From: Patescibacteria group bacterium | GTDB taxonomy: Bacteria > Patescibacteriota > Patescibacteriia > Patescibacteriales > UBA12465 | Assembly: GCA_041658665.1 (NCBI GenBank) | Contig: JBAZZR010000003.1 | Location: 4,125 to 68,124 of the forward strand | Direction of reading: 5' to 3' | Length of the DNA stretch: 64,000 bases | Shown: positions 1 to 64,000 of the stretch, in pieces | How positions within the stretch are numbered: the stretch's first letter is position 1 | Layout: every line of letters begins with the position of its first letter | The notes under the pieces: model-generated | What the model saw: only the letters and a program-made list of their open reading frames with translations | Databases searched by the model: none | What the model was told of the DNA's origin: nothing | Position numbers and translations under genes: made by a program

Positions 1-393
1 GGCGTAAAAGTCGGATATTACAGCCAAGATTTTTCTACTTTAAATTTCGAAGAAATAGTTTTTGATTCCTTAAAAAATATAGCAGACGGTTTAGACGAAC
101 CGGAAATACGTTCCATCGCCGCCGGTTTTCTAATCGCGGGCGATTTAATGGGGCATAAAATAGCTGATTTATCAGAGGGACAAAAAGGCTTGCTATCTTT
201 TGCTCACTTAGTCTTAAAACGACCGGGACTTCTAATTTTAGACGAACCGACCAACCATATTAATTTCCGCCATCTCCCGATTCTGGCTCAAGCCATTAAT
301 AATTACGCTGGAGCAATTATTATGGTTAGCCACATGCCGGAATTCGTGGAAAAAATCCGCTTTACCGAAGAGTTAGATTTAGGCAAGTTTTAA
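1..393 (+). CDS. ABC-F type ATPase, C-terminal fragment (5' end outside window)
   Basis: Frame 1 is open from nt 1 (GVKVGYYSQDF...) and runs into the listed 148..393 ORF. Signature-like LSEGQK, Walker B LLILDEPTNH and H-loop MVSH are present. No TM segment. Confidence 0.75.
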   Translation, partial: GVKVGYYSQDFSTLNFEEIVFDSLKNIADGLDEPEIRSIAAGFLIAGDLMGHKIADLSEGQKGLLSFAHLVLKRPGLLILDEPTNHINFRHLPILAQAINNYAGAIIMVSHMPEFVEKIRFTEELDLGKF

Positions 394-402
394 TTTTTTT
401 TT

Positions 403-1776
403 ATGACCAATCATCCGAAACTTACTCATTCGACAAATCATAATAACGCCCAAGAAGCCCCGCAAAAATTTTCTGATTTAGGTATCAGTGAATCAATTTT
501 AGAAATTTTAAAAAAACTTAATTTAGATATTCCCACCCCCATTCAGCGCAAAACCATTCCTATTGCTATCGCTGGTCAAGATTTAATTGGCGTCGCACAA
601 ACGGGAACCGGAAAGACTTTTGCTTTTGGCATTCCGATGCTCCAGCGTTTAGGCGCCACCAAGAAACAAGGATTAATTATTGCTCCGACTCGCGAGCTTG
701 CCTTACAAGTTGAAGAAAGTTTAAAAAAACTCGGCCAAGCTTTAGGGCTAAGAACGGCGCTTTTAATCGGCGGCGAAGCTTTAGACCGCCAACTTTTTTC
801 TCTTCGCAAAAGACCGCATATTATCGTCGCCACTCCCGGACGACTGATCGACCACCTTAAACGCCGAACTTTTAAATTAGATCAAATTAATACCCTAGTG
901 TTGGATGAGGCGGATATGATGCTGGACTTAGGTTTTGCCCCGCAAATTCAAGAAATTCTAAAACAGGCGCCGCCCGAGCGTCAAACTATGCTATTTTCGG
1001 CTACCATGCCAGCGGCAATCGTTAAAATCGCCGCTAATTACATGAAATTACCAGTCAGTATTGAGGTAGCGCCGTCAGGCACGACCGCTTCTCAAGTTGA
1101 TCAAGAAATATTCATTATTAAAGGTGAAGAACGTTTTGAGCATCTCCAGAAAGTTCTTAGCCATTACGCTGGCTCGGTTCTCGTCTTTGTTCGAACTAAG
1201 CACGGCGTTAAAGCTCTAACGCTTAAACTGTGCTCGCTGGGTCATAGAGCGGTAGAGATTCATTCCAACCTATCTTTAAGCCGTCGACGCGCCGCCTTGA
1301 ATGACTTTAAGTCTAAAAAAGAGCGTATTCTAGTAGCCACTGATGTGGCCGCGCGTGGCCTAGATATTAATGCGATTGAATTAGTAGTTAACTATAATTT
1401 ACCAGATAATTCTGAGGATTATGTTCATCGAATCGGCCGAACCGGACGAGCGGGACAAGTAGGCAAAGCGATTACCTTCGCGACCTCTAACGAACAAAAA
1501 GAAATTTACGCTATTGAAAAATTGATTAATAAAAATATTAAACGAACCGAATTTGTAAAATTTTCTAGAGAATCATCCCTCGCGCCAACCAACCAAAAAA
1601 ATAAAAAATCATTTAGAGGAAACCCAAGAGGAAACCGACGTCATAATTTCAGCGGTGCGAGTGCTCCTGCGACTGCGCCGACCGCCGACCGCCGTCAGCC
1701 TGGTTTTTCAGGAAGAACGGGGAAGTATAAACAGTCTTCGCCCCGAAAATTTTCCCGCCGAACTTTTTCTCGGTAA
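403..1776 (+). CDS. DEAD-box ATP-dependent RNA helicase with basic R/G/S-rich C-terminal tail
   Basis: Q-motif PTPIQ, Walker A AQTGTGKT, LDEADMML (DEAD), SAT, ARGLD and HRIGRTGR motifs, all in canonical order. Confidence 0.9.
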   Translation: MTNHPKLTHSTNHNNAQEAPQKFSDLGISESILEILKKLNLDIPTPIQRKTIPIAIAGQDLIGVAQTGTGKTFAFGIPMLQRLGATKKQGLIIAPTRELALQVEESLKKLGQALGLRTALLIGGEALDRQLFSLRKRPHIIVATPGRLIDHLKRRTFKLDQINTLVLDEADMMLDLGFAPQIQEILKQAPPERQTMLFSATMPAAIVKIAANYMKLPVSIEVAPSGTTASQVDQEIFIIKGEERFEHLQKVLSHYAGSVLVFVRTKHGVKALTLKLCSLGHRAVEIHSNLSLSRRRAALNDFKSKKERILVATDVAARGLDINAIELVVNYNLPDNSEDYVHRIGRTGRAGQVGKAITFATSNEQKEIYAIEKLINKNIKRTEFVKFSRESSLAPTNQKNKKSFRGNPRGNRRHNFSGASAPATAPTADRRQPGFSGRTGKYKQSSPRKFSRRTFSR

Positions 1777-2029
1777 CAATTCACTCTTGCGCCAAGCTTA
1801 ATTATATATTAAAATCAGTAAAGAAATAAGAGAATACTAGTTATTTTAAAAATCATCCTCAAAACCCTATCAAGGGATATTAGCAATTATTTTTTGAACT
1901 TAAGCTTACTTCGTTAATATCGATTTATTTTCGAAAAATAGTAGAGGAGACCCGGATGGATCTCCTCATTGGATTTAACTCATATTTAGTCCGTAACGAA
2001 TTAAATATCTTGGGGGTGATTTTTAAAAT
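1777..2029 (+). other. 253-nt gene-free leader upstream of the reverse transcriptase (possible structured RNA)
   Basis: No ORF in the track. There is a 7-bp hairpin (gaggaga 1944-1950 / tctcctc 1961-1967, 10-nt loop) and flanking complementary heptamers (ttcgtta 1910-1916 / taacgaa 1994-2000). A near-consensus SD gggggtga (2012-2019) lies 10 nt before the ATG at 2030. Confidence 0.3.
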
Positions 2030-3235
2030 ATGTTTAGTAGAATAATAAGTTATCAGAATATCGAGGCGGCTTATTTAGAAATAATTGAGCAATTCGCGGC
2101 CGACCGACGTAATTTTAGATATCACGGCCTAGATAATATTTTTTTGCACGATCTCGACCTAAAATCTCAAGCAATAATTAAAATTATTCAAACCGACCTC
2201 CAAAAAATTAAAGAAATTGAACCGGCTCTCGCCGTACAAATTCCTAAAAAAAATAAACCGGAGCAATATCGAGAAATTTTTATTTATAACCTTAAGGAGA
2301 GAATAAAGGCGCAAGCTATTTATCGCGTAATCTTACCAATCTTTGAAAATAATTTTTCTGACCGACTTTTTTCTTATCGTCCCGGGAAACCTCCTTATTT
2401 AGCGGCACAGAGCTTTTGTCGTCGCTACCGTCGGGAATTCTCCAAAGATCAGGCTCTCATAATAGATTTAAAAAACTACTCTGATCGGATAAATCGAACG
2501 CTGATGTTTCAGCAGCTGCAAAAAATTATTAGTGACCAAAAAGTTTTAGCGCTTCTCCGTTTATTTATTTTTAATAAAGTCTATCGCCAAGGAAAATACA
2601 CTGATCCCGCCCAGGGACTAGTGCAGGGCGTCCCTTTAATCGCTCTTCTCGCTAACTTATATTTAACGGACTTAGATTTTAAATATCAAACTAAGTCCGC
2701 TTTTTATGTACGGGTTGGCGATGATTTGGCTTTTTTAGATCCCGCTCTCGATAAACTCCAAAAAATACTAGCGACCCTCGCCAACGATTTAACGGCCCGG
2801 GGACTAGAACTTAACCAACAAAAATTATTTTTAGGCGCGGCTCGCGACCAATATTCTTTTTTAGGCTATAATTTCAAAGCCGGACTTATTAGTTTAGAGC
2901 CGGTATTTATTAAAAGGACGATCGCCGACTGGCAAAGAATTTTGACTTATAAAAACGCGCCGCCTGACGCCAAATTAAATTTACTAAGCCGAATAATGAG
3001 CAAGCCAGAAAATAATTTTAACCGACAATTTCAAAAAATAGTAAAAGACAAGTCCCAAATTAATAATTCGGCGCAAATTAAAAAAATATCGGAAAATTTC
3101 TTTGCCATTTTAACTAAGTTTATTTACAAACATTACTCGCCAAGAAATCGCCGGTTATTAGAAGAGAAATTAAAAAATATAAAAATAATGTCTTTATACA
3201 GTATATATAAAAAATTCCATTATGATCGAAATTAA
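2030..3235 (+). CDS. Free-standing reverse transcriptase (RT palm/fingers plus about 120-aa helical C-terminal region)
   Basis: RT motifs in order: IPKKNKPEQYREI (1-2), FSYRPGKPPYLA (3), LIIDLKNYSDRI (4), GLVQGVPLIALLANLYL (5), YVRVGDDLAF (motif C, VGDD at 2714-2725), GLELNQQK (6), FLGYNF (7). No maturase X, endonuclease, DGR SQ or retron VTG motif seen. Confidence 0.85.
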   Translation: MFSRIISYQNIEAAYLEIIEQFAADRRNFRYHGLDNIFLHDLDLKSQAIIKIIQTDLQKIKEIEPALAVQIPKKNKPEQYREIFIYNLKERIKAQAIYRVILPIFENNFSDRLFSYRPGKPPYLAAQSFCRRYRREFSKDQALIIDLKNYSDRINRTLMFQQLQKIISDQKVLALLRLFIFNKVYRQGKYTDPAQGLVQGVPLIALLANLYLTDLDFKYQTKSAFYVRVGDDLAFLDPALDKLQKILATLANDLTARGLELNQQKLFLGAARDQYSFLGYNFKAGLISLEPVFIKRTIADWQRILTYKNAPPDAKLNLLSRIMSKPENNFNRQFQKIVKDKSQINNSAQIKKISENFFAILTKFIYKHYSPRNRRLLEEKLKNIKIMSLYSIYKKFHYDRN

Positions 3236-4940
3236 GGAACAAGTGCGGCTGTTAAAAAAAATTAGAATCAATCGTCATAAACAAGCGACAACCGCCAACT
3301 CGGTCTTACAGTATAATTATTTACTAATGTTTTTTAAAAAACATCAACTAATTATACTAGGCACTATCCTCCTTTTACTAACCCAAGGGATTATTGAAAC
3401 ATCTCTAGTTTTTATTAGTAAAAACCAACTAACTTTTAGCAGCCCAAACATAACTAGTTCTTTTTTTTGGTGGTTATTTATCACTTTTTTCCTTATTTTT
3501 CTGGTTAATTCCTTTGTCGCCATTAGACAGGAAAAGACCGTAGTCGTTCTTTTTATTAATAGTCTTCGCCGACGAATTTTTAAAAATTATCTTGGTAAAT
3601 CATTAAACGGCATGAAAGCAGAGGCCCAAGCCGCTTTAATCGCTAAAATTTCCTACCACCTACCTCTAGTATCCCTAGGCATATCCAATTCATTATTTGG
3701 CTTTATTCGCTGGCTAATCTATTTAACTTCCGCCGTGGTCGTCGCTTCTTTCGCTGGTTTAAATATCTTAGTTATTTTAATAAGCTTTTTATTATTGTCG
3801 ATTATGATCGCCGTCCCCGCCTACTTTATCGCTCAACGCTATATTTCTCAAGAAGTTACTTTCTACTCTCAAATTATTAAATTAATTGATTTAAGCGCCT
3901 CGGAAAAATATTTTCTCAAAAGTTTTAATTTAGAAACAACCACCCTAAAAAAATTCGATCGCCTAGTAGATTTTGACTCTATTTTTCGAATTCGACGAGA
4001 TTTATGGATGAAAATGGGCTTTAAAATAGTCTTCGCTCTTCTTCTGATTATCTCTGTTTTAATTCATCTTTTTCAAAATAATATTACGGCCACTATTAAT
4101 TTAATAAGTCCGGAATTAAAATTTCTCTACGCCTTTCTTCTAATTTATTTATCGCGGGTCGCGACGGAAGCCCTCCGCATCGGTCTTTACTTTTTTCCTG
4201 GTCAATTAGGGTTATCCCTCACTATTACTCCCCAAGGAAAATATCTTCATCGGGCTAACCGCGTCGATATTAAAAAAGAGATTACTTTCTATAGCCGCAA
4301 AATTAAATTATTTAAAACCGGTCGTTATTATCGAAAATTAAGTTTTGACTTTTTAAGAGGCGGCCGCTATCTATTTTATGGTGCTAATCTTTCGGGCAAA
4401 ACCACCTTGGCTAAATTATTCTGGGGTAGCGAGGCTTACCAGTCTAAAGCACTAAAAATAAAAATAGACGGCCACCGTCTAAATTTTTCCGACTATCAGC
4501 GCTTATTTAATAGAGGCTATTTTTTCCAACCCAATTTTTATTCACAAAAAAGCTTGCTAGAATTAATTCTTGGTTTAGACCGAGAAGCCACTGATTTTTC
4601 AGAAATTGACCGCGCTTTAAAAATTATCGCCGCCTATCCATCGTTAGTAGAACTGGTCTCAACTGATAATAACTTTAGCTTAGCGGCCGATAAAATCTGG
4701 AACAACCCCGCAGCAGCCTTTGCCCTACATTCTTTACACTGTCTGGTCAACCGCCCCTCCCTCATTATTATTGATAATCTCTGGCTAGACCTAAATTATC
4801 CCGCTATCAATAAAATACTAAAAATCATCAGCCAAGAACTGCCCGAAGTAATTTTAATTATTTTCGCTAGCCAGGATATTAATCATTTAACTTATAACAA
4901 CCGCTATGACTTGGATAAAAATTTTGAGACAAAAGACTAA
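3222..4940 (+). CDS. ABC exporter-like membrane protein (6 predicted TM helices plus nucleotide-binding domain with degenerate catalytic motifs)
   Basis: Start overlaps the RT stop by 14 nt. Six hydrophobic helices lie in the N-terminal about 330 aa. Walker A GANLSGKT (4380-4403) is intact. The signature is replaced by FSLAA. Walker B reads LIIIDN (Asp 4773-4775, then Asn instead of the catalytic Glu). No H-loop His is seen in IIFASQD. Confidence 0.7.
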   Translation: MIEIKEQVRLLKKIRINRHKQATTANSVLQYNYLLMFFKKHQLIILGTILLLLTQGIIETSLVFISKNQLTFSSPNITSSFFWWLFITFFLIFLVNSFVAIRQEKTVVVLFINSLRRRIFKNYLGKSLNGMKAEAQAALIAKISYHLPLVSLGISNSLFGFIRWLIYLTSAVVVASFAGLNILVILISFLLLSIMIAVPAYFIAQRYISQEVTFYSQIIKLIDLSASEKYFLKSFNLETTTLKKFDRLVDFDSIFRIRRDLWMKMGFKIVFALLLIISVLIHLFQNNITATINLISPELKFLYAFLLIYLSRVATEALRIGLYFFPGQLGLSLTITPQGKYLHRANRVDIKKEITFYSRKIKLFKTGRYYRKLSFDFLRGGRYLFYGANLSGKTTLAKLFWGSEAYQSKALKIKIDGHRLNFSDYQRLFNRGYFFQPNFYSQKSLLELILGLDREATDFSEIDRALKIIAAYPSLVELVSTDNNFSLAADKIWNNPAAAFALHSLHCLVNRPSLIIIDNLWLDLNYPAINKILKIISQELPEVILIIFASQDINHLTYNNRYDLDKNFETKD

Positions 4941-6120
4941 AAAGGGGGATGGCCGTAATTGGCTAGCCCTACTTATTTTTTTCGGACTACCCCTAGTGTT
5001 ACTCATCGGCGGTTTATCTTTAGGCGTAAAATTCTTGCCTTTCTACCAAAAAGCAAAAAATATAATTTTAGAACCGGCCCAAATAATAGAAATTAGCGAA
5101 CCATTTTCTGGTAATTTATATTTTAATGATGAACTCGGCATAGATAACTTTTCCAGCCTAATTATTGCTAACCTCGATACCGCTAAATATAAAATTGAGC
5201 TAGCTATGTATTCCATGGATAGCGCGACTATTGCCGACGCTCTCTATCGCGCCGCCGATCGAGGCGTACTAATTAACTTAATTTTTAGTGATAAACACCA
5301 AGCAATAATTAATAAATTATTTAAAAATCCTCATCAAAATATTACAATTAATTTCCGTAGTTCTGATTTAGGATATATGCATCACAAATTTCTCTTAATT
5401 GATCGCCAGACAACCGCCCCTAAACTATTTTTTAGTTCTTATAATTTCACGAATATCCAAGGGAAATATGATCCTAGTTTTATTTTAGAGACTAGCCGGC
5501 CGGAGTTAGTGGATATTTTTGGACAAGAGTTTGGACGTTTAGCCGCAGGCCAACACGGCGAAGCAAAAAAAGCGACGACTAGTAATCCCTTCGCTGCTCT
5601 AATAAAGTACCCCGAGGGTTTTCTAGAAATTTGGTTCTCGCCGGGAACGGCTCAAAAAAACGTTAAACGCCGTATGTTAAATTTAATTAAAGACTCAAAA
5701 AGTAATATCAAAGTCATGATCTGGACTTTGACCGATAAAGAGATCGCCGCGGCCTTAGTCGCCGCCGCCCAAAAATTACCAGTTAATATTATTACTGATG
5801 ATTCTAATTGGTCGGTGGACAATTCTGTTTTTCCGATTTTAGCGGCGCAGAAAGAAAGACAAAATTTAAATAATCTAGAAATAATTACCGACAGTAAAAA
5901 TAGTGAAGGAATAAATAAACTATATACCGGCAATAGTCTTAATTCGTTCTTGCATCATCATCTGATGATTATTGATGACCAAACCGTGATTTTTGGCACT
6001 AATAATTGGAGCTACAACGGTTTTTCAAAAAACAATGAATCAATCATGATTTCTAATATAGCAAGCCTCACTAGCGCTTTTGAACAATCATACTCAACTA
6101 ACTATAATAAAAATAAATAA
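4906..6120 (+). CDS. Membrane-anchored phospholipase D (HKD) superfamily protein
   Basis: Start overlaps the upstream stop by 35 nt. A basic N-terminus is followed by one TM helix (WLALLIFFGLPLVLLIGGLSLGV). First motif is HHKFLLID (HxKxxxxD, 5380-5403) followed by SSYNFT. Second motif is HHHLMIID (HxHxxxxD, 5953-5976) followed by GTNNWS. Confidence 0.8.
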   Translation: MTWIKILRQKTKKGDGRNWLALLIFFGLPLVLLIGGLSLGVKFLPFYQKAKNIILEPAQIIEISEPFSGNLYFNDELGIDNFSSLIIANLDTAKYKIELAMYSMDSATIADALYRAADRGVLINLIFSDKHQAIINKLFKNPHQNITINFRSSDLGYMHHKFLLIDRQTTAPKLFFSSYNFTNIQGKYDPSFILETSRPELVDIFGQEFGRLAAGQHGEAKKATTSNPFAALIKYPEGFLEIWFSPGTAQKNVKRRMLNLIKDSKSNIKVMIWTLTDKEIAAALVAAAQKLPVNIITDDSNWSVDNSVFPILAAQKERQNLNNLEIITDSKNSEGINKLYTGNSLNSFLHHHLMIIDDQTVIFGTNNWSYNGFSKNNESIMISNIASLTSAFEQSYSTNYNKNK

Positions 6121-6270
6121 TTTGACTATTCTTATATCTTTAATTTGAAGAAAACAGCCTAAATACGCGTAATAATCAGGCCAGGATTAATAAAATCACC
6201 GATTAAACAGGAATAATTATAAATAAAATTTATTATTTATCTTATTTTTGTGCTATTATATTAAGATAAT

Positions 6271-7401
6271 ATGCCAAAATACCAATATATAATCGAAAAT
6301 AACGATACCCGTCCGGATCAGACTCTCATAATAACGCTTAAGCCCAAGACCAATAAAGATATCTTTAATTTTCAGCCCGGTCAATATGCGATGTTATCTT
6401 TTTATGACAAGGCCGGTAAATTTTTCATCAATCATCCTTTTTCTATCGCCAGTTCACCGACGCAAAAAAATTATTTAAAATTTGGCATAAAAATAATCGG
6501 CCAATTTACACAAAATTTAAAGAATCTCGCTCCTGGGAATAAGGTCGAAGTTTTAGGTCCTTTCGGTAATTTTATTTTTGATGAAACTAAATATCCCGTT
6601 GCCGTATTTATAGCAGGCGGGGTAGGAATAACGCCATTTATGAGCGCTATTAATTACGCGACTGATCGAAACTTGTCCAACCAAATATTCTTATTATATA
6701 GTAACCGGACTATTGCCGGCACTCTTTTTTATGAGGAGATTAAAAAATTAGCCGCTCAAAATCCTCATTTTCATCCTCAACTAAAAATTACTCAAGAACC
6801 AATTAATAATCTTAGTTATTGTGAAAACGGCTATATCACTAAAGAAACAATCACGAAAAATATTCAAGAGCTAGATCATAAAGATTTTTTCCTTTGCGGA
6901 CCGGGACAGTTTATGAAAACGATGGAAAAAAATTTAATTGAACTGGGTGTCCCTAACCACAAAATTCATCAAGAAGCTTTTAATGCTACTCCGAACCTAT
7001 CCCTACGAGAAAATGCTAAAAATATCTCCCTAGTTTACGGCCTGACAGTTGTCTTATTTATTTTTTTTCTAAACTTTATTCAACCCGCTAAAATTAGTTC
7101 GGCAAACGAGTCGGCTAAAATTTTCGAGCCAGCTCCAATTAATCTGATTAACAATGCCGTAAATAATCGGCGCAATGACATTATCAGCTCTAAAAAGTTA
7201 TTGCTTAGCACTATTAGCTCTCTCCTGACTAAAAATATAAATACCAATACTAAACCTACCGCTGGATCAGCGCCAATAACTCAGCCCGCTAAAACTAATC
7301 CCGCGCCCATTATTCAACCCGTTAAAATAGCGACACCAATTATTAAGACCCCGGCTCAAAATCGCGCTCCCGTCGTAACGCCAAGAACTAGGGTCTCTTA
7401 A
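6271..7401 (+). CDS. NOX/ferric-reductase-type FAD/NAD(P)H-binding dehydrogenase domain protein with C-terminal TM helix and P/T/A-rich tail
   Basis: FAD motif HPFSIASSP (from 6433), NAD(P)-binding GGVGITPF and FLCGPG motif. A hydrophobic helix (LVYGLTVVLFIFFLNFI) is followed by a proline/threonine/alanine-rich tail. Confidence 0.7.
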   Translation: MPKYQYIIENNDTRPDQTLIITLKPKTNKDIFNFQPGQYAMLSFYDKAGKFFINHPFSIASSPTQKNYLKFGIKIIGQFTQNLKNLAPGNKVEVLGPFGNFIFDETKYPVAVFIAGGVGITPFMSAINYATDRNLSNQIFLLYSNRTIAGTLFYEEIKKLAAQNPHFHPQLKITQEPINNLSYCENGYITKETITKNIQELDHKDFFLCGPGQFMKTMEKNLIELGVPNHKIHQEAFNATPNLSLRENAKNISLVYGLTVVLFIFFLNFIQPAKISSANESAKIFEPAPINLINNAVNNRRNDIISSKKLLLSTISSLLTKNINTNTKPTAGSAPITQPAKTNPAPIIQPVKIATPIIKTPAQNRAPVVTPRTRVS

Positions 7402-7414
7402 TTATTAAAATATT

Positions 7415-7801
7415 ATGAAAAAAATTAAAAAAATATCAACTTCATTATTACTAATTTTTTTATTCGCGCTGACGAGTCAGCCGATATTAGCTGAAGATGA
7501 TGACTATGACGATTACGAAGAAAATAATTACAGAGAAAATAATGACGATCGGCCAGAAGTAATTTCCGCCGTTGAGGAGACCTCGGCCCCGGTAACACCA
7601 CGAGTATCGACGATTGATGCCCCCGCCGCGACTGGCTTTCTGCCCACAGTAAACATTACTAATAGTTTAATTGATTCCGATCAAGACGGAATCATTGATA
7701 TTTTAGATACTCATCCCGGTGAGGACGACTTTGCCTTTAGGATTCAAGACGCTAATAAAAATGGCCTGATTGATGATTTAGAATATTTAATGAACAAATA
7801 A
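7415..7801 (+). CDS. Small secreted acidic protein with a pair of EF-hand/dockerin-like Ca-binding loops
   Basis: Signal peptide MKKIKKISTSLLLIFLFALTSQPILA, an acidic D/E/Y run, then two 12-residue loops (DSDQDGIIDILD and DANKNGLIDDLE) matching DxDxDGxIxxxD/E. Confidence 0.55.
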   Translation: MKKIKKISTSLLLIFLFALTSQPILAEDDDYDDYEENNYRENNDDRPEVISAVEETSAPVTPRVSTIDAPAATGFLPTVNITNSLIDSDQDGIIDILDTHPGEDDFAFRIQDANKNGLIDDLEYLMNK

Positions 7802-7807
7802 TCTAAT

Positions 7808-8749
7808 ATGCAGGCCTATAAAAAAATCCAGGCTCTGGGCACCGAAGTAGAATTTTATTTACAATCTGATTTAAAAATTGACTTAGAGCCAGATTTTTTA
7901 GAACTCAGCCTCTTAATTGATAAATTTGATCAACTATTTAACCGTTTTTCGGCGAGTAGCGAACTAAGTCGATTAAATAAAGCTACAAATAATTTCCAGG
8001 CTAACCCCGAATTAACTAAAATTCTACTAGTAGCCAAAGACTTTTATAATTTAACGGGCGGAATCTTTGACCCTACTATTTTACGAACTTTAGAAGAGCA
8101 GGGATATGACCGAAGCTTTGATTCTTTAGATTTAGGTGGTTCTAACGAACTAATAGAACGCCGACCAAAAACGATTGATTTTAAACAAATAATAATTAAC
8201 GCCGAGAACAATTTTATTACCAAGCCCCCCGAGCTTAAAATAGATTTAGGGGGAATCGGTAAAGGGTATATCGTTGATAAACTCGTTAAACATCTAAAGG
8301 ACAAAGGATATAAAAATTTTTGGATTTCGGCTGGCGGAGACATGTATCTCAGTGGTTTAACGGCCGACGGACAAACTTATCAAATCGGCGTTCAAAACCC
8401 CTTAAAAATCGCTAGCGATTTATTTAATATCGCAATGACGGCTCAAGAGCTGGCGGTCGCCACTTCAGGAATCGCGAAAAGACAATGGTCGGATAAACAC
8501 GGCCACCGCTTTAATCATTTAATTGATCCGCGAACCAGATCTTCGGTAAATAATGGTCTGCTCGCCGCGACGGTTATTTCTGATCAAGTAGTGAAGGCGG
8601 ATATTTATGCTAAAACAATCTTAATTTTAGGAGAAAAAGAGGGAATTAGTTTCATTGACCAGCAAGAAAATAGCGAAGCTCTCATTATCGATCGGAATTT
8701 AAAAGTTAGTTTGTCAAAAAATATGAATAAATATTTAACAAAAATCTAA
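7808..8749 (+). CDS. apbE: FAD:protein FMN transferase (ApbE family)
   Basis: ApbE-like motifs FDPT, DLGGIGKGY, ISAGGD, VATSGI and HLIDPRT. About 310 aa, typical of the family. Confidence 0.8.
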   Translation: MQAYKKIQALGTEVEFYLQSDLKIDLEPDFLELSLLIDKFDQLFNRFSASSELSRLNKATNNFQANPELTKILLVAKDFYNLTGGIFDPTILRTLEEQGYDRSFDSLDLGGSNELIERRPKTIDFKQIIINAENNFITKPPELKIDLGGIGKGYIVDKLVKHLKDKGYKNFWISAGGDMYLSGLTADGQTYQIGVQNPLKIASDLFNIAMTAQELAVATSGIAKRQWSDKHGHRFNHLIDPRTRSSVNNGLLAATVISDQVVKADIYAKTILILGEKEGISFIDQQENSEALIIDRNLKVSLSKNMNKYLTKI

Positions 8750-9588
8750 TGTTTAAAACTAATAAATTATTGATCGTGACGATCACCTTAATTTTCTTCA
8801 GTAATTTTTTCTTACCGGCGACTCTACTAGCGGAAAATGTCATTTATGCTACCTCGGCTAAAGACAGTGATTACGACGGCTTAACTGATCAGGGTGAAAT
8901 TCAAATTTATAAAACAAATCCACAAAATCCCGATTCTGATAGTGACTCCTATTTAGACGGCGCCGAAATTTTAGCCGGCACTAATCCTTTAGATCCAAAC
9001 AGCCCCCAAATAGTCTCCACCACCGATCTTAATTTAAGTAAGACTAGCGTTCCGGCGACTAGTCTTTGGCCTTGGTTCGTGGCGCGTGCTTCTGGTATAG
9101 TTAGCTACCTTCTCCTTTTTTTACTAATAGTTTCTGGTAGCGGCATAAAAACTTCATCATTATTTCGTTTAGTGAGTCCAACGACGGCTTGGTTAAATCA
9201 CCGCTATTTAGGAATCGCTTTGACATTTTCGACGTTGATTCATTTGGGCTCACTTTTGACTGATAATTTTTTAAAATTTACTGTTATTGATATCCTAGTC
9301 CCCTTCATTTCTAGTTTTAAACCTTTATATTTATCGCTAGGCATCATCGGTTTTTATCTGTTTTTAGCCATAATTATTTTCTCGATCTTTTATATGAATA
9401 AACTCCCTAAAATCTGGCGCGTGCTTCATTATTTAACCTATCCCGCCTTTATTATCCTCTTCATTCATGGCTATTTTATCGGTACCGACACAACGACAAA
9501 TTTAATGCAGTTAATCTATCTGACCACGGGGATTATAGTCGCCTTACAATTTTCTTATCGTCTATATTTTTCCTATAAACAACACTAA
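8749..9588 (+). CDS. Ferric-reductase-like (NOX/MsrQ superfamily) di-heme transmembrane domain protein with N-terminal extracellular thrombospondin-type-3-like Ca-binding repeats
   Basis: The ATG shares one nt with the apbE stop (taATG). Signal/anchor, then DSDYDGLTDQGE and NPDSDSDSYLDGAEILAGTNPLDPNS. TM helices carry His pairs spaced 14 residues (His codons at 9199 and 9241) and 13 residues (9427 and 9466). Confidence 0.7.
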   Translation: MFKTNKLLIVTITLIFFSNFFLPATLLAENVIYATSAKDSDYDGLTDQGEIQIYKTNPQNPDSDSDSYLDGAEILAGTNPLDPNSPQIVSTTDLNLSKTSVPATSLWPWFVARASGIVSYLLLFLLIVSGSGIKTSSLFRLVSPTTAWLNHRYLGIALTFSTLIHLGSLLTDNFLKFTVIDILVPFISSFKPLYLSLGIIGFYLFLAIIIFSIFYMNKLPKIWRVLHYLTYPAFIILFIHGYFIGTDTTTNLMQLIYLTTGIIVALQFSYRLYFSYKQH

Positions 9589-9614
9589 TCAAAGAATAAA
9601 AACGGCCGCTTAAT

Positions 9615-10832
9615 ATGAATAAAAAACTGATAATATTATTAACCGTTTTTATCGATGTGTTAGGAATCGGAATAATTATTCCTGTTTTACCTTTTTATGT
9701 TGAGTCTTTTGGGGCTTCGGCCTTTACAGTAACTTTATTATTTACCGTTTTTTCTTTTTTTGCTTTTTTCAGCGCTCCTTTTTTAGGAGCCTTGTCCGAC
9801 AAAATTGGTCGCCGCCCTGTTCTTATTATTAGTATTTTCAGCACCGCCTTAGGTTGGTTAATTTTTGCCGCCGCTCCCTCCATTATATGGCTCTTTATTG
9901 GGCGTATTGTTGACGGCGCCGCCGCCGGTAATTTTCCGATTGCCCAGAGCTATTTAATCGATATTGCTAAAGATGAAAAAGAAAAAACTAGTAATCTCGG
10001 ACTAATTGGCGCGATTTTCGGTGTCGGTCTTATTATTGGGCCGGCTCTGGGCGGTTTCTTAAGCTCCCTATTTTTAAGCCTACCATTTTGGATAGTCGGC
10101 GGACTCTCCCTTTTTAACGGCCTATTAGCTATTCTCAATTTACCCGAGACTAAAATTAATAAAAACAAAAATCAAACCCTAGAATTTAACCCATTCAAAC
10201 CTCTAATCAAGGCCTTAAACAATAAAGAATTACGCTCCGACTTTATCGCCTGGTTTTTAATGGGGTTCGCTTTGGCTAGCCAACAATCAGTTTTTTCTTT
10301 ATATTTGAGTGACAAATTCTTTTTAAGTTCTGTTATCGTCGGCCTCTTTATGACCGGTAGCGGCATTATCCTGATTTTCAATCAGGCTTTTGCTCTGAAG
10401 CAAATTTGGTTAAAATATTTTTCTGAAAAGGCCCTGGCGGTGGGTTTAATGCCAGTGATTGCTTTAGGATTTTTTCTAATGGGCTTACCATATATCCAAA
10501 TTTTTATTTTAGGTGTTCTATTTATTAGTTTAGCTCAATCTATTTTACGAGCAGTTATGACAAGTAGAGTAGCCGCCAAGGCGGGGGAGGGAAATCATGG
10601 AGCAATACTGGGCGTCATGAATTCGGTAATGTCGCTAGCTATGATTATCGGCCCCATCGCCGCTGGCTGGCTTTACGGCTGGGAAGAAAATTATCCCTTT
10701 TGGTTAAGCGCGCTGGCTAGCTTTATGGCTTTTTTAATATTAATTCGTAGCTATCGTCATCAGACGGAGAAAAACTTTGATTTAACTGATGAAGAACTAA
10801 TATTAGGAGAACAAAAAATTGAATTATCCTAA
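9615..10832 (+). CDS. MFS transporter (drug:H+ antiporter / TetA-like)
   Basis: About 12 hydrophobic helices and MFS motif A (GALSDKIGRRPVL) between TM2 and TM3. Confidence 0.8.
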   Translation: MNKKLIILLTVFIDVLGIGIIIPVLPFYVESFGASAFTVTLLFTVFSFFAFFSAPFLGALSDKIGRRPVLIISIFSTALGWLIFAAAPSIIWLFIGRIVDGAAAGNFPIAQSYLIDIAKDEKEKTSNLGLIGAIFGVGLIIGPALGGFLSSLFLSLPFWIVGGLSLFNGLLAILNLPETKINKNKNQTLEFNPFKPLIKALNNKELRSDFIAWFLMGFALASQQSVFSLYLSDKFFLSSVIVGLFMTGSGIILIFNQAFALKQIWLKYFSEKALAVGLMPVIALGFFLMGLPYIQIFILGVLFISLAQSILRAVMTSRVAAKAGEGNHGAILGVMNSVMSLAMIIGPIAAGWLYGWEENYPFWLSALASFMAFLILIRSYRHQTEKNFDLTDEELILGEQKIELS

Positions 10833-10855
10833 TATCTTGGTTATAATATCTGACT

Positions 10856-12691
10856 ATGGCTAAATTATTCAAATTACATTCCGAATTCCAACCGGCTGGT
10901 GATCAACCGACCGCGATTAAAAAGCTGCAAGCTGGCTTAAATAAAGGTCTAGCTTATCAGACTCTTTTAGGCGTCACCGGGAGCGGTAAGACTTTTACGG
11001 CCGCTAATTTGATTGCGGCAGGGAATAAACCGGTTCTAGTCATGGCGCCTAACAAAGCTTTAGCCGCTCAGCTTTATCGTGAATACAAAAATTTTTTCCC
11101 CGAGAACGCTGTTCATTATTTTGTTTCCTATTACGACTACTATCAACCGGAAGCTTATTTACCAATTACCGATACTTATATTGATAAGGAAGCGATGATC
11201 AATCAGGAAATCGATCGTTTACGTCATGGGGCGACTTCCGCTCTTGTTTCTCGGCGCGACGTGATTATTGTCGCTTCCGTTTCTTGTATTTACAATCTCG
11301 GCGTCCCCGCCACTTATTTAGAGGCTAAATTAGTTTTAGTGAAAGGGAAACCAATGGTGCGAGCGGATTTAATTAAGCAATTAATTAAAATACAATTTGC
11401 TAGAACGAGCGGAGAAATAAGTCGGGGTCAATTTCGAGTCCGCGGCGATGTTTTCGAAATCAGACCGATGTCGGAGAATATTATTTATCGCTTAGAATTG
11501 AATGGTCAAAATATTAGCGATTTATCAGTGCTTGATAATACGACTAAGAATATAATGGATAATTTAGAAGAAATAGTAATTTTCCCGCCCAAACATTTTG
11601 TTTCTACTAAGCCACAAATAGAGGCGGCCATTAAAAATATCCAAGGAGAGCTAAAGGATCGTTTAGCTTATTTTAAGAAAGAAGGATTATTATTAGAGGC
11701 GGAAAGGCTAGAAAGACGAACTCGGTATGATATGGAAATGCTCCGGAGCTTGGGTTACTGCCATGGCATCGAGAATTATTCCCGCCATTTAACTGGTAAA
11801 TTGGCCGGCGAAGCGCCTGATTCTTTATTAGCTTATTTCCCCTGGAAAGACGGCAAACCGGATTTTTTAACGATTATCGACGAATCGCATATCGCCGTAC
11901 CGCAAGTCAGAGGTATGTATAATGGTGACCAGGCGCGTAAGAAAATTTTAGCGCAGTATGGTTGGCGTCTGCCTTCGGCGCTTGATAATCGCCCCTTAAA
12001 GTTTAATGAATTTGAAGAAAGAATAGGCCAAGTAATATTTACTACGGCTACTCCTGGTGATTTTGAATTAAAGCATTCTAAAAATATTGCCGAACAGGTT
12101 ATTCGCCCGACCGGCTTAGTCGATCCAGAAGTAGAGGTTCGGCCGGTATTTAATAAAAAAGAAAATTATAGCCAAATTAACGATGTCATGAAGGAAATAT
12201 CTAAAATCGCCGCTCTAGGCGAACGAGCGATTATTAATACTTTAACCAAAAAGCAGGCCGAAGATTTAAATACTTATTTAAATAGCCAAGGTTTTAAGTC
12301 TAATTATCTCCATTCTGATATTAAGACTTTTGAACGGACTGATATTTTAAGACATTTTCGCGAAGGGAAGTTTGACGTTCTCATCGGCGTCAATCTTTTG
12401 CGCGAAGGGTTGGATCTGCCCGAAGTCACCTTAGTCGCAATATTAGACGCTGACCGGGAAGGTTTTTTGCGCAGTGAAACTTCGCTCATGCAGACGATGG
12501 GCCGAGCGGCGCGAAACGTGAAGGGAAAAATTATTTTGTACGCTGATAAAATTACCGGCTCAATGCGCCGCGCCATGAAAGAGGCGGATCGGCGACGCAA
12601 GAAACAATTAAGCTATAATAAGAAGTATAATATAACGCCGACTAATATTACTAAAAAAATAGAAGAATTTTTAGATGCAGCGGAGAAATAA
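10856..12691 (+). CDS. uvrB: Excinuclease ABC subunit B, lacking the C-terminal UVR domain
   Basis: GVTGSGKT Walker A, YYDYYQPEAY beta-hairpin region, DESH and helicase motifs through MQTMGRAARN. Ends shortly after NITPTNITKK with no coiled UVR segment. Confidence 0.9.
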   Translation: MAKLFKLHSEFQPAGDQPTAIKKLQAGLNKGLAYQTLLGVTGSGKTFTAANLIAAGNKPVLVMAPNKALAAQLYREYKNFFPENAVHYFVSYYDYYQPEAYLPITDTYIDKEAMINQEIDRLRHGATSALVSRRDVIIVASVSCIYNLGVPATYLEAKLVLVKGKPMVRADLIKQLIKIQFARTSGEISRGQFRVRGDVFEIRPMSENIIYRLELNGQNISDLSVLDNTTKNIMDNLEEIVIFPPKHFVSTKPQIEAAIKNIQGELKDRLAYFKKEGLLLEAERLERRTRYDMEMLRSLGYCHGIENYSRHLTGKLAGEAPDSLLAYFPWKDGKPDFLTIIDESHIAVPQVRGMYNGDQARKKILAQYGWRLPSALDNRPLKFNEFEERIGQVIFTTATPGDFELKHSKNIAEQVIRPTGLVDPEVEVRPVFNKKENYSQINDVMKEISKIAALGERAIINTLTKKQAEDLNTYLNSQGFKSNYLHSDIKTFERTDILRHFREGKFDVLIGVNLLREGLDLPEVTLVAILDADREGFLRSETSLMQTMGRAARNVKGKIILYADKITGSMRRAMKEADRRRKKQLSYNKKYNITPTNITKKIEEFLDAAEK

Positions 12692-12694
12692 TTT

Positions 12695-13279
12695 TTGTTT
12701 AATTATATGATTGAGTACGAAGCTACTTTCACTAATATTAATAAGGATGAAATAAGAAATCGTCTTAAACAAGTCGGTGCGACCCTGGTCAAACCAGAAT
12801 TTTTACAGAAGCGTTTAAACTTTACTTTGCCGGCTGGCCATGAAATTAAGGGCGGTTGGCTTAGGGTTAGAGATGAGGGCGATAAGATAAGCCTTAGTTT
12901 AAAAATAATTGATGGCGATAAAATAGAAGATCAAAGAGAAACTTGTTTATATATTAATAGTTTTGCCGAAGGCGTCGCTTTATTAAAATCTTTAGGCTGT
13001 CAGGAAAAAGCCTATCAGGAAAGTCGTCGAGAAATTTGGAGCCTTGATAAAGTTGAAATTACTATTGATGAATGGCCATATTTAGAGCCTTATGTAGAAA
13101 TTGAAGGGAATTCTGAAGAGGAAGTAAAAAAAGTTAGTGCTAAATTAGGCTTTGATTATGGACAGGCAGTATTTGGCTCCGTGGATATACAGTATAATAA
13201 AAAATATGGTTTAGATCGTGATAATATTAATACTATTGGTAAAGTTACTTTTGCTGGCCCCAATCCTTTTATTAAATAG
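12695..13279 (+). CDS. CYTH-domain protein (class IV adenylate cyclase / triphosphatase fold)
   Basis: N-terminal IEYEATF (variant of EXEXK) and a beta-rich domain with WLRVRDEGDK, SLKI and VEIEG patterns typical of CYTH. The track start is TTG at 12695; the alternative ATG is at 12707. Confidence 0.6.
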   Translation: MFNYMIEYEATFTNINKDEIRNRLKQVGATLVKPEFLQKRLNFTLPAGHEIKGGWLRVRDEGDKISLSLKIIDGDKIEDQRETCLYINSFAEGVALLKSLGCQEKAYQESRREIWSLDKVEITIDEWPYLEPYVEIEGNSEEEVKKVSAKLGFDYGQAVFGSVDIQYNKKYGLDRDNINTIGKVTFAGPNPFIK

Positions 13280-13299
13280 GTTAGTCTTGAAATAAAATC

Positions 13300-15807
13300 A
13301 TGTCCGAAAAAATGATCATCCGCGGAGCGCGGACGCACAATCTAAAAAATATAAATTTAGAAATACCGCATAATAAATTGACGGTTATTACCGGCGTATC
13401 AGGAAGCGGTAAATCGTCACTGGCTTTTGATACAATTTTCGCGGAAGGACAGAGACAGTATGTCGAATCGCTCTCGCCCTATATGCGCCAATTCTTGGGA
13501 CAGAAAAAACCGGCCGACGTCGATGAGATAATCGGTTTAGCTCCTTCTATTTCTATTGATCAAAAAGCTTTATCGCATAATCCTCGTTCCACGGTTGGGA
13601 CTTTAACCGATATCTACGATTATTTGCGCGTCCTTTACGCTCGGGTCGGCGAAGTCTATTGCCCGATCTGTAACACGAAGATCGAAAAACTGACGGTCGA
13701 AGAGATGGTTGATATTATTATTAATCGCGGCCATGACCTAAAACAAGAATATGTCGAGATTCTATCGCCCGTCGTCCGTGATCGTAAAGGCGAATACTAT
13801 CAACTCTTATATAACTATTTAGGGCTTGGCTATAGCGAAGCTAGAGTAGACGGTCAGCTTCATTCCCTTAGAGATCAAATAAAATTATCACCGAAACAAA
13901 AGCATGATATCGACATCGTAATCGATAAAATATTATTAAGCGATCAAACCCGTTTATTTGAAGCCGTAGAGAATTCTTTAGAATATAGTAAAGGATTAGT
14001 GGTCGCTAAATACAAGACTCAAGAATTTCTCTTATCGTCTAATTGGACTTGCCCGAACGACAATTTTGCTTTTCCTGAGGTCGAGCCGCGCCTCTTTTCT
14101 TTCAATTCGCCCCATGGTGCTTGCCCGGATTGCACTGGCTTAGGCCGAGTAGATTTTTTCAAAGATGAGAAATGTCCTAAATGTTTAGGCGAGCGTTTAC
14201 GGCCCGAAGCCTTGTCCGTCCGGATTAACCATAAAAATATTGCTGAGGTGTCAAAGTTGCCGATTAATCGAGCTCTGGATTTCTTTAATAAATATTATGA
14301 AAAGATGACTAAGCGCCAATTAGCGATCGCCGAAAACGTCGTGGTCCAAATTATCAGCCGTTTAGAATTCTTATTAAAAGTCGGTCTAAATTATATCTCT
14401 TTGGAAAGGGAAGCCCATACTTTATCGGGCGGCGAAGCGCAACGCATCCGCCTGTCATCACAAATTGGCTCCCATTTATCTAGAACTTTATATGTTTTAG
14501 ACGAACCGACTATTGGGCTGCACGAACGTGATACGGAGCGTTTAATTAATACTTTAAAAAAATTACGAGATAAAGGAAATACGGTTATTATTGTTGAACA
14601 TGATGAAAGGACAATATTAGAGTCGGATTATTTGGTTGATTTAGGACCACTAGCTGGCGTACATGGTGGTGAAATTGTGGCGATTGGAGAAACTAAGAAT
14701 TTATTGAATGATAAAAAAAGTAAAATCACTTTTAAAGAATCTCTGACTCTCCAATATCTCAATGGCGAGCGATCTATTGACTTGCCGGAGAAAAGACGAG
14801 AACAAAATCATGGCAGTTTAAAAATACGAGGGGCTTACGCTAATAATTTAAAAAATATAAATTTAGATATTCCTCTGGGTCGTCTAATTGGTATTAGTGG
14901 AGTTTCCGGTAGTGGTAAATCGTCGCTCTTATATGACGTAATATATAAAAATATTACACATATTAAAAACCGTCCGGGTAAAGCGAAGTTAGAAAATGTT
15001 AAGGAAATAAAAGGCGCTGAATATATTAATAAAGTCATTGTGATTGATCAGTCGCCTATCGGTCGAACGCCTCGCTCTAATCCCGCTACTTATACTGGCA
15101 TATTTACCCCGATTCGCGATTTTTTTGCCTCTCTGCCTGAGGCTCGGGAAAGAGGCTATTCTATCTCTCGTTTCTCCTTTAATCGCCCAGGCGGGCGTTG
15201 TGAGGCCTGTGAGGGGGCGGGAGCTAACTTAATTGAAATGCACTTCTTGCCGCCAGTTCTGGTCGAATGCGAGGTTTGTCGCGGCCGGCGTTTCAATCGC
15301 GAAACTCTACAAGTTAAATATAAGGGGAGGAATATTGCCGAAGTATTAGATATGACTATTGATGAAGCAATTATTTATTTTGACGGTAATTATTTAATTA
15401 CCGATAAACTTAAGGTTTTAGCTTCAGTCGGCCTGGGCTATATAAAAATAGGTCAAAGTGCCACGACTTTATCGGGCGGAGAAGCGCAGCGGGTAAAAAT
15501 TGCTAAAGAATTAACGCATACTCTAGGTAAAAGGACTTTATATCTTTTAGACGAACCAACCACTGGTTTGCATTATCATGATATAGATATGTTGCTGGGA
15601 GTCTTAAATAAACTAGTTGAAAAAGGAAATTCCGTTTTAGTTATTGAGCATAATATGCATATGCTCAAAGCCATGGACTATATTGTCGATCTTGGACCCG
15701 ATGGCGGCGAAGAAGGCGGGCGCCTAGTCGCCAGCGGCCAACCGGAAGATATTGTTCGGGAAACAAAGAGCGTGACGGGAAAATACTTAAAAGAATATTT
15801 AAAATAA
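13300..15807 (+). CDS. uvrA: Excinuclease ABC subunit A (short form, about 835 aa)
   Basis: Two ABC ATPase modules (GVSGSGKSS twice, LSGGEAQR twice, LDEPT twice) and zinc modules (CPICN, CPDC...CPKC, CEAC...CEVC). Confidence 0.92.
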
Positions 15808-15810
15808 TTT

Positions 15811-16704
15811 ATGAGCCTATCTATCATCTTAGCTTTCGGAGCGATGTTCGGTTGGGGGATAGCCGACTTTTTGATCCAAAGGACTATCCAGAAGGTCGGT
15901 TGGTTAGAGGCGATCTGGTGGATAAACATCGGCAGTTTTATTTTTCTATTGCCGTTTGTTTGGAAATCATTCTTTACTCTGAACGGTCCAAGCATCATCT
16001 TTTTAATTATTTTAGGAATCATCTCTATCGCCAGCGCGACCGCTCATTTTAAAGCTTTAGAAGCAGGCAAACTATCGGTCGTGGAGATCATCCTGTTTTT
16101 TGAACTTCCTTTGACGATACTATTAGGCATGGCTTTCCTGCATAATAGCTTGTCGTTGTATCAGGTGCTCCTCATCTTATGTCTATTCGTCGGCGTGGTT
16201 CTCATATCCTTAGACCTTAATAAAATCCAACGTCATCAATTTTGGTTTTTTTGGCAGCGAACTAAGATTTTTTTAGAAAGAGGAGTTTGGCTGGCAGTCA
16301 TTACCGCCGTCCTTTTAGCTTTAACTAATTTCTTTGTTGCTATTGGAGCTGTTAATATCGATCCTTTGTTGGCTATCTGGTTTCCTTGGACTCTCGGCGC
16401 TTTAGTTTGTCTGACCTATTTTATTTATAAAGGCAGATTGGGGAAAGTTTTACATGATGGCCGGCAGTATTGGCCGTTAATCCTAGCCATGGCTGTTATC
16501 GATATTATGGGTTGGCTATTCTTTTCCTTTTCTATATCTAAAGAAGGTGAGTTAGCCATTATTGCGGCCGTTTCCGAAGGTTATATCGTTATTGCGATGT
16601 TGCTCGGATTAAAATTCAATAAAGAAAAAATTCGCGGTTGGCAATATGTCGGAGCGGCTATCACTATTATTTGCAGCTTATTGATAGGCTTAAGCAATCA
16701 TTAA
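15811..16704 (+). CDS. EamA/DMT-family transporter
   Basis: Ten hydrophobic helices arranged as two 5-TM halves, about 297 aa, typical of drug/metabolite transporter family proteins. Confidence 0.65.
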   Translation: MSLSIILAFGAMFGWGIADFLIQRTIQKVGWLEAIWWINIGSFIFLLPFVWKSFFTLNGPSIIFLIILGIISIASATAHFKALEAGKLSVVEIILFFELPLTILLGMAFLHNSLSLYQVLLILCLFVGVVLISLDLNKIQRHQFWFFWQRTKIFLERGVWLAVITAVLLALTNFFVAIGAVNIDPLLAIWFPWTLGALVCLTYFIYKGRLGKVLHDGRQYWPLILAMAVIDIMGWLFFSFSISKEGELAIIAAVSEGYIVIAMLLGLKFNKEKIRGWQYVGAAITIICSLLIGLSNH

Positions 16705-16740
16705 ATATGAAATTATCTTTCGATTCTCAAGTGTACAGAT

Positions 16741-17946
16741 ATGGCTACAAGTTCAAAACTAAAAAATAAGTTAAAGATTATTCCCAAAAAATCAGGGGTT
16801 TATTTTTGGTTAGATAAGAATAAAAAAGTCTTATATGTCGGTCGAGCGACCAATCTCCATAACCGTTTAAGCCAGTATTTCCAGAAGAATATCAGCCCGC
16901 GGATCGCAGAAATGGTCGCCGCCGCGGTTGATTTGAGATATGAAGTAACCGAAACGCTACTCGAGGCTATCATCCTGGAAGCTAAGAACATCAAGAAATA
17001 TTGGCCAAAGTATAATATCGTCGATCGGGACGACCGCTCTTTCATATATGTCGTGATACCCAAGACAGATTACGCCAGACCGCTTATCGTCCGCGGTACT
17101 GATTTAAAAAAATTCGCGATCTCTGGCGCGGGTGCGAGCCGATCAGCTCAGTCGGCTAAAGTATTCGGACCCTATCAATCTTTTTATCTTTTACAGAATG
17201 CCTTGCGTCTGATCAGACGAATTTTTCCCTATGGCAATTGTCGACCGAATAGTGGACACGCCTGTTTTGATTACCAAATTGGCCTTTGTCCTGGAGCTTG
17301 TTTTGGCGCGGTGAGCGCCAGGGATTATAAAAAAAATATTAATAATATTATTCTGCTTTTGTCGGGAGAAAAGAAACGTTTAATAAAAAAGCTTATCAAA
17401 GATAATCCCGATAAAATTAAAGCCTTGCGTCATTTACAGGACGTTTCTCTATTAACTAAAGAAGAAAATCTAAGCGAAGAAAAAATCAGTCGCCTCGAGG
17501 GCTACGATATTTCTCATTTGCAAGGAAAAGAAACATATGGCTCAATGGTAGTATTTGAAAATGGAGAACCAATTAAACAGGAATACCGATTATTTAAAAT
17601 AAAAGAAGCGCCGGCGGGCGATGATGAAAGAGCTCTAGCCGAGGTTCTGCTTCGCCGTTTTAAACATCCGGAATGGGCTCTGCCTGACCTAATCATGATC
17701 GATGGCGGAACGCCACAGATTAGCTTCCTATCCAAGATATTATCAGCTAGCAATATTAGCGTGCCACTGGTCGGAATTTCCAAGTTTGGCGGAGACAGAT
17801 TGGTCTTCGCCGCCGGCAGCAATAAATCTCTGCGTGATTTAACGGAAAATATTAAGCCGACTTTACTTAAAGTTAGGGAAGAGGCTCATCGTTTCGCCAA
17901 TCGCGGCCGCAAGAAGGGTCTATCTATTAGGTTTAAAATGAGCTAA
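16741..17946 (+). CDS. uvrC: Excinuclease ABC subunit C, minimal form (GIY-YIG plus RNase H-like endonuclease domain)
   Basis: GIY-YIG (GVYFWLDKNKKVLYVGRATNLHNRLSQY), Cys cluster (CRPNSGHACFDYQIGLCPGAC) and endonuclease domain (GYDISHLQG ... IMIDGG). At 401 aa it ends before any helix-hairpin-helix pair. Confidence 0.85.
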   Translation: MATSSKLKNKLKIIPKKSGVYFWLDKNKKVLYVGRATNLHNRLSQYFQKNISPRIAEMVAAAVDLRYEVTETLLEAIILEAKNIKKYWPKYNIVDRDDRSFIYVVIPKTDYARPLIVRGTDLKKFAISGAGASRSAQSAKVFGPYQSFYLLQNALRLIRRIFPYGNCRPNSGHACFDYQIGLCPGACFGAVSARDYKKNINNIILLLSGEKKRLIKKLIKDNPDKIKALRHLQDVSLLTKEENLSEEKISRLEGYDISHLQGKETYGSMVVFENGEPIKQEYRLFKIKEAPAGDDERALAEVLLRRFKHPEWALPDLIMIDGGTPQISFLSKILSASNISVPLVGISKFGGDRLVFAAGSNKSLRDLTENIKPTLLKVREEAHRFANRGRKKGLSIRFKMS

Positions 17947-18019
17947 AATATAAGAGACCAAATACCCAGAGTTTACATCATTAAATATAAAAATTATTAA
18001 CTATTAATAATATAAATTT

Positions 18020-18754
18020 ATGAAAAAATCTTACATTTTTCTAAGTACCTTAGGAATTCTAGCCGTGGCCGCGATAGTTATTGTCGCTCTAGCCATGGCT
18101 AATAGAATTAACAACCAGGATCGTTTTTCTATTACCGGTTCAGGAACAGTTTATGCTAAAGCCGATATCGCTAATCTCGAAGTGGGGCTGCGAACGGGCG
18201 CCAAAAAAACAGCGGCCGAAGCAACCACCGATAGCAGCAATAAAATGAATGAAATAATCGGAGAATTGAAAAAATTAGATATTACTGAAAAAGATATTAA
18301 AACTACTAGTTATAACTTAAACCCGGTTTATAATTGGACCGATCAGGCCGGCCAACAACTAATTGGTTATGAAGTTGTGCAGAATCTGACTCTAAAAATC
18401 AGAGATTTAAGTAAAATCGGCGACGTAATCGCTCGAACCACAGAAAAAGGCGCTAACCAGATAGGTAATATTAATTTTACCATTGATGACGAATACGCCC
18501 TCAAAAATCAGGCGCGAGAATTAGCTATTCAAAAAGCTAAGGAAAAGGCCGAATTAATTGCCAAGCAATCGGGAATGAAGTTAGGAGAGATAAAGAGTGT
18601 TTACGAGAATTCCGAACCAATGATGCCGATTGCTTATTCTAACGCAAAAATGGATCTAAGAGCGGGATCAGGAGAAACGGTTGTCGCTCCTAATATTCAA
18701 ACCGGCCAAAACGAGATTAAAGTTGAAGTAACTTTAGTTTACGAAGTTAAATAA
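18020..18754 (+). CDS. SIMPL / DUF541 (BP26-like) envelope protein
   Basis: N-terminal anchor, then patterns typical of SIMPL-domain proteins (SGTVYAKADIANLEVGL, YNLNPVY, GYEVVQNLTLKIRD, ARELAIQKAKEKAE). Confidence 0.65.
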   Translation: MKKSYIFLSTLGILAVAAIVIVALAMANRINNQDRFSITGSGTVYAKADIANLEVGLRTGAKKTAAEATTDSSNKMNEIIGELKKLDITEKDIKTTSYNLNPVYNWTDQAGQQLIGYEVVQNLTLKIRDLSKIGDVIARTTEKGANQIGNINFTIDDEYALKNQARELAIQKAKEKAELIAKQSGMKLGEIKSVYENSEPMMPIAYSNAKMDLRAGSGETVVAPNIQTGQNEIKVEVTLVYEVK

Positions 18755-18771
18755 AATATTTATTTAAAAAA

Positions 18772-18797
18772 AGCGTTGTTTCAACAACGCTTTTTTT
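18772..18797. terminator. Rho-independent terminator between convergent genes (bidirectional)
   Basis: Stem agcgttg 18772-18778 / caacgct 18785-18791, T-run 18791-18797, with an A-run upstream serving the opposite strand. Confidence 0.8.
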
Positions 18798-18827
18798 AAA
18801 AAGAACAAATTTAAATTTAAAGAACTA

Positions 18828-19562
18828 TTAAGTCTCTCTTACTAAAAGCCGATTATTTGAACCTTCATGCTCATAGCGAGATTTTTTCATAAAACGATCC
18901 TGGAGATATTGTCTTAGTCCGCTTACTTCTTCGACTATTTGATCTACTCCATTTTTGAAAAAATCGTTTTTGTCATTAATACCGGAGCTAACACCAATAA
19001 ATTCTATCGGCCGTCCCGATCGACGAACTAGTTCTAAATCAAAATTAATGGTGTCCCCGAAATAAAATATTTCCCCTGCAAATGAATTTAACTTTTTTAT
19101 TTCGTTAAAAACTGAAGGGTGAGGCTTCACGTACTGGCAATTATCAGGCGTTACAACATAATGGAACATCTCTGTATTGAAACCTAAAGATTTATCCAAT
19201 AACTTTAAACGCTCAGCCCGCCTGCTAGTTATCAAACCAAGCGTATTACCAGCATAGGCTAAATCCCATAAAATTTGCAGTAGATCAAAATCCACCACGT
19301 AATTCATGGGCGACTCTGGGTCAATCTTTAAAAAATCCGGCGTCCGTTCTACCGCGCCGACTTTTTCGCAAACTAAACGAGCAATTTCTGCAAATGGGTG
19401 TCCCCAAATTTCTTTAAGAAAAGTCTCTTCAACAGCCGGTAAACCAATTTTATTTAACACTCCATTAACTTGTCGGAACCCTGGTCTGGTAGTATCTAAA
19501 ATCGTTCCGTCTAAATCAAATAAAAACATAGAAAAAACGCGTTCCAAAACTCTAGATTTCAT
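18828..19562 (-). CDS. HAD-superfamily hydrolase (phosphatase-like)
   Basis: DxD motif FLFDLDGTILDT, ITSR (motif II) and FGDTINFD (motif IV-like). A GGAGA SD lies 7 nt before the ATG at 19562; an internal ATG at 19529 is an alternative start. Confidence 0.7.
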   Translation of the reverse strand: MKSRVLERVFSMFLFDLDGTILDTTRPGFRQVNGVLNKIGLPAVEETFLKEIWGHPFAEIARLVCEKVGAVERTPDFLKIDPESPMNYVVDFDLLQILWDLAYAGNTLGLITSRRAERLKLLDKSLGFNTEMFHYVVTPDNCQYVKPHPSVFNEIKKLNSFAGEIFYFGDTINFDLELVRRSGRPIEFIGVSSGINDKNDFFKNGVDQIVEEVSGLRQYLQDRFMKKSRYEHEGSNNRLLVRET

Positions 19563-19645
19563 GGTCGTATCTCCAATTGTGAAAGAAAAATAATTTAATT
19601 GTTACTATTTAAACACAATTAATTTTCTACGTCAATATTTCTATC

Positions 19646-19673
19646 TTGACAAATAATTTAAATCTGCTAATAT
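19646..19673 (+). promoter_or_regulatory. Sigma70-type promoter for the rplJ-rplL operon
   Basis: TTGACA 19646-19651, 16-nt spacer, TAATAT 19668-19673. Confidence 0.6.
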
Positions 19674-19691
19674 ATCCACATAATCAAATTC

Positions 19692-19799
19692 CTACCACAG
19701 ACAGCCAGCCAAGCGCTTAGAGGCGCTTATAAGTCTTGCCGAGGTAAGAAATACTAAATTATAGTATTTTTACTAGTCTGTGCTACCACAGATTTTTTT
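19692..19799 (+). promoter_or_regulatory. Ribosomal protein L10-leader-like attenuator (multi-hairpin leader with terminator/antiterminator alternative)
   Basis: cacagac 19696-19702 pairs with gtctgtg 19776-19782, enclosing hairpins aagcgc/gcgctt (19711-19728) and atacta/tagtat (19751-19767). Alternatively, tctgtg 19777-19782 pairs with cacaga 19787-19792 followed by T7 (19793-19799). The 10-mer ctaccacaga occurs twice (19692, 19783). Confidence 0.55.
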
Positions 19800-19817
19800 A
19801 TTATCTAACCATCATAT

Positions 19818-20345
19818 ATGCCTAAAAATAAAATTCAAAAACAAGAAATTTTTCGTAATTTAAACGAAAAAATTAAAAAATCTAAATCAATGGTCTTCGC
19901 CGGATTTGATGCTTTAGGCGTCAAAGATAACGAAAATTTACGCGCTAAATTAAGAAAAGAAAATAGCGAATATTATGTCGCCAAGAAAACTCTAATGAAT
20001 TTAGCTTTTAAAGCCAATAAGCTAGATATCAATATTCGAGATTTCGACGGCAAGGTGGCGGCCATCTTTTCTTACGAGGATGAAATCGCCCCGGCCAAAG
20101 TTTTAGGAGAATTTCGCAAAGATAAAGATAAAGAAAATCGCGTTTTCTTTCTAGGCGGAATATTAGAAGGCAAATTATTATCAAAACAGGAAGTGGAAGC
20201 TTTATCTAAGTTGCCAAGTAAGACCGAGCTATATGCTAAATTAGTCGGTTCCCTGAATGCTCCAATTTCTGGCTTCGTTAACGTTCTAGCCGGTAATATC
20301 CGAAACCTAGTCAATGTTTTAAAAGCGATTGAAGAAAAAAAATAA
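19818..20345 (+). CDS. rplJ: 50S ribosomal protein L10
   Basis: Size, position upstream of L7/L12, and L10-like sequence (MVFAGFDALGVKDNENLRAKLRKENSEYYVAKKTL). Confidence 0.9.
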   Translation: MPKNKIQKQEIFRNLNEKIKKSKSMVFAGFDALGVKDNENLRAKLRKENSEYYVAKKTLMNLAFKANKLDINIRDFDGKVAAIFSYEDEIAPAKVLGEFRKDKDKENRVFFLGGILEGKLLSKQEVEALSKLPSKTELYAKLVGSLNAPISGFVNVLAGNIRNLVNVLKAIEEKK

Positions 20346-20418
20346 TAAATAATTAATATAAAAAATAATTAACTGGAAATTTGTTGCCTCCGGCTCAAAT
20401 TATCCACTAAATAAAAGT

Positions 20419-20811
20419 ATGGAAGAAAAAAATGTTGTCGTTCCGGCAAAATTTGAAAAATTAGTCGGCGAAATTGAAAAAATGAGCGTGCTAGATTTAG
20501 CGGAACTCGTTAAAATTTTAGAAGAAAAATTTGGCGTTAGCGCTTCAGCGCCGGCGATGATGATGGCTCCGGCAGCGGCCGCGGCGGCCGTTGAAGAAAA
20601 GGATAGTTTCGATGTCGAGATTACCGCTGGTGGCGCTAATAAAATCAACGTTATTAAAGCAGTTCGGGAATTAACCGAAATGGGCTTAAAAGAAGCTAAA
20701 GATTTAGTTGACGCCGCTCCGAAAGTTTTAAAAGAAGGCGTTAAGAAGGAGGAAGCCGAAAAAATGAAAAAGAGATTAGAAGAAGCGGGAGCTAAAGTAA
20801 CTCTTAAATAA
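20419..20811 (+). CDS. rplL: 50S ribosomal protein L7/L12
   Basis: N-terminal dimerisation helix, Ala-rich hinge ([17 protein letters not shown]) and C-terminal domain ([24 protein letters not shown] ... AGAKVTLK). Confidence 0.95.
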
Positions 20812-20855
20812 ATTACCAGTTTAAATAAACTCAAAAATTTAAATAAACTTAAAAA

Positions 20856-20877
20856 AACCGCTTTTAGCGGTTTTTTT
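20856..20877. terminator. Rho-independent terminator after rplL (bidirectional)
   Basis: aaccgc 20856-20861 / gcggtt 20867-20872, T-run to 20877, with an A-run upstream. Confidence 0.8.
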
Positions 20878-20902
20878 GATATGATGACTAACTTAACTTA
20901 AT

Positions 20903-23161
20903 TTATTTTAACTGAACTTTCCAAAGGGAACTACTCGCTAAAAAATAAACTGATTTAGTACTTTCATCCACTGTAAAATCCAGAGAACTATTTAAAGAGT
21001 CAAAGATATACTGGCTAGTTAAATGGCCATCACTCCGGGATAAAACTACTAAACGCTTACTAATGGGCTCAAAAATATAAATATAATTCTGGCCAGCTAA
21101 TATTTTTTGCGCTTGCGTCATAACCGGAGAAACGGGCAAAGATTTATAATCAGACTTCTGGCCCTTAAAAAATTTCATTACTTGACCACTGGCCTGTAAG
21201 ACATAAATATCGCCATCGACTAATAAATCGCTAGCTGTATTTAAATTAGTCGCTTCCTTGAGCCAAGCGCTTTTCGCGCCAAAGCTAGTAGCGCCTCGCG
21301 TATAGCGATAGATTTGGTTTTGACTAGCGCGCAAAGCATACAAATTACTATTAAAAATTCTGGCTTGCCCCAGACTAAGAGCCGGCTCCGGTTCATTAAC
21401 TATAATAGAGCTATTAGCTCTAGTTTTTATATTGAACTGGATAATTTTATTATCACTAGCATAATATAAATTATCTTTCTTATCAAAAGATAAAAACTGT
21501 AAACTGTTCACCCCGGTAATCTCTGTTTTAACATAAGAAGTCGATCCGGGCACGAAAGAATAAACAAGCCGATCGCTGCTCGCGAATATTTTCCCAGCGG
21601 CGAAGGTTATATTTTTTACCACAAAACTACTAAGATCATTTATTTTTACCGGCGGCTCCGCTTTAACTATCTTTTGAATTTTTTCTTGTTCAGTTTTTAA
21701 CTCGCCGCTTAAACGCTCATAAATAGCTTTCTGGGCTTTAGTTTCTTGGGGCAAAGTCGCTAGCAGGGCTTGAGTTTCTAGCAAAACCCGACTGGCGCCC
21801 TCTTCGTCATTATAAAGAAGATGCGTAGCAATACCATTATTCTTTTCTTCAATCTGACTAACTAGATTATCAAAATTTTCTTGAACTATGCGACGCTGAC
21901 GACTCCAATTAGTTAAAGATAAACTAATAACTAATACGAGGATAACTAGCCCTAAAGCCAAAAGTAAATATCGATTTTTTAAATTTAAACTGATTAGAGA
22001 ATTTTTTAAAGCACGGCCGAACTTTTGCCACGACTGTTTATTAAATATAATGTTAATAATTCTTAGTGTTTTCTTAAAACCAGCTAATAAAAAATTAGAT
22101 TCATGTTTAAAAAATATTTTTTCGGCTTTTAAGAAAGAGTCCGAACGAGCTAAATTAAGACTCTTAACTACTCCCAAATCTAGAGGGGCTTGAACATTTT
22201 TTTCCGATTGAACAGAATATTTTTTCTTAGACCGCTGCGGCTTAGTCAATTTAGTTCCTAGCCAATGTTTTAAATTTTTAATAATTTTAGAAAAACTAAT
22301 TAAGCCGGCTGGGGCGAGCATCTGTTCAGTTTTTTGCTCGGTATAATTTAGGGAAGAAATAGAACTATGCGCCGACGAATTCGAAGTATTGGCATACGTT
22401 TCTTCTCGAAATTCTGGTAGGGACAAGCCAACGGTATTTTTAATGATTAGACCTAAAAATGGGACATAATTATTAATCTTATTGAGAACATTTTTAATTT
22501 GTTCGGCGGCGGTCATCGGTGGCAACTTAGTAATAATATCAACTAATTCTTTACTGGAGAGATATTCGAGCAAGGCTTCGCTGCCAAATAGAAAATAAGA
22601 ACCGAGAGGAATTTCGCCACTAATCACGGAAGAAAATAATTTAGGTAATTGAATTCTATCAACTTGAGAGTCTTCGGAATTATTATCAGCGAACTCCGCC
22701 GCATTAGCTTCAACATTAATTAATTCATAATTTCCGCCGCGCTGATAGATTAAAACCGAACGGTTATGGCCAAAATTAGCAAAATGTAATTTGTCCTCAA
22801 AAACTACTCCTAAAGTAATGCTGGTCGCCGTGGGAGTCAGTTTAATTTTTTCTGCTAACAAAAACTCCGCCAAATCTTTATTAGTTCTAGTTAAAGCCGC
22901 TTCAAAAATATTTTCTATCTTTAAACCTTCGATCTTATCGCGAAATAAAATCTTTTCATCATTATAATAATTATGACCTAACGACGAAACTATAAAATCA
23001 AAGATTTTTTTTGTTTCTGTTTTTTTACCACCAATTTCGGCTAGAACAAAAATCTTACCAGCTAAATTTTCCTTTAAGGAGTCCGGCTGAGCGACAAAAA
23101 CATCGCTTAAACCAGCCGCTTTAGCGGAATTCAAAATAATCGACGCAATCTTATTATACAT
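20903..23161 (-). CDS. Large single-pass membrane protein: cytoplasmic PP2C/SpoIIE-like (degenerate) N-domain, TM helix, extracellular beta-rich C-domain
   Basis: N-domain patterns (LGVVFEDKLHFANFGHNRSVLIY and GSYFLFGSEALLEYL) resemble PP2C blocks but lack the metal-binding Asp residues. TM helix YLLLALGLVILVLVISLSL. The C-terminal about 250 aa has repeated beta-strand-like segments. The fold assignment is weak. Confidence 0.4.
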   Translation of the reverse strand: MYNKIASIILNSAKAAGLSDVFVAQPDSLKENLAGKIFVLAEIGGKKTETKKIFDFIVSSLGHNYYNDEKILFRDKIEGLKIENIFEAALTRTNKDLAEFLLAEKIKLTPTATSITLGVVFEDKLHFANFGHNRSVLIYQRGGNYELINVEANAAEFADNNSEDSQVDRIQLPKLFSSVISGEIPLGSYFLFGSEALLEYLSSKELVDIITKLPPMTAAEQIKNVLNKINNYVPFLGLIIKNTVGLSLPEFREETYANTSNSSAHSSISSLNYTEQKTEQMLAPAGLISFSKIIKNLKHWLGTKLTKPQRSKKKYSVQSEKNVQAPLDLGVVKSLNLARSDSFLKAEKIFFKHESNFLLAGFKKTLRIINIIFNKQSWQKFGRALKNSLISLNLKNRYLLLALGLVILVLVISLSLTNWSRQRRIVQENFDNLVSQIEEKNNGIATHLLYNDEEGASRVLLETQALLATLPQETKAQKAIYERLSGELKTEQEKIQKIVKAEPPVKINDLSSFVVKNITFAAGKIFASSDRLVYSFVPGSTSYVKTEITGVNSLQFLSFDKKDNLYYASDNKIIQFNIKTRANSSIIVNEPEPALSLGQARIFNSNLYALRASQNQIYRYTRGATSFGAKSAWLKEATNLNTASDLLVDGDIYVLQASGQVMKFFKGQKSDYKSLPVSPVMTQAQKILAGQNYIYIFEPISKRLVVLSRSDGHLTSQYIFDSLNSSLDFTVDESTKSVYFLASSSLWKVQLK

Positions 23162-23243
23162 AATCTAATAACAAATTTTGAACAAAATTTTAGTTTGACT
23201 GTTTTCTCTTAATATTATACTATAAACTTATAAATAAAGAAAT

Positions 23244-23840
23244 ATGCTAGAAGCTATTTTCGGCTCAGAAACTCGAGTAAAAATCATTAATTTTTTGTTA
23301 TTGTCAACAGAAAAAAAGTACCAATTAATGGCTCTCGTTAAGAATTTGAATCTGTCCGCCGCCCCTTTGCGACGCGAACTAGATAACCTGGTTAAATTCG
23401 GGTTAATTAAGGAAGAAAAAATAATTATTACCACCAATAAAAAAAATCAGCCAGCTGAACAAAAAAACTACAGCGCTAATACCGCTTTCATTCTGTATCC
23501 CGAAATCAAAACCCTCTTTGCGAAAGCGCAAATACTCTTCAGCCAAAAATTTATAAATAATCTGCAAAAAATCAGCCAGACTAAATTTTTAGCTTTAAGC
23601 GGAATATTTACTAATGACTCTGAAGCTAAAACCGATATTTTAATCGCCGGACATATTAAAAAATCTTCATTTTTAAAATTAATCCAGGGTTTAGAAAAGG
23701 AGCTCGGTCGGGAAATAAACTTCACTATTCTTAGCGAACAAGAATTCCGCTACCGAGAAACAGTAATGGATATATTTTTATATTCTATTTTAGAAGGTAA
23801 AACTCTTATCTTGCTGGATAATCTTCATAAAACAAAGTAA
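23244..23840 (+). CDS. Putative winged-helix DNA-binding protein with uncharacterised C-terminal domain
   Basis: N-terminus (FGSETRVKIINFLLL...LMALVKNLNLSAAPLRRELDNLVKFGLI) looks like an ArsR/MarR-type wHTH. The rest is unassigned. Confidence 0.4.
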   Translation: MLEAIFGSETRVKIINFLLLSTEKKYQLMALVKNLNLSAAPLRRELDNLVKFGLIKEEKIIITTNKKNQPAEQKNYSANTAFILYPEIKTLFAKAQILFSQKFINNLQKISQTKFLALSGIFTNDSEAKTDILIAGHIKKSSFLKLIQGLEKELGREINFTILSEQEFRYRETVMDIFLYSILEGKTLILLDNLHKTK

Positions 23841-23842
23841 CT

Positions 23843-25741
23843 ATGTCCCATTATTTCCCTAAAATATTGTCGGCGATAACCACTCTGCTTAAATATATTA
23901 TTTTGGCCGGAGCGGCCTTTATCCTGCTAATTTTAATCGCCCTAGGCAGCGCTTATCATAATCTTAAAAACGCGGCGGAAAACGGTTTTACTGGTCGAAA
24001 ATATTTAAGCGCCGCGGTTGACGCTGTACAAAGGCAGGATTGGCCAGCCGCCAAGAATCAGACGGCCGACGCCCGTGATTCTTTTATCTCGGCTCTTGAA
24101 AACTTAGAACAAACTAAGACTAACGTCGCCATCAAATATATTAGTCCTATTCGCCAGCAAATAAATGATTTAGAATATTTACTGAAAACGGCCGAAATAT
24201 TATCCCGCTCGCTGGCCAGAGTATTACCTCTCGCTCAGGAATTAGACGACCTCCGCTCGGGGACAGTGAGCGGAAATTTTAGTGACCTTCCGGAAAATGA
24301 CAAAAAAAAATTCTTACAACTTATCTATGAATCGGAACCTGAATTAAATGGCTTGCGGGCTAATTTAGAACTGGCGATTCTTAACCTCGATAAAATTCAT
24401 CGTCTTAGCCTCTTATGGCCGATTTACGCGGAGATAAGTGATATTAAACAAGAACTGCAAGTGGGCTCGCTACTGATGACTAAACTATCACCGATTGTTA
24501 AGCTACTACCAGCCTTAACTGGTTATCCGAGCGCTAGTCGATTTTTAATTGTTCTCCAAAATAATGATGAATTGCGTCCGACGGGAGGATTCATTGGCAC
24601 CTATGGCCTTATGGAAATAAAAAACGGCCAGCTGTTTTCTCTAAAAACAGACGATAGTTATCATTTGGATATGCCCGCGTCTCTTAGCGATAAATGGCAA
24701 ACCAAGGCCCCCGAAATATTAAAAAAATATTTAAAAGTAGAAAAATGGTATTTACGTGATGCTAATTGGTCGCCAGACTGGCCGAGCGCTGCCCAAAAAA
24801 TTCAAGAAATATACAACGGGGAAGCGACCGCTATTGGACAAGAGGCCTTATTATTCACGGGGATTATTGCCATTAATCCCGACTTAATCGCTGATTTACT
24901 AAAGTTAGTCGGACCGATAGAATTACGCGGCGCCAGTTACCGTTTTGATAATTTACAACAACTTTTACAATATAACGTAGAAGTCGCCTACAAAGAACAA
25001 AACATATCGGCCTGGGATCGTAAAGAAATTATTAATGAATTAATGACGGAAATAAAAAATCGTCTTTTCCGCTTAGAGTCGGCGCGCTGGAATCAACTCT
25101 TTAAAATATTGGACCATAATATAAACACCAAGAATATCCAAATTTATTTTAACGCCGCCACTTGGGAAACGCTCGCTCAAAATATCGGACTAAGCGGAGA
25201 AATAAAAAATCCCGCTAGTGATTATTTATTAGTAGTCGACGCTAATCTCGGCGCTTTTAAAAGCGACGCTGTCATGAAAAAAACCATAGAGTATAATGTT
25301 ACTGAAACTAACACCGGCCTTCAGACAAATCTCAAGTTAAATTATCGCCACGAGGGCGGCTTTGATTGGCGAACCACTCGCTACCGTAGCTATACAAGGA
25401 TATACGCCCCACTCGGCAGTCGCTTAATATCAATCGACGGCTTAGACTCGACTCAAGCTAATCTGAGCGTCGTTGATGATAAAAATTTAAACAAAACTGT
25501 TTTTGGTTTTTTCTGGACTATCGAACCAGGTAAATTTACAGAAATAAATATTAACTATAATTTGCCTAATCGACTTAAAACCGCCCTGAAAGAAAACGGC
25601 TACGAATTACTCGTGCAAAAACAATCCGGGCAAAGGCTAAAAACTTTTAAAGCTAGCTTTAAGTCGCAGACGGGGAAAAGGGAAGAATGGACCAGTCCTC
25701 TAGAATCTGACCAAAACTTCACGACCGCCACTCTTCGATAA
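23843..25741 (+). CDS. DUF4012-like membrane-anchored extracellular protein
   Basis: N-terminal TM helix and a central NNDELRPTGGFIGTYG block, which I recognise as the DUF4012 signature. Starts 3 nt after the upstream gene. Confidence 0.6.
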   Translation: MSHYFPKILSAITTLLKYIILAGAAFILLILIALGSAYHNLKNAAENGFTGRKYLSAAVDAVQRQDWPAAKNQTADARDSFISALENLEQTKTNVAIKYISPIRQQINDLEYLLKTAEILSRSLARVLPLAQELDDLRSGTVSGNFSDLPENDKKKFLQLIYESEPELNGLRANLELAILNLDKIHRLSLLWPIYAEISDIKQELQVGSLLMTKLSPIVKLLPALTGYPSASRFLIVLQNNDELRPTGGFIGTYGLMEIKNGQLFSLKTDDSYHLDMPASLSDKWQTKAPEILKKYLKVEKWYLRDANWSPDWPSAAQKIQEIYNGEATAIGQEALLFTGIIAINPDLIADLLKLVGPIELRGASYRFDNLQQLLQYNVEVAYKEQNISAWDRKEIINELMTEIKNRLFRLESARWNQLFKILDHNINTKNIQIYFNAATWETLAQNIGLSGEIKNPASDYLLVVDANLGAFKSDAVMKKTIEYNVTETNTGLQTNLKLNYRHEGGFDWRTTRYRSYTRIYAPLGSRLISIDGLDSTQANLSVVDDKNLNKTVFGFFWTIEPGKFTEININYNLPNRLKTALKENGYELLVQKQSGQRLKTFKASFKSQTGKREEWTSPLESDQNFTTATLR

Positions 25742-25773
25742 CTTTAATAAACTTAAACCGAAATCGACAACAA

Positions 25774-25800
25774 AAATCCCGCTATCAACCGGGATTTTTT
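25774..25800. terminator. Rho-independent terminator between convergent genes
   Basis: aaatcccg 25774-25781 / cgggattt 25790-25797, T-run to 25800. Confidence 0.8.
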
Positions 25801-25830
25801 ATTCAACAATTTTTACTTTTTTCTATTCTA

Positions 25831-27108
25831 TTATTTAATTATTTGAAAAGTGGTGCTATAGCTAAGTTTCGAATTCTCCGCCGTTACTTTAATATCAACG
25901 ACGCCGGGCGCTAAATCAGGAACAACTAACTTTTGACTAAAACGTCCCCGGTAATCAGCTCGCGCTTGGCTACTAGTACCGCTAAAATTTATTTTTAACT
26001 GTTCGTGCGGCAAATAACCACCCCCCGATAAAGTGATCATATTACTGGGCGCCCCAAAATTATGATCTAAATTCAAATATAAATTTTCTAAACTACTTAC
26101 TTCTTCTATCATTTCACTAACTTCAACCGCGGTTATTTTACGTAAATTTTCATCTAACACTAAAATATTTGAACCGTTGAATAAAACAACTTTATCGCCA
26201 TTTACATCAACCACCTTGAGCCCCATCGCCCAACCCGCCGGTCCGCCTAAACTAGTCGTCCAGCGATAAGTTACTTCTTTAAGATTAGTTTTATTTAATT
26301 TAACTAAACCGGCGCCGTTAGAAAAATAAATATAATTATTAACCCCCGAAGAGCTAATATCATAGCCGGGATAATCAGCATGTTTAAAACTGGCTACTAA
26401 ATCACCAGCTAAATCAAATTTTTTCGTATAATAATCGTCCACAATAAATAAATCACCATTATCATCCTGATAAGCCTGGCGATTACCAGGATTTTTTTTA
26501 TAATTTACCGGGATACTTAAAATATTGGTCCGTTGACTGCGATCAAAAACCAATAAATGATTGTCTTGAACATCTAAAATATTTTCTGAGTTATAAGCTC
26601 TGAGATTATAAGAAGAGACGCTGTCGCTAATTTCATAGGCATTAATAACCTGCAAATCCTTATTCCAAACTTTTACGCCCTTATTGCTAACCGTTACTAA
26701 ATCAGAGCCGAATTTATCAACTCGGCTATACCACTCCCAATAAGTATTCTTATCACTCTTAATTAAAGCTATCTGGTTGTCCTCGAACACTTCATATTTA
26801 TATAATGTGTATTCGCTGACCGCATAAACAAAAAGGCGCCCGGCCTCGACTGAAAATTTCAAATCATAAAACTTACCATAAGTTCCAAAACGTTCATTAA
26901 ACGGTTTAATCTTTAGGATCGGGCTCAAAGAGCGACCCTCTAACTTAAATAATTCTAAGCTATCGGAATTTGTCGATCCAATATAAAGACGACCATTAAA
27001 ATTAACAGCGTCTCCGGAATAATAAGATTTTATTTTACTTTGGCTAGCCGTAGCTAGAAAAAAGATTAGGACAAAACAAAATAAAAATAAGAAAGCAAAC
27101 TTTTTCAT
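25831..27108 (-). CDS. Secreted beta-propeller-like protein with C-terminal Ig-like domain
   Basis: I place the start at the ATG at 27108 (MKKFAFLFLFCFVLIFFLATA signal peptide). The track's 27186 start would run through the predicted promoter. Body has repeated beta-rich segments. The C-terminal about 90 aa (LSGGGYLPHEQLKINFSG ... VVDIKVTAEN) is Ig/TIG-like. Confidence 0.5.
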   Translation of the reverse strand: MKKFAFLFLFCFVLIFFLATASQSKIKSYYSGDAVNFNGRLYIGSTNSDSLELFKLEGRSLSPILKIKPFNERFGTYGKFYDLKFSVEAGRLFVYAVSEYTLYKYEVFEDNQIALIKSDKNTYWEWYSRVDKFGSDLVTVSNKGVKVWNKDLQVINAYEISDSVSSYNLRAYNSENILDVQDNHLLVFDRSQRTNILSIPVNYKKNPGNRQAYQDDNGDLFIVDDYYTKKFDLAGDLVASFKHADYPGYDISSSGVNNYIYFSNGAGLVKLNKTNLKEVTYRWTTSLGGPAGWAMGLKVVDVNGDKVVLFNGSNILVLDENLRKITAVEVSEMIEEVSSLENLYLNLDHNFGAPSNMITLSGGGYLPHEQLKINFSGTSSQARADYRGRFSQKLVVPDLAPGVVDIKVTAENSKLSYSTTFQIIK

Positions 27109-27195
27109 AAATAGACTAATATTAAACAGATTAAACTTACAGAAATGACTTCTTTCTATACTACATAATTTTATAAAAAATGTCAACGAAATGTA

Positions 27196-27224
27196 TTGAC
27201 AAAATAAAGTATTAATAGTAATAT
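27196..27224 (+). promoter_or_regulatory. Near-consensus sigma70 promoter for the 27283 gene
   Basis: TTGACA 27196-27201, 17-nt spacer, TAATAT 27219-27224. An inverted TTGACA at 27186-27181 can serve the divergent gene. Confidence 0.6.
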
Positions 27225-27282
27225 AAATTATTAAACAAAAAACAGTAAATTAACAAATTAACAAAAATAAAGAGGTAATATC

Positions 27283-28152
27283 GTGAAAGTACAAATGTTC
27301 ATTATGTTTTTGGTAATCATGCTATTAAACATGATACCACTCAAAGCCCAGAGTCCAACACAAGCTCAAATACTGGGCTTAAACAACAGCGATCTCCATG
27401 CGTCCATCTTCGCCGGGTATTTTACAGAAACCCGTCAAGATGGATTTTATGAGGGGGCACAGATCAGCTACAAACCCCTTAAATTAGGTGCTTGGGGCGG
27501 CGGAGTCTATTTTATGGGCTCTCATTCATCTTTTCAAAATTATACTCTCGACCGTTACAAAGGCCAAGAAAATAATATCGAACAGGGGATCCAGACATCC
27601 TACTGGAGAAATCTTAACCGATCCTGCGACTTATTCGTAGGTCTAAATATCGGCGGAAGGTATTCGGCCAGTAAAGGGGAATCTTGGGGTGGTAAATACC
27701 AAGGGAAACAAAAAAACATTTTGATAACGAGCAATCTTAACATCAATCTGCTCAGAATGTCCTCGATATTCCCACGTACTCAACTCCTCATTTCCGCTCA
27801 ACGAGGAGTTGAAGAGATGAACAACGCTACCTGGAATGGCGATACGCTCCGCTCTAGCCCTTGGATCAAAGATGGAATAGATTGGACTTTAAAAAGTTCA
27901 ATTATAGATTTCGACATAGTCGAAGGAATCTGCGGTTGCGGAGAGAGAAGCTCTTTCCTGATATCCCCTAAATTAATCCTAGGGGGAATATACGACGCCA
28001 GTTATCCGAGTGCCTACAAAGTTGGCGCGGAACTAGGATTTCATAAACGAAGTAAAGATGATTTTATATCACTTTATTTCGTGGCTAAGTTTAGACCATT
28101 TAGAGAAGCCCAGTTTACTATAGGTCTAAATATCGGCCTAAATAACTTTTAA
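27283..28152 (+). CDS. Secreted beta-rich protein, possible beta-barrel outer-membrane-type protein (GC-richer than neighbours)
   Basis: GTG start 8 nt after the aaagagg SD. Signal peptide (MKVQMFIMFLVIMLLNMIPLKAQ). Alternating hydrophobic/polar strands, a repeated GLNIG block, and a C-terminus (FTIGLNIGLNNF) ending in Phe. Confidence 0.45.
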   Translation: MKVQMFIMFLVIMLLNMIPLKAQSPTQAQILGLNNSDLHASIFAGYFTETRQDGFYEGAQISYKPLKLGAWGGGVYFMGSHSSFQNYTLDRYKGQENNIEQGIQTSYWRNLNRSCDLFVGLNIGGRYSASKGESWGGKYQGKQKNILITSNLNINLLRMSSIFPRTQLLISAQRGVEEMNNATWNGDTLRSSPWIKDGIDWTLKSSIIDFDIVEGICGCGERSSFLISPKLILGGIYDASYPSAYKVGAELGFHKRSKDDFISLYFVAKFRPFREAQFTIGLNIGLNNF

Positions 28153-28170
28153 ATCACAAACAAAACAAGA

Positions 28171-28198
28171 AAGCCCGGTGAACAAATCCGGGCTTTTT
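28171..28198. terminator. Rho-independent terminator
   Basis: aagcccgg 28171-28178 / ccgggctt 28188-28195, T-run to 28198. Confidence 0.8.
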
Positions 28199-28228
28199 CA
28201 TTTTCAAAAACCAATATTTCATTAATCC

Positions 28229-29617
28229 TTAAGATATCGCTTCTAATTTACCGTGCTGTTTAAGACTACCGGCGTCATTTTTATCTTGAGACTTAGGCAC
28301 TACTGACTGAACGGCGAAGAGCGCGCCGACTAAAGTCCAAAAATGCCATTCTAAAGCAGTATCACTTAAAATATTATCACCGAAACTCGCTAAATAAATA
28401 GAACAAGCCAAAGAAAACATAAAAATATTAATAATTTGAAGCCGCGCTCGTTTCTCGACTCGATAAAATTTTAAAAAACGAACAATTAAAACAAGTACTA
28501 AAAGGGCATAAAGACTTAAACTCACGAAACCACCTTCTAAGGCTAAGCGCATATAATCATTATGCGGTTGCGTAGCGCCTAAGCGGAAATCACGATTCCG
28601 AGCGATAACTTCCTCAGCTAAACCAACGCCATAACCGCTCACTGGATGTTCTTTGACATACGAAAAACCATCATAATACAAACGCCAACGCCAGGCGATA
28701 GAGCCGGAATTATCACCATTAAATATGGTATTAAATCGATCTTGAAAAGAAATAGAGCTAAGATATAAAAATAAAAAAACTAAAGCCGCAGCGACTAATA
28801 ACTTACGAAATTTAAATAATCCCACTAGTAAAATAATTAATAAAAGAGCCAGATAGGCGCCGCGCGTATAAGTAAAGGCGAGAATGAAAGAGAAAAAAAG
28901 CGCCAAAAAAAGATAGATATAAGCTTCCAGGCGGCTTTTTTTAACCGTCAAAAATACAAACATCGCTAGCGTAATCGATAATAAAAGATAAAAGGCTAAC
29001 ATGTTCGGATGAATCATTGTACCATAAAGACGATTAACCCCGTTTTCTGGCCAACCAGAATTCGTAAAAAACTGATATAAAGCAATAAGCGATGGGAAAA
29101 GCGCTGACCAAACAATCACCTTAATCAACTTAGTTAAATCATCATTAGTTTTTATAAGAGTCGCTCCCAAGGCTAAACTAAAAATAATACTAGCATAACG
29201 CGCCAACTCTTTAACTGACTCAGTAATATTAAAAGAATAAGTTAATGAATAAACCGACCAGGCGAAAAAAATTAGCCATAAAAATAATAACGGTTTCTCT
29301 TTAAGGTCCCGAAAATTATTAATTAAAACAATTAAAGCAAAGAGTGCCATAAAAGCACTGAACACGATATTAATATTTAACCCCTCTAAAGAAAAAAGAC
29401 CTTGGTTGGTTAACATGTCAATGGCTGGACGTAAAAACATAAATACCAAAAAGCCGCGTTGGTAATCCAATATACTAAGAGTAAATATAATTAATAAAAT
29501 AACGAAAAAAAATTTTGTTGAACTGTCGAAGGGAAGGAGTAAAATGATAAGAGCGCTGAGCAGGGCCAGAAAAACCAAAAAAGAAAAAAATAGCTTAGAC
29601 CTTAATCTATCAGCCAT
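28229..29617 (-). CDS. O-antigen ligase / polymerase-like (Wzy_C family) polytopic membrane protein
   Basis: More than 10 TM helices and a large loop carrying QPHNDYMRLALEGG, as in the O-antigen ligase family. Confidence 0.7.
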   Translation of the reverse strand: MADRLRSKLFFSFLVFLALLSALIILLLPFDSSTKFFFVILLIIFTLSILDYQRGFLVFMFLRPAIDMLTNQGLFSLEGLNINIVFSAFMALFALIVLINNFRDLKEKPLLFLWLIFFAWSVYSLTYSFNITESVKELARYASIIFSLALGATLIKTNDDLTKLIKVIVWSALFPSLIALYQFFTNSGWPENGVNRLYGTMIHPNMLAFYLLLSITLAMFVFLTVKKSRLEAYIYLFLALFFSFILAFTYTRGAYLALLLIILLVGLFKFRKLLVAAALVFLFLYLSSISFQDRFNTIFNGDNSGSIAWRWRLYYDGFSYVKEHPVSGYGVGLAEEVIARNRDFRLGATQPHNDYMRLALEGGFVSLSLYALLVLVLIVRFLKFYRVEKRARLQIINIFMFSLACSIYLASFGDNILSDTALEWHFWTLVGALFAVQSVVPKSQDKNDAGSLKQHGKLEAIS

Positions 29618-29679
29618 ATTATGGTATGATAATATATTATTGCTTAATTTTAACTTAATTTTCCCTAAAAAGTCAAAAT

Positions 29680-30918
29680 ATGAAAATACTTTTAGTTAAT
29701 AAATTCTATTATCATAGAGATGGGGTCAGCAACTATTTATTAGCTTTAGAAAAACAACTGACCGCCCTAGGCCACACCGTGCGAATATTTGCTATGGCTA
29801 ACCCAAAAAATTTGCCAAGTCCGGATAAAAAATATTTTGTTTCTTATCTCTCGTTTGATAAGCCCGGCTTAAAAAACACGGTCCGAGCGCTCAGTAGAAT
29901 TTTCTATAGTCGGGAAGCGAAAAAAAAATTTAGCGCGCTCCTAGACGACTTCCATCCCGACGTAATCCATATTCATAATATTTATCATCATATTTCTCCC
30001 TCAATTTTACCAGTCGCGACCGCGGCGCATATTCCGGTCGTTATGCATTTACACGACTATAAATTAATTTGTCCAAATTATAAATTATTTACTAAAGGTC
30101 AGGTTTGCGAAAAATGCCATGACGGCCATTACTATCACTGTTTTTTTAATAAATGTCTAAAAAATTCTTATTTAAAAAGTCTCGGGGGATCGTTAGAAAT
30201 GTATGCGCATCATAAACTTTGGCCAGTCTATAAACGCCATATTGAATTATTCATCGCGCCTAGTCAGTTCATGAAAAATATTTGTCAAAACTTTGGCTGG
30301 CCGGAAAATAAAATTATTCACCTCCCGAATTTTTATGACGACAAAGCTCATCAAGAAACAAAATCCGAAAAAAGAAAAAACGGCGACGAACCTTATTTCC
30401 TTTACTACGGCCGCTTAGCCGAAGAGAAGGGCGTAGCAGTTATTCTCAAAACTTTAAGCCAGGCGCCTGGCCGCTTAAAAATCGCCGGCGAGGGACCAGA
30501 AGCCGCAAAACTTAAAAATCTGAGCACTCAATTAAAATTAGAAAACCGAGTAGATTTCTTAGGCTTCCAGACTGGCGCCAATTTAGACAAACTCATAAGG
30601 GAAGCGACCGCTGTCATTGTCCCGTCTATCTGGTTAGAAAACATGCCCTTAAACGTCCTAGAAGCCCTAGCTAGACATAAAATTGTTATTGCCTCATCAA
30701 TAGGCGGTATTCCGGAGATAATCCAGAATGGTCGTAATGGGATATTATTTACGGCCGGATCGAGCGAAGAATTAGCCAAAATTATCAAAAATCTCGACAA
30801 CCTAAATTTAACTGAAATCGAGAAAATGGCCGGAGAAAGCGTAAAAGACTTCAATATTATCTCTCATACTCAAGAAATCCTTAAAATATACACTAAAGTT
30901 TTAAAAAATAAGATCTAG
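29680..30918 (+). CDS. Glycosyltransferase, GT4 family
   Basis: GT-B architecture with C-terminal GRLAEEKG and PSIWLENMPLNVLEALA (EX7E-type) motifs. Confidence 0.8.
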   Translation: MKILLVNKFYYHRDGVSNYLLALEKQLTALGHTVRIFAMANPKNLPSPDKKYFVSYLSFDKPGLKNTVRALSRIFYSREAKKKFSALLDDFHPDVIHIHNIYHHISPSILPVATAAHIPVVMHLHDYKLICPNYKLFTKGQVCEKCHDGHYYHCFFNKCLKNSYLKSLGGSLEMYAHHKLWPVYKRHIELFIAPSQFMKNICQNFGWPENKIIHLPNFYDDKAHQETKSEKRKNGDEPYFLYYGRLAEEKGVAVILKTLSQAPGRLKIAGEGPEAAKLKNLSTQLKLENRVDFLGFQTGANLDKLIREATAVIVPSIWLENMPLNVLEALARHKIVIASSIGGIPEIIQNGRNGILFTAGSSEELAKIIKNLDNLNLTEIEKMAGESVKDFNIISHTQEILKIYTKVLKNKI

Positions 30919-31029
30919 TCTTTATCAAACTCGTCTTAGTCGCTATTGACAATATTTTTATAATATATTAAGATAAGCTATTAATATATCATTTAAATAT
31001 CATCTAAAATCCTAAAAAAGAGCGAAAAT

Positions 31030-31848
31030 ATGGAAATAAACCATTTCTGGCATTTACTTAAAACAAGAAAATCAGTTATTTTATCAACTTGGCTTATTTT
31101 TATAATCCTTGGTTCTCTTATTACCTTTTTACAACCCCTAAAATATGAGGCTAAATCACGCTTACTAATCGTGCAAAACGTGGCCGGAATTGATCCTTAT
31201 ACTGTTTCCAAATCTAATCAATATCTTAGTAGCCTTTTCGCCCAAGTTGTCTATTCTAATTCCTTCTTTGATCTAGTCACAAATTCCAGTAATTTTGACA
31301 TTGACAGAAGCTATTTCCAAAGTACCTATAAGAAACAGATGGAGGTCTGGGAAAAAAGTATCGCGGCTAGCAGTCTAAACGATACCGGCATCATTGAAAT
31401 TTCTATTTATCACCCGAACCCTTATCAAGCCAAGGAACTGGCTCTAGCGGCTAATGACGTTCTAATTAACCAAGGCTTTAATTACCAAGGAGGCGGCGAT
31501 AATATTAAAGTTAAAATTATCGACCAACCACTAGTTTCTGACTACCCCGTAAAACCTAATATAATTTTTAATTTAATCGCTTTCTCTCTACTTGGTCTTA
31601 TCACTGGCGCCAGTTATTTATATTTTTTTCCTAATCAGGTTATTAAAATGATTAAAACAACGCCACTTATTATTAAGCCAGACTACCAACCGAAATCTCC
31701 TACTCTTGAAGCAGAAAACCGAACACCGGAACATCATCACTACGCTCATACTAATAACGTTACCAAGCCGTACTCAGCGTCTAATGGAATCAGAGTTCAA
31801 GCTGATCCTATCCGGGGAAGCATTAATAATGTATTACCTAAATTTTAA
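31030..31848 (+). CDS. Wzz-like polysaccharide chain-length determinant protein
   Basis: N-terminal TM followed by PLKYEAKSRLLI, a periplasmic-type domain and a second TM (FNLIAFSLLGLITGASYLYFF). Confidence 0.6.
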   Translation: MEINHFWHLLKTRKSVILSTWLIFIILGSLITFLQPLKYEAKSRLLIVQNVAGIDPYTVSKSNQYLSSLFAQVVYSNSFFDLVTNSSNFDIDRSYFQSTYKKQMEVWEKSIAASSLNDTGIIEISIYHPNPYQAKELALAANDVLINQGFNYQGGGDNIKVKIIDQPLVSDYPVKPNIIFNLIAFSLLGLITGASYLYFFPNQVIKMIKTTPLIIKPDYQPKSPTLEAENRTPEHHHYAHTNNVTKPYSASNGIRVQADPIRGSINNVLPKF

Positions 31849-31921
31849 TTATAGACTTCGATCCTCTCTCCGGCTCGAAGCTTGTGATTAAACAAGCAAT
31901 CGTTTAAAAAATGATTGAGGT

Positions 31922-31950
31922 TTGCACCTTAAAAATATTCAAATCATAAT
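31922..31950 (+). promoter_or_regulatory. Sigma70-type promoter for the 31969 gene
   Basis: TTGCAC 31922-31927, 17-nt spacer, CATAAT 31945-31950, then SD aaaggagg 31955-31962. Confidence 0.55.
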
Positions 31951-31968
31951 CCAAAAAGGAGGTCTATA

Positions 31969-32736
31969 ATGGACCAAGCAAAAAAAGAAAAGTGGCAACA
32001 CATAGGAGCAGGAGTCCTAATAATGGGACTTATAGTTCTTATTGCTGCCCTCGTAGTCCGTTACAATGGTTGTGACGGAACAACTGGGAAAAAAGTCGTT
32101 CAAACAGATACTGCTAAACAGACTGAATTGAACAAAAACACTGATAATGGAGGAAGTTCCTCCATAAGCCGATCCGAATTCGACGACTTAAGCGCTGAAG
32201 TTGCGGCGCTCAGAGATTGCTGCGAAGGCAAAACTGGACAAAAAGCAACGCTTAAACCAAAGTCTGCTCCTGCTCCCGCTCCTGCTCCCGCTCCCGCGCC
32301 CAAACCATCTCCCGCTCCCGCGCCCAAACCATCTCCCGCTCCCGCTCCCACACCGGCAGTAAACTATCAAAGCGTATTTGATGGATCTCATGGAGTAACT
32401 GTCGATGAGAAAGGGTATCTCATTTGGTGGATATTGGATTCGGAACTAAACGCCGGGGAAAGTCGCCCGACTATTCAACAGCCGGAACTTAACAGACAAG
32501 GGGGACCGAGATTCTCTCTAGAAGGGAATATGTGGATCTACAGATCCAAAATCCTCTATAGCGGAAACGGATTTGACCTCTGGTGTATTTACATTGGAAA
32601 CCATAGCGAATATGGCTTCCCAATGTTTGTCCCACATGAACTAGCTAAAGTGGAGAGGATTGATTCGGAGATGCGTCAACATAAGAATGACATTGGTTGG
32701 GAATACGTTTCCCCAATCAGATTCACGACGCGCTAA
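31969..32736 (+). CDS. Membrane-anchored protein with Pro/Ala-rich repetitive linker and unknown C-terminal domain (GC-richer than neighbours)
   Basis: TM helix (IGAGVLIMGLIVLIAALVV), linker (APAPAPAPAPAPKPSPAPAPKPSPAPAPTPA) and a 130-aa Trp/Tyr-rich C-domain in which I see no recognisable motif. Confidence 0.5.
   Translation: MDQAKKEKWQHIGAGVLIMGLIVLIAALVVRYNGCDGTTGKKVVQTDTAKQTELNKNTDNGGSSSISRSEFDDLSAEVAALRDCCEGKTGQKATLKPKSAPAPAPAPAPAPKPSPAPAPKPSPAPAPTPAVNYQSVFDGSHGVTVDEKGYLIWWILDSELNAGESRPTIQQPELNRQGGPRFSLEGNMWIYRSKILYSGNGFDLWCIYIGNHSEYGFPMFVPHELAKVERIDSEMRQHKNDIGWEYVSPIRFTTR
32287..32334 (+). repeat. Perfect 24-nt tandem duplication inside the Pro/Ala linker
   Basis: cccgctcccgcgcccaaaccatct occurs at 32287-32310 and again at 32311-32334, embedded in degenerate gctccc/gctcct hexamers from about 32263 to 32350. 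Confidence 0.9.
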
Positions 32737-32796
32737 GTCCTCCTCTCTTTCAAAAACTGTTTAACTATTCTTATTTCAAAAGATAGCTAAACAAAA

Positions 32797-32822
32797 GGGT
32801 CTGATTCACTCAGACCCTTTTT
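32797..32822. terminator. Rho-independent terminator (bidirectional)
   Basis: gggtctga 32797-32804 / tcagaccc 32810-32817, T-run to 32822, with an A-run upstream. Confidence 0.85.
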
Positions 32823-32850
32823 ATATACAAATTAATTTTTATTTAGCAGT

Positions 32851-33948
32851 CTATTTAATCTCTTGATATAATCCCAGAACTTTTTTAGCAATATCCAACC
32901 AGCTATATTCCTTTTTTACTCGTTCTAAAGAAGCGACTCCTAATTTAGCTAATTCCTGATTTGTTAACAGTTCCTTCATTTTAAGATATAAATCATTAAC
33001 ATCATTGGTTTTAAATAAACATCCCGTACCGCTAAGCGCCTCCTGATTAGCTTCAATATCACTAGCTAAACAGGCTAAGCCGTAAGACATGGCCTCTAAT
33101 AAGGCAATCGACAACCCCTCGCTTTCTGAAGCCTGAACAAAAGCATAAGCGTTAGAGTATAACTCCGCTAAAGTGCGCCCCGTCTGATTACCAGTAAAGA
33201 TTATTCTTTGATCATCGCCGGCTAGTTCATGAAGTTCGCGGACGTAATCGTTAGTATAGGCGCCATCGCCGACAATAACTAATTTTTTATCAGTTAATAA
33301 TTTCTTATAAGCCGTAATCAAATGATGAATCCCTTTATGACGGACCAAACGAGAAATCGAAACAAAATAATTACCTTCTTCTAAACCCCAACGACGAATT
33401 TCCTGAACCGGCATTCTTTCCTTAACAGTCGCTCCGTTCGGAATATAGACGGCCGATTTATGATAAGTATCAAAAGTATATTTTTTTAATTCTTGAGAAA
33501 TCGTCACCACTCGGTTAGCTAATAAACAACCAACTTTTTCTCCAAAATATAAGTACCAACGCGCTAAACGTCCCCATTTCTTATGTTGATAATCGCGACA
33601 ATGAAAAGTAAAAACAATCGGCGTTCTCGGCTTTAAAAGACGTGCTAACCAAATAAGGGAAGCCGGACCGACCGATTGAAAATTAATAATATCGACCGGA
33701 CGACGGATTAAATCTAGACAAGCTAAAAAAGTGTGAGAAATCGCTTCAAAATTTTTACCCGAAATATTCGGAAGGGGAATAATTTTGATATTCTTATATT
33801 CGGTTAAATCATGACTATAATTTTTACGAGAATAGACCAAAACTTCTTGACCCTGTTGGGCTAGATTTAAGGCTAAATTCTCAACATAGCGCTCTACGCC
33901 GCCTGTTTGAGCCGGTATTCCTTTTTGTCCAATAAAAACAATCTTCAT
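32851..33948 (-). CDS. Glycosyltransferase, GT4 family
   Basis: MKIVFIGQKGIPAQTGGVERYVENL N-terminus, C-terminal SRLVRHKG and ASESEGLSIALLEAMSYG (EX7E) motifs. Confidence 0.8.
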   Translation of the reverse strand: MKIVFIGQKGIPAQTGGVERYVENLALNLAQQGQEVLVYSRKNYSHDLTEYKNIKIIPLPNISGKNFEAISHTFLACLDLIRRPVDIINFQSVGPASLIWLARLLKPRTPIVFTFHCRDYQHKKWGRLARWYLYFGEKVGCLLANRVVTISQELKKYTFDTYHKSAVYIPNGATVKERMPVQEIRRWGLEEGNYFVSISRLVRHKGIHHLITAYKKLLTDKKLVIVGDGAYTNDYVRELHELAGDDQRIIFTGNQTGRTLAELYSNAYAFVQASESEGLSIALLEAMSYGLACLASDIEANQEALSGTGCLFKTNDVNDLYLKMKELLTNQELAKLGVASLERVKKEYSWLDIAKKVLGLYQEIK

Positions 33949-34066
33949 AAGAATATAACTATATCAATAATAACCCTTAATCATAGGATATATTAAAAAT
34001 TTTGTCAATAGAATAAAAATTATTTTAAAATTGGCTAAATTATTTAAATATAAATTAAAATTTTAC

Positions 34067-34124
34067 AAAAAAAGAGGCTCACCAGAGAACTTCAAGCTTA
34101 GTGCTTGAAATTCCTTGATGAGCC
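34067..34124 (-). terminator. Long imperfect hairpin terminator downstream of the lipoprotein gene
   Basis: Arms of about 22 nt (34076-34097 and 34102-34124) around a ttag loop. The C/T differences between the arms become G-U pairs only on the minus-strand transcript. The A-run 34067-34073 is a T-run on the minus strand. Confidence 0.6.
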
Positions 34125-34138
34125 AATAATCACTTATA

Positions 34139-35332
34139 CTAATTATACCTAACAACGGTAAACGTCCGTTGAGAGGTATTTTTTCCGGGAGGAGCGACAG
34201 AAATAATCTGCGCCTTTAGAACTAGATACTTCTTATCAAAGAATCCAGATTTTTCAATCGGAATTCCTAAATAATCGTCGGGAATACTTGAGTTGAGCCC
34301 TACTCGAAGCGATAAAATACCGTCGGGGACATCGGCGTAATTAATTGACGCGACTCCCCAATTCGGAGAACTTGTCACCGCTATTTCGGGGATGGGATTT
34401 AGAAATTTACCAGTCAAAAGATTTTGTCTTCTAATAAACGGGCTACCAACAAACTCTTTGCCGAGATTGACATAAATTAAAAGCTTATCAGTAAGGGGGG
34501 TAAAACGGATTACGGCAGTATCTCCCACATCGCCCAAATAACCGGGTAATGAGGATGTAGTAGTTGTGACGGTAGTGATAGTCCAATCGGAATTAACTTT
34601 GAACCCAATGTCAGTACCAACGCAATACTGACTGAAAAACTTAGCCCATTTTTTGACTCCATCAATGGAATCGATTTTTCCGATTCCCATATGATAGATC
34701 TTAGGAGTCACAATGAATTTGATCATTACATATGGAGCTACCCCGCTAGTATCCAAACTGGTCGAATCAGATGACCAGTATCTTTTTTTAGAGACAAAGG
34801 TCGCGTCCCAGCTATTCATATCGCCGGTGTAATAAATATTATTACCGGCATAAGCAGCTAACGGCTCTGTTCGAGCGAACATAGTCAGCTGAGCTGTGTT
34901 GTTTCCGAGCGGAACCAGAGGGCTAATCACAAGATCATAGCCACCGGAGAGTGTGAGTAATAGATTCACCGTTATGGAATGAACTTGCCCCGTACTTGCG
35001 GTACCAATAAGTTTAACAGTCGCTAGAGACCCAGGCGTACCATTAAATTCTTTGACAGCAATAGAATCAAGAACATGACTCGAGTCTGAGAATATCCATT
35101 CCCAGCTGCTCCATTTAATGGCTGGATCCAGGCCTACTGCTCGGAAAATGACTTTGGTATTTACCAAAATCACAACCGTATCTCCTGCTGCCAGCGTTTT
35201 ATTGCTGACGGAAATAGCGAGTTTTCCCAATATGACATCCGGATTACCCGAAGGTGGTTCAACCGGCATGTCATGACGACAACCGGCGAAAAAAACAAAT
35301 AACAAAACTAGTGAACCGATGAACTTTTTCAT
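34139..35332 (-). CDS. Lipoprotein of unknown function (GC-richer than neighbours)
   Basis: Signal peptide with lipobox FFAGC (MKKFIGSLVLLFVFFAGCRHD). Beta-rich, Thr/Ser-rich body. No catalytic motif recognised. Confidence 0.55.
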   Translation of the reverse strand: MKKFIGSLVLLFVFFAGCRHDMPVEPPSGNPDVILGKLAISVSNKTLAAGDTVVILVNTKVIFRAVGLDPAIKWSSWEWIFSDSSHVLDSIAVKEFNGTPGSLATVKLIGTASTGQVHSITVNLLLTLSGGYDLVISPLVPLGNNTAQLTMFARTEPLAAYAGNNIYYTGDMNSWDATFVSKKRYWSSDSTSLDTSGVAPYVMIKFIVTPKIYHMGIGKIDSIDGVKKWAKFFSQYCVGTDIGFKVNSDWTITTVTTTTSSLPGYLGDVGDTAVIRFTPLTDKLLIYVNLGKEFVGSPFIRRQNLLTGKFLNPIPEIAVTSSPNWGVASINYADVPDGILSLRVGLNSSIPDDYLGIPIEKSGFFDKKYLVLKAQIISVAPPGKNTSQRTFTVVRYN

Positions 35333-35450
35333 TTTAGAGCCTTTCTTTATGTGATATATTTTGAATTATTAACGAACTAAATAAATTACCCGTAAATACA
35401 GATATTCAACAGTATCATATTATTAATTTAATGTCAAATAAAAAAGAAAC

Positions 35451-35475
35451 AAAAAAGAGGCCGATAATCGGCCTC
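35451..35475 (-). terminator. Rho-independent terminator after the CorA-like gene
   Basis: gaggccg 35457-35463 / cggcctc 35469-35475. The A-run 35451-35456 is a T-run on the minus strand. Confidence 0.75.
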
Positions 35476-35512
35476 ACAGGAATAAACTAATAATAAAATA
35501 AACTTTAAAATT

Positions 35513-36475
35513 TTACAACCATTTTTTACTCTTAAAAAATCCTAACATACCTAAAGTTCCCGCTAACATAAGAGCAATAATTAGCCAAAATCCGTAAGGA
35601 TGATTAACTAAAGGCATAGCGGCCGTCCGCATACTGAAAATAGTGGCGACTAAAGTAAGAGGGAAAACTATGACCGAAAAAATAGTCAAGGTTTTCATGA
35701 TATCGGTCATACGATCATTTAAAAATGATTCATTAGTATTGTTAAGTACTTCCACCATTTCTTTTTGATTATCTAAAATTTCCCAAATTCGCTTAGAGTG
35801 ATCAACTAGGCCGGCATAATATTTTTGAATCGCTTTTTTCTCGACTAAACTACTTTCCATCTCGACCAGTTTTTGTAGAATATTTTTATGATTTTGAATA
35901 ATTTTTCGGATATTAACGATATTGCGCCGCAGAGTCAAAATCTGCCTAACCGCCTGGCTCTGTTGATCGGAAAAAATAAGATCTTCGATTTCGTTTATCC
36001 GAACGCTATTTTCGTCGAGCAGCTGATAACAGCCATCGATTAAATGTCCTAGAATTTCATACAAAAGAATCGCGGAGGACTCTAGGGAATAAGATAAAAG
36101 GGAATCGGGGCTCTTCTTACCTAAATTAAAAAAAGTAGATAAAACTTGCAAACTATTATTATTCACCGTAATCAAAAAACCGTGACCCACAAAAAAATCT
36201 ACCTCCGCCGCTACTATTTTATCGTTTTTAAAAAGGGGAAAATGTAAAACCAAACAAAGATAGTCTGAACCACGAAAAATCATGGGACGCTGAAAAGAAA
36301 CGGAGGCCGCGGCAACCTTCAAATGGACTAAATCAAACTTATAATTTTTACGGAGATAATCAATTTCATTCTTACCGGCATTAATAATATGAACCCATTT
36401 TAATAAGGCCGGAGTTTTAGGATTATCAATTTTTAATTCCTCAATCCGGTCGGTAATTTTTTTATAATTAGACAT
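35513..36475 (-). CDS. CorA-family divalent-cation channel-like protein with non-canonical pore motif
   Basis: CorA-like cytoplasmic domain and two C-terminal TM helices ending KSKKWL. The position of the YGMNF signature reads FSMRT. Confidence 0.65.
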   Translation of the reverse strand: MSNYKKITDRIEELKIDNPKTPALLKWVHIINAGKNEIDYLRKNYKFDLVHLKVAAASVSFQRPMIFRGSDYLCLVLHFPLFKNDKIVAAEVDFFVGHGFLITVNNNSLQVLSTFFNLGKKSPDSLLSYSLESSAILLYEILGHLIDGCYQLLDENSVRINEIEDLIFSDQQSQAVRQILTLRRNIVNIRKIIQNHKNILQKLVEMESSLVEKKAIQKYYAGLVDHSKRIWEILDNQKEMVEVLNNTNESFLNDRMTDIMKTLTIFSVIVFPLTLVATIFSMRTAAMPLVNHPYGFWLIIALMLAGTLGMLGFFKSKKWL

Positions 36476-36546
36476 AAAAATACCAAAAAATTAATTGACT
36501 AAAGTTAGCGCGTATAATAAAATCAAGATATGAATTATTATAACAT

Positions 36547-37728
36547 ATGGTCAATATTTTGGGAATAAACTTAAGCGATTTAAAGCGTTTCGAAATAGCC
36601 AAAAAAATTGAGGAATTTCTCGAACAAAAAGAACGGCATTATCTAGTCACTCCCAACCCCGAAATTATTCTGGCGTCTCATCAAGACGAGGAATTATTCT
36701 ATATTCTCAATAAAGCGGATCTCGCAATCGCCGATGGTTTTGGTTTAAAATTAGCCGGCCATTTTTACGGCGAAAATATTCCCCGCTTAACTGGAGCGGA
36801 TCTAACTTTAGATTTACTAGAACTAGCTAAAAATAGAGGCCTTAAAATAGCTATTTTAAATTGGCGAGCCGGCTTATCAAATAAAAAAATTTTAACGGCC
36901 GCTCTAACGAAAAAATATCCTGGCCTCTTAACATTAATCCTGGACTTAGATCGCACTCCGACTCTGCCGCCAGCCGCCATCACGGACTTAAATAATTTTG
37001 CGCCTCAAATACTCTTTGTTACTTTCGGCTCACCTTACCAAGAAAAAATTATCTATCATAACTTGGCGAAATTAACGACGATAAAATTAGCCCTCGGCGT
37101 CGGCGGCGCTTTTGATTTTATTAGCGGCCAAGCTAACCGCGCCCCTAAATTTTTAAGACAAGCCGGCTTAGAATGGTTATGGCGCCTCGCTGAGCAACCG
37201 CGCCGCTTAAAACGAATTTATAACGCCACCATCGTCTTTTTATATAAAATAATACGCGCGCGTTTTATCAACCAATTCTTATACCGATCAAATGTCGTCT
37301 GCTTCTTATATAAGAAAAAAAATAATATTTATCAAGTGGCGATTGTCCAAAGAGAAGATAATCATAACCATTGGCAATTACCCCAGGGTGGCCGAGACGG
37401 ACAAACCGTGGCGACCGCCGGCGCTCGGGAAATGGCGGAAGAATTAGGCACAAATAAATTTATCACTAAAGCTATTTTTGAAAATGTCAGTCGTTATAAT
37501 TTTTGGGGCGAGGGAAGCCGAAGAAGATATCAACGTAATTATAAAGGACAAAAACAGAGTCTTTATATAGCCGAATTTACTGGGCAAGACCGAGATATTA
37601 AAATAAACTTTTGGGATCATACCGCCTGGCGCTGGGTCGAAACCGATAAATTAATAGAGTCTGTCCACCCGCACCGGCAAGAATCGACTCGGATATTCTT
37701 AGATAAATTTAAATCATTAAACGCTTAA
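36547..37728 (+). CDS. Fusion protein: WecG/TagA/CpsF-family (GT26) glycosyltransferase plus C-terminal Nudix hydrolase domain
   Basis: N-terminal part has NPEIILAS, ADGFGL, FGSPYQEK, GVGGAFDFISGQANRAPKF and GLEWLWRLAEQPRRL. C-terminal part has WQLPQGGRDGQTVATAGAREMAEELG (Nudix box core REMAEELG). Confidence 0.75.
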   Translation: MVNILGINLSDLKRFEIAKKIEEFLEQKERHYLVTPNPEIILASHQDEELFYILNKADLAIADGFGLKLAGHFYGENIPRLTGADLTLDLLELAKNRGLKIAILNWRAGLSNKKILTAALTKKYPGLLTLILDLDRTPTLPPAAITDLNNFAPQILFVTFGSPYQEKIIYHNLAKLTTIKLALGVGGAFDFISGQANRAPKFLRQAGLEWLWRLAEQPRRLKRIYNATIVFLYKIIRARFINQFLYRSNVVCFLYKKKNNIYQVAIVQREDNHNHWQLPQGGRDGQTVATAGAREMAEELGTNKFITKAIFENVSRYNFWGEGSRRRYQRNYKGQKQSLYIAEFTGQDRDIKINFWDHTAWRWVETDKLIESVHPHRQESTRIFLDKFKSLNA

Positions 37729-37747
37729 AACTCTAAACTTTAAAAAT

Positions 37748-39202
37748 ATGTTTTTTACTAATAATAAAATCCGCTTACGCTTCGCGCCGTCGCCAACCGG
37801 TTTTTTACATATCGGTAATTTGCGTTCCGCTCTTTTTGGCTACCTCTTAGCTAAAAGTTGGGGCGGAAAATTTATCTTACGTCTGGAAGATACTGACCAA
37901 AAAAGAGAAGTGGCGGGAGCAGCCGCTAGTTTAATCGCTATTTTACAATGGATTGGCGTAAAATTTGACGAAGGTTATGGGACGGGCGGCCAGTACGGTC
38001 CATACGTCCAAAGCGAACGCTTGAATATTTATCATAAATTAATCGACCAACTCCTTAAAGAAAAAAAGGTCTATCGCTGTTTCTGTAGCGAAGAACGTTT
38101 AAAAGAAATGCGCGACCGCCAGATCGCTCAAAAACAGGCGCCCCGCTATGATCGTGCTTGTCGGGAGTTAAGTTCTGAAGAAGGGGAGCGTCGTATTAAA
38201 GCGGGAGAACAGTTCGTCATCCGCCAAAAAATGCCGCTTTCCGGCGAGGTTCTTGTCTTCGATGAACTGCGCGGTGAAATTAAATTTTCAGCGGCTGACT
38301 TAGACGACCACGTTTTAATAAAATCCGATGGCGTCCCGACTTATCAATTTGCTAACATCGTCGACGATCATTTAATGGCCATTTCTCACGTTACTCGAGG
38401 CGACGAGTGGTTACCATCATATCCTAAAAATATTTTATTATACGAAGCTTTCGGTTGGACGCCGCCGAAATTTATTCATCTCCCCCTCATCCTTAATAAA
38501 ACGGGCGGAAAACTTAGCAAACGACAAGGCGATGTTTTCGTAGAACAATATAAAGATAAAGGTTATTTGCCGGAAGCGATTATTAATTTCTGTGTGCTCC
38601 TCGGCTGGCATCCTAAAAGTGATAAAGAGCTTTGGTCGCTGTCAGAATTAAAAAAAGAATTTTCGCTGGCTGGCCTCGGCGCCAGTCCCGCCGTTTTCGA
38701 CGCGGAAAAATTAGATTATTATAATGGTTATTATTTGCGCCAAAAATCTTTACCAGAATTAAGCGCTTTATGTCGACCCTATCTAGAAAACGCTGGGCGA
38801 GCGATTACTAACGAGAAACAACTCGAAAAATTTGTCAGCCTCGCCCAGGATCGTTTAAAAAAATTAAACGAGATTGTCGAATTGACTGATTTTTTGTACT
38901 CTTTGCCGTCTTACGAGCCACAATTATTATCTTGGAAAACCCAGACTCTCGAAACGGCGCGCGCTAATTTACAAGAAATAAAAAGGGAACTAGAAAAAAT
39001 AGCGGCGTCTGACTGGCGAAAAGAAAACTTAGAAAAAATTATTCTCACCTGGATAAAAGACGGGAATCGAAAAAATGGCGATTATCTGTGGCCGCTTCGA
39101 GTCGCTTTAACCGGACTAAAAAATAGCCCCGGCCCATTTGAAGTAGCGGACGCTCTAGGCAAACTTGAATCAATAAATAGATTAAACCGTTGTTTTATCT
39201 AA
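37748..39202 (+). CDS. gltX: Glutamyl-tRNA synthetase
   Basis: RFAPSPTGFLHIGN (HIGH), KLSKRQ (KMSKS) and a class I Glu/Gln-RS core. Confidence 0.92.
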   Translation: MFFTNNKIRLRFAPSPTGFLHIGNLRSALFGYLLAKSWGGKFILRLEDTDQKREVAGAAASLIAILQWIGVKFDEGYGTGGQYGPYVQSERLNIYHKLIDQLLKEKKVYRCFCSEERLKEMRDRQIAQKQAPRYDRACRELSSEEGERRIKAGEQFVIRQKMPLSGEVLVFDELRGEIKFSAADLDDHVLIKSDGVPTYQFANIVDDHLMAISHVTRGDEWLPSYPKNILLYEAFGWTPPKFIHLPLILNKTGGKLSKRQGDVFVEQYKDKGYLPEAIINFCVLLGWHPKSDKELWSLSELKKEFSLAGLGASPAVFDAEKLDYYNGYYLRQKSLPELSALCRPYLENAGRAITNEKQLEKFVSLAQDRLKKLNEIVELTDFLYSLPSYEPQLLSWKTQTLETARANLQEIKRELEKIAASDWRKENLEKIILTWIKDGNRKNGDYLWPLRVALTGLKNSPGPFEVADALGKLESINRLNRCFI

Positions 39203-39232
39203 ACTATATTCGTTTTATTTAAGCTATATTCT

Positions 39233-40222
39233 ATGTTATCGCAACTTTTAAACCATAAATATTTAAATCATCAATATCTAAAAAAATATTTATTCATTTT
39301 CCTAATTTTTGGTCTTGGACTCATAACCGGATTAATTTTCCTGCCGCCCAAAAAAATAAACACAGACTCTGATAGCAATCGTCAGTTAGGCTTCCGCCTT
39401 ATCAGCCCGCTTCTAGAATGCAACGAAAGCGCCAGTAATAATCAAGCATCAGCCCTAGAAAACGAGCTACAAGATCTAATTAATAAACGGATTAGCCGGG
39501 GAGAAATTAAAAATGCTTCTTTATACTACCGCGACCTTAACAACGGCCCCTGGATAAATATAAACGGCGACCAAAAATTTTCGCCCTCCAGCTTACTAAA
39601 AGTTCCAATTTTAATAGCCTATTTAAAAATCGCCGAAAGCGATCCGAGCATTTTTAATAAAAAAATAACCATTAACCAAACAGACAATATATCGGACATC
39701 AGCCAAAATATTATTCCTTTAAAACAGGTCCAAATCGGCAACGAATATACTGTGAACGAATTACTGGAATATATGATTGAGTATTCTGATAACATCGCCG
39801 CTAATAGCTTAATTCAAAATTGCCCCACCGCAATTTTAGATAATGTCTATGCTGATTTAAATTTAGCTAATCCTCTTAGCGGTAATAGTGAAAATTTCAT
39901 GACGGTTAAAACCTATTCTTTATTTTTTAGAATTTTATATAACGCTTCATATTTAAATCGGGAAATGTCAGAAAAGGCCTTAACTCTGCTGACCAGAACT
40001 AATTACTATAGCGGTCTAGTCGCGGGAGTGCCCCTCAACGTGCCCCTTGCCCATAAATTTGGGGAAAGAGGCTTGCCGGAAGGAAAACAACTTCATGATT
40101 GTGGAATAATCTATAAAACCAGCCGTCATTATTTACTTTGTATTATGACTAGAGGCGATGATTTTAATCTGATGAAAAATGTCATTAAAGATCTTTCTAA
40201 GATAATCTATGAAAAACAATAA
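39233..40222 (+). CDS. Membrane-anchored class A beta-lactamase-fold serine hydrolase
   Basis: TM anchor, SLLK (SxxK), YSDNIAAN (SDN) and HKFGE in the KTG position. Confidence 0.6.
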   Translation: MLSQLLNHKYLNHQYLKKYLFIFLIFGLGLITGLIFLPPKKINTDSDSNRQLGFRLISPLLECNESASNNQASALENELQDLINKRISRGEIKNASLYYRDLNNGPWININGDQKFSPSSLLKVPILIAYLKIAESDPSIFNKKITINQTDNISDISQNIIPLKQVQIGNEYTVNELLEYMIEYSDNIAANSLIQNCPTAILDNVYADLNLANPLSGNSENFMTVKTYSLFFRILYNASYLNREMSEKALTLLTRTNYYSGLVAGVPLNVPLAHKFGERGLPEGKQLHDCGIIYKTSRHYLLCIMTRGDDFNLMKNVIKDLSKIIYEKQ

Positions 40223-40269
40223 TTTACAAAAATTACAAAATATGTTATACTGTAATAAATTGTAAGAAC

Positions 40270-41499
40270 ATGATTAAAAAATTAGCTAAAATAAGTCTCT
40301 TGTTAATACTTCTATCAGCAATATTTTATATAGCGCCTCTAGTTTATAGCGCCTATAACAGTCCGGACAAAGAAATTGACGATTTAAATATTAAAATTCA
40401 AAATCAAAAAAAACAATTAGAAATAATTCGTTCCAAACAACGCGCTTATCAAGAACAGATTAACTTAAAAAAACAAGACCGTCTTAATTTAAGTAACCAA
40501 TTATCAATAATAGAAGACCGGCTAGCTCAGGCTAATTTAGATATTGATAGCGTTAACTTAGAAATAGACAAACTTGGCCTCGAAATAAAAAAAATCGAGA
40601 TTGACAGTAGTAATACCGATAAAAAAATCGAAGACCAAAAACAACACATTGGTAATTTATTACAATCAATGTATAAGCAAGATCAAGTATCCTCACTGGA
40701 GATGTTACTACTCAATAATTCACTATCAGATTTTTTAAACCAAATAAAATATCTAGAAGAAACAAATCAAGAAATTGGTAATAGCGTCGCTACGCTCAGA
40801 AATAATAAAAAAGAACTAGACCAAAACAAACTCAGCCTTGATCAAAAAAATCAGGAGTTTTTGGAATTAAAAAAACAATTAGAAGACAAACAGGATAATT
40901 TAAGTTATGAACAAAAAAATAAAAATTACTTATTAGAAGAAACTCGCTCTTCGGAACAAGAATATCAAAATCTCTTACAACGAGCGAAAAGGGAACAACA
41001 ACAAGCGGAAACCGATATCGCTAATGCCGAACAGCTCATCCGACAAAAGATGTCGGAAAAAGAAAGAAACCGTTTAAATAACGGGAACAATACGATTGCT
41101 TGGCCCGTACCGGTTAATACTATTGTCGCCCGCTTCCATGATCCGGATTATCCCTATCGCCGACTTATCGGCGAACATTCCGCCGTTGATATTCGAGCTA
41201 AACAGGGAACAGCGATTAGCGCCGCGGCGGATGGGTATGTAGCTAAAGTAAAATTCGATGGCAGCAGCCGATACGCTTATATTATGCTTATTCATGGGGA
41301 TGGTTTAGCGACCGTTTACGGACACGTTTCCGCCGCTTATGTTATCGCCGATCAATATGTCACGCGGGGTCAAATAATCGGCCGAACGGGCGGCATGCCG
41401 GGTGGGGCTGGTTCCGGACCATTTACTACTGGTCCTCATCTTCATTTTGAAGTGCGTTTAAATGGTCTGCCCGTCAATCCGGAATCTTATCTGCCATAA
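40270..41499 (+). CDS. M23 family peptidoglycan metallo-endopeptidase with long N-terminal coiled coil (EnvC-like)
   Basis: Signal/anchor, about 250 aa of heptad-rich Q/E/K sequence, then HSAVDIRA, YGH and GPHLHFEVRLNG. Confidence 0.85.
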   Translation: MIKKLAKISLLLILLSAIFYIAPLVYSAYNSPDKEIDDLNIKIQNQKKQLEIIRSKQRAYQEQINLKKQDRLNLSNQLSIIEDRLAQANLDIDSVNLEIDKLGLEIKKIEIDSSNTDKKIEDQKQHIGNLLQSMYKQDQVSSLEMLLLNNSLSDFLNQIKYLEETNQEIGNSVATLRNNKKELDQNKLSLDQKNQEFLELKKQLEDKQDNLSYEQKNKNYLLEETRSSEQEYQNLLQRAKREQQQAETDIANAEQLIRQKMSEKERNRLNNGNNTIAWPVPVNTIVARFHDPDYPYRRLIGEHSAVDIRAKQGTAISAAADGYVAKVKFDGSSRYAYIMLIHGDGLATVYGHVSAAYVIADQYVTRGQIIGRTGGMPGGAGSGPFTTGPHLHFEVRLNGLPVNPESYLP

Positions 41500-41525
41500 A
41501 CATATCTACTATAACTAAAAAAAAT

Positions 41526-41552
41526 AACCCAGTAAATTTTACTGGGTTTTTT
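41526..41552. terminator. Rho-independent terminator between convergent genes (bidirectional)
   Basis: aacccagtaaa 41526-41536 / tttactgggtt 41538-41548, T-run to 41552, with an A-run 41517-41524 for the minus strand. Confidence 0.8.
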
Positions 41553-41570
41553 CAAAAAATGTAATTATGG

Positions 41571-41966
41571 TTACGTCGGCCAAACGTTAGTTTTGATGAA
41601 GGTTTTGATTTTTTCCACTAATTTAGAGATCAAATTATCGGTTGGCTTCGTAAAATAATCCGTCGCCCCAGCTGTCAGGCACTCCTCTTTTGACGCCAAA
41701 GTCGACAGAGCAACAATCGGCATATTTTCGTATAGCTCTCTAATTTTACTGACATTTTTCAGGTCGCTATCAAGGCGAAGTGCCGCTATACTAACAATCA
41801 AAAGATCGGGTTTGTTTTCCTCTAGTAATTTAAACACTTGCGTTGGTAAACTACTATCACTGGTAATATCAACTAAAGGAGAGAGAAAATGTCCTAACAG
41901 TATAGATAGAACAACTCGACTATTTTCATAGTCGTCAATGATTAATATTTTTAATTGTTGATCCAT
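41571..41966 (-). CDS. Stand-alone response-regulator receiver domain with Ser at the phospho-acceptor position
   Basis: ILIIDDYE acidic pair, ALST (Thr/Ser position) and YFTKP (Lys) are present. The PDLLIVS block has Ser where CheY has Asp57. Confidence 0.65.
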   Translation of the reverse strand: MDQQLKILIIDDYENSRVVLSILLGHFLSPLVDITSDSSLPTQVFKLLEENKPDLLIVSIAALRLDSDLKNVSKIRELYENMPIVALSTLASKEECLTAGATDYFTKPTDNLISKLVEKIKTFIKTNVWPT

Positions 41967-42104
41967 TTTTGAACTCCTTCTATTTTGAATTTATAATTTG
42001 TTAAAGAATAGTTTATCTTACCTAATTTAATCAATTATGTCAACAGTTAAAATTTTCATTTTTTTATATTAACAAGGCTATGAATTAGGGAGGGATATCA
42101 ATAT

Positions 42105-43061
42105 TTAAAACTTCCGTCCCTCGTGAACCTTGCGATGAATATCTCTTAATTGTTTATTAGTCACATGCGTATAAATCTGAGTCGTCGCAATATTGCTATG
42201 ACCTAAAAATTCTTGGACCGTCCTTAAGTCGACGCCTTGATTAAGCAAATCAGTCGCAAAAGAATGTCTTAAAGTATGCGGCGTGGCCATAACCGGTAGA
42301 CCACTTATTTTAACATATTTTTTAACGATATCTTCCACGCTTTTAACCGTTAAACGACGAGATTTATCGCCTTTTTGAGCTCCGCGCCGGTAATTAATAA
42401 AGAGGGCCTCGTCCAAGTCCTTCCTTTCTTTAAGATAGGCTCTTAAAGCCTCAACCGCTCGACCAGAAAAATAAACCGTCCTAATTTTACTGCCCTTACC
42501 AACCACCGCGGTCTCAATATCCTTTGTTTCGTCCTTAATCCTCAACTGATCGCAATCTAAGGCCACTAGTTCAGCGACCCGCAGACCGGTAGAAAATAGC
42601 GTCTCTAGTAAAGCGCGATCCCGTAAACCAATAATCGAAGCGGCGCTCGGCGAAGATAAGAGACGCGATAACTGTTCTAGTTTTAAAAATTTTATTTCTT
42701 TATCGGCTTTATCTTTAGCTAGCTTTACTTTAGAAGGCGGCAGGGAATTGATATCTTTTTCGACAAAAAACTCTAATAAAGAACGCAAAGCGATTAAATA
42801 ATAATTTTGGGTAGTTTTTTTTAAGGTTTTTCTGGTCTTAGGGTCTGAATGTCTAGATAAGTATACTTTATATTGCCAAATATGTTCCGGCGTCAGGGAA
42901 GCGGGTTCTAGGGCCTCTAACTTAGTTTCTTTAAGCCAGCCAAAGAACTTTCGCAAGAAGCGGGTATAATTTTCCTGAGTCTTAGAAGATAAGCCTTTTT
43001 CCACCTCACAATAATCAAGAAAGTCAATTAAATATTTAATGATGGCTTTATTCTGATTCAT
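42105..43061 (-). CDS. Tyrosine recombinase, XerC/XerD type
   Basis: SAM-like N-domain. Catalytic residues in GLRVAEL (Arg), HTLRHSFAT (HxxR) and LGHSNIATTQIYTH (His, Tyr). Confidence 0.85.
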   Translation of the reverse strand: MNQNKAIIKYLIDFLDYCEVEKGLSSKTQENYTRFLRKFFGWLKETKLEALEPASLTPEHIWQYKVYLSRHSDPKTRKTLKKTTQNYYLIALRSLLEFFVEKDINSLPPSKVKLAKDKADKEIKFLKLEQLSRLLSSPSAASIIGLRDRALLETLFSTGLRVAELVALDCDQLRIKDETKDIETAVVGKGSKIRTVYFSGRAVEALRAYLKERKDLDEALFINYRRGAQKGDKSRRLTVKSVEDIVKKYVKISGLPVMATPHTLRHSFATDLLNQGVDLRTVQEFLGHSNIATTQIYTHVTNKQLRDIHRKVHEGRKF

Positions 43062-43219
43062 AAATTAATTATAGCATGATTACCGAGAGAAAACAGCGGG
43101 GGATTAAGAAAAAACATCACTATTTACTAGGCTTTAGACCCAACAATACTTCGCATAATGTATATTAATACACGTATATAGAGAACCAAAACAAAGGCGT
43201 CATAGACGCCAGAGTTCCG

Positions 43220-43360
43220 CTAACTTATAATTAGTCCCATTAAATGAACTTCCGGCTGGAACATTAAGACTATTTTTATGATGAGCAGAAAAAATCCAAC
43301 TGTCGCTAGACAAAAAACGAATACCGCTAAACCAAATAAAAATTTAAAAAATCCTTCCAT
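43220..43360 (-). CDS. Possible 46-aa hydrophobic micro-protein (not in ORF track)
   Basis: My translation of the minus strand gives MEGFFKFLFGLAVFVFCLATVGFFLLIIKIVLMFQPEVHLMGLIIS, with the ATG at 43360 and the stop at 43220-43222. It lies in the 305-nt gap between the FtsQ-like and Xer genes, in the same orientation. Confidence 0.25.
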   Translation of the reverse strand: MEGFFKFLFGLAVFVFCLATVGFFLLIIKIVLMFQPEVHLMGLIIS

Positions 43361-43366
43361 ATAGTT

Positions 43367-44239
43367 TTATTTAAAATCCGGATTAATATAGATCCGGTCG
43401 CCATAGCGAAGATCAATATAATTCGTCTTACTAAAATTATCCTTTATTTTTTCTTTTTTGACAAGCGCCAAATAATTGACTTGATTTTCCGCCGATCCTT
43501 TAACATTAAAATAAACTGTCGGACCCTTAACTATTTTTAACTTAACCGTATTGAATTCTTGATCGATAATAAATTTTTCTATCGGCAAATCCGGCTTCAG
43601 CTTGATTAAGCTATCTAATTTAAAAATAAAACTTAAATATTCGGCTGACAGGGCTAGTTTATTGCGTTCATCGATTAAACTCCGGGCGCTACGATTTTCT
43701 AAAATAAAATATTTTTTCTTCGTCTCTTCGCTAACCGCTTGCTCTTTAATAATATAGGCGTCCGGGGAAGCATAAAAAAAGGCACTTCCCTCTTGAAAAA
43801 TAAAAGCGTACGGCCTTTCACTGATAATTAAGCGCAAAGTATGCGGTAATTTTCTTTCGACTTTTACTCCGGCAAAATTATAATTAGCCATTATTTTACT
43901 GGTCAAATCAGCTTGATTAAATAAAAAAATATTAGCTTCTTTAAAAAAAAGATACCGGGGCTGTAAAGTTTGCTTCCAAACAATATTCTCTAATTCCTGG
44001 CTAGGCACGAGCGAAAGACCCTCCACGGTCAAACGCTGTATCGCCCAAAGCGGCGCAGCGCCAAAAAACCAAATCAAAATAGAAAACAATATTACTAAGC
44101 CCCCTAAAATAACCGGCCAAAAACTAGTCCAGGATCTAGCTCCTTGACGCTGTTTAAAAAAGGGATTACTGAGGTTCTTACGCTGATAATCTTTTTTAAT
44201 TTTTTTATAATGATTGTTGAATAAATTTTTCGCCAGCAT
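43367..44239 (-). CDS. ftsQ: Cell-division protein FtsQ/DivIB-like (TM plus POTRA)
   Basis: Basic N-terminus, TM helix (FWPVILGGLVILFSILIWFF) and POTRA-like IQRLTVEGLSLVPSQELENIV ... KLPHTLRLIISERPYAF. Confidence 0.65.
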   Translation of the reverse strand: MLAKNLFNNHYKKIKKDYQRKNLSNPFFKQRQGARSWTSFWPVILGGLVILFSILIWFFGAAPLWAIQRLTVEGLSLVPSQELENIVWKQTLQPRYLFFKEANIFLFNQADLTSKIMANYNFAGVKVERKLPHTLRLIISERPYAFIFQEGSAFFYASPDAYIIKEQAVSEETKKKYFILENRSARSLIDERNKLALSAEYLSFIFKLDSLIKLKPDLPIEKFIIDQEFNTVKLKIVKGPTVYFNVKGSAENQVNYLALVKKEKIKDNFSKTNYIDLRYGDRIYINPDFK

Positions 44240-44243
44240 TTCA

Positions 44244-45296
44244 TTATTGATTTAACACGCGCCCTTGTCCAACGTTAAAACGATCATCTTCAAGATCGGT
44301 CGACAAGTATTTTAAGCGGCCGCTTAGTTCAACTTTAGTTAAAGAGTCCAGGGCATAATACTGCGCATTGTTAAGTAGGGGAAGAATCCGACCTACTTGA
44401 GAGACGTTAGGCGTTAATTTAATTTCAAAACCAGCTCGATAACTCAAATCACTTCCCTTCTTTAAATCTTTAATTTTCCAGATTATCTGTCGGGAGGAAG
44501 TATTATAGTTAAATTCTCCGGCTAAAAGTGAACGACCATTCGCTAATTCTATTCCTAATGGTAAATTAGCACTAAACACAACATTTTTAAAATCATAGTT
44601 GCCGTCCGCTTCCCAAAATACCCAGTAAGAAGTCGGGATACCGACAATCGGTGGCACTGGTCCAATCCCCAACTGATCACCCTGAGGACTAGTATAATAA
44701 GCTAAGTTTTTAGCTAAAAATTCTGCGACAATTGTTAAATCAGGCAAGTTATCAGTTTGTTTAAACAACTGCTCTCGAAATGAATACTCACTTTGCGCCT
44801 GCCAATTAATCAGCCGATCGACGGCCTGACCCGCAAAATGAATAATAATTTGCGCCTCAACGCTTTCTCCTGCCTCTAAACGAGCTAGGGTTATGGAGCG
44901 CTCATGTAAAATAACCGCCCCGTCAGGAGCTGCGAGCTCCAGACGATTGATAGTAATATTTTTAGCAAGCGGAATCAAATTAATCGTCGCTTCCTTAATA
45001 ACGGCTGTACCTTTATTGCGAAAATTAATCTTCAAAAGCACCCCGTCTTTAATACTAATACTAGAACTGGCTACGGTAAAATCGAGTTCTAACGGCGGTT
45101 TGCTTAAATCAACGACCACCGGTTGATAATTGGGATTAGTCGTTAAATTAGGATGATAGAAAAAAAGAACAATCAAACTAAGCGCTAAGAGAAAAACTAG
45201 TAAGGTCAAGGAGAGGTCTAAAACAAAGTGCCAACGGTTATGGAGATAGAACCTCTCAAATCGACTGCGAAAATAATGATGAATATTTTTAAACAT
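44244..45296 (-). CDS. Membrane-anchored hypothetical protein with beta-sandwich-like extracellular region
   Basis: N-terminal TM (FVLDLSLTLLVFLLALSLIVLFF). The remainder is beta-rich with no recognisable catalytic motif. Stop lies 4 nt before the ftsQ-like start. Confidence 0.4.
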   Translation of the reverse strand: MFKNIHHYFRSRFERFYLHNRWHFVLDLSLTLLVFLLALSLIVLFFYHPNLTTNPNYQPVVVDLSKPPLELDFTVASSSISIKDGVLLKINFRNKGTAVIKEATINLIPLAKNITINRLELAAPDGAVILHERSITLARLEAGESVEAQIIIHFAGQAVDRLINWQAQSEYSFREQLFKQTDNLPDLTIVAEFLAKNLAYYTSPQGDQLGIGPVPPIVGIPTSYWVFWEADGNYDFKNVVFSANLPLGIELANGRSLLAGEFNYNTSSRQIIWKIKDLKKGSDLSYRAGFEIKLTPNVSQVGRILPLLNNAQYYALDSLTKVELSGRLKYLSTDLEDDRFNVGQGRVLNQ

Positions 45297-45332
45297 ATAA
45301 TTGTTAGAAATTGAAAAATATTTTTTTCAATT

Positions 45333-47351
45333 TCAATAAAAATTCTTTAAACCAACTAAAATTTCCGCCTGGCCGTCATTATTTATATCGCTGGCCGAAA
45401 CCCTAATTCCCCCATGAAATTTTTGGTCATAAGCAAAGAAATTTCTTAAATTTTTTCCCCGCGCAGAAAAAATCCTAATTTGCGGCCCGCCGGCGCTCGC
45501 CGGCCCGGTCACAATTTCTAAAGCGCCATCACCATCTATATCACCCAACGCGACATTAACCCCACCGCGCATATTTTTATCATAAGCCAAAAAGCTAGTC
45601 TTCAGTTTACCTTGAAGGGAAAATGTTTTAACCACTGGTTCATCTCCCTGCCCTGGCCCGGTCACAATTTCTAAAGCGCCATCACCGTCTATATCACCCA
45701 GCGCGACATTAACCCCGCCGCGCCTATTTTTATCATAAGCGAAAAAACTAGACTCTAGTTTACCACCAGCCGAAAAAAGTTGAACTTGCGGCCCGCCGCC
45801 TAAACCGGCCCCAACGGCTATTTTCTCCAAAGCATTATCCTTAAGACTAGCAGCAAAACTTAAAGATTTTTTATAAGCCACACCGTAAGGCTTTAAATTC
45901 ATCATCTGCCGACCATTGCTAAATAAACTAAGTTGGCCAAGAGAGGCACCTAAACTAAAATTTGACTCCCCCTCGAAATTAGAAACAAACACTTCTGACG
46001 ACCCCGGGAACATACTAAGGTAAGAAAAAAACCCATTGCTAACCGTCTCTCCCTGCCCATTAAAAACCCGAAAAAAATAACCATTAGTAAAGGACGCCTG
46101 ATTGATCACGACACTAGCTTTTTTTAATAAAACTACCGCATCCCGCGATTCTAGTTGAATATAATTTATTTTCTGACCGTTATTAAATAAACTGTCCTGT
46201 TGGCCATTAATTTTTTCAAATTCTTCCCTTTGAAAAACATAAGTTTTCTTTTGAGAAGTAGAGTTAACTAGAGCAATGCCATTTTTAAAATCACGACGCC
46301 ATAAGCCGGCCTGTAACTTCGTGGCGGAATTATCTAACAAATTATAAAGAGCGGATTGAGCGGCCCCTAAATTAACTTCGTATTCGTCATACCACCAAGT
46401 CTGTCCGTGATTAGTGACATCATAATCATAGCTATAGAAACCATCGCCTAAAAGCGTACTGACGAGCCCATAACGGAAATGCCGAAAATTATTCTGATTT
46501 TTATCATAAACATTAATAATTGGCAGCTGCGGATTTAAATTTAAACGAGATAATTCCAAATAAGTTTCCATTGAACCGGCCCAAGTTCCGCCGTTCTCCC
46601 AAGGCGCGGGAAAATTCTCCAACATCATGCCATTAAGTAAAGGCTGAAAACCCTCATAAATCTGACCATTACCGACAATAACGAAATCTTGGCCAGCGAG
46701 CGCTCTAGTCTTAGCTAACATCTTTTTAAAACCGGCGGCCCAAAGCCGATCGACTTCGCTAGAGCTTTCGGGAACGCCGTCATTATTAAGATCTAAGGAC
46801 TGAGGACTAACCCAGCTAACGCTGTTCCAAGTATTATCATAGAACACTCCGTCCCACAGGCCAGAAGACTTTAGCCTAGCCACGATAAATTCTGGTAAAT
46901 AATCGATAAATCTTTGTCCTGTTTCATCGACGGGAGCGCCATCAGACAAATTAAACATCGAGGTATTCGGCCAGTTTGATATTTTATTGCCGCTCATGTC
47001 GCGCAGCCACCAAGCGCTACTTATCCCCTTATTAAACTCTTGTCTTAAATAAGCCTGATTATAATAATCAACTTTATCTAATATTTCCTGAGACGTAATA
47101 TAAACTAAAATAATAATTTTCGGATTCAACTCTCTAATTCTTAAAATCTTATCTCGACTAGTTTCTTGAGTCTCCATGTCTAAGACTAATAAATTCCATT
47201 TAGCTAATTTCGGAACCTCCTCGTCACTAATTTCCCATTTCAAAAAATAATTAGCTAAACGGGGAAAATTGGCCGGCAAAACCGCCGCCTGTAAGGCCAG
47301 CGGAGAAAAAATAGCCAAAACAACAATTAAGCCGAACAGCTTTTTCAACAT
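45333..47351 (-). CDS. Secreted protein: TIM-barrel glycoside-hydrolase-like (GHL15-type) N-domain plus C-terminal FG-GAP/VCBS repeats
   Basis: I place the start at the ATG at 47351 (MLKKLFGLIVVLAIFSPLALQA signal peptide). The track start at 47390 overlaps the 3' end of the serS coding region. N-domain has LAKWNLLVLDME ... NPKIIILVYI patterns. C-terminus has GDIDGDGALEIVTGP twice and SDINNDGQAEILVG. Confidence 0.55.
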   Translation of the reverse strand: MLKKLFGLIVVLAIFSPLALQAAVLPANFPRLANYFLKWEISDEEVPKLAKWNLLVLDMETQETSRDKILRIRELNPKIIILVYITSQEILDKVDYYNQAYLRQEFNKGISSAWWLRDMSGNKISNWPNTSMFNLSDGAPVDETGQRFIDYLPEFIVARLKSSGLWDGVFYDNTWNSVSWVSPQSLDLNNDGVPESSSEVDRLWAAGFKKMLAKTRALAGQDFVIVGNGQIYEGFQPLLNGMMLENFPAPWENGGTWAGSMETYLELSRLNLNPQLPIINVYDKNQNNFRHFRYGLVSTLLGDGFYSYDYDVTNHGQTWWYDEYEVNLGAAQSALYNLLDNSATKLQAGLWRRDFKNGIALVNSTSQKKTYVFQREEFEKINGQQDSLFNNGQKINYIQLESRDAVVLLKKASVVINQASFTNGYFFRVFNGQGETVSNGFFSYLSMFPGSSEVFVSNFEGESNFSLGASLGQLSLFSNGRQMMNLKPYGVAYKKSLSFAASLKDNALEKIAVGAGLGGGPQVQLFSAGGKLESSFFAYDKNRRGGVNVALGDIDGDGALEIVTGPGQGDEPVVKTFSLQGKLKTSFLAYDKNMRGGVNVALGDIDGDGALEIVTGPASAGGPQIRIFSARGKNLRNFFAYDQKFHGGIRVSASDINNDGQAEILVGLKNFY
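45502..45740 (-). repeat. Near-identical 86-nt direct repeat pair (period 153 nt) encoding adjacent FG-GAP repeats
   Basis: 45502-45587 versus 45655-45740 differ at 4 of 86 positions by my alignment (a/g at three sites, a/c at one). Confidence 0.85.
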
Positions 47352-47361
47352 AAATAAACGT

Positions 47362-48615
47362 CTACTTAGGCTTAATAATCTTAAGACCACGCGGTAAATA
47401 TTGACGTAAGACTTTAGGAATTATTACCGAACCATCCGCCTGTTGATTTTGTTCTAAAATTGCCGGCAGAAGTCGGCTAGTGGCTAGCCCCGAAGCATTA
47501 AGCGTATGAACAAATTCATTTTTAGCCGTGGCTAAATTCTTATAACGTATCTGACCGCGCCGCGCTTGGTAATCTAAAGCATTGGAAATACTACTGACTT
47601 CTTTATAAATACCCATACTAGGAATAAAGACCTCGAGGTCATAAGTCTTAGCCATGGCGGCGCTACAATCGCCAGCGGCTAGCTTAGATACTTGAAAATG
47701 TAAACCCAGGCCAGCGACTAACTGTTTAGCATTATTAACTAATTCAGCAAACATTTCCCAAGATTTTTCCGGATGAGAGAAAATAAACATTTCTATTTTA
47801 TTAAATTGGTGCCCGCGAATCATCCCCCGCTCTTCCTGACGATAACTGCCGGCCTCGCGTCGAAAACATGGCGAATAAGCAAAATATTTCAAAGGTAATT
47901 CGGCTAAATTTAAAATCTCTTCCCGATGATAATTACCGAGCATCATCTCGCTCGTTGCGTTCAAACATAAATTATCTTGAGTCCAAAATAAATCATCACG
48001 AAATTTCGGCAGGTGTCCGGAAGTATAAGCCGACTTTTCGGTCAGGAGAAACGGCGGTATTAAAAATTGATAATTATTTTTAACGTGAAAATCAATAAAA
48101 TAAGATAACAAGGCCCACTCCAAAAGAGCCCCTAAACCTTTATAGCACCAAAAACCCGTGCCGGACATTTTAACCGCCCGATCGTAATCAATTAATCCTA
48201 GAGAAGTCGCTAGTTCAACGTGATCTTTAAGGAGAAAATTAAATTTAGGCTCTTTACCGAAAGTAGAAATTACTTCATTATTTTCCTTACCGCCAGACAA
48301 AACATCCGGCGCCGGAATATTAGGCAACTCAATCAGGCGCTCGTGCAAATCCGTCTCTAAGTCAGCTAACGACTTCTCTTCCCTTTTTATTTTTTCGCCA
48401 AGAGATTTCATCCGCTCAATGATATCAGGAGTCGGTTTAGTTTTAGAATACCGGTTACGCTCGGCTTTAGACTCTTCTAGAGACTTAATCAAAACCCGTC
48501 GCTCATCGTCAAGACTAATAATTTTTTCTAAATCTAATTTCTCCGGCAACATCCTCTTTAACAAAGCCGCCTTTACTTCTACTAAATTTTCCCTAATTAA
48601 TTTAATATCCAACAT
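47362..48615 (-). CDS. serS: Seryl-tRNA synthetase
   Basis: N-terminal coiled-coil arm (MLDIKLIRENLVEV) and class II motifs (FRREAGS..., RGHQFNKIE, TLNASGLATSRLL). Confidence 0.92.
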   Translation of the reverse strand: MLDIKLIRENLVEVKAALLKRMLPEKLDLEKIISLDDERRVLIKSLEESKAERNRYSKTKPTPDIIERMKSLGEKIKREEKSLADLETDLHERLIELPNIPAPDVLSGGKENNEVISTFGKEPKFNFLLKDHVELATSLGLIDYDRAVKMSGTGFWCYKGLGALLEWALLSYFIDFHVKNNYQFLIPPFLLTEKSAYTSGHLPKFRDDLFWTQDNLCLNATSEMMLGNYHREEILNLAELPLKYFAYSPCFRREAGSYRQEERGMIRGHQFNKIEMFIFSHPEKSWEMFAELVNNAKQLVAGLGLHFQVSKLAAGDCSAAMAKTYDLEVFIPSMGIYKEVSSISNALDYQARRGQIRYKNLATAKNEFVHTLNASGLATSRLLPAILEQNQQADGSVIIPKVLRQYLPRGLKIIKPK

Positions 48616-48639
48616 AAAATATTAGGCTTTAAAAATAAA

Positions 48640-50346
48640 TTAATTAATTATTTCCCCGCCGAAAGTCTTTAAAAGATCACCCAGTAAAGCCCCCGGTAAA
48701 CTATTATGCGATTCCGGAATAATCGAACTAGTCTTAGCTGTCTGGTCGGAGGGCGTCTGTTTATTAGAGACGGCCGTTAGGCTAACTCGATTAGCAATTT
48801 CCGACTCACCAGTCTCACGCTTAATTTCTAAATTCTCATCAATTAGCGAATGAAAACTTAAATGAGCCTGAAAAGTTTCCGCTAAAGCCTCCTCTACCAT
48901 TTTTTTAATACTAGGATCATTAATCCGATCTTGATGAAATTTATATTTAAACACTAAACCTAAACTACTATCGCTTATTTCACCCGGCTCACAATTTTGC
49001 ATGATAAAAGATAGAGAATGATTATACTTTTTAATCTTCAGTAAAAATTCCGGCCACTTGGCTCTCACGGCGCTCGCCGCTAAACTATTCATTTTCGCTA
49101 AAACCGGCTGATTATCAGATCGCATTTCCTCGCCAGGTTTCTTCCCTAATGCCGCTTGAGAACTACTAGAAGATTGGGGGCTGCTGGAAGATCGAAAATC
49201 GCGACCGGACGAAAAGTCGGCCGAACCGCCATCAGATTTTAGCGGTTTAGCCGGACTAAGACATAACTCTACTATAGCTATCTCTAGCGGCAGCTGCGGA
49301 ATGGCCGCCGCCCGATTATCTAAAGAAATATCTAGAAAACGACGAGTAAAAATTAAAATCTGATCCCAACTCAAATAAGAGGCCACTAAACGTAAACGTT
49401 TTTCCAAGCTTTCTCCTAAATCCAAACCTAAACTATCAATTAATTCCGGGTTTAACTTCTCTAACATTATTTTTCTTAAGAGGCTCACGATCTCGCCCCC
49501 TAATATTTTCATGTTCACGCCATTATCCACTAAATTATTAACTAGAGCTAATCCTTTAGCGGCATCTTTATGACCGAGAAAATCTATCAAACTCAAAGCA
49601 TCATTACTATTATAATTAGGCACGACTAATTCGGCCTGTTCACTAGTTATTTTTTTACCGCCCAAAGAAAATATTTGGCCTAGCAGGCTCTCCGCATCTC
49701 TCAAATGACCGCCCGAACGACGGGCGACTGACTCTAAAATTTCGGGAGCAATATCAATTTTCTCCTGAGCGGCAATATAGGATAATTTCTTAACCACGTC
49801 TTTAACGCTTATTCGTTTAAAATCAAAACGCTCGCAACGAGAAATAACGGTACTGGGGACCCGCTGGATCTCCGTAGTACACAGAATAAAAATAACATAA
49901 ACAGGTGGCTCTTCGATTATTTTTAAAAGAGCGTTAAAAGCGGAGATCGATAACATATGAACTTCGTCGATGATAAAGACTTTAAATTTCGCTTGGGCCG
50001 GCGCTAAACGAGAAAAAGCAATGATATTCTCCCGGACATTATCGACTCCGGTATTACTGGCAGCGTCTATTTCTACCACATCTAAATTTTTACCGGCGGT
50101 AATTCCTCGACAATTATCACATTCGTTACAAGGATCAAAATCCTCTGATTTTCTCTGCGTACAATTCAAAGCTTTGGCCAAAACCCGCGCTAAAGTAGTT
50201 TTGCCCACCGCTCGTGGTCCGCAAAATAAAAAAGTCTGCGCTAAACGATTAGCGACAATTTCGTTCTGTAAGGTTATTTTGATATGATTCTGACCCAGTA
50301 TTTCCGAAAACTTTTGGGGGCGATAATCACGATATAAAGTAGACAT
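48640..50346 (-). CDS. dnaX: DNA polymerase III subunit gamma/tau
   Basis: YRPQKFSEILGQ, GPRAVGKTT Walker A, Zn module CTQRK...CNECDNC, IIDEVHMLS, SRC sensor motif, and a Ser-rich low-complexity linker. Confidence 0.9.
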   Translation of the reverse strand: MSTLYRDYRPQKFSEILGQNHIKITLQNEIVANRLAQTFLFCGPRAVGKTTLARVLAKALNCTQRKSEDFDPCNECDNCRGITAGKNLDVVEIDAASNTGVDNVRENIIAFSRLAPAQAKFKVFIIDEVHMLSISAFNALLKIIEEPPVYVIFILCTTEIQRVPSTVISRCERFDFKRISVKDVVKKLSYIAAQEKIDIAPEILESVARRSGGHLRDAESLLGQIFSLGGKKITSEQAELVVPNYNSNDALSLIDFLGHKDAAKGLALVNNLVDNGVNMKILGGEIVSLLRKIMLEKLNPELIDSLGLDLGESLEKRLRLVASYLSWDQILIFTRRFLDISLDNRAAAIPQLPLEIAIVELCLSPAKPLKSDGGSADFSSGRDFRSSSSPQSSSSSQAALGKKPGEEMRSDNQPVLAKMNSLAASAVRAKWPEFLLKIKKYNHSLSFIMQNCEPGEISDSSLGLVFKYKFHQDRINDPSIKKMVEEALAETFQAHLSFHSLIDENLEIKRETGESEIANRVSLTAVSNKQTPSDQTAKTSSIIPESHNSLPGALLGDLLKTFGGEIIN

Positions 50347-50375
50347 AATATAAATTAAAAATCAAAAAATAAAAA

Positions 50376-52847
50376 TTAATGCCCGGAACGACGGCTAATA
50401 TCGGCCTCGACTAAACGAACATTCTGACCATATTTCAAACGACTCAAAGCTCTGATTTGATCGGCAATACCAGCTTGTTTGAGCCCAAGTATCGGCCAAG
50501 TGGTCTTTAAAGAGAAAGGCCTAGTCGCGCTATTATCCACTAATAATTTAAGATAAGCCGTCCCTTTGTCGATATTTATTAAATCATACTCATTAAAAAC
50601 CGGAGAAAATTCTTTCACTAAAAATTCAGCGTCCTCCGTGCCAATTTTAAAACTAATCATGGTCCCCACGTTACCAAATACCGCGTCTTTAATTTCCGTA
50701 TTATTATTTTTACTGAGCTGTCCGATATATTGATGAGCAATAATTAAATTCAAAGCATATTTTCGGGCTTCCGATAAAATCTGGCAAATAGAATTAGTAG
50801 TAAAATTTTGAAATTCATCAATATATAAATAAAAATCTTTTCTCGCCTCGCTCGGCATATCCGTCCGCGATAAGGCGGCCATTAAAATCTTGCCCACCAG
50901 AATCATACCCAGAAGATAGGCGTTCATTTCTCCGACTAAGCCTTTAGGCAAATCAATTAATAAAATTTTCTGCTTATCCATTATCTCCCTTAAATTAAAA
51001 GCACTTTTCTGTTGACCAATAATGGGACGCATCATGTCATTAGAAATAAACGACGTAAGTTTCGAAGTGATGTAGGGGACGATATTAGCTAAAGCGGCTT
51101 CCCCGCCGGCCTTTTCCGCTTCTTTGCGCCAAAAGTCAACTACCGTTTGATTCTGACAGCGACTAAGTTTCAAGCGTCTAAATTCTTCATCGGCTAATAC
51201 TTTAGGAATTTCCATTAAAGTCGAACCACTAGCTGGGTCATCCATGACTAGAAGCATGGCGTTTCTCATATACTGTTCAAACATTGGTCCACCAGTAGCC
51301 TTTAAATCATATAATTTATCAAAAATGCCAATCATCTCATTAATCACAAAACTTTTTTGCTCTGGATACTTCTCATCATATTCTAATAAATTAAGGGCTA
51401 GAGGGCGCTCCAAATCGCCGGGCGAAAAAATTATAACGTCCTCCGCGCGCTCCGGCGGAATACGATCTAAAATATCAGTAATGAGATCGCCGTGCGGGTC
51501 AAGAACACAAACCCCTTCACCGTTTTGAATATCCTGAATAGCCATATTCGCCAACAAAACAGATTTGCCGGTACCAGACTTACCAATTATATAAGTATGG
51601 CGACGTCGATCAACTCGTTTCATTCTAATCTCCCGCACGACCCCTCGATAAATATTTTCACCCAAGCTTATCCCTTCGCTAGGCACAGAGGCCGGCGCAG
51701 GCGCAATTTTCGCCGTTAGCCAATCAATATTAGGCGTTTCCATGTCTCTTAAGGGGAAATGGAAAACACTGGCGAGTTCCTCGCTATTAAATAAGAAGGC
51801 GATATTTTCACGAAAATAACGGTAGATGAAATCTTTAATGATTCTCTCGGGTTTATTTTTATTCAACCGCGTAAACACATTACCATAACTAAAATTATTA
51901 TATTCAGTAAATACGCTAGAAATATTTTCCAAATAAATATTAGCCTGTTCTTTAGTTTTAGCGCAGGCGATCAAGCGGATATTAACATCCAAACCCGCTT
52001 TCATATTTTTTTCCTCAATTGACTTTAGCATCTCTTCTTCAACGGGCGATAATTTTTTAACAACTTGATGGCTGGTATCCCGCTCTTTTTCTTTTTTGGT
52101 CTTAGGGAACAAATCGTTGAGTAACATGCTTACCCCCCCTAATAAACTAGTAGTCCGTAAACCCTCGGCCACCGAATTTTTCTGTTGAATTTTAGCGACT
52201 ACTCGTCTGACCCGGCCGTGCCAAGCGCCGTTAGCGCTACGAACGACATACTGAATAGCGACACTTTCATCCTTCTCTAATTTTGACAAAGTATTAATCA
52301 AAGAATTCAGAGGATCCACTTCCATTTTTTGGTAAGTTTTAATCGGAAAAACTAAACTCTTGCTGGTTTTTAAAATCCCCGCTGCTACTTGTCCTTGTAA
52401 ACTGAAAGAATTATAATCCTCGACTTCTTCAATCACCGCTTCAGAATAATGCGCGTGAATTTGTTGCTCTAAATAACGCGCCCCGGCCGCCGGAGTCACC
52501 ACATAAAAAGAGATGCGGTTATGATGAGCGACAATTTCAAAAGAAAACTGATCGCTACGACCGAAAAACCAAAAATTTAAACCTCTTTGCGCCCTTAAGC
52601 CGCCAATCGCCGCAAAAACTGTCTCTCCCTTAGCAATTTCTTCTTTCAAACGCTCATTACTTTCTTCTCTTTTTTCGTCGCCGACTCTCTCTTTCGGTAG
52701 ACGCACTAAAAATACTTGATGAGGAAAATAGCGCCGGCCAGAAAATAAGGAACGAATTAACAAAAAAATAGCTAAACAGAAAAATACTAGAAAAATGCTA
52801 GCTAATAAATAAACAACTAAACTATTTAGGTCTATAAAAAATTCCAT
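50376..52847 (-). CDS. Membrane-anchored VirD4/TraD/TrwB-like (FtsK/HerA superfamily) P-loop ATPase with large uncharacterised N-terminal domain
   Basis: N-terminal TM (VVYLLASIFLVFFCLAIFLLI), about 380 aa unassigned, then Walker A IIGKSGTGKS, VLDPHGDL, Walker B LYIDEFQNF and IIAHQY, as in coupling-protein-type ATPases. Confidence 0.6.
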   Translation of the reverse strand: MEFFIDLNSLVVYLLASIFLVFFCLAIFLLIRSLFSGRRYFPHQVFLVRLPKERVGDEKREESNERLKEEIAKGETVFAAIGGLRAQRGLNFWFFGRSDQFSFEIVAHHNRISFYVVTPAAGARYLEQQIHAHYSEAVIEEVEDYNSFSLQGQVAAGILKTSKSLVFPIKTYQKMEVDPLNSLINTLSKLEKDESVAIQYVVRSANGAWHGRVRRVVAKIQQKNSVAEGLRTTSLLGGVSMLLNDLFPKTKKEKERDTSHQVVKKLSPVEEEMLKSIEEKNMKAGLDVNIRLIACAKTKEQANIYLENISSVFTEYNNFSYGNVFTRLNKNKPERIIKDFIYRYFRENIAFLFNSEELASVFHFPLRDMETPNIDWLTAKIAPAPASVPSEGISLGENIYRGVVREIRMKRVDRRRHTYIIGKSGTGKSVLLANMAIQDIQNGEGVCVLDPHGDLITDILDRIPPERAEDVIIFSPGDLERPLALNLLEYDEKYPEQKSFVINEMIGIFDKLYDLKATGGPMFEQYMRNAMLLVMDDPASGSTLMEIPKVLADEEFRRLKLSRCQNQTVVDFWRKEAEKAGGEAALANIVPYITSKLTSFISNDMMRPIIGQQKSAFNLREIMDKQKILLIDLPKGLVGEMNAYLLGMILVGKILMAALSRTDMPSEARKDFYLYIDEFQNFTTNSICQILSEARKYALNLIIAHQYIGQLSKNNNTEIKDAVFGNVGTMISFKIGTEDAEFLVKEFSPVFNEYDLINIDKGTAYLKLLVDNSATRPFSLKTTWPILGLKQAGIADQIRALSRLKYGQNVRLVEADISRRSGH

Positions 52848-52874
52848 AAAAACCGCCGTCTAAACGAGCTTATA

Positions 52875-53354
52875 TTAAAATCTATTTTTTATCTTTATAA
52901 TCTTGTCCGCTTTAATCTTAGTTTCTTGCTCTAAAAAAAATTTATTAATACCCGGGAGCATTTTTAACCAATCTCTAATTAGGCCGATTATCTTATTAAT
53001 CTTGACTTTGGTTTGACTTAAAAGGACGTTAATCTTAGACACGGTTTCCTCCCCTTTTTTCTTAAAAGCCGCCTGCTCTAAGGGATTCATCTTTAAAAAT
53101 ATCTCATTTAGTCCCTCCTCTAATATAAGGTCAATGGCCGCCGCCCTCTGACTTTCTAAGGAATTTAGCTTTGAACTAACGGCCGCAACCGGTGACGCGA
53201 AAACTTTAGAAGCCGTCAAAGGCTCTTGTGGTTTTTCTGTTTTTTTCGCCGCTTGTTCAATTTTAGTCTCAGGACTAGTAATTTGTTCAGCCTGGCTAGC
53301 TGGCGCTTCGGGCGGACTTAATAGCGTTTGCTCAATAATTTTTTCACCAGCCAT
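52875..53354 (-). CDS. Hypothetical soluble protein (disordered N-terminus, helical C-terminus)
   Basis: ORF only, with no motif recognised. Co-oriented with, and 27 nt upstream of, the VirD4-like gene. Confidence 0.35.
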   Translation of the reverse strand: MAGEKIIEQTLLSPPEAPASQAEQITSPETKIEQAAKKTEKPQEPLTASKVFASPVAAVSSKLNSLESQRAAAIDLILEEGLNEIFLKMNPLEQAAFKKKGEETVSKINVLLSQTKVKINKIIGLIRDWLKMLPGINKFFLEQETKIKADKIIKIKNRF

Positions 53355-53369
53355 ATAGGTTCAAATAAA

Positions 53370-53546
53370 TTATTTCTTAATACTAATTGCTTCGACGGGA
53401 CAGGATTCTGATGCCTTAAGCGCATTATCATTTTCTTGAGAGTTCACTACTTCGGCCTTACCGTTTAAATTCATCTGAAAAATTTCCGGACAAAGACTAG
53501 CGCACATTCCACACCCGATGCATTTATTTTGATCTACTTTTACCAT
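53370..53546 (-). CDS. Small ferredoxin (58 aa, not in ORF track)
   Basis: My translation of the minus strand gives MVKVDQNKCIGCGMCASLCPEIFQMNLNGKAEVVNSQENDNALKASESCPVEAISIKK. It carries CxxCxxC...CP plus a distal CP, the pattern of single-cluster Fe-S ferredoxins. Confidence 0.7.
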   Translation of the reverse strand: MVKVDQNKCIGCGMCASLCPEIFQMNLNGKAEVVNSQENDNALKASESCPVEAISIKK

Positions 53547-53631
53547 AAAATTAAATTAAGACTAGCTAAGATATAATTAGCTAATATTTTTAAAAATTTT
53601 TAATAATAATTTCACTATTTTTGCTGTTTTT

Positions 53632-53640
53632 ATTATAACA
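53632..53640 (-). promoter_or_regulatory. Extended -10 element (TGTTATAAT) for the ferredoxin-led minus-strand gene run
   Basis: Reverse complement of attataaca at 53632-53640. No clear -35 element. Confidence 0.35.
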
Positions 53641-53667
53641 TATCTTATAAAAATTGAAACAATCCAT

Positions 53668-53696
53668 TTGACAATCATCTCGCCTTTTGTTATACT
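53668..53696 (+). promoter_or_regulatory. Near-consensus sigma70 promoter for rpmA
   Basis: TTGACA 53668-53673, 17-nt spacer, TATACT 53691-53696. Confidence 0.6.
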
Positions 53697-53772
53697 AAAT
53701 TAGAATAAAATAATTAGCATAATAATAACACGCTATCGATATGTTACGTGTTATTTGTTATTAGAAACTTCT

Positions 53773-54081
53773 ATGGCACACAAGAAAGCCGCCGGTTCAA
53801 CCTCATTAGGCCGCGAATCAGAAAGTAAACGACTAGGCGTTAAGCTAACTGATGGCGAGCGAGCTAAGACTGGCGCCATTATTATTAGACAACGGGGCAC
53901 TAAATATCATCCTGGCCTCAATGTAAAAAAAGGCAAAGATGACACTTTATTCGCTTTAAAACCAGGAATCGTTAAATTTTCTACTAAAAAATTAAAAAAA
54001 TACGATAATTCTTTAAAGATCTGCAAGGTAGTCAGTGTTATCGGAGCTAAGTTAGAAGAAAAAACAACGGTCACCAAATAA
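53773..54081 (+). CDS. rpmA: 50S ribosomal protein L27
   Basis: [24 protein letters not shown] ... [13 protein letters not shown] is the L27 signature. I prefer the ATG at 53773 over the track's TTG at 53755. Confidence 0.9.
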
Positions 54082-54106
54082 ACAAACACTATATTTAACT
54101 TAAACT

Positions 54107-54141
54107 AAAATAACCCTTATAAAGGGTTATTTTAGTTTTTT
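54107..54141 (+). terminator. Rho-independent terminator after rpmA
   Basis: 12-bp stem aaaataaccctt 54107-54118 / aagggttatttt 54122-54133, then T-run 54136-54141. Confidence 0.8.
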
Positions 54142-54218
54142 GATTTAACGGTCAAAAATATTCAATAGTCGGTTTAATACCCAAAAATAGTTGATGAATT
54201 AATCATTATATTTAAATT

Positions 54219-55025
54219 TTATTCTATTGAATCACGAATAAAGTATAAAATACCTCGCTCATAATCAAATAAATCTTGTCTGAAGTTAAGGACGAATCCT
54301 TGCGCGGTCAACAAATTAATAATATATTGACCATTAAACTGGTCATCTAGCCGGTGATATTCTAAAATTATTGATTTTATTTTATTTAATTGTTTAAAAT
54401 TAGATAAAATTTCGTACTCCGTCCCTTCACAATCCATTTTTAACAAATCAATATTTTCTAAATTCTCGCCTCTAAGAAAAGTATCTAAATCAATACTAGC
54501 AACCGCCTCGCCGGCGTTCCCTAAATTATAAGCATTACTGTTAAGACCGGCCGTTTTCAAATATGCCGACCCGGATTTACCGGCCAGCGCCATTTTAATG
54601 GCTTTAACGTTTTGCAAACCATTCAAATTTATATTATCAACCAGTATATTATAATTAGACTGAGCCGGCTCAAAACAATAAACTCTCGAACTCGGGAGCT
54701 TATTTTTAAGATAAAGGGTAAAACTACCAATATGAGCGCCAATATCGATAATGACGGCCTGAGGATTAAGGGCGGGAGCAATAATCTTAAAGGGATATTC
54801 TTGGCCACTTAAAATTGTAACGACCTCATGTGCGTCCACCGTATTGCTACGGACTTTAATTTTTAAGCCAGAATATAATTTCAAAATAAGATAAGGCCCG
54901 GAACTGAGCTGTAAATAGTCTAAACCAGCGGAAACAAAATTCCTAACCGTTATTAAAGTCAGTAGAATTTTATTAATCAAGCGCCATAAGTGGCTATGAG
55001 CTCTCCAAGCATAAATATTCAACAT
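54219..55025 (-). CDS. FkbM-family SAM-dependent methyltransferase
   Basis: VIIDIGAHIGSFTLY (motif I), CFEP, and MDCEGTEYEIL, typical of FkbM-type methyltransferases. Confidence 0.7.
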   Translation of the reverse strand: MLNIYAWRAHSHLWRLINKILLTLITVRNFVSAGLDYLQLSSGPYLILKLYSGLKIKVRSNTVDAHEVVTILSGQEYPFKIIAPALNPQAVIIDIGAHIGSFTLYLKNKLPSSRVYCFEPAQSNYNILVDNINLNGLQNVKAIKMALAGKSGSAYLKTAGLNSNAYNLGNAGEAVASIDLDTFLRGENLENIDLLKMDCEGTEYEILSNFKQLNKIKSIILEYHRLDDQFNGQYIINLLTAQGFVLNFRQDLFDYERGILYFIRDSIE

Positions 55026-55027
55026 AT

Positions 55028-56710
55028 TTATTTACCGGCTTTTTTGCAAACTTTAATAAATTCCACAAAAAGAGGATGAGGCGCCAAGGGCCGAGAAATA
55101 TATTCTGGATGAAATTGAACGCCCACAAAAAAAGGATGATCGCTTATTTCAATTGCCTCGACGATCTGACCATCCGGCGAAGTCCCAGCGACAGTCAAAC
55201 CTAATTTTTCAAACATCTCCCGATAATCATTGTTGAATTCGTAACGATGCCGATGACGCTCAGAAATTATTTTTTTATCAGTAAAGCGAGAATAAGCTCT
55301 AGCGACATGGGTTTCGGCCACTAACTGACAGGGCCAAGCCCCTAAACGAATCGTCCCCCCATAACCCTTTTCTTTAATTAATTGCTCCTGCCCCGGCATG
55401 ATATGAATGACCGGATTTTTAGTTTTATTATCAACTTCCGCCGAGTTAGCATCAGAAAGCGCGGCGACATGGCGAGCAAATTCAATAACGGCCATCTGCA
55501 TCCCGTAACATAAACCAAAATAAGGGACTTTATGAGTTCGACAATACTCGATAGTTTTTATCTTCCCTTCGGCGCCCCGTTTCCCCCAACCTTGGGGAAC
55601 AATAATCCCATCTAAGCCGCGCAAACTTTCTTCCCCCTTCTCTTCGATATCTTCCGCACTCAACCAATTAATATTCGCGTGGCACCGATTTTCGGCGGCC
55701 GCATGTTTAATCGCCTCAATAACGGAAATATAGGAATCCCCTAAAGAAAAATTACCGCTCGCAAAATACTTACCGACAATACCAATATTAACCAGCGGCG
55801 ATTTTATCTTAGAGGCCGCCACCATTTTTTTCCAATCCTTATTATTACTCCGCCGTCGGAGCGGTAAATTAAATTTTTCCAAAATTCGTTCGCTCAATTT
55901 ATCTTTCTCAAAATTCAAAGGGATATCATAAATCGAATCAACGTCGGGAGCGGCAATAACCGCTTCAACCGCTACATTACAATTAATCGAAAGTTTTTCT
56001 CGCCGCGCCATATCAATCGGTTGTTCGCTGCGCGCAATTAGAAAATCGGGCTGAATACCGGCCCCCTGCAAATTACGGACAGCGTGCTGAGTCGGTTTAG
56101 TTTTCATTTCCCCAATCTTATTAGGAATAGGCAAATAAGAGACAATAACAAATAAGACGTCCTTCGGGTGATATAATTTCATCACTCGAGCGGCCTCTAA
56201 AAATAATAAATTTTCATATTCGCCAACCGTACCGCCGATTTCAATAATCATGATTTCCGCCTTAGTCTTTTCGACGGCCTTATCTATTCGCTCCCTTATT
56301 TCCTGAGGAATATGAGGAACAACTTGAACGCACTTTCCTTTATACTCTAAATTACGTTCTCGGCTAATGACCGTCTGATAAACTCGGCCGGTAGTCATAT
56401 AATTCTCCCGATAAATATTCTTATTCAGGAATCTTTCATAATTACCAATATCTTGATCGGTTTCATCGCCGTCTTCCGTTACGAAAACCTCGCCGTGTTC
56501 AATGGGATTCATGGTTCCGGCATCCACATTAATATAAGGATCCATTTTAATCGAGCTCACGTTATAACCGCGGGCTTGAAGAATTTGGCCGATTGAGGCA
56601 GTGGTAACTCCTTTACCAACCCCGGACATCACACCGCCGACCACAAAAATATATTTGACAGTGGCTCCTTTTTCCTTCCCCGCCGGAGCGGACTCTTTTT
56701 TTCCTGACAT
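55028..56710 (-). CDS. pyrG: CTP synthase
   Basis: KYIFVVGGVMSGVGKG, DPYINVDAGTM, GATase GLCYGMQ, HRHRYEFN and QFHPE. Confidence 0.95.
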   Translation of the reverse strand: MSGKKESAPAGKEKGATVKYIFVVGGVMSGVGKGVTTASIGQILQARGYNVSSIKMDPYINVDAGTMNPIEHGEVFVTEDGDETDQDIGNYERFLNKNIYRENYMTTGRVYQTVISRERNLEYKGKCVQVVPHIPQEIRERIDKAVEKTKAEIMIIEIGGTVGEYENLLFLEAARVMKLYHPKDVLFVIVSYLPIPNKIGEMKTKPTQHAVRNLQGAGIQPDFLIARSEQPIDMARREKLSINCNVAVEAVIAAPDVDSIYDIPLNFEKDKLSERILEKFNLPLRRRSNNKDWKKMVAASKIKSPLVNIGIVGKYFASGNFSLGDSYISVIEAIKHAAAENRCHANINWLSAEDIEEKGEESLRGLDGIIVPQGWGKRGAEGKIKTIEYCRTHKVPYFGLCYGMQMAVIEFARHVAALSDANSAEVDNKTKNPVIHIMPGQEQLIKEKGYGGTIRLGAWPCQLVAETHVARAYSRFTDKKIISERHRHRYEFNNDYREMFEKLGLTVAGTSPDGQIVEAIEISDHPFFVGVQFHPEYISRPLAPHPLFVEFIKVCKKAGK

Positions 56711-56713
56711 AAT

Positions 56714-57985
56714 TTATTTAGTTTTAATTTTATTGACCTTGGTATTTACCTTTGGTTTTAGTAATTCTAAGGCTTTATTAAACTGCGGATCTAAATTTTT
56801 ATCAAGATCAGTCGTACTTAATTTAACTTCAATATTCGGTTTTATTCCTTTTTCATGGATAAAATCTCCCGCCGGCGTTAGCCATTTCGCGATGGTCACC
56901 TTCAAAGACGCCCCGCCGGTCAACTCTCGAATATTTTGAACCGAACCTTTTCCGAAGCTAGTTTCTCCAACAATAGTCGCTTTCTTATAATCCCGCAGGG
57001 CACCCGCTAAAATTTCCGAGGCCGAAGCGCTCCCACCATTAATTAAAACAATCGTCGGAAAATCTTTAAGACGAGGATGGCCGCTAGCCTGGTATTCATT
57101 CTTATGATTGTCGCTGAATTGTTCAACCACTACGGGACCAAACTCAACCCACTCACTGGCCATCGCGACCGCCGTTTCTAGATACCCCCCCGGATTATTA
57201 CGTAAATCTAGAATAATTCCCTTCGGATTTTTAAGGAGAGCCAGGCTCACTGCCTCATTAAATAAAGCTTCCGTATCATCATTAAAATTACTGACCCTAA
57301 TTACGAGAATGCCATCGGAGCGTAATTCAGTCTTGACGCTTTTTACAATAATAATAGAGCGAGTAATCGTTATATCGCGAGGCTTATCTTTACCGCGAAT
57401 AATAGTCAAGACGACTTTAGTATTTTTTGGCCCACGAATTTTTTTAACAACTTCATCAACCGTCAAGCCTAAAGTCGACTTCGCATCAACGGCATATATT
57501 TTATCGCCGGAACGTAAACCCGCTTTCTGAGCCGGCGTCCCGTCTAAAGGCGCAATCACTGTAATCACATCACCGCGCATACCGACTTCCGCTCCAATTC
57601 CTTCGAACGTTCCCGCTAAATCGTCAGCGAACTCTTTCGCTTCTTTAGGATCCATAAAAACCGTATAAGGATCACCGGCCGATTGGGCCATCCCCTTTAA
57701 AGAACCGTAAAATAAAGCTTGATCGGTCACTTTACTCTTATCAACAAAATTACTTTTTAAATTATCCCAAACCTCCCAATATAAATTAAAATCTAAAACA
57801 CTAGAAGCCGTGCTCGTCGCATTATTTTCGGCCTCCGGAGAATAGGCGAGCGATCGCTCAGCCCTCATAAAACGCCCGCCCTTATTTTGCCCCAAATAAA
57901 ATCCGCCACCAAAAATAGCGCCCAAAAAAATGAGGACAAAAACACTTAAACTTATTTTTCTTAAAATATCCTTATTAATAGTCAT
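56714..57985 (-). CDS. Carboxy-terminal processing protease (S41, PDZ-containing)
   Basis: TM anchor, PDZ (AGLRSGDKIYAVD), LDLRNNPGG, GGSASASEILAGAL and SFGKGSVQ. Confidence 0.88.
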   Translation of the reverse strand: MTINKDILRKISLSVFVLIFLGAIFGGGFYLGQNKGGRFMRAERSLAYSPEAENNATSTASSVLDFNLYWEVWDNLKSNFVDKSKVTDQALFYGSLKGMAQSAGDPYTVFMDPKEAKEFADDLAGTFEGIGAEVGMRGDVITVIAPLDGTPAQKAGLRSGDKIYAVDAKSTLGLTVDEVVKKIRGPKNTKVVLTIIRGKDKPRDITITRSIIIVKSVKTELRSDGILVIRVSNFNDDTEALFNEAVSLALLKNPKGIILDLRNNPGGYLETAVAMASEWVEFGPVVVEQFSDNHKNEYQASGHPRLKDFPTIVLINGGSASASEILAGALRDYKKATIVGETSFGKGSVQNIRELTGGASLKVTIAKWLTPAGDFIHEKGIKPNIEVKLSTTDLDKNLDPQFNKALELLKPKVNTKVNKIKTK

Positions 57986-58035
57986 AATTAAAAAATAAAA
58001 TATTTAACTAGTTTAAACTCGCCAACCGCTAGTAG

Positions 58036-58644
58036 TTATTTTCTTAAAATAAGAGGTGCGGCCGGATTACGTAAATCAATTAAACGAGACGGTTTTTTTC
58101 GCCGACATTTTCCGGCGTCAACCACCAAATCGAAATCGCGTTTAACGGTCGGAAAATGTGCATAAAGTTCTTTTAAATCGGCAATCGGCGCCACGCGGCT
58201 AATGTTCAGGCTGGTTGAGACGAGCGGCGTGCCAACTCTATTCAGTATTTTAATCAAAAATTTACTTTTAGGCAAACGCAAGGCTAACCCGTCAGAACCG
58301 CCGGTTAATTCTGGCGGTAGCTGTCGGCGATGATAGAGAATAACGGTCGTCGCCCGCACTCCTGAACGCCAATATAATTTAAGCAGCTGCTCTTGCCGGC
58401 GGGAAACAAAAACATATTTTTTCAACATGGCTAAACTACTAACTAAAACGGCCGACGCGGTTTTCGGATCGCGTTTTTTTAAACGATAAATATGTTTAAT
58501 TGCCGCCTGATTGCTCGCCAGACAGCTAAAGCCATAAATAGTGTCAGTCGGCAAAACGACAATTTTGCCCAGCTTTAAATAACCGGCAACTAAATTTATA
58601 ATTGCCGGCCGCTCCTCAGAAGGATTAATCGCTAAATACATCAT
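58036..58644 (-). CDS. tsaC: L-threonylcarbamoyladenylate synthase (TsaC/YrdC/Sua5 family)
   Basis: VVLPTDTIYGFSC, LALRLP, PLVSTSLN and PSRLIDL motifs of the YrdC domain. Confidence 0.8.
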   Translation of the reverse strand: MMYLAINPSEERPAIINLVAGYLKLGKIVVLPTDTIYGFSCLASNQAAIKHIYRLKKRDPKTASAVLVSSLAMLKKYVFVSRRQEQLLKLYWRSGVRATTVILYHRRQLPPELTGGSDGLALRLPKSKFLIKILNRVGTPLVSTSLNISRVAPIADLKELYAHFPTVKRDFDLVVDAGKCRRKKPSRLIDLRNPAAPLILRK

Positions 58645-58648
58645 GGCT

Positions 58649-59164
58649 TTAAATAATAGATTTAAGAGCTTTCAGCGCTTCGGGCAAAACCGGTAAAATT
58701 ATATTAACAATTTTTAAGAGAAAGGGGGCAATAACCGAGCTAAGCAATTGATCGCCTAAATAATCGCTAATTAATGAATAACGAGAAACCACGTAGATTA
58801 TCAAGCCGAGAAATAAAGATCCTTCCAGGAACCCGAGTAAGCCGCCCAAAATATTATTAATATAACGGCTCCCTGGTATAACAGCAATAAAATTAAACAG
58901 TTTTTCAATTAAAATAAATAAGAGATTAGCTAAACGAGTCGTTAAAACAAATAGAATAATAAAAGATAAGATTCGTCCGATATTAGCGCTGACATTAACG
59001 AAGCGGTGCCCCCAAGTATAAAAGGCTAGATAAAAATGACTGGCTAAATAAGCCCCGAGAATTAGAGCAACCACGTTCCCTAAAATTTTAATCAGCCCCT
59101 TAGATAGTCCATTAAAAATAAAGGCAGCGAGAATGACCAGCAAACTGATGTCAAAAATAGACAT
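58649..59164 (-). CDS. CvpA-family membrane protein
   Basis: Four TM helices and N-terminal DISLLVILAAFIFNGLSKGLIK, typical of the CvpA/colicin V production family. Confidence 0.65.
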   Translation of the reverse strand: MSIFDISLLVILAAFIFNGLSKGLIKILGNVVALILGAYLASHFYLAFYTWGHRFVNVSANIGRILSFIILFVLTTRLANLLFILIEKLFNFIAVIPGSRYINNILGGLLGFLEGSLFLGLIIYVVSRYSLISDYLGDQLLSSVIAPFLLKIVNIILPVLPEALKALKSII

Positions 59165-59176
59165 ATATTTAGATAA

Positions 59177-60619
59177 TTATAAACGAGGAAATAGGCTTTC
59201 CCCTTTTTTTATTTGCGTTTGGCTAAACTGTTCTTGAATTTGAGCGGCGGAAACAGGTAAAAATGGCTCTAATAAATAAGCTAAATTAAGAATAGTTTGT
59301 GCTAAGGGGATAAGGATGGCGGACTGAGCGACTTTATCCACGATTTTCCAAGGCGCTGTGCGAGTAAGAATTTCGTCACTAACTTTTAATTTTTCTCGAA
59401 TTAAGTTTAAACCTTCGTTAAAACGATATTCCGACATCTTTTGCTCAAAATTAGAAACTAATTCTTGACTATCAGGGTTTTTTAAATCAACTTTTAAACT
59501 AGTAACAATATTATTCTTTTCCAATAAATTAGAAACACGCGCCACTAAATTTCCCAAACCATTAGCCAAATCGGCGTTATAACGTTCCCGAAACTTATCC
59601 GTCGAGTAATCGCCGTCCTCAAAAGGCGGTATTTCTGATAATAAATAATAACGTACGGCGTCACTACCGTATTCGTCCGCTAAAGCATAAGGATCGACGG
59701 TATTACCTAGGCTTTTACTAATCTTCTGACCGTTGACAGTCAAAAACCCGAAAACTAAAACTTGAGTAGAATGAGGTAATCCGGCTGATAAAAGCATCGC
59801 CTGCCACATCGCGGCCTGCGGCCGTAAATTATCTTTACCGCAAACCTGCAAACCCGGCCAATATTTTTCAAAATTTTTTAAATCCTGCGGCCAGCCAAGA
59901 GTCGAAACATAATTAACTAAAGCATCGAACCAGACATACATCACTTGGCTATCATCGCCCGGCACCGCGACGCCGTGCGGCATTTTTTCTTTGACCCGAG
60001 AAATACTAAAATCCTGCAAACCACCGGCCACAAAAGCACGAATTTCCTTCAAACGACCAGCCGGCAGAACAAAGTTTGGTCGCTCATCATATAATTTTAA
60101 TAGTTGATTTTGATATTTAGAAAATCGAAAAAAGTAATTCTCCTCTTCAATAATTTCTAGTTCCCGATTAGGATGGAGCGGGCAATGATCATCTACTAAT
60201 TCGGAGTCGGTTTTTTCCAGTTCACAACCGACACAATATTTAAGCTTATATTCTTTCTTATAAATATCGCCCTGCGCGGCGCAACGACGCCAGAATTCTT
60301 GCGCGGCAGCTTGATGACTCGCTTCAGTCGTACGAATAAATTTATCATAGGATAAATTTAGTTTTTCTTTTAATGGTAGAAATTTAGCGGAATACAAATC
60401 ACAATATTCCTGAACCGCTAAACCAAGCTCCTGGGCCTTTTGATAAATTTTCCAACCATGTTCATCCGTGCCAGTATTAAAAAAGACGTCTTTCCCCCGT
60501 TGGCGCTCATAGCGGGCGACAACATCGGCTTTAATAATTTCCGCCGCAAAACCAATATGCGGCTCGGAATTAATATAGGGTAAAGTAGTGGTAATATAGA
60601 AAGTCTGGTTCTCTCTCAT
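59177..60619 (-). CDS. metG: Methionyl-tRNA synthetase (short form without C-terminal tRNA-binding appendix)
   Basis: TTLPYINSEPHIGF (HIGH region), CVGCE...CPLH zinc knuckle, KISKSLGN (KMSKS). Confidence 0.9.
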   Translation of the reverse strand: MRENQTFYITTTLPYINSEPHIGFAAEIIKADVVARYERQRGKDVFFNTGTDEHGWKIYQKAQELGLAVQEYCDLYSAKFLPLKEKLNLSYDKFIRTTEASHQAAAQEFWRRCAAQGDIYKKEYKLKYCVGCELEKTDSELVDDHCPLHPNRELEIIEEENYFFRFSKYQNQLLKLYDERPNFVLPAGRLKEIRAFVAGGLQDFSISRVKEKMPHGVAVPGDDSQVMYVWFDALVNYVSTLGWPQDLKNFEKYWPGLQVCGKDNLRPQAAMWQAMLLSAGLPHSTQVLVFGFLTVNGQKISKSLGNTVDPYALADEYGSDAVRYYLLSEIPPFEDGDYSTDKFRERYNADLANGLGNLVARVSNLLEKNNIVTSLKVDLKNPDSQELVSNFEQKMSEYRFNEGLNLIREKLKVSDEILTRTAPWKIVDKVAQSAILIPLAQTILNLAYLLEPFLPVSAAQIQEQFSQTQIKKGESLFPRL

Positions 60620-60634
60620 AACTATTTATTAAAT

Positions 60635-61342
60635 TTATTTTTTAAGTAAAACGACGAATTCTCCTTTTAAATTATGAGGATCTTTTTTTAATTCGGCTAA
60701 AACTTCACTAGGACTCCCCTCATAAAAACTTTCGTGTAGTTTAGTTAGCTCCCGCGCCACGCCAACTAGTAACGGGGATTTCATCTCTTCGCTCATCTTT
60801 GCTAATTCCTCTAGGAGTTTGACGATGCGGTGTTTTGATTCATAAACTATCGCCGGATAAAGGCTTTTAAAAATTTCTTTAAGCAGCGTCTGTCTGCCCT
60901 TTTTATGAGGTAAAAATCCTAAAAATAAGAAACGATCAAAACCAGCCCCGGTAATCGAAACCGCCGCCGTCAGCGCCGCCACCCCGGGGATGCTTTCAAT
61001 TAGAACCTGACTGCCCAAAGCGGCGCGCACTATTGAAACCAACTTACCGCCGGGATCAGAAATCCCCGGCGTACCGGCGTCAGTCGTCAGCGCTAAATTT
61101 TTCCCCGCTTTTAAAAGGGCAATAATTTTATCGACTTTTAAATCTCCCGAATGCTGATGATAAGAAATAGTCGTCGTTTTTATTTGATAATGGTCTAAAA
61201 GTTTTTTAGTCACCCGCGTATCTTCGCATAAAATAAAATCCGACTCCTTTAAAACCCGTAAAGCCCGTAAAGTAATATCCTCTAAGTTGCCAATTGGCGT
61301 AGCCACTATTCTTAAAGTACTTATAGTAGTCCTCATAATCAT
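60635..61342 (-). CDS. rsmI: 16S rRNA (cytidine1402-2'-O)-methyltransferase
   Basis: VATPIGNLEDITLRA, CEDTR, AGTPGISDPG and ESKHR motifs of RsmI-type tetrapyrrole-methylase-fold enzymes. Confidence 0.85.
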   Translation of the reverse strand: MIMRTTISTLRIVATPIGNLEDITLRALRVLKESDFILCEDTRVTKKLLDHYQIKTTTISYHQHSGDLKVDKIIALLKAGKNLALTTDAGTPGISDPGGKLVSIVRAALGSQVLIESIPGVAALTAAVSITGAGFDRFLFLGFLPHKKGRQTLLKEIFKSLYPAIVYESKHRIVKLLEELAKMSEEMKSPLLVGVARELTKLHESFYEGSPSEVLAELKKDPHNLKGEFVVLLKK

Positions 61343-61357
61343 TTAGTGATACAATTA

Positions 61358-63244
61358 TTAACCCAGATTTTCTCGGCGCTCCCGGGCATATTTCGTCCAG
61401 TCTTCAGCAATTTCTACCAGCACCTTGAAAGGCGTTTCGATAATAAAATCAAATAAAAATATAAAGATATTAATTTTGGAAAAATTACTCGACAGCCAGC
61501 GCCCGGCTAAAATAATCGGCATGTAAAATAAATCCAATAAAAAAGTAATAATATTTTCTTTGCGTTCAACGACCGTGAGTTCTTTTATACCTTTCGTGGT
61601 CATAATACTAAAGAAACTAACAAATGCTAAGAAGAATAAGAAAATAGTAATACTCACCCAGTTGAAATGAATTAGAGCCAGCAACCGAATAATAAAATAA
61701 ACGGACACACAAAAAGCCGCCATATAAATTAAATTGAATAAACCATCTTTTAACCAGTTACGTAGAGCGGGACGACGTAAAATAATCGGCTGTTTACGCT
61801 CCTCGCCAACCAAAGCGATCTCCTTAATACCGCTGATAATTTTTTCCGTATTGTCAGTCTTAGGAACACGAATAAGCATGACAATTAAAAATAATAAAAC
61901 AGCCGGAAAACAGACATTAATTACTAAAGATAAGATATTGAGGGGTTCACCGAATAATTTAATGGCCGGCACTTCTATTAAAAAAACAAAAATAGATTTA
62001 GTTAAGAAAATATAGATGATACTACGAATCGCCGCCCGCCATAATCTCTGTTTAGCCCGGTGATACTTCTTCTGGCAAATTTTAGTAATCGCCGCCGTAA
62101 AACTTTTTTGGCCTTTCTCTAGCTCACTATAAAACTTAACGGGATCATCGTTAATTGTTTCCACTAAAATAAAGGAATAAAGGGCATAACGTTTAACGAT
62201 TTTGTCGAGTTGTTTAACTAGAGGATGATGTAATTGGGTATTAATCGTCTCTTTTAACGTCACGATATTCTTGGCCAGCTGGTGAATTTTTTCCGTATCC
62301 GCGACGCTCGCTGGCGCCTGTTCGCTAAGCTCTAGCCATTCGCTGTTGTAATATTTAAATAAGACGAAACTGAGCATGTCTTCATCAAATTTCAAAAAAT
62401 TACGGGCAATACTCAAATAAATCTGGATTTCTAAATCTTCGCCATATGGCAAATCACTAGGTAATTTTATATTCTTCGATAAAAAAACAAACAAATTATT
62501 AACGATAGTCTGTTTGACTTTATTGGGCGTTAAATTTTCTTCAATTTCACAAGCGGCCAAATTCAGAAGCCAGCGGACTAGCTGATTCTTGCTATTGATT
62601 AAATCCTTAGCCTTATTAATATCCGTCTTCAAGCTTAACTCGGCGTTAATCTGAGCAGCCACCTGATTCTTTAGACTAATATACTTATCGAGCATCCGGC
62701 CTAACTCAAAAATCTTCTCCTCCGGGATCTGATTATTATCTAAATAACTACCCCGAATGAGTTCAATTAGTAAATGCTCAGCAATCTTAGCAGTATCATT
62801 TCCCATCACCACGCCTTCAATGACCACCTGACGGTGAAGAATCCGAGCAATCGCGTTTTTACGTAGTAAATGTTCTTCATCATAATCGACCGCATTCCTT
62901 ACTTTCTCATAAAAAAAGGACAGCCGGGAAATTAAAGTTGAAACCTTAATCACCGCGACATTATCATCCTGATTATATTTCTTAGAAATTTCACTATAAA
63001 TAATCTGCAACAACTTCTTAGTATCATCATTTATCTCCAGGGGCTGGCTAATTTCAATTTTTCTGCTTAAATTTGGGCTAACCATAAATAAATTTATAAA
63101 AAAATAGCAAATACCAATATCTAAAATAAAGCTTAATTCCATTTTATCTTGTTTATCTTTAAAAAGCAATAAATATACGACTAAAAACCGGATTCTGAGG
63201 ACCAGTCGGATAAAATTCAAAATGATCTTAACAATACTTGACAT
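61358..63244 (-). CDS. Large hypothetical protein: about 380-aa cytoplasmic helical domain plus about 6 C-terminal TM helices
   Basis: ORF plus hydrophobicity pattern only. The start is uncertain (internal ATGs at MELSF and MVSPN). Confidence 0.35.
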   Translation of the reverse strand: MSSIVKIILNFIRLVLRIRFLVVYLLLFKDKQDKMELSFILDIGICYFFINLFMVSPNLSRKIEISQPLEINDDTKKLLQIIYSEISKKYNQDDNVAVIKVSTLISRLSFFYEKVRNAVDYDEEHLLRKNAIARILHRQVVIEGVVMGNDTAKIAEHLLIELIRGSYLDNNQIPEEKIFELGRMLDKYISLKNQVAAQINAELSLKTDINKAKDLINSKNQLVRWLLNLAACEIEENLTPNKVKQTIVNNLFVFLSKNIKLPSDLPYGEDLEIQIYLSIARNFLKFDEDMLSFVLFKYYNSEWLELSEQAPASVADTEKIHQLAKNIVTLKETINTQLHHPLVKQLDKIVKRYALYSFILVETINDDPVKFYSELEKGQKSFTAAITKICQKKYHRAKQRLWRAAIRSIIYIFLTKSIFVFLIEVPAIKLFGEPLNILSLVINVCFPAVLLFLIVMLIRVPKTDNTEKIISGIKEIALVGEERKQPIILRRPALRNWLKDGLFNLIYMAAFCVSVYFIIRLLALIHFNWVSITIFLFFLAFVSFFSIMTTKGIKELTVVERKENIITFLLDLFYMPIILAGRWLSSNFSKINIFIFLFDFIIETPFKVLVEIAEDWTKYARERRENLG

Positions 63245-63314
63245 GCCGATAAATATTCTGTATCATTTTATTAGATAAAAAATGGCCTTTAGGGCTATTT
63301 TTAAATAAAATAAT

Positions 63315-63500
63315 ATGAACAAAATAGTAAGCTATATCCAAGAATCAATCGCGGAAATGAAAAAAGTTACCTGGCCGACTAAAAAAGAAACCTATAACTA
63401 TACTCTACTCGTTATCGGCATCAGCCTGGGCGCCGCTATTTTCCTAGGCATTTTAGATTACCTTTTTACTTACGGCTTGCAATTTATTATCAATAAATAA
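63315..63500 (+). CDS. secE: Preprotein translocase subunit SecE
   Basis: 61 aa, KKVTWPTKKET followed by a single TM helix, directly upstream of nusG. Confidence 0.85.
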   Translation: MNKIVSYIQESIAEMKKVTWPTKKETYNYTLLVIGISLGAAIFLGILDYLFTYGLQFIINK

Positions 63501-63586
63501 TTTCGTTCTTAAATTTATTAACCAGCGAGTCAGCGAGATGAAAATTTATTTTCATTTCCGAGCGAGAGCTAGTTAATATCAACGCT

Positions 63587-64000
63587 ATGGCCAAACAACT
63601 TTTAAACCAAGGTCGCCGCTGGTACGTTATCCACACTTACTCCGGCTATGAGGAAAACGTCACGCAAAATTTAAAACAAAGGGTCGAGTCTCTCGACATG
63701 GAGGACAAAATTTTTAATATTCTAATTCCCACGGAAAAGAAAATAAAAATTAAAAATGGGAAACGTAAAGTAGTCGAGGAAAAAATCTTTCCGGGCTACA
63801 TTTTAGTCGAGATGGAAGTGACCGACGAATCCTGGTATATCGTCCGCAATACTCCTAACGTCACGGGCTTTATCGGCACGGGCACCATTCCGACTCCTAT
63901 TAGTGAAATCGAAATCAAGTCTCTTCAGAAACGGATGGGCGTCGAGGATCCTAAATTTCAAATCGACGTGGCGGTTGGCACGCCGGTTCATATTAACGAA
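63587..64000 (+). CDS. nusG: Transcription termination/antitermination factor NusG (3' end outside window)
   Basis: My translation from the ATG at 63587 gives MAKQLLNQGRRWYVIHTYSGYEENV ... FPGYILVEMEV ... VRNTPNVTGFIG (NGN domain), with the KOW region beginning at the window edge. In frame to nt 64000. Confidence 0.9.
   Translation, partial: MAKQLLNQGRRWYVIHTYSGYEENVTQNLKQRVESLDMEDKIFNILIPTEKKIKIKNGKRKVVEEKIFPGYILVEMEVTDESWYIVRNTPNVTGFIGTGTIPTPISEIEIKSLQKRMGVEDPKFQIDVAVGTPVHINE

What the first reader, a model, noticed from the sequence alone, without database searches (positions are those of the whole stretch)
1777..6120. Translationally coupled cassette: free-standing reverse transcriptase + degenerate ABC-exporter-like protein + membrane-anchored PLD enzyme
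SEEN:
- Three + strand ORFs are chained by overlaps. The RT stop at 3235 overlaps the next start at 3222 by 14 nt. That ORF's stop at 4940 overlaps the next start at 4906 by 35 nt.
- Neither downstream start has its own SD. The first ORF has a near-consensus SD (gggggtga 2012-2019) after a 253-nt gene-free leader.
- ORF1 carries RT motifs 1-7 and an extra helical tail of about 120 aa. It has no maturase or endonuclease domain. There is no room for intron RNA downstream because the next gene overlaps. It lacks the DGR-type SQ motif and the retron VTG motif.
- ORF2 is a 6-TM ABC-exporter fold that keeps only Walker A.
- ORF3 is an N-terminally anchored two-HKD PLD-family protein.

ESTABLISHED: Free-standing RTs in operons with ATPase, transmembrane or nuclease/PLD-fold partners are the architecture of defence-associated RTs (retron effector modules, DRT and UG/Abi classes). 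PLD-fold proteins recur as nuclease or phospholipase effectors.

INFERENCE: The trio is a candidate RT-driven, membrane-associated module (anti-phage/abortive infection, or envelope or extracellular nucleic-acid processing). I cannot match this composition to a described type.

CAVEAT: The basic N-terminus of ORF3 predicts the PLD domain faces outward. That fits a secreted nuclease or lipid enzyme better than a cytoplasmic effector.
Basis: partly seen in the sequence, partly recalled or inferred. Interest (0 to 1): 0.85.

Follow-up and report, generated by a model that had tools for sequence, protein, structure and literature searches.

The report
RT, structured RNA, pseudo-ABC, surface PLD

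Summary
Three + strand ORFs overlap by 14 and 35 nt: RT 2030-3235, ABC-like 3222-4940, PLD 4906-6120. This order recurs in every complete locus among about 60 fetched, with RT identity from 94% down to 32%, in changing flanks, and twice in four genomes.

The 253-nt "leader" is a conserved structured RNA of about 190 nt (1840-2035):
- It has five helices plus a pseudoknot.
- 92.6% of cells are paired, against about 40% when partners are slid.
- 40 of 44 pairs show compensatory changes.
- It has no Rfam match.
- Its closing helix contains the supposed SD.

The proteins:
- **RT:** a discrete clade in the group II intron-like lineage. It is catalytically intact but has VGDD and Ser/Thr at the steric-gate position.
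- **ORF2:** folds like MsbA-type exporters but lacks the catalytic Glu, signature motif and H-loop.
- **ORF3:** a PLD3/4-, Zucchini- and Nuc-like two-lobed PLD (HKD plus HHD), anchored N-in so the enzyme faces outward.

It is not a group II intron, retron, DGR or listed DRT type. The most likely reading is a new RT-ncRNA system with a trans-membrane effector pair. Defence is the best guess (about 0.4), but the flanks show no defence-island signal. Nucleic-acid export or uptake remains a serious rival.

The parts
1840..2035 (+). Conserved structured leader RNA of about 190 nt. It has five helices (P1-P5) plus a pseudoknot, and runs into the RT start codon.
   Evidence: - MFE -58.6 kcal/mol, z = -5.86.
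- RNAalifold: 31 of 39 pairs compensatory.
- Covariance model R1 scores 163.5 bits here, with only one hit in the 64-kb window.
- 92.6% of cells paired against 36-44% when slid; 0 of 500 shuffles reach the observed values.
- No Rfam family matches.
1842..1862 (+). P1 5' strand of the closing helix. It pairs with 2010-2030.
   Evidence: - Inverted repeat I2: 21 nt, 90% complementary.
- All 8 core pairs show changes on both sides (helix 1).
2010..2030 (+). P1 3' strand. It contains the putative SD (GGGGGUGA, 2012-2019) and reaches the A of the RT start codon, so folding sequesters the ribosome-binding site.
   Evidence: -.
- The same SD-in-P1 layout appears in the divergent clade, for example L046 AUAUCCUAGC/GCUAGGAUAU.
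1877..1883 (+). Pseudoknot 5' strand (AUAUUAG) in the junction between P2 and P3.
   Evidence: - Pairs with the P3 apical loop.
- Not part of the CM structure, yet 94.9% paired with 6 of 7 pairs covarying, e.g. AUAUUAG/UUAAUAU against AUGCCGG/UCGGCAU (helix 3).
1886..1942 (+). P3 long hairpin. Its 7-nt apical loop (UUAAUAU, 1914-1920) forms the pseudoknot.
   Evidence: Helices 4-6 are 89-97% paired, and 15 of their 16 pairs show changes on both sides.
1944..1967 (+). P4, a hairpin of variable length whose 3' strand ends in a conserved CCUC.
   Evidence: Alignments. Its length varies from about 20 nt to more than 100 nt between loci.
1968..1981 (+). Conserved single-stranded junction (AUUGGAUUUAACUC). 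Candidate RT-binding or template segment (inference).
   Evidence: Sequence conservation. The divergent clade has GACUCAUUGUCAAUAAA at the same place.
1982..2008 (+). P5 hairpin.
   Evidence: Helix 7: 10 of 11 pairs have changes on both sides, 91.9% paired.
2030..3235 (+). [quoted passage not shown] Catalytic D146 lies at nt 2465-2467 and V-G230-D231-D232 at nt 2714-2725. S151 sits at the steric-gate position (nt 2480-2482).
   Evidence: - RVT_1, E = 2e-17.
- Best solved relatives: GsI-IIC RT 4.7e-31 and Cas6-RT-Cas1 1.8e-27.
- Invariant D146, R228, G230, D231, D232.
- A discrete family of about 45-57 clusters at 50% identity.
3222..4940 (+). ABC-exporter-fold half-transporter, 572 aa, with 6 TM helices plus a hydrolysis-dead NBD. 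Walker A K393 is at nt 4398-4400 and Walker B D518-N519 at nt 4773-4778.
   Evidence: - AF2 model: pLDDT 82, pTM 0.71.
- Foldseek: MsbA, TmrAB, TAP, McjD, PCAT1, HlyB at E of about 4e-14 over about 575 columns.
- Motif loss.
- All 66 homologues found share this length and family, and several lie on contigs that also carry the RT.
4906..6120 (+). N-terminally anchored two-lobed PLD-superfamily enzyme, 404 aa. The TM helix is aa 20-38 (nt 4963-5019). Motif 1 (HxKxxxxD) is at nt 5380-5403 and motif 2 (HxHxxxxD) at nt 5953-5976.
   Evidence: - PLDc_2 x2, E = 2e-33.
- Sequence relatives: Zucchini/MitoPLD 6e-7, NucT 1.6e-6, Nuc 1.8e-4.
- AF2 pLDDT 90.3.
- Foldseek: a bacterial PLD (7e0m) 5e-20, PLD3/PLD4 about 1e-16, vaccinia F13.
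- Charge bias indicates N-in topology.

Best explanation
This is an undescribed four-component reverse-transcriptase system specific to Patescibacteria (CPR). It is one transcription unit made of (i) a pseudoknotted leader RNA of about 190 nt, (ii) a catalytically intact group II intron-like RT, (iii) an ABC-exporter-fold membrane protein that can probably bind but not hydrolyse nucleotide, and (iv) a membrane-anchored PLD nuclease-like enzyme whose catalytic domain faces outside.

**Proposed mechanism**
1. *Shown:* the leader folds into P1-P5 plus a pseudoknot.
2. *Shown as structure; regulation inferred by analogy with LtrA binding DIVa:* its long closing helix buries the ribosome-binding site. 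Folding or RT binding would therefore throttle translation of the RT. Because ORF2 and ORF3 overlap the preceding gene and have no SD of their own, it would throttle all three proteins together.
3. *Inferred from retrons and the Class 2 DRTs DRT2, DRT9 and DRT10:* the RT uses this RNA as its scaffold and template or primer to make a defined nucleic-acid product.
4. *Inferred:* the RT-RNA(-product) particle docks on the cytoplasmic face of the pseudo-ABC dimer. Lacking an ATPase cycle, the dimer acts as a gated conduit or switch rather than a pump, with the PLD sitting on its outer face.
5. *Inferred, least certain:* the biological output is anti-phage defence of the abortive or exclusion type. 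Phage perturbation of the RT product would switch the membrane pair on.
For: **Module**
- The RT-ABC-PLD order is invariant in all fetched loci with enough sequence, down to 32% RT identity.
- The frames overlap.
- The most divergent PLD homologues found (35% and 27% identity) still sit in the same arrangement: a full triad for the first, and an ABC-PLD pair on a short 2.8-kb contig for the second.
- No ORF2 or ORF3 relative was seen outside the cassette.
- Flanks differ between loci, and four genomes carry two paralogous cassettes.

**RNA**
- An ORF-free gap of at least 180 nt precedes the RT in nearly every locus.
- Covariation supports 44 pairs, including a pseudoknot that was not in the search model.
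- Model R1 finds the RNA next to the RT in 36 further loci at E < 0.1, many of them outside the seed alignment.
- The divergent clade shows the same layout.
- L008 carries an extra stand-alone copy with its own terminator. It differs from the RT-linked copy by compensatory P1 changes.
- L010 keeps an intact RNA detached from the RT. Both cases argue that it works as an RNA, not only as a cis leader.

**RT**
- The catalytic Asp residues are invariant.
- The closest relatives are group II intron, CRISPR-RT and other G2L-type RTs.
- It also matches ncRNA-using Class 2 UG models: UG26, UG17, UG27 and Drt9.

**Effector pair**
- The PLD matches DrmC defence nuclease models at 2.8e-19.

**Prior (own knowledge)**
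- Almost all characterised free-standing RT-plus-ncRNA systems with linked effectors are anti-phage.

**Distribution**
- Only 50 loci in 46 genomes turned up among 185,579 species representatives. This looks patchy and accessory, although the scan used a single peptide pattern and may undercount.
Against: - **No defence-island signal.** The 150 nearest-neighbour ORFs give only generic helicase and ABC-ATPase PADLOC matches. Recurrent neighbours are pilins, T2SSE, ECF sigma factors and cupredoxin-like proteins. In the window itself the neighbours are housekeeping genes.
- **Awkward topology for a defence effector.** An outward-facing nuclease cannot reach cytoplasmic phage DNA.
- **No sign of mobility.** The cassette is nearly absent from viral contigs (1 of 2.9 million) and absent from phage records, and it shows no GC anomaly.
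- **No product or template identified.** Conservation in the RNA is mostly structural.
- **A cis-regulatory reading is not excluded.** The RNA could be a purely cis-regulatory leader of the riboswitch or autoregulatory kind.
- **Nothing here was tested experimentally.** CPR bacteria are largely uncultured.
Confidence: 0.4

Rival explanations
1. **Trans-envelope nucleic-acid handling, not immunity.** The RT-RNA particle synthesises a strand that is handed to or through the pseudo-ABC conduit and is cut or trimmed outside by the PLD nuclease (secretion of a templated nucleic acid). Alternatively the machine works inward, as part of DNA uptake and nucleotide scavenging alongside type IV pili and the competence machinery.
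For: - The three proteins are laid out cytoplasm, membrane, outside.
- The PLD's nearest sequence relatives are nucleases, including NucT. Its nearest folds include PLD3 and PLD4, solved in complex with ssDNA.
- Pilin-like genes lie within 7 kb in 11 of 46 loci and are immediately upstream in 5. T2SSE ATPases flank 4 loci.
- Membrane-anchored MBL proteins flank 3 loci. I take them to be ComEC-like from their sequence, but this was not tested.
- In L010 two pilin genes sit between the RNA and the RT.
- There are no defence genes in the flanks.
- CPR bacteria depend on imported nucleotides and DNA (own knowledge).
Against: - Type IV ABC exporter folds are not known to conduct polynucleotides.
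- Pilin genes are numerous in CPR genomes, so proximity may be chance, and no background rate was measured.
- The patchy distribution (about 46 genomes) is odd for a core uptake function.
- No role for an RT in DNA uptake is known.
Confidence: 0.25
2. **Lipid or envelope remodelling.** An MsbA-like flippase-type protein and a PLD phospholipid enzyme act together, for example to acquire or remodel host lipids. The leader RNA would be a cis-regulatory element of the riboswitch or autoregulatory type, and the RT a co-opted regulator or RNA chaperone.
For: - The best fold hits of ORF2 are the lipid flippases MsbA and PglK.
- The best fold hit of ORF3 is a bacterial phospholipase D (7e0m). PLD1, PLD2 and F13 also match.
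- Sequestering the SD in P1 is the classic design of a translational riboswitch.
- CPR bacteria lack lipid biosynthesis (own knowledge).
Against: - It does not explain why a catalytically intact RT is invariably and translationally coupled to the pair.
- The ATPase needed for flipping is dead.
- At sequence level the PLD is closer to the nucleases Zucchini, NucT, Nuc and DrmC.
- L008 and L010 show the RNA maintained apart from the RT start, which a pure cis-regulator would not need.
Confidence: 0.12
3. **Remnant or unusual form of a mobile retroelement.** This would be a degenerate group II intron, retron or DGR whose neighbours are incidental cargo.
For: - RT core similarity to group II intron RTs: TIGR04416 2.5e-36, and LtrA at about 28-30% identity.
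- A structured RNA with a long closing helix upstream of the RT is reminiscent of the retron a1/a2 arrangement.
Against: - There are no group II intron domains anywhere in the window, even at E < 5 around the cassette.
- ORF2 overlaps the RT stop, so there is no room for domains V and VI.
- TIGR04416 scores 126 bits against a cut-off of 300, and no GIIM or endonuclease domain is detected.
- Similarity to retron RTs is weak (7e-6).
- There are no TR/VR-type repeats.
- Copy number is one per 64-kb window, and two divergent paralogues at most in the genomes seen.
- The neighbours are not incidental, because they are invariant across about 60 loci.
Confidence: 0.04

Closest known systems
Group II intron-like (G2L) free-standing RTs, e.g. 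G2L4; CRISPR-associated RTs
   Same: - The RT fingers and palm are closest to group II intron and CRISPR RTs: GsI-IIC 4.7e-31, Cas6-RT-Cas1 1.8e-27.
- It has the FLGY-type motif 7.
- No intron RNA is present.
- The nearest out-groups in the 1.84-billion-protein search are RT-Cas1, RT-TPR-AEP and double-RT proteins carrying GIIM.
   Different: - It forms its own discrete clade with a family-specific C-terminal tail of about 115 aa.
- It has VGDD instead of YADD or YIDD, and Ser/Thr at the steric-gate position.
- It has an obligatory structured RNA and two membrane partners, whereas G2L4 acts alone in DNA repair.
- The match to the G2L4 structure is only 1.2e-9.
Class 2 UG/Abi defence RTs with an upstream ncRNA (DRT2/UG2, DRT9/UG28, DRT10/UG17); best named PADLOC model RT_UG26
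   Same: - It is a small single-domain RT of about 400 aa preceded by a structured ncRNA of about 200 nt on the same strand.
- It gives moderate HMM matches to UG26 (2.4e-32), UG4, UG17, UG27 and Drt9.
- G2L3 was itself reclassified as UG17, so the border between the two lineages is fuzzy (PMC8632793).
   Different: - The matches cover mainly the RT core, and the group II model scores higher.
- The partner genes are unlike any listed. UG26 pairs with a Vsr-like nuclease and UG17 with SLATT, and the paper contains no mention of ABC or PLD (PMC9226505).
- The RNA matches no Rfam family.
- It is restricted to CPR bacteria. UG38, the CPR group of that paper, is not among the 25 best of 34 PADLOC matches listed.
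- Defence function is untested.
Retrons (msr-msd RNA + RT + effector)
   Same: - The gene order is ncRNA, RT, then effector(s).
- The RNA is closed by a long terminal helix, like a1/a2.
- Effectors can be membrane proteins.
   Different: - RT similarity is weak (Ec86 7e-6).
- Reading the sequence, the retron VTG motif is absent where motif 7 reads FLGY; I saw no NAxxH motif, though I did not search for it.
- The RNA has a pseudoknot and five helices rather than the msr/msd layout.
- No conserved branching G next to the closing helix is evident.
Type IV (MsbA/Sav1866-type) ABC exporters; degenerate sites of heterodimeric exporters (TmrAB, TM287/288)
   Same: It has the full-length 6-TM plus NBD half-transporter fold, a Walker A Lys and a Walker B Asp.
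   Different: - As a presumed homodimer, both ATP sites would be degenerate: Glu replaced by Asn, and no signature motif, Q-loop or H-loop His.
- Sequence identity to any solved exporter is only 12-17%.
- It was found only inside this cassette.
Nuc/NucT/Zucchini nucleases and PLD3/PLD4 (type II membrane-anchored 5' exonucleases)
   Same: - It is a PLD-superfamily enzyme with both catalytic His residues retained.
- It has an N-terminal membrane anchor with the catalytic domain on the non-cytoplasmic side, as in PLD3/4.
- It is a two-lobed pseudo-dimer.
   Different: - The second motif is HxH, not HxK.
- It is a fusion of two Nuc-like halves rather than a homodimer.
- The substrate, nucleic acid or lipid, is unknown.
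- It is translationally coupled to an RT and a pseudo-ABC protein.

Membership tests
Mobile group II intron | Ribozyme domains (I-VI, especially V/VI) flanking the RT ORF | tested here: not met
   There are no Rfam hits in the window at gathering thresholds, and no group II family at E < 5 in 1-8000. ORF2 overlaps the RT stop codon.
Mobile group II intron | Intron-encoded protein with RT plus maturase (X/GIIM), with or without D/En domains, reaching the TIGR04416 cut-off | tested here: not met
   TIGR04416 scores 125.6 bits against a cut-off of 300 and aligns only aa 31-284. No GIIM or HNH domain is found at E <= 1.
Group II intron-like (G2L) RT lineage (broad sense) | RT domain most similar to group II intron RTs, with no intron RNA | tested here: met
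   The best solved and annotated relatives are group II, CRISPR and G2L-type RTs. No intron RNA is present. No phylogenetic tree was built.
G2L4 DNA-repair RT | Close sequence relationship to G2L4, a YIDD active site, and a stand-alone gene | tested here: not met
   The match to the G2L4 structure is only 1.2e-9 over aa 194-306. The motif is VGDD. The gene is always in a three-gene cassette.
Retron | Retron-type RT | tested here: not met
   Ec86 RT matches at 7.4e-6 only. Motif 7 reads FLGY. PADLOC retron RT models are not among the listed best hits.
Retron | msr-msd RNA producing branched msDNA | not testable with these tools
   An upstream structured RNA with a closing helix exists, but whether any cDNA is made needs experiment.
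Diversity-generating retroelement | Template and variable repeat pair near the RT | tested here: not met
   There are no direct repeats longer than 33 nt in 1-9000.
UG/Abi Class 2 DRT (UG26 as best named model) | RT assigned to a UG group by its HMM over its full length | tested here: inconclusive
   RT_UG26 scores 2.4e-32 and 110 bits, covering profile positions 46-289 of 398. The group II model scores higher. No phylogeny with UG reference sequences was possible.
UG/Abi Class 2 DRT | Associated genes of the group (UG26: Vsr-like nuclease; UG17: SLATT) | tested here: not met
   The partners here are an ABC-like protein and a PLD. PMC9226505 contains no mention of ABC or PLD.
UG/Abi Class 2 DRT | Demonstrated anti-phage activity | not testable with these tools
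   This needs phage challenge. Context gives no defence-island support.
ABC transporter (type IV exporter) | 6-TM domain plus NBD fold | tested here: met
   AF2 pLDDT 82. Foldseek matches MsbA, TmrAB, TAP and others at E of about 4e-14 over about 575 columns.
ABC transporter (type IV exporter) | Catalytic ATPase motifs (Walker B Glu, LSGGQ signature, H-loop His, Q-loop) | tested here: not met
   D518-N519 replaces D-E. There is no signature motif, H-loop His or Q-loop Gln in 27 homologues. Pfam ABC_tran scores 23.2 bits, below the cut-off of 25.
PLD superfamily (HKD enzymes) | Two HxK(x)4D(x)6G(S/T)xN motifs forming one active site | tested here: inconclusive
   Motif 1 is complete. Motif 2 keeps His, Asp and GTxN but has an invariant His in place of Lys. 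The fold is confidently PLD. Activity and substrate are untested.
Known RNA families (Rfam 15) | Match to a curated covariance model | tested here: not met
   There are no matches at gathering score in the window and no credible match at E < 5 in 1-8000.

The most novel reading that the evidence does not exclude
The cassette is a polymerisation-driven nucleic-acid secretion machine. The RT-like polymerase copies its pseudoknotted leader RNA and threads the nascent strand through the hydrolysis-dead ABC-exporter-like dimer, so that chain growth replaces the ATPase cycle. The outward-facing PLD3/4- or Zucchini-like nuclease then trims or releases the strand at the cell surface of an episymbiotic bacterium.

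A sharper version follows from two features of the family: an invariant xGDD motif, and Ser/Thr at the position of the steric-gate aromatic that is reported as present in all RTs. On that reading the enzyme may incorporate ribonucleotides, which would make it a cellular RNA-templated RNA polymerase of RT ancestry.
Probability: 0.1. Interest if true: 0.97.

Novelty: new variant of a known kind. Interest (0 to 1): 0.8.

Why it matters
- **A new partner set for domesticated RTs.** Domesticated bacterial RTs with dedicated non-coding RNAs (retrons, DRT2, DRT9, DRT10) have recently produced unexpected biochemistry and genome-engineering tools. This cassette adds a previously unnoticed RNA family, with a covariation-supported pseudoknot, and a partner set not reported for any RT: a trans-membrane arrangement of cytoplasmic polymerase, ATPase-dead ABC exporter fold and ecto-PLD.
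- **An uncharacterised host group.** It is confined to CPR/Patescibacteria, whose biology is largely unknown (episymbiosis, dependence on imported nucleotides and lipids, few recognised defence systems).
- **If it is a defence system,** it is a new architecture found in a phylum where immunity is poorly charted.
- **If it is not,** it may connect reverse transcription to traffic of nucleic acids across the envelope.
- **The RT's unusual active site** (VGDD, no aromatic at the steric gate) makes its substrate specificity a directly testable question.

Tried and rejected
- **Rfam.** The whole window at gathering thresholds and 1-8000 at E < 5 gave nothing credible, so there are no group II domains, retron RNAs or RT-associated motifs.
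- **DGR.** There are no TR/VR-like repeats.
- **Mobile element or phage origin.**
  - One hit in 2.9 million viral contigs (L059; the RT sits at the contig end and the content upstream was not analysed further).
  - No ORF2 match in 50,697 phage records.
  - In plasmids only group II intron RTs match, and none is full length.
  - No GC anomaly.
- **Defence-island test.** A PADLOC and Pfam census of 150 flanking ORFs gave only generic helicase and ABC-ATPase matches.
- **Metagenome scan with a strict three-box RNA pattern.** It returned only 3 loci. Two are true and both are followed by the RT. One is a chance match inside a transporter gene. The pattern was too narrow to test whether the RNA occurs without the RT.
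- **My ad-hoc pseudoknot finder.** It had a 46% false-positive rate on shuffled sequences, so I discarded it as evidence.
- **Promoter and terminator scan.** There is no qualifying sigma-70 hit in the leader. By eye, TTGCGC-17-TAAAAT lies at about 1788-1816 but fails the scan's threshold. There is no + strand terminator between the RNA and the RT.
- **Reach of model R1.** It does not detect the RNA in the most divergent loci (L041, L048, L051-L054), even with filters off. For those I rely on single-sequence folds and a MAFFT/alifold alignment, which is weaker evidence.
- **Literature.** Three searches found no paper describing this cassette, and three RT papers queried for ABC or PLD terms had no mention. 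The library excludes most subscription journals, so absence is not proof.

Full report
**1. Observation**

- ORF1 (RT): 2030-3235, 401 aa.
- ORF2 (ABC-like): 3222-4940, 572 aa.
- ORF3 (PLD): 4906-6120, 404 aa.

The overlaps are 14 nt and 35 nt. The upstream gene, a DEAD-box helicase, ends at 1776 and leaves 253 nt free of genes. The string gggggtga lies at 2012-2019. Neither internal start has a purine-rich SD.

Pfam gives RVT_1 at 2e-17, a sub-threshold ABC_tran match at 1e-4, and two PLDc_2 domains at 2e-33. The window comes from a 137-kb contig of a Patescibacteria MAG.

**2. The trio is a conserved module**

RT homologues are about 400 aa long. Those carrying a source name are labelled Patescibacteria: Falkowbacteria, Magasanikbacteria and similar.

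- In three divergent homologues the RT is followed by proteins of about 570 aa and about 400 aa (the latter a PLD), with overlaps, in quite different flanks.
- A scan of 185,579 species-representative genomes returned 50 loci in 46 genomes.
- tblastn finds all three genes, in the same order and strand, in every locus with enough sequence. RT identity runs from 94% down to 32%.
- The reading frames overlap or abut in nearly all loci.
- Four genomes carry two paralogous cassettes, for example HGW-Falkowbacteria-1 with two on one contig.
- Homologue searches with ORF2 (66 hits) and ORF3 (76 hits) returned only proteins of this family's length, several on contigs that also carry the RT.
- The most divergent PLD relatives found (35% and 27% identity) still lie in the same arrangement: a full triad for the first, and an ABC-PLD pair on a 2.8-kb contig for the second.

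The refutation condition "ABC-PLD pair widely conserved without RT" is therefore not met, within the sensitivity of these searches.

**3. The leader is a structured RNA, the main new result**

Nearly every locus has an ORF-free gap of at least 180 nt, typically 250-350 nt, upstream of the RT. This is unusual for these compact genomes. A first alignment showed a 5' box complementary to the "SD" region, and a hairpin with compensatory changes.

- **Single-sequence fold.** Window 1835-2035 folds at -58.6 kcal/mol, z = -5.86. The fold has:
  - a 21-bp closing helix P1 (1842-1862 with 2010-2030; also inverted repeat I2);
  - P2 (1865-1876);
  - a long P3 (1886-1942);
  - a variable P4 (1944-1967);
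  - a conserved single-stranded junction (1968-1981);
  - P5 (1982-2008).
- **Seed alignment.** A 13-sequence seed gave an RNAalifold consensus in which 31 of 39 pairs have compensatory changes.
- **Covariance model R1.**
  - It hits the window once, at 163.5 bits.
  - It hits directly upstream of the RT in 35 other loci at E < 0.1, and 2 kb upstream in L010. Many are outside the seed, for example L040 at 158 bits, L021 at 147, L009 at 116 and L003 at 63.
  - It also hits L059-L061 and, with filters off, L038, L047 and weakly L044.
- **Pair counts on the 31-sequence alignment.**
  - 44 pairs in 7 helices are 92.6% paired, against 36-44% when partners are slid by 1-3 columns.
  - 40 pairs show changes on both sides.
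  - No shuffle out of 500 reaches the observed values.
- **Pseudoknot.** It joins AUAUUAG (1877-1883) to the P3 apical loop UUAAUAU (1914-1920).
  - It was not in the CM, so the alignment was not fitted to it.
  - It is nevertheless 94.9% paired, with 6 of 7 pairs covarying (AUAUUAG/UUAAUAU against AUGCCGG/UCGGCAU).
- **Divergent clade.** R1 does not reach the most divergent loci. Their single-sequence folds and a separate alignment show the same layout with further covariation: P1 CUACUUCUAAAA/UUAGAAGUAG, and pseudoknots GCAUUAA/UAAUGC, GGUAUCG/CGAUACC and GUUAUCA/UGAUAAC.
- **Rfam.** Rfam 15 has no match.

Two consequences follow.

First, the "near-consensus SD" is the 3' strand of P1. The folded RNA therefore hides the ribosome-binding site. 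In the other clade an extended P1 hides an AGGA in the same way.

Second, the RNA is more than a cis leader.
- L008 has a second, stand-alone copy right after a tRNA-Tyr. It is followed by ATGTTTCGCTAG and a terminator hairpin, and it differs from the RT-linked copy by compensatory P1 changes: CACCUCC/GGGGGUG against CAUCCUC/GGGGAUG.
- In L010 an intact RNA is separated from the RT by two pilin genes.

**4. The RT**

The catalytic residues D146 and D231-D232 are invariant in 23 diverse members.

- **Closest solved relatives.** Group II intron RTs (GsI-IIC 4.7e-31) and Cas6-RT-Cas1 (1.8e-27) match best. DRT9, DRT2, G2L4 and retron Ec86 are much weaker.
- **Curated models.** NCBIfam's group II model scores 126 bits, far below its cut-off of 300. 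The best named PADLOC RT model is UG26 (2.4e-32), followed by other Class 2 UG models, mainly over the RT core.
- **Family size and boundaries.**
  - A profile search of 1.84 billion representatives shows about 45-57 full-length clusters at 225-560 bits.
  - Scores then drop to RT-domain-only matches at about 125-215 bits.
  - Among ten of these checked against Pfam were RT-Cas1, RT-TPR-AEP (TOTE) and double-RT proteins carrying GIIM.
- **Conclusion.** The family is a discrete clade within the group II intron-like lineage, near the fuzzy border with Class 2 UG RTs. G2L3 was itself reclassified as UG17 (PMC8632793).

Two active-site features are unusual.
- Motif C is [VI]-G-D-D, with invariant Gly.
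- In a gapless alignment, GsI-IIC F143 aligns with S151, which is Ser or Thr in all 23 members. F143 is the aromatic said to be "present in all RTs"; it stacks on the dNTP sugar and excludes rNTPs (PMC8363836). An aromatic residue sits one position earlier.

**5. ORF2**

- AF2 with 27 homologues gives pLDDT 82 and pTM 0.71.
- Foldseek aligns about 575 columns to MsbA, TmrAB, TAP, McjD, PCAT1, HlyB and PglK at E of about 4e-14 and 12-17% identity.
- The alignment keeps Walker A (K393 invariant) and the Walker B Asp (D518). It has Asn for the catalytic Glu and lacks the signature motif, the Q-loop Gln and the H-loop His.
- As a homodimer it could bind nucleotide but not run an ATPase cycle.

**6. 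ORF3**

- Motif 1 is a complete HxK(x)4D...N. Motif 2 is HxH(x)4D...GTxN, invariant in 26 members.
- Sequence relatives with solved structures are Zucchini/MitoPLD, NucT, Nuc and FAM83B. NCBIfam and PADLOC give NucT and DrmC.
- The AF2 model (pLDDT 90.3) matches a bacterial PLD (7e0m), then PLD3/PLD4 (several entries solved with ssDNA) and vaccinia F13.
- There is one N-terminal TM helix (aa 20-38), with net +5 charge before it and about 0 after it. This predicts N-in topology with the catalytic domain outside.
- A nuclease is more likely than a lipid enzyme, but this is not settled.

**7. Context**

- Flanks vary. All-against-all clustering of ORFs within 7 kb of 46 non-redundant loci gave these recurrent neighbours:
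  - an anchored protein of about 197 aa directly downstream, in 11-12 loci;
  - pilin-like N_methyl proteins in 11 loci, five of them immediately upstream;
  - large surface proteins;
  - ECF sigma factors with putative anti-sigma partners.
- A census of the 150 nearest ORFs found no restriction-modification, CRISPR or toxin-antitoxin genes. PADLOC hits are generic helicase and ABC-ATPase matches, plus three MBL proteins. The top Pfam families are cupredoxin-like, AAA_22, sigma-70, N_methyl and T2SSE.
- The window's own neighbours are housekeeping genes.
- The cassette is essentially absent from viral and phage collections and has no GC anomaly.

**8. Interpretation**

*What is shown.* This is a four-part, co-inherited unit: structured RNA, active-looking RT, pseudo-ABC membrane protein and outward PLD. 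Its expression is structurally coupled through SD sequestration in P1 and through overlapping ORFs without their own SD.

*What is inferred.*
- The RT binds the RNA and uses it as scaffold or template, as retrons and Class 2 DRTs do.
- The resulting particle communicates with the membrane pair.

*Purpose.*
- **Defence (about 0.4).** I rank it first because of the strong prior for RT-ncRNA-effector systems and the patchy, sometimes duplicated distribution. The lack of defence-island context and the outward nuclease weaken it.
- **Trans-envelope nucleic-acid handling (about 0.25).** This is secretion of an RT product, or a role in uptake with pili and competence genes. It fits the topology and the neighbours.
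- **Lipid remodelling with a regulatory RNA (about 0.12).** It does not explain the obligatory active RT.
- **Retroelement remnant (about 0.04).** Largely excluded.

**9. Comparison with known systems and novelty**

- The cassette fails the membership tests for group II introns, retrons, DGRs and G2L4. The test for UG26 is inconclusive.
- It belongs to the broad G2L lineage and works like the RT-ncRNA-effector systems.
- Neither the partner set nor the RNA is described in the literature or Rfam copy I could search.
- I rate it a new variant of a known kind, of high interest. Mechanism and role remain to be tested.

Noticed in passing
L008:5417-6006: The order is tRNA-Tyr (5417-5501), then a stand-alone copy of the leader RNA (5516-5710, 133 bits), then ATGTTTCGCTAG and a terminator hairpin, then TTGATA-17-TAAAAT, then the RT-linked copy (5819-6006). 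The two copies differ by compensatory changes in P1. This suggests that a free RNA gene is being maintained.
   Followed up: partly
L010:2794-6001: The leader RNA (3802-3990) is separated from the RT (6001) by two tandem type IV pilin-like paralogues (4070-5065 and 5093-5992). A third paralogue lies upstream (2794-3798). This could be a real insertion or an assembly artefact in repeated pilin genes.
   Followed up: partly
window:2465-2482 and 2714-2725 (RT aa 146-151 and 229-232): The RT family has an invariant xGDD instead of Y[AMVI]DD. It has Ser/Thr where the steric-gate aromatic of other RTs aligns. Pfam also gives a weak Bunya_RdRp match at aa 49-112. Relaxed sugar selectivity is possible.
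   Followed up: partly
L001+L003 (one 568-kb contig); L017+L042; L037+L044; L051+L052: Four genomes carry two divergent paralogous RNA-RT-ABC-PLD cassettes at different places. In the one pair compared directly (L001 and L003), the copies are 60% and 47% identical to the window RT.
   Followed up: partly
e.g. L005:12217-12810, L038:5877-6464, L044:10189-10764: In 11-12 loci of the divergent clade, an N-terminally anchored helical protein of about 197 aa with no Pfam match lies directly downstream of the PLD. It may be a fourth protein component in that clade. The window has no counterpart.
   Followed up: partly
L013:6781-8104 and 4-5 other loci: An ECF-type sigma-70 factor, together with a putative membrane anti-sigma protein, lies just downstream of the cassette in 5-6 loci.
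   Followed up: no
L003:6849-7712 (-), L034, L035: A membrane-anchored metallo-beta-lactamase-fold protein is transcribed divergently, immediately upstream of the cassette. It matches the PADLOC model RTasMBL (RT-associated MBL) at 1e-23. By eye it looks ComEC-like.
   Followed up: no
P0304, P0306, P0317 (representative-library proteins): The nearest out-group proteins to the RT family include proteins of about 850 aa with two tandem RT domains plus GIIM. RT-TPR-AEP (TOTE-type) and RT-Cas1 fusions are also among them.
   Followed up: partly
window:5311-5341: A 31-nt stretch inside ORF3 resembles the P1 5' strand (71% identity to 1836-1866) and is 79% complementary to the P1 3' strand (2004-2027). 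It is probably chance in AT-rich sequence.
   Followed up: no
L059 (IMGVR_UViG_3300001866_000229): This is the only viral-collection contig with a family RT (42% identity, with a weak RNA hit at 5750-5990). A 1405-aa ORF lies upstream. Whether the contig is really viral was not checked.
   Followed up: no
window:6271-9588: Downstream of the cassette lies a cluster made of an FAD/NAD oxidoreductase with a C-terminal membrane/low-complexity tail, a small acidic secreted protein, ApbE, and a ferric-reductase-like TM protein with TSP3 repeats. This looks like an extracytoplasmic flavinylation or electron-transfer module.
   Followed up: no

Follow-up and report, generated by a model that had tools for sequence, protein, structure and literature searches.

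The systems closest to the locus described here are those in which a reverse transcriptase (RT) is accompanied by its own non-coding RNA (ncRNA). In retrons, a structured ncRNA lies directly 5' of a free-standing RT gene and is followed by effector genes, and the whole is accessory and patchily distributed, as it is here. One of them, the type I-A retron-Septu, carries the ABC-type ATPase PtuA together with the HNH protein PtuB, and retrons with transmembrane effectors also belong to the closest known systems. DRT2, DRT9, DRT10/UG17, UG26 and UG27 are similar in that the RT has a cognate upstream ncRNA, and the ncRNA of DRTs serves the cognate RT as template or scaffold. The G2L RTs, finally, are defined as RTs that are closest to group II intron RTs and occur without intron RNA structure (PMC8632793).

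The window, a stretch of 64,000 nt from a patescibacterial genome, contains a module of four parts (Table 1): a structured ncRNA, a group II intron-like RT (ORF1), a degenerate ABC-exporter-like protein (ORF2) and an anchored enzyme of the PLD superfamily predicted to face outward (ORF3). The initial annotation could match this composition to no described type, and this still holds: the matches in PADLOC and NCBIfam are generic or below cut-off, PADLOC-DB 2.0 returned no defined system but only generic RT and DrmC/DpdK domain-level matches, and no paper on this set of RT, RNA, ABC protein and PLD was found in the searchable literature.

Table 1. Features of the locus, with positions in the window.
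Feature	Position	Strand	Remarks
Structured ncRNA, ~190 nt	1838-2030	+	Five helices (P1-P5) and a pseudoknot
P1 5' strand (closing helix)	1842-1862	+	Inverted repeat I2 (21 nt, 90% complementarity); pairs with 2010-2030
P2, short hairpin, CCC-loop-GGG	1865-1876	+	
Pseudoknot 5' strand, GAUAUUA in J2/3	1876-1882	+	Pairs with the P3 apical loop, 1915-1921
P3, long helix	1886-1942	+	Conserved apical loop GUUAAUAUC; 1915-1921 is the pseudoknot 3' strand
P4 hairpin	1944-1967	+	Hypervariable in sequence and length
J4/5 and P5	1968-2008	+	Conserved single-stranded AUUGGAUUUAA, then P5 hairpin at 1982-2008
P1 3' strand	2010-2030	+	Holds gggggtga; extends to the A of the RT start codon
ORF1 (RT)	2030-3235	+	401 aa
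ORF2 (ABC-exporter-fold half-transporter)	3222-4940	+	572 aa
ORF3 (PLD-superfamily phosphodiesterase)	4906-6120	+	404 aa

Organization and Co-Inheritance of the Three Genes

The three ORFs had been described as a chain of overlapping forward-strand genes, and their coordinates as well as the overlaps of 14 nt (ORF1/ORF2) and 35 nt (ORF2/ORF3) were recovered. The two downstream ATG codons were said to lack a Shine-Dalgarno (SD) sequence of their own, and indeed no SD-like purine run lies upstream of either. Across the family, the RT/ORF2 overlap is kept in 35 of 36 loci and the ORF2/PLD overlap in the same proportion (35/36), which is far beyond chance at both junctions. The order RT-ABC-PLD, whose conservation in relatives had been put forward as a check, was found in each of the 49 loci with enough downstream DNA, with RT identities that span 35-94% across the loci where the trio is intact. 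The RNA and the three ORFs are co-inherited and the ORFs are translationally coupled, and the trio forms one module around a free-standing RT, as the initial annotation had claimed.

The protein families point the same way. Searches found 66 clusters of ORF2 and 76 clusters of the PLD, each a tight set of uniform length. In the contexts checked, no member of either family was seen apart from the RT, so that a widespread ABC-PLD pair without an RT, which would have spoken against a single module, did not appear; the most distant ORF2 looked at also has an RT and a PLD on its flanks. The divergent branch L099 has a changed gene order and still combines an RT with a secreted PLD, tandem repeats and an ABC protein that shares the Asp-Asn Walker B with the ORF2 family. 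The basal locus L101 has an RT, an ABC protein and a third ORF, which overlap. One could argue that an RT gene merely lies in front of an unrelated ABC-PLD operon, as ABC transporter genes are common. However, the co-occurrence in 49 of 49 loci, the overlapping ORFs, the existence of three cassette-specific protein families and the survival of the association through a change of gene order leave this explanation practically no probability, and it is refuted by the synteny data.

The Upstream Structured RNA

The RT gene is preceded by a leader of 253 nt with gggggtga at 2012-2019, which had been read as a gene-free leader ending in a near-consensus SD. The length and the G-run were correct, but the leader is not gene-free: it contains an ncRNA directly 5' of the RT gene that shares the first base of the latter, and gggggtga belongs to the 3' strand of its closing helix P1, so that the reading as an SD behind an empty leader was wrong. 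The leader is thus the RNA component of the module, which makes the locus an RT-ncRNA system and no longer an RT with partners.

The RNA has a minimum free energy of -58.6 kcal/mol (z = -5.8). When 16 loci were aligned with MAFFT, RNAalifold gave 45 pairs with compensatory changes in 30 of them. The fraction of cells paired was 94.5%, as compared to 37-53% when the partners were slid and 79.5% in column shuffles, and none of 1000 column shuffles reached the observed pairing. Compensatory changes were found at 12 of the 12 modelled pairs of P1 (49 distinct sequences), the strands of which covary, e.g., as GGGGAUAA/UUAUCCUC in L003; at pair 31/157, listed under P2 (CG:28/UA:20); and among the pairs of P5. 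The pseudoknot was left out of the covariance model; in 45 distinct sequences its 7 bp are paired at 97.5%, with compensatory changes at four positions, e.g., AU:24/GC:19 and UA:36/CG:9. P4 falls in unaligned insert columns of the RNA alignments and is the main difference among tandem RNA copies inside one locus. Taken over ~45 loci, the RNA is real, with five helices and a pseudoknot, all of which have compensatory changes. Covariance model R1 detects it 5' of the RT throughout the family and, in the window's own genome, once, at this locus. No match for it was found in Rfam.

Extra tandem or orphan copies of the RNA occur at L012/L036, L005, L060 and L009, with two or three in tandem in some relatives. 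At L009 there are three copies, each with a TATAAT box of its own, and the first copy at L012, behind which only a 3-codon remnant is left, has its own terminator. Since these extra copies have their own TATAAT boxes or terminator, the RNA appears to act as a discrete RNA and not only as a 5'UTR. Terminator-like hairpins were also seen between the RNA and the RT ATG at L067, L076, L009 and L071/72/80.

These observations bear on the view that the RNA serves solely as a cis-acting operator in the 5'UTR, derived from group II intron domain IVa (DIVa), through which the RT would repress its own translation and from which no cDNA would be made. The 3' strand of P1 covers the purine-rich ribosome-binding region up to the start codon, the RT is group II intron-like, and group II intron proteins are known to bind DIVa, which holds their own SD and start codon, as in Ll.LtrB/LtrA. 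However, the orphan and tandem copies, such as those of L012 and L009, do not fit an operator; in distant clades the end of P1 and the ATG are separated by 15-30 nt or more, or a terminator lies in between; and five helices with a covarying pseudoknot exceed what an operator needs. As the sole function of the RNA this is rather unlikely, but it can coexist as a secondary role with the explanation preferred below.

Two marks of retrons, a conserved branching G beside the closing helix and retron-type motifs in the RT, were looked for and not found, and the retron Ec86 RT was matched at only 3e-3 in the sequence search. No conserved G follows P1; the conserved motif at this place, after the P1 5' strand, is a family-wide single-stranded A-AAC (~1861-1865). 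This makes retron-type 2'-5' priming unlikely. Retrons produce multicopy single-stranded DNA (msDNA); in this respect, the contigs showed no unusual joints.

The Reverse Transcriptase

ORF1 was correctly called an RT: it matches Pfam RVT_1 at 2e-17, and D146 and G230-D231-D232 are invariant. Its predicted class is group II intron-like (G2L-type) with an intact active site. The domain order is fingers, palm, thumb/X and a D-like tail, without an endonuclease domain, and the fold matches that of GsI-IIC over the full length of the RT (TM 0.75-0.77). The extra helical tail of about 120 aa that had been noted is present, whereas the accompanying claim that there is no maturase domain is true only at the Pfam level, because this tail corresponds to thumb/X and D in the RTs of group II introns.

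The similarity searches agree with this class. By sequence, the E-value for GsI-IIC was 3e-20 and that for G2L4 4e-6; by fold, GsI-IIC (2e-18) was a better match than G2L4 (3e-14) and a DGR RT (1e-13), and the fold is nearer to GsI-IIC than to DRT9 or DRT2. The group II equivalog TIGR04416 of NCBIfam scored 126 bits against a cut-off of 300, and the Drt2 and Drt3a models, with cut-offs of 390 and 200, only 30-33 bits. Among the RT profiles the generic RT scored highest (132 bits), ahead of group II (126) and of the PADLOC profiles UG26 (110), UG17 (84) and UG27 (75). Membership of the UG/Abi classes was rejected on these scores. In the RT tree, the family forms a separate clade (SH-aLRT 97) among unnamed representatives, and its neighbours are free-standing or doubled RTs, followed by RT-primase fusions of TOTE conflict systems and RT-Cas1 fusions.

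Intron domains near the RT would have pointed to an intron remnant. However, none were detected, and searches for group II intron RNA (Intron_gpII, group-II-D1D4) gave nothing at the gathering score or at E-values up to 10. A position of the RT inside domain IV of a group II intron was rejected, as there are no domains I-III upstream or V-VI downstream and ORF2 overlaps the RT stop codon. The RT thus agrees with the definition of G2L: it is group II-like and has no intron RNA. A diversity-generating retroelement was rejected as well, since the region 1600-6400 holds no long direct repeat pair and the fold match to the DGR RT is weaker.

ORF2 and ORF3

ORF2 had been described as a 6-TM ABC-exporter fold, and on this point the AF2 model and Foldseek agree. 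The model (pLDDT 85) shows six TM helices and a C-terminal NBD, i.e., a full half-transporter with both elements of the type IV exporter fold, and Foldseek aligned it to MsbA, TAP, TmrAB, PglK and HlyB at ~1e-13 over ~560 columns. The statement that only Walker A is kept proved wrong, because D518 of Walker B and D523 of the D-loop, both Asp, are as invariant as the Walker A Lys (K393). In the NBD, which is cytoplasmic, a near-invariant Asn stands in place of the catalytic Glu (D518-N519), the H-loop His is missing and the signature motif is degenerate; a homodimer of ORF2 would therefore have two dead sites. A catalytically competent exporter NBD was rejected accordingly, as an Asp-Glu Walker B, an H-loop His and an intact LSGGQ are not present. 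The match to Pfam ABC_tran is 23.2 bits (cut-off 25), and no meaningful match was found in PADLOC. Conservation is higher in the transmembrane domain than in the NBD and extends to polar residues inside the TM helices. The NBD can probably bind nucleotide and not hydrolyse it, which suits a switch better than a pump.

ORF3 matches PLDc_2 at 2e-33 (115 bits). It begins with an N-in signal-anchor (~residues 19-41), after which the catalytic domain is predicted to be extracytoplasmic. Members of the PLD superfamily have two HxK(x)4D motifs and GSxN, and both motifs are recognizable here: motif 1 is complete (H159-x-K161-x4-D166), and motif 2 is a variant, H350-x-H352-x4-D357 followed by GTNN, that is invariant in 26 sequences. 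Of the earlier description as an N-terminally anchored two-HKD protein, the anchor and the two-domain PLD therefore remain, but the second HKD does not (H-x-H-x4-D). The caveat that the PLD domain faces outward was borne out by the Lys/Arg counts around the TM segment, with 212 in the N-terminal flank vs 61 in the C-terminal flank of 37 homologues. An extracytoplasmic PLD cannot reach phage DNA in the cytoplasm, and the usual logic of nuclease effectors is thus inapplicable. The best profile and PDB matches were NucT, Zucchini/MitoPLD, Nuc and DrmC, all below curated cut-offs, and by sequence the PLD is nearest to enzymes of the Nuc/NucT/Zucchini type. Its catalytic residues, like the RT active site and the transmembrane core of ORF2, are under purifying selection.

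Distribution and Genomic Context

The RT family was found in seven of 25 genomes of the genus and in seven of 401 genomes of the class (<2% of the class genomes sampled), whereas 400 further genomes of the phylum had no member. A copy in the genome of another family has 59% identity, copies in the same genus have 38-41%, and one genome holds two divergent copies. In the relative G007, the cassette adjoins a tRNA at a variable site, as location in variable regions had been proposed as a check: it lies between tRNA-Tyr and fpg, and in the sister species G002 the same site is empty, with tRNA-Tyr and fpg ~120-170 nt apart. The flanking genes vary in every context looked at. The module is thus rare, has a patchy distribution and differing genomic places, and in some genomes occurs more than once.

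Patchiness, differing positions, the copy inserted beside a tRNA gene and an RT that descends from a mobile intron could also suggest a selfish retroelement that spreads by reverse-transcribing its own transcript, with the RNA as the recognition site of the RT and the PLD as the integration nuclease. However, neither terminal repeats nor target-site duplications flank the cassette, ribozyme domains are absent, and each genome has only one or two divergent copies rather than a near-identical family. Moreover, the recognition RNA occupies the 5' instead of the 3' end of the transcript, and a PLD outside the cell cannot cut the chromosome. We regard such an element as very unlikely.

The neighbours of the cassettes are housekeeping or pilus/competence genes, and no known defence genes or defence islands were seen beside them in the contexts examined. 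Lipid-related genes occur at two loci (Patatin in L001, PAP2 in L091), and type IV pilus/T2SS genes and DprA adjoin some other cassettes. These neighbours, together with the lack of a defence-island context, would fit a role in envelope physiology, in which the PLD and an MsbA-like ORF2 would act on phospholipids of host origin, by processing or flipping them, or would cleave nucleic acid outside the cell so that it can be taken up, under regulation by the RT-RNA pair. Patescibacteria rely on scavenged lipids and nucleotides, the catalytic domain of the PLD is predicted to lie outside the cytoplasm, and ORF2 has the fold of the lipid flippases MsbA and PglK with conserved polar TM residues. 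However, scavenging should be common, and the module is found in under 2% of the class genomes and in 0/400 others of the phylum, patchily within the genus and at differing places. This role also leaves the strict co-inheritance of the RT and a pseudoknotted RNA unexplained, and the PLD is nearest in sequence to nuclease-type members. It is unlikely, if the foremost of the alternatives to be kept in mind.

Proposed Function

The best reading of the module is a new accessory RT-ncRNA system akin to retrons and DRTs, with two effectors that together span the membrane. The membrane-associated, RT-driven module put forward by the initial annotation stands as such; its candidacy for anti-phage activity or abortive infection is something that we infer, as are cDNA synthesis and the substrate of the PLD. 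A role in phage defence is probable. As a whole, i.e., a horizontally moving four-part accessory module with the following mechanism and a role in defence, the explanation is preferred only tentatively and falls a little short of an even chance.

The RT would bind its cognate RNA to form an RNP, as do group II intron RTs, retron RTs and DRTs. The RNP may then copy part of the RNA into cDNA, for which the hypervariable P4 and the 3' half of P5 would be the best template candidates, or may keep the RNA as a sensor. Because P1 would hide the ribosome-binding region and the RT start codon, the RNA probably also limits RT translation. The state of the RNP would be read by ORF2 at the cytoplasmic face, with the nucleotide-bound NBD as the switch, and ORF2 may gate or feed the PLD, which would sit on the outer side of the membrane and there cleave phosphodiester bonds, either of nucleic acid or of phospholipid in the outer leaflet. 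The role would most likely be anti-phage or conflict defence, either by exclusion at the envelope or by abortive infection via membrane damage.

A bolder proposal, which we hold to be quite doubtful, is that this is the first RT-ncRNA system with an output across the membrane. A short cDNA or RNA-DNA product might be threaded or presented by ORF2 and then cut, transferred or tethered at the surface by the PLD; alternatively, a cytoplasmic RNP sensor might activate the extracellular enzyme by way of an ABC scaffold that has ATP bound but does not hydrolyse it. In both variants, chemistry outside the cell would be under the control of a domesticated group II intron RT.

Among the RT-ncRNA systems (retrons and DRTs), both the RNA family and the architecture of the locus are new; it is built on a group II intron-like RT and bears on the domestication of mobile-intron RTs. 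Its effectors appear to span the membrane and to end in an extracellular enzyme, so the cytoplasmic toxin or nuclease logic of known RT systems is not transferable; to our knowledge, no known RT system has such effectors. Patescibacteria are episymbionts with tiny genomes, for which traffic of nucleic acid and lipid across the envelope is central, and we know of few defence systems in them. The compact pseudoknotted RNA, with its hypervariable hairpin and sometimes in tandem, together with an RT of 401 aa, is tractable for biochemistry, and the pair is possibly useful for RT-based tools.

Comparison with Known Systems

Among RT classes, the G2L group is closest in that its RTs are free-standing, nearest to group II intron RTs and without intron ribozyme RNA. 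However, G2L4 is a weaker match than GsI-IIC, the RT here is in its own clade, and a dedicated ncRNA with fixed membrane partners is absent from the G2L groups in PMC8632793. GsI-IIC agrees in size and domain order, has RT0 and 2a insertions in fingers and palm, and also has no endonuclease domain; it differs in that the RT here is below the TIGR04416 cut-off, has no intron domains and is overlapped at its stop codon by the next gene.

The likeness to retrons extends to the RNA, as P1 is a long-range inverted repeat that closes it in the manner of a1/a2, although this is an analogy of layout only. In contrast to retrons, the RT is group II intron-like and the RNA has a pseudoknot and five helices. 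The pair of an ABC-type NTPase and a nuclease-family protein recalls retron-Septu, but here the ABC protein has a membrane exporter fold with a dead site and the PLD is predicted to lie outside the cell. From the DRTs the RT is set apart by generic and group II profiles that score above the UG profiles and by a fold nearest to GsI-IIC, and none of the DRTs described in the literature examined has ABC-exporter and PLD partners.

As to the effectors, ORF2 shares the full half-transporter fold of MsbA, PglK, TmrAB/TAP and HlyB and keeps the Walker A Lys, the Walker B Asp and the D-loop Asp, but unlike type IV ABC exporters it has Asn for the catalytic Glu in nearly all members. ORF3 has its best matches, through its PLDc_2 domains, in Nuc/NucT/Zucchini and DrmC/DpdK, and differs from them by two fused domains in place of a homodimer, an HxH motif 2, a membrane anchor and a predicted outward orientation.

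A structured RNA upstream of the reverse transcriptase gene

The cassette comprises three overlapping ORFs, which encode a reverse transcriptase (RT, ORF1), an ABC-exporter-like protein (ORF2) and a PLD enzyme (ORF3). Their coordinates and their overlaps of 14 and 35 nt are exactly as the initial annotation gave them, and neither internal ATG is preceded by a purine-rich SD of its own, as was also noted there. The same annotation took the leader before the RT to be gene-free and to carry a near-consensus SD at 2012-2019. Both points were overturned. The leader is strongly conserved upstream of RT homologues and holds a structured RNA, and the supposed SD is the 3' strand of its closing helix P1, which covaries with the 5' strand.

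Features of the cassette, its RNA and its surroundings (positions in the window unless a homologous locus is named)
Feature	Position	Strand	Remarks
DEAD-box helicase gene	403-1776		upstream neighbour of the cassette
RNA, 5' to 3'		+	P1, universal A-AAC motif, P2, pseudoknot, long P3, P4, conserved J4/5, P5
P1 closing helix	1842-1862 with 2010-2030	+	also found as inverted repeat
P4	1944-1967	+	hypervariable
RT (ORF1)	2030-3235	+	401 aa
ORF2	3222-4940	+	572 aa
ORF3 (PLD)	4906-6120	+	404 aa
FAD/NAD oxidoreductase gene	start 6271		downstream neighbour of the cassette
Two tandem ncRNA copies	L036 5417-6003; L012 1014-1503		L036 is genome G007

The segment 1838-2032 folds with a free energy of -58.6 kcal/mol (z = -5.8). 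The RNAalifold consensus of 16 loci aligned with MAFFT contains 45 pairs, 30 of them with compensatory changes. On this structure-blind alignment 94.5% of cells were paired, compared with 37-53% when the partners were slid by 1-3 columns and 79.5 ± 0.9% in column shuffles (n = 1000), none of which reached the observed value. Compensatory changes were found at 45/45 modelled pairs in 49 distinct sequences, in an alignment that was fitted to the model. The covariance model places the RNA directly upstream of the RT throughout the family, including clades at 35-42% RT identity. A 7-bp pseudoknot, which is absent from the covariance model, joins segment J2/3 (1876-1882) to the apical loop of P3 (1915-1921); it is paired at 97.5% in 45 distinct sequences and shows covariation at four positions. 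At gathering scores Rfam (v15) had no match, and what it listed at E up to 10 was of chance level, so no domains of a group II intron were detected of which the RT could be a remnant, an option that the initial annotation had raised.

Since P1 reaches the RT start codon, it probably also restrains RT translation, and cis-regulation may be a secondary function of the RNA. A purely cis-regulatory role is contradicted by orphan and tandem copies. Two or three tandem copies are present in the homologous loci L012/L036, L005, L060 and L009. After the first copy in L012/L036 come a three-codon vestige of the RT start (ATG-TTT-CGC-TAG), a terminator hairpin and then another promoter-like box. In L009 (7133-7955) every one of the three copies comes with a TATAAT box; most of the differences between them lie in the P4 insert, and copy 2 bears an insert of about 100 nt. 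A terminator-like hairpin stands between the RNA and the RT ATG in several clades. The RNA behaves like an independent gene.

In the genome from which the window comes, the RNA and the RT each occur exactly once. A promoter scan of the window listed no sigma-70-like site on the + strand shortly before the RNA; TATAAT-like boxes are visible by eye in relatives. Logan contigs over the locus showed no joints and no extra forms. In one sequencing run, X2 from a groundwater sample, a 38-nt unitig over 2002-2039 had a depth of 37 versus about 5 around it, which is probably the conserved P1 3' strand and ATG common to several strains or copies.

The three proteins

ORF1 matches RVT_1 at 2e-17. Its best profile scores were 132 bits for a generic RT model and 126 bits for the group II intron RT/maturase equivalog, far under the 300-bit cut-off of the latter; UG26, RT-Cas1, UG4 and UG17 came next. 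The group II intron RT GsI-IIC is the best solved structure both by sequence (3e-20) and by fold (about 420 columns, TM 0.75-0.77, AF2 model with pLDDT 91), with DRT9, G2L4 and DGR RTs ranking behind it in the fold search. It follows from the GsI-IIC alignment that the C-terminal helical tail corresponds to the thumb/X and D-like region of a group II-type RT without an endonuclease domain. None of 27 homologues departs from the catalytic D146 and G230-D231-D232, and R374-R375-L-L is a conserved basic motif of the tail. When 1.84 billion representatives were searched with a profile, about 50 full-length family clusters were recovered before the score dropped, and in a quickly built ML tree a branch with SH-aLRT 97 separates the family from the rest.

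The Pfam ABC_tran match to ORF2 is sub-threshold only. The AF2 model (pLDDT 85) is a complete type IV ABC half-transporter, for which Foldseek found MsbA, TAP, TmrAB, PglK, HlyB and PCAT1 at about 1e-13; ESM Atlas agrees. Among 31 homologues, K393 of Walker A, D518 of Walker B and D523 of the D-loop never change, the position of the catalytic Glu is nearly always occupied by Asn (N519), the H-loop His is absent and the signature motif is degenerate. The nucleotide-binding domain is less conserved than the transmembrane and coupling-region motifs. This conservation pattern fits a protein that would bind nucleotide with hardly any hydrolysis. The predicted complex of ORF2 with the RT scored 0.08 against a mark of 0.32, which counts neither way on binding.

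ORF3 contains two PLDc_2 domains (2e-33), and its nearest named relatives are NucT, Nuc, Zucchini/MitoPLD and DrmC. Neither motif 1 (H159-x-K161-x4-D166 ... N180) nor motif 2, which is a variant (H350-x-H352-x4-D357 ... G-T-N-N), shows any change across 26 sequences. A single N-terminal hydrophobic segment was found in 37/37 homologues examined, with 212 K/R in the 15 residues before it and 61 in the 15 after. By the positive-inside rule, these counts place the catalytic domain outside the cytoplasmic membrane, as the initial annotation suspected. One clade (L009, L071, L072, L080) has longer proteins of 497-525 aa, whose C-terminus is extended by about 100 aa relative to the other members.

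Linkage of the genes and divergent branches

The order RT, ORF2, PLD, seen first in the window, is conserved in 49/49 loci with enough downstream sequence, and the overlaps are kept in 35/36 loci at each of the two junctions. Searches with ORF2 and with the PLD returned nothing beyond tight, length-uniform sets of 66 and 76 clusters, respectively, and the most distant ORF2 checked was again flanked by RNA, RT and PLD. Two copies appear disrupted, which may reflect decay or errors of assembly: near 6825 a frameshift or a stop breaks ORF2 of L051 (about 6193-7871), and the RT of L086 (5001-5741) is cut short at 5741.

The basal locus L101 has an overlapping RT, ABC protein and third ORF. In the next branch out, L099 (3721-8996), the order is a secreted two-HKD PLD, a 784-nt gap, the RT and the ABC protein. 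This PLD has a signal-peptide-like N-terminus, two HxK motifs and an LTD domain, and the Walker B of the ABC protein, I-I-I-L-D-N-F-W-H-S-L-D, has the same degenerate Asp-Asn form as ORF2. The gap holds two 197-nt tandem repeats of 92% identity; the repeat had no match to the covariance model of the RNA, and its + strand fold was no better than shuffles (z = -1.2). RT, degenerate ABC exporter and extracytoplasmic PLD therefore survive a change in gene order, which is strong evidence of a functional link, and chance adjacency of the RT and the ABC-PLD pair is excluded. L097, where the RT is convergent with a canonical ABC exporter (DEP and SHR motifs), is ambiguous and was not counted as a member.

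Farther out are doubled RTs, RT-TPR-primase fusions of the TOTE conflict system and RT-Cas1 fusions. The nearest outgroup RTs (P0308, P0310, P0321) include proteins of 830-860 aa with two tandem RT domains and GIIM-like thumbs; at L100, a doubled-RT example (6001-8505), no ABC or PLD neighbour was seen.

Distribution and genomic sites

The carriers are Patescibacteria (Falkowbacteria, Magasanikbacteria and other lineages), the window's genome having 1.03 Mb. The RT family was found in 7/25 sampled species genomes of the genus, in 7/401 genomes of the class and in 0/400 others of the phylum. A copy in a genome of another family is 59% identical, versus 38-41% for same-genus copies, and two genomes carry two divergent copies each. 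Flanking genes differ among all contexts examined. The cassette of G007, with its two RNA copies, is located between tRNA-Tyr and fpg, 13 nt downstream of tRNA-Tyr; the same interval spans only about 120-170 nt in G002 and 1.0-1.4 kb in three other genomes, so that the site is variable as well as adjacent to a tRNA gene. The cassette, together with its RNA, is shown to be a four-part, co-inherited, accessory and horizontally moving module. No terminal repeats bound the window's copy, and it is unlikely that the module is a selfish retroelement. The GC content of the cassette is only slightly under that of its flanks, so composition gives no signal, and the empty-site comparison for the window's insertion gave nothing, as gene order around the DEAD-box helicase varies within the genus.

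The neighbourhood in the window is housekeeping, with ApbE, a ferric-reductase-like protein, an MFS transporter and UvrB following the oxidoreductase. The helicase ends, at its C-terminus, in a long tail of about 80 aa that is basic and rich in Arg, Gly and Ser. The genes at 6271-9588 look like a flavin-based membrane electron-transfer cluster: the oxidoreductase bears a C-terminal TM segment and a tail rich in Pro, Ala and Thr, the ferric-reductase-like product is a membrane protein that contains a TSP3 repeat, and the other two products are a small unknown protein and ApbE, a flavin transferase. Elsewhere, a Patatin phospholipase with an SdpI-like protein lies close downstream of the L001 cassette (12604-13410) and a PAP2 phosphatase close downstream of that of L091 (9743-10276), in both cases followed by a minus-strand hemerythrin gene. 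The L009 cassette has dprA and two Y1 transposase genes of the IS200/IS605 type on its downstream side.

Phage records contained no family member and only distant RTs of less than 30% identity. The sole IMG/VR locus with the RT, L090, has the same RNA match coordinates and scores as L063; it is identical to part of this 976-kb contig and hence probably not viral. A motif scan of IMG/VR for the RNA gave 31 pattern matches, of which the covariance model confirmed 0; these matches are due to chance.

Interpretation and comparison with known systems

The RNA is shown to be under structural selection and the three proteins under purifying selection. The RT and the RNA may form an RNP that would make a cDNA or serve as a sensor. 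Its state would be read by the nucleotide-binding, probably non-hydrolysing ORF2, which in turn would control or supply the PLD at the membrane's outer face. A role in defence or conflict is, tentatively, the most likely, because the layout matches that of retrons and DRTs, because the relatives of the RT sit in conflict systems and because the module is spread among lineages in the way of an accessory module. This reading is weakened by the housekeeping neighbourhoods and by the outward-facing enzyme. As the PLD faces outward, the usual cytoplasmic nuclease effector is excluded, and its position points to envelope exclusion, to outer-leaflet damage or to an envelope function outside defence, the last of which seems rather improbable.

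By the published definition the cassette RT is a group II intron-like (G2L) RT, yet it forms its own clade, and its RNA and partners have not been reported for the G2L groups (PMC8632793). No account of the module was found in Rfam 15, PADLOC-DB 2.0 or the searchable literature. In RT class, branching G and PADLOC/NCBIfam cut-offs it falls outside the retrons and DRTs, although it works most like one of these systems. We file it as a module of the RT-ncRNA-effector kind.

Follow-up and report, generated by a model that had tools for sequence, protein, structure and literature searches.

Three open reading frames are chained on the forward strand of the window, i.e. the 64,000-nt stretch of Patescibacteria DNA that was analyzed and to which all positions refer. 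They encode a predicted reverse transcriptase (RT) of 401 amino acids (positions 2030–3235), an ABC exporter-like protein of 572 aa (3222–4940) and a phospholipase D (PLD) family protein of 404 aa (4906–6120). The coordinates given in the initial annotation are confirmed, as are the overlaps of 14 nt between the RT and ABC-like frames and of 35 nt between the ABC-like and PLD frames. The overlaps are conserved among relatives. Neither the ATG at 3222 nor that at 4906 has a purine-rich Shine-Dalgarno (SD) sequence upstream, as had been observed before; the second and third frames are thus SD-less. The 253 nt preceding the RT gene (1777–2029) are gene-free, however they are not the plain SD-bearing 5′ untranslated region they were taken for, but hold a conserved pseudoknotted RNA. 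It is very probable that the structured RNA, the RT, the ABC-like protein and the PLD protein form a real four-part module that is novel in composition.

The covariance model termed R1 matches positions 1832–2032 of the forward strand with 168.6 bits (E = 1e-29). The functional core of the RNA, about 190 nt in length (~1842–2030), is directly 5′ of the RT start codon. The model has only one copy in the genome, and matches of the RNA to the rest of the genome are short, AT-rich and of a chance kind. The fold has a z-score of −4.5. In an alignment of 40 sequences, compensatory changes are found at 41 of the 43 base pairs, and 92.5% of cells are paired. Every helix, and the pseudoknot too, is backed by covariation.

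The RNA is closed by a stem, P1, which is a 21-nt inverted repeat whose arms are 90% complementary and in which 13 of 13 modelled pairs show covariation. The 5′ arm (1842–1862) is anti-SD-like and ends with ...ATCATCCTCAA. It pairs with the 3′ arm (2010–2030), which contains GGGGGTGA and ends at the RT ATG. The near-consensus gggggtga at 2012–2019, initially read as a simple leader SD, is therefore 3′ arm sequence of the closing stem. Since the SD is within this arm and the arm extends to the ATG, folding of the RNA must occlude translation of the RT and, by coupling, of the whole operon. Sequestration of the SD by P1 is equally expected of a purely cis-regulatory leader.

Between the arms of P1, the strand ATATTA (1877–1882) pairs with the conserved loop TAATAT (1915–1920) of a long hairpin, P3 (1886–1942), whose helices 3–5 all covary. 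The resulting pseudoknot of 6 bp is paired in 99.6% of cells and covaries at 6 of 6 pairs; the alignment was made with a model that did not include this pairing. P3 is followed by a GC-rich hairpin (1944–1967) in a region that varies from about 20 to about 150 nt across loci and that differs between tandem RNA copies of one locus. A conserved single-stranded motif, CCTCATTGGATTTAA (1964–1978), comes after it and leads to the P5 hairpin (1982–2008), where helix 7 has compensatory changes in 10 of 11 pairs.

Searches with model R1 and, beyond it, with an nhmmer profile find the RNA ahead of the RT in 51 of 67 loci, and a like layout is seen by eye in three more divergent loci. It is found only with this RT family, and its divergence parallels that of the RT clades. 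The RNA can also stand as a unit of its own. At locus L025 it has its own terminator and is separated from the RT by about 2 kb with two pilin genes, at locus L014 there is an extra tandem copy with its own terminator, and in the subclade L054/56/57/60 a terminator-like hairpin is located between the RNA and the RT ATG.

The identification of the first frame as an RT is upheld by an RVT_1 match (64 bits) and by the catalytic residues D146 and D231/D232, which are invariant in relatives. The RVGDD active site and the steric-gate Tyr150 are conserved in the family. The best sequence matches are NCBIfam group_II_RT_mat (126 bits) and the GsI-IIC RT (109 bits), with RT-Cas1 also among the best. 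The AF2 model (pLDDT 91.8) has the GsI-IIC group II RT as its best fold match in Foldseek, with a TM score of 0.75–0.76 over 407–424 columns that takes in the whole 401 aa. Superposition on this enzyme shows that what was described as an extra helical tail is an ordinary thumb/X domain. The earlier view that maturase and endonuclease domains are both missing is correct for the endonuclease domain, and there is no Pfam GIIM sequence match, however at the level of the fold it is wrong for the maturase domain, as the thumb/X region superposes on that of the GsI-IIC RT. Absence of the retron VTG motif is as annotated. By its conserved residues the RT is predicted to be a DNA polymerase of the group-II-intron-like kind that is catalytically intact and has no intron RNA.

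The ABC-like protein was annotated as a six-helix exporter fold that keeps only Walker A. The fold is that of a full-length type-I ABC exporter: profile matches cover both the transmembrane domain (TMD) and the nucleotide-binding domain (NBD) of a half-transporter with a six-helix TMD, and the AF2 model (pLDDT 84, pTM 0.76) has full-length Foldseek matches (E ~1e-14) to MsbA, TmrAB, TM287/288, PglK and HlyB. The restriction to Walker A does not hold. The Lys of Walker A, GxxxxGK[TS], is kept in 48 of 56 family members and the Walker B Asp518 in all 56. Asn519 replaces the catalytic Glu in 51 and Asp the Q-loop Gln in 40 of the 56, and neither the signature motif nor the H-loop His was found in the family (n = 56). 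The most conserved residues are charged and are located in the cytoplasmic helical extensions. From these motifs the protein may still bind nucleotide, with the hydrolysis machinery lost. The NBDs may not dimerize on ATP at all, since catalytic Glu, signature motif and H-loop are missing. The ABC-like proteins thus represent a whole half-transporter family that would have evolved away from ATP hydrolysis.

Complex prediction of the RT with the ABC-like protein gives an ipSAE of 0.37, versus 0.00 for the best control; at least 94% of contacts recur between the runs, and the partner has a pLDDT of 81. Of 80 solved complexes 58 reach the pass mark for such scores, as do 2 of 110 mismatched pairs, and passes at a score of 0.60 or below comprise only 7 of the 80 solved complexes together with both passing mismatches. 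The model gives a faint indication that the RT may dock on the ABC-like protein.

The third frame has the predicted N-terminal transmembrane helix and two PLDc_2 lobes, however not the two HKD motifs ascribed to it. In lobe 1 the residues H, K, D and N of the motif HxK(x)4D(x)6G[ST]xN are conserved in all members that align there (53–54 of 55), whereas in lobe 2 all 55 have H in place of K, the motif being HxH(x)4D(x)6GTxN. The lobes match Zucchini/PLD6 (68 bits), NucT (64 bits) and Nuc (62 bits); further matches are NCBIfam NucT (71 bits) and PADLOC DrmC (67 bits, one model, partial), and the match to cardiolipin synthase has an E-value of only 0.005. Structural look-alikes are secreted PLDs, some of which are fused to SNase. 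The expectation that the PLD domain faces outward agrees with a charge bias (N-in) in 49 of 55 homologues, i.e. with the predicted topology. Going by sequence, the protein appears to be a fused Nuc/Zucchini-type pseudo-dimer behind an N-in signal anchor, and its nearest relatives are nucleases, not lipid enzymes.

The gene order RT, ABC-like, PLD is present in 59 of the 59 loci fetched for relatives of the RT and in seven loci of the genus, with RT identities of 34%–94% and unrelated flanking sequences. A still more distant trio is found at locus L097. The pairwise identities of the three proteins correlate (Spearman 0.84–0.87, 53 loci), so that the proteins co-diverge, and the ABC-PLD pair is never seen without an RT among true family members. 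The initial annotation had proposed a membrane-associated RT module, and the trio is indeed obligately linked. Of the two findings that it named as refuting the proposal, a group II intron remnant with intron domains nearby and an ABC-PLD pair conserved without the RT, neither was made. That the parts are always inherited together suggests a reverse transcriptase wired to the cell envelope.

The module family is rare and limited to a few Patescibacteria lineages. The module is present in 13 of 41 related genomes and is patchy within the genus. Single genomes of 1 Mb can contain two or three divergent copies, usually one per deep RT clade. In the nearest relative the ABC-like gene has a nonsense codon. 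The patchy, multi-copy distribution in variable contexts is typical of, and compatible with, accessory or defence modules.

Neighbors at the locus are DEAD-box helicase, FNR-like, ApbE and MFS genes. Flanking genes are of the housekeeping, pilin and redox type rather than defence genes, and among 139 flanking open reading frames there is no enrichment of defence genes, integrases or transposases. No conserved fourth protein gene is found downstream, where rubrerythrin, RNase HII and a sigma factor are among the neighbors. The DEAD helicase upstream belongs to the core genes, and what follows it differs in every relative fetched; a comparison with empty sites does not delimit the element. There are no convincing bounding repeats around the module. 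Integration next to tRNA genes was considered as a general rule and rejected, as a tRNA is within 1 kb at few loci only. Carriage by phages was likewise rejected: 2.9 million IMG/VR contigs gave one match, to a contig that looks cellular, with a giant upstream open reading frame in a context as in L054. Fusions of RT with ABC or of ABC with PLD longer than 1001 aa were not found, which counts as weak evidence.

The best explanation is that the locus is a self-contained, retroelement-derived module of four parts: a structured RNA, an RT, an ABC-like membrane protein and a PLD that is predicted to be a surface nuclease. As to its role, the reading we prefer, at a probability of roughly 0.4, is by analogy a retron/DRT-like sensor of RT and non-coding RNA (ncRNA) with a membrane effector pair, forming an anti-phage or abortive-infection-type system of Patescibacteria. 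The RNA would be the cognate scaffold or template of the RT, as in retrons and in DRT2/9/10. P1 would throttle RT translation and, via translational coupling, that of the two genes downstream that lack an SD. The particle of RT and RNA, alone or together with a cDNA product, would dock on the cytoplasmic face of an ABC-like dimer. This dimer would be a ligand-gated transducer or pore, not a pump, and would relay the RT-RNA/cDNA state to the extracytoplasmic PLD hydrolase. The membrane-associated RT module suggested at the outset is retained here, whereas the anti-phage part stays tentative given that the 139 flanking genes show no enrichment for defence islands or mobile elements. In addition, an outward-facing nuclease would be an odd abortive-infection effector because phage and host DNA in the cytoplasm are out of its reach.

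A rather unlikely alternative is export or surface processing of nucleic acid, where the RT copies part of the RNA to cDNA at the membrane, the ABC-like protein is a conduit, perhaps nucleotide-gated, and the surface PLD trims the product or sets it free. What is produced could be DNA or RNA outside the cell, used by an epibiont for attachment, matrix, signalling or host manipulation. The exporter fold is the only transmembrane link between the cytoplasmic polymerase and the outward-predicted PLD. The nuclease affinities of the PLD, its secreted look-alikes (including those with SNase fusions), the conserved charges of the cytoplasmic extensions and the weak RT-ABC contact are also in line with export. 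However, no ABC exporters that move nucleic acid are known, an obvious energy source is lacking because the NBD, by its motif loss, cannot hydrolyze ATP, and a distribution that is patchy and multi-copy is more in keeping with an accessory or defence role than with a physiological one.

The ABC-PLD pair may instead be an envelope scavenging system, which we consider improbable, in which a surface nuclease or phospholipase, together with a protein that handles lipids or nucleotides, nourishes an ultra-small auxotrophic cell. The RNA would then be purely a cis leader, either riboswitch-like or an RT-autoregulated translational operator comparable to domain IVa of group II introns, which is bound by the protein of the intron itself, and the RT a domesticated RNA-binding regulator or chaperone. 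The SD in the P1 3′ arm that ends at the ATG is as this predicts, the lipid flippases MsbA and PglK are among the closest structural matches of the ABC-like model, and the neighbors are housekeeping, pilin and redox genes, not defence genes. Against this, the RNA is restricted to this RT family and diverges along with its clades, and there are terminated solo or displaced copies from which the RNA cannot reach the RT SD in cis. A mere RNA binder would have no need for the strict conservation seen in both the polymerase active site and the steric gate. Rarity and patchiness are also unexpected for a core nutritional function.

It is quite unlikely that the locus is an RT-driven envelope machine in which the dedicated RNA gives rise to cDNA or an RNA-cDNA hybrid, an ABC-exporter-derived channel that no longer burns ATP senses this product or lets it pass, and it is then handled outside by a tethered Nuc/Zucchini-type nuclease. 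If true, this would be the first RT system with an output that acts at or beyond the cell surface, and it would be in episymbiotic ultra-small bacteria.

A decayed or unusual mobile group II intron, or another retroelement with cargo genes and residual intron RNA as leader, is very improbable: the RT is nearest to group II intron RTs in sequence and fold, the genomic context varies and some genomes have several copies, however an Rfam scan of positions 1–9000 (E ≤ 1) detects no group II families or intron RNA domains and speaks against an intron remnant, the ~190 nt upstream are far too short for domains I–III, the next frame overlaps the RT stop and thus leaves no room for domains V/VI downstream, as had been argued initially, an endonuclease domain, bounding repeats and nearby integrases or transposases are absent, and where one genome has several copies, these are divergent and of old date rather than recently inserted.

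Prokaryotic RTs outside mobile introns have shown surprising chemistry, e.g. msDNA, de novo genes, homopolymers and telomere-like repeats, and the tools known to us that derive from such RTs depend on cognate RNA. The locus presents a new RT-RNA pair of a group-II-like lineage, whose pseudoknotted fold is defined well enough for biochemistry. We know of no earlier case in which an RT is obligately linked with both a protein of ABC-exporter fold and a predicted extracytoplasmic nuclease. The coupling raises the question of whether RT products signal or travel across the membrane. The module is also a candidate for an accessory or immune system of the Patescibacteria, a group with a poorly known defence repertoire.

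The initial statement that the composition matches no described type is borne out. PADLOC gives only generic RT matches and weak or partial DrmC-like ones, so that a known defence system was rejected, and full-text searches of the published literature found no description of an RT-ABC-PLD cassette.

The module RT is nearest to group II RTs in sequence and fold, without intron RNA. Its 126 bits are below the 300-bit cut-off for a group II RT/maturase, and the D/En domain is absent. G2L RTs are operationally defined as group II-like RTs without intron RNA (PMC8632793). By its best matches and the absence of intron RNA, the module RT would classify as G2L; G2L4 is distant (37 bits). Neither a dedicated pseudoknotted RNA nor two obligate membrane partners, as here, are described for G2L RTs in PMC8632793 and PMC8934634.

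The module resembles retrons in that a structured RNA closed by a long inverted repeat is directly upstream of the RT, with conserved 5′ elements followed by a variable hairpin region, and in that effector genes are downstream in the operon. Unlike retron RTs, the module RT is outside the retron clade (26 bits with the Ec86 RT versus 109 bits with the group II RT), and retron RT models are absent among its best 25 PADLOC matches. The conserved branching G that follows the 5′ arm in retrons is also absent in the module RNA, where the conserved junction is A-rich. To our knowledge the ABC-like and PLD effector pair is absent from the known retron types (Mestre 2020 classification).

DRT2, DRT9 and DRT10/UG17 share with the module a free-standing RT that is preceded by an ncRNA. 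The top fold matches of the module RT include DRT9, and PADLOC has RT_UG26 as second-best match (110 bits), with UG17 at 84 bits. Unlike a UG26 RT, the module RT matches the model only at positions 46–289 of 398 and not over its full length. Its score is about half that of the UG26-like RT beside a distant ABC-like relative at locus L095, which matches near full length (202 bits, positions 52–395). The DRTs as described are single-gene or cytoplasmic systems, none with an ABC-exporter-fold protein and a PLD, and the words "ABC" and "phospholipase" do not occur in PMC9226505. The DISARM system differs in that its DrmA/DrmB and methylase partners are absent from the locus, and only the partial DrmC match is found.

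Among ABC proteins, exporters with non-catalytic NBDs, mechanotransmitters such as FtsEX and the ATP-gated channel CFTR may be compared. The ABC-like protein shares the full six-helix TMD and NBD fold with type-I exporters, however all hydrolysis motifs but Walker A and the Walker B Asp are lost family-wide. The pairing of its gene with that of a predicted extracytoplasmic hydrolase is analogous to FtsEX and its hydrolases, although FtsEX differs in its ABC fold and has an active ATPase. We know of no ABC protein with an RT partner.

The module PLD differs from the single-HKD nucleases in that one chain holds two fused lobes, the second of which invariantly has HxH instead of HxK, and in that the domain is predicted to be outside. 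Each lobe nevertheless matches Nuc, NucT and Zucchini at 62–68 bits, and Zucchini is likewise tethered by an N-terminal helix.

The window comes from a genome of 1.03 Mb in 6 contigs, a size typical of Patescibacteria. The three chained open reading frames of the initial annotation are found on the plus strand and encode a reverse transcriptase (RT, positions 2030–3235), an ABC-like protein (3222–4940) and a PLD protein (4906–6120), with overlaps of 14 nt (RT/ABC-like) and 35 nt (ABC-like/PLD). Inspection of the upstream sequences bears out that no purine-rich SD precedes the ATG of the second or third gene. On the 5′ side are the end of an ordinary ABC ATPase gene and a DEAD-box helicase, and on the 3′ side is an FNR-like/ApbE/ferric-reductase cluster. 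The GC content of the cassette (0.28–0.40) is near that of its surroundings (0.29–0.45). The 3′ cluster (6271–9588) comprises an FNR-like flavoprotein, an unannotated 128-aa open reading frame, an ApbE flavin transferase and a ferric-reductase-type membrane protein with TSP3 repeats. These genes resemble a set for extracytoplasmic flavin or electron transfer, here in a very small genome, and display no linkage to the cassette in other genomes.

Among 24 genomes of the same genus that were searched, 8 have the RT; across all relatives the figure is 13 of 41. Each of the seven other loci of the genus has the ABC-like and PLD genes after the RT, within flanks that differ. A wider scan, limited to a single genome for each species, yielded 59 loci, which carry the labels Falkowbacteria, Magasanikbacteria, "Parcubacteria" and other Patescibacteria, several of these labels being implausible. 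The gene order RT, ABC-like, PLD is present in 59/59, the genes sharing a strand as far as the contig permits, with RT identities from 94% down to 34%. Overlapping reading frames are usual (RT/ABC-like mostly 14 or 26 nt, ABC-like/PLD 11–77 nt). Pairwise identities of the three proteins are correlated (Spearman 0.84–0.87, 53 loci, the pairs not being independent). Two deep clades divide the RT tree, and genomes with two cassettes usually hold one of each.

An exhaustive search of 1.84 billion representatives with the ABC-like family profile gave only 92 clusters at E ≤ 1e-30, beyond which scores fall sharply to generic exporters. In a census of 36,145 genera, ABC-like members with at least 20% of the best possible score were seen only in Patescibacteriota and one Omnitrophota-labelled bin, and an RT lies within 3 kb in 3/3 of this band tested. 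A more distant member (97 bits), at locus L097 (JGI 3300033182), is again within the trio. A widespread ABC-PLD pair lacking the RT, which the initial annotation had regarded as evidence against the trio, did not emerge from the profile search and census. The RT-ABC-PLD trio is an obligate module. The RT-ABC pairing itself may be broader than the cassette family, since 6 of 117 weak ABC matches in the genus census have an RT within 3 kb, versus 0 at random places. In a Logan contig (SRR22388048, L095:1709–4905), an ABC-like protein distantly related to the family (99 bits against its profile) is tail-to-tail with a UG26-like RT that matches PADLOC RT_UG26 near full length at 202 bits; PLD is absent from this 5.3-kb contig.

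Many cassette-bearing MAGs (L023, L025, L029, L033–L038 and others) are in records titled "uncultured Gammaproteobacteria", and there is one Flavobacteriaceae and one Omnitrophota title. These are probably labelling or binning artefacts, since the RTs nest among Patescibacteria copies. The sole IMG/VR contig with the RT (L080, IMGVR_UViG_3300001866_000229) also has the structured RNA described below (5742–5989) and an upstream 1405-aa open reading frame, like cellular loci of the L054 type, and probably derives from a cell despite being filed as viral.

The RT scores 64 bits against RVT_1 and 126 bits against group II RT/maturase, which is under the cut-off of 300. PADLOC profiles give generic RT 132, UG26 110 (a partial match) and RT-Cas1 100 bits. 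By sequence, the solved structures matched are GsI-IIC RT (109 bits), Cas6-RT-Cas1 (103), LtrA (61), DRT9 (49), DRT2 (46), G2L4 (37) and retron Ec86 (26). The AF2 model (pLDDT 91.8) superposes over its full length on GsI-IIC RT (TM 0.76), followed by G2L4 and DRT9 as structural matches. On this superposition the C-terminal helices, taken earlier as an extra helical tail, are the thumb/X domain; the absence of an endonuclease domain, also noted earlier, holds in the full-length model. Conservation is complete or almost so at D146, at the steric-gate Y150 and at R228/G230/D231/D232 (RVGDD), which points to an active DNA polymerase.

The ABC-like profile matches span both the TMD and NBD of type-I exporters. 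Foldseek matches of the AF2 model (pLDDT 84) are MsbA, TmrAB, TM287/288, PglK, HlyB and PCAT1 at 13–16% identity. The 6-TM exporter fold of the initial annotation therefore stands, with the correction that Walker A is not the only motif kept: Walker B Asp518 is also invariant across 56 members. In Walker A, most members retain the Gly/Lys/Thr (Lys in 48/56). The catalytic Glu is replaced by Asn in 51/56 and the Q-loop Gln by Asp in 40/56, and LSGGQ and the H-loop His are absent from the 56 members compared. From these residues the protein may still bind nucleotide and is not built for hydrolysis. In the nearest relative (G003, 94% identity, L013:5426–7144) the gene has an in-frame stop, Q136* (CAA to TAG), so that either the gene is a pseudogene or the assembly is wrong here; the leader in that assembly contains a run of N.

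The PLD protein comprises a pair of PLDc_2 lobes (115 bits) and resembles NucT (71 bits); its family profile matches Zucchini/PLD6 at 68, NucT at 64 and Nuc at 62 bits. Motif 1 is HxK, and catalytic residues are kept in all aligned members. The anchored, two-lobed architecture first proposed is thus sound, and the second motif is not HKD: it is HxH in 55/55. An N-terminal hydrophobic helix is present in every homologue, flanked on average by 5.2 K/R on its N side versus 2.4 on its C side (N > C in 49/55). The positive-inside rule predicts that the catalytic domain lies outside the cell, in agreement with the initial annotation. Among its structural look-alikes in the ESM Atlas are secreted PLDs and PLDs fused to SNase. 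A subclade of ~490 aa (L050, L063, L066, L071–L075) has a C-terminal extension of ~85 aa with no Pfam match.

The 253 nt before the RT gene had been read as a plain gene-free leader with a near-consensus SD, gggggtga, at 2012–2019. This segment folds far better than shuffled sequences (z = −4.5) and contains a conserved structured RNA, in which the presumed SD is part of the 3′ arm of the closing stem. An alignment of 20 leaders gives a consensus of the closing stem P1 (1842–1862 with 2010–2030), a small hairpin P2, a long hairpin P3, a length-variable hairpin region, a conserved single-stranded motif (CCTCATTGG-ATTTAA) and a hairpin P5. Searched with the covariance model from this alignment, the window yields a single copy (1832–2032, 168.6 bits) and the rest of the genome none; the model also finds copies directly 5′ of the RT in many non-seed loci. 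The layout is retained in relatives of unrelated primary sequence. Among 40 aligned matches, 92.5% of cells pair versus ~40% with slid partners, and 41 of 43 pairs show compensatory changes, the alignment being fitted to the model. An H-type pseudoknot joins 1877–1882, the six bases after P2, with the P3 loop (1915–1920). Its pairing is absent from the covariance model and thus provides an independent check: it is paired in 99.6% of cells with covariation in 6/6 pairs, e.g. ATATTA/TAATAT versus ATGCCG/CGGCAT versus GCATTA/TAATGC. A sequence profile detects the RNA in 51/67 loci; the divergent L046, L072 and L073, which it misses, display the same layout by eye. The L097 leader is unmatched by the RNA model. 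It has a near-perfect inverted repeat of ~60 bp around ~100 nt (L097:2480–2800; MFE −138 kcal/mol, z = −17.5) ending ~75 nt before the RT start, possibly an alternative closing stem of far greater length, or else a palindrome unrelated to it.

The P1 partner of the SD arm (1842–1862) resembles an anti-SD. Judged from sequence, folding must therefore occlude RT translation and, as the second and third genes lack their own SDs, probably limits the whole operon. Positions 5311–5343, within the PLD gene, are 71% like the P1 5′ arm (1836–1866) and 79% complementary to the 3′ arm (2004–2027); this may be chance, the DNA being AT-rich.

Three observations indicate that the RNA is more than a cis leader. 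In L025 it has its own terminator and is separated by two pilin-like genes from a leaderless RT. Second copies are found in tandem in L014/L021, L015/L078, L045 and L051, and partially in L031, with variable regions unlike those of the first copy; after the additional L014 copy come three codons of the RT, then a stop and a terminator. The subclade L054/56/57/60 has a GC hairpin and T-run between P1 and the ATG. By analogy with retrons and DRT2/9/10, this is the pattern expected of a discrete partner RNA; an additional autoregulatory role is possible. The inserted L025 pair (L025:2794–5000) encodes type-IV-pilin-like proteins with an N-terminal methylation motif. Similar open reading frames are also upstream, and N_methyl proteins occur in 5/139 flanking open reading frames.

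The predicted anatomy is a cytoplasmic RT with its RNA, an engineless transmembrane exporter fold and a hydrolase on the outside, so that either some substance or a conformational state would cross the ABC-like protein. We favour a sensor-effector reading, at a probability of about 0.4. RT-RNA, perhaps with cDNA, would be bound at the cytoplasmic face of the ABC-like dimer, and perturbation would switch the dimer, acting as a gate or mechanotransmitter to the PLD. Co-folding of the ABC-like protein with the RT gives an ipSAE of 0.37 (best control 0.00), where the mark was reached by 58/80 solved complexes and 2/110 mismatched pairs, and where scores ≤0.60 include only 7 of those 80 complexes, yet both mismatches. 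At least 94% of contacts agree among runs, with a partner pLDDT of 81. The models lend weak support to this contact. A role in conflict or defence is favoured by a signature of accessory genes: patchy presence, 2–3 divergent copies in genomes of 1 Mb, variable context and the nonsense allele Q136*, if not an assembly error. Against defence, the flanking genes of the loci are not enriched for defence functions or mobile elements, and a nuclease outside the cell is unusual as a suicide effector.

Export of cDNA or nucleic acid with processing at the surface would suit the exporter fold and outward PLD, less so the altered catalytic residues, and is unlikely. We give equally little credence to an envelope system for scavenging in which the RNA acts purely as a cis regulator and the RT is regulatory; the P1-embedded SD would agree with it, the displaced and tandem RNAs would not. 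A decayed mobile intron is very improbable. Together with the favoured reading, these rivals leave roughly a quarter of the probability unassigned.

Operationally the RT is of the G2L type, i.e. group II-like without an intron. Our literature search found no description of an RT that is accompanied by this RNA or by ABC-like and PLD proteins. The module is alike in logic to a retron or an ncRNA-dependent DRT (a defence-associated RT) and is a member of neither, since its RT is outside the retron clade and matches UG26 only partially. We rate it as belonging among the RT + RNA + effector cassettes, where an architecture that spans the membrane could turn out to be categorically new should export or transduction be borne out.
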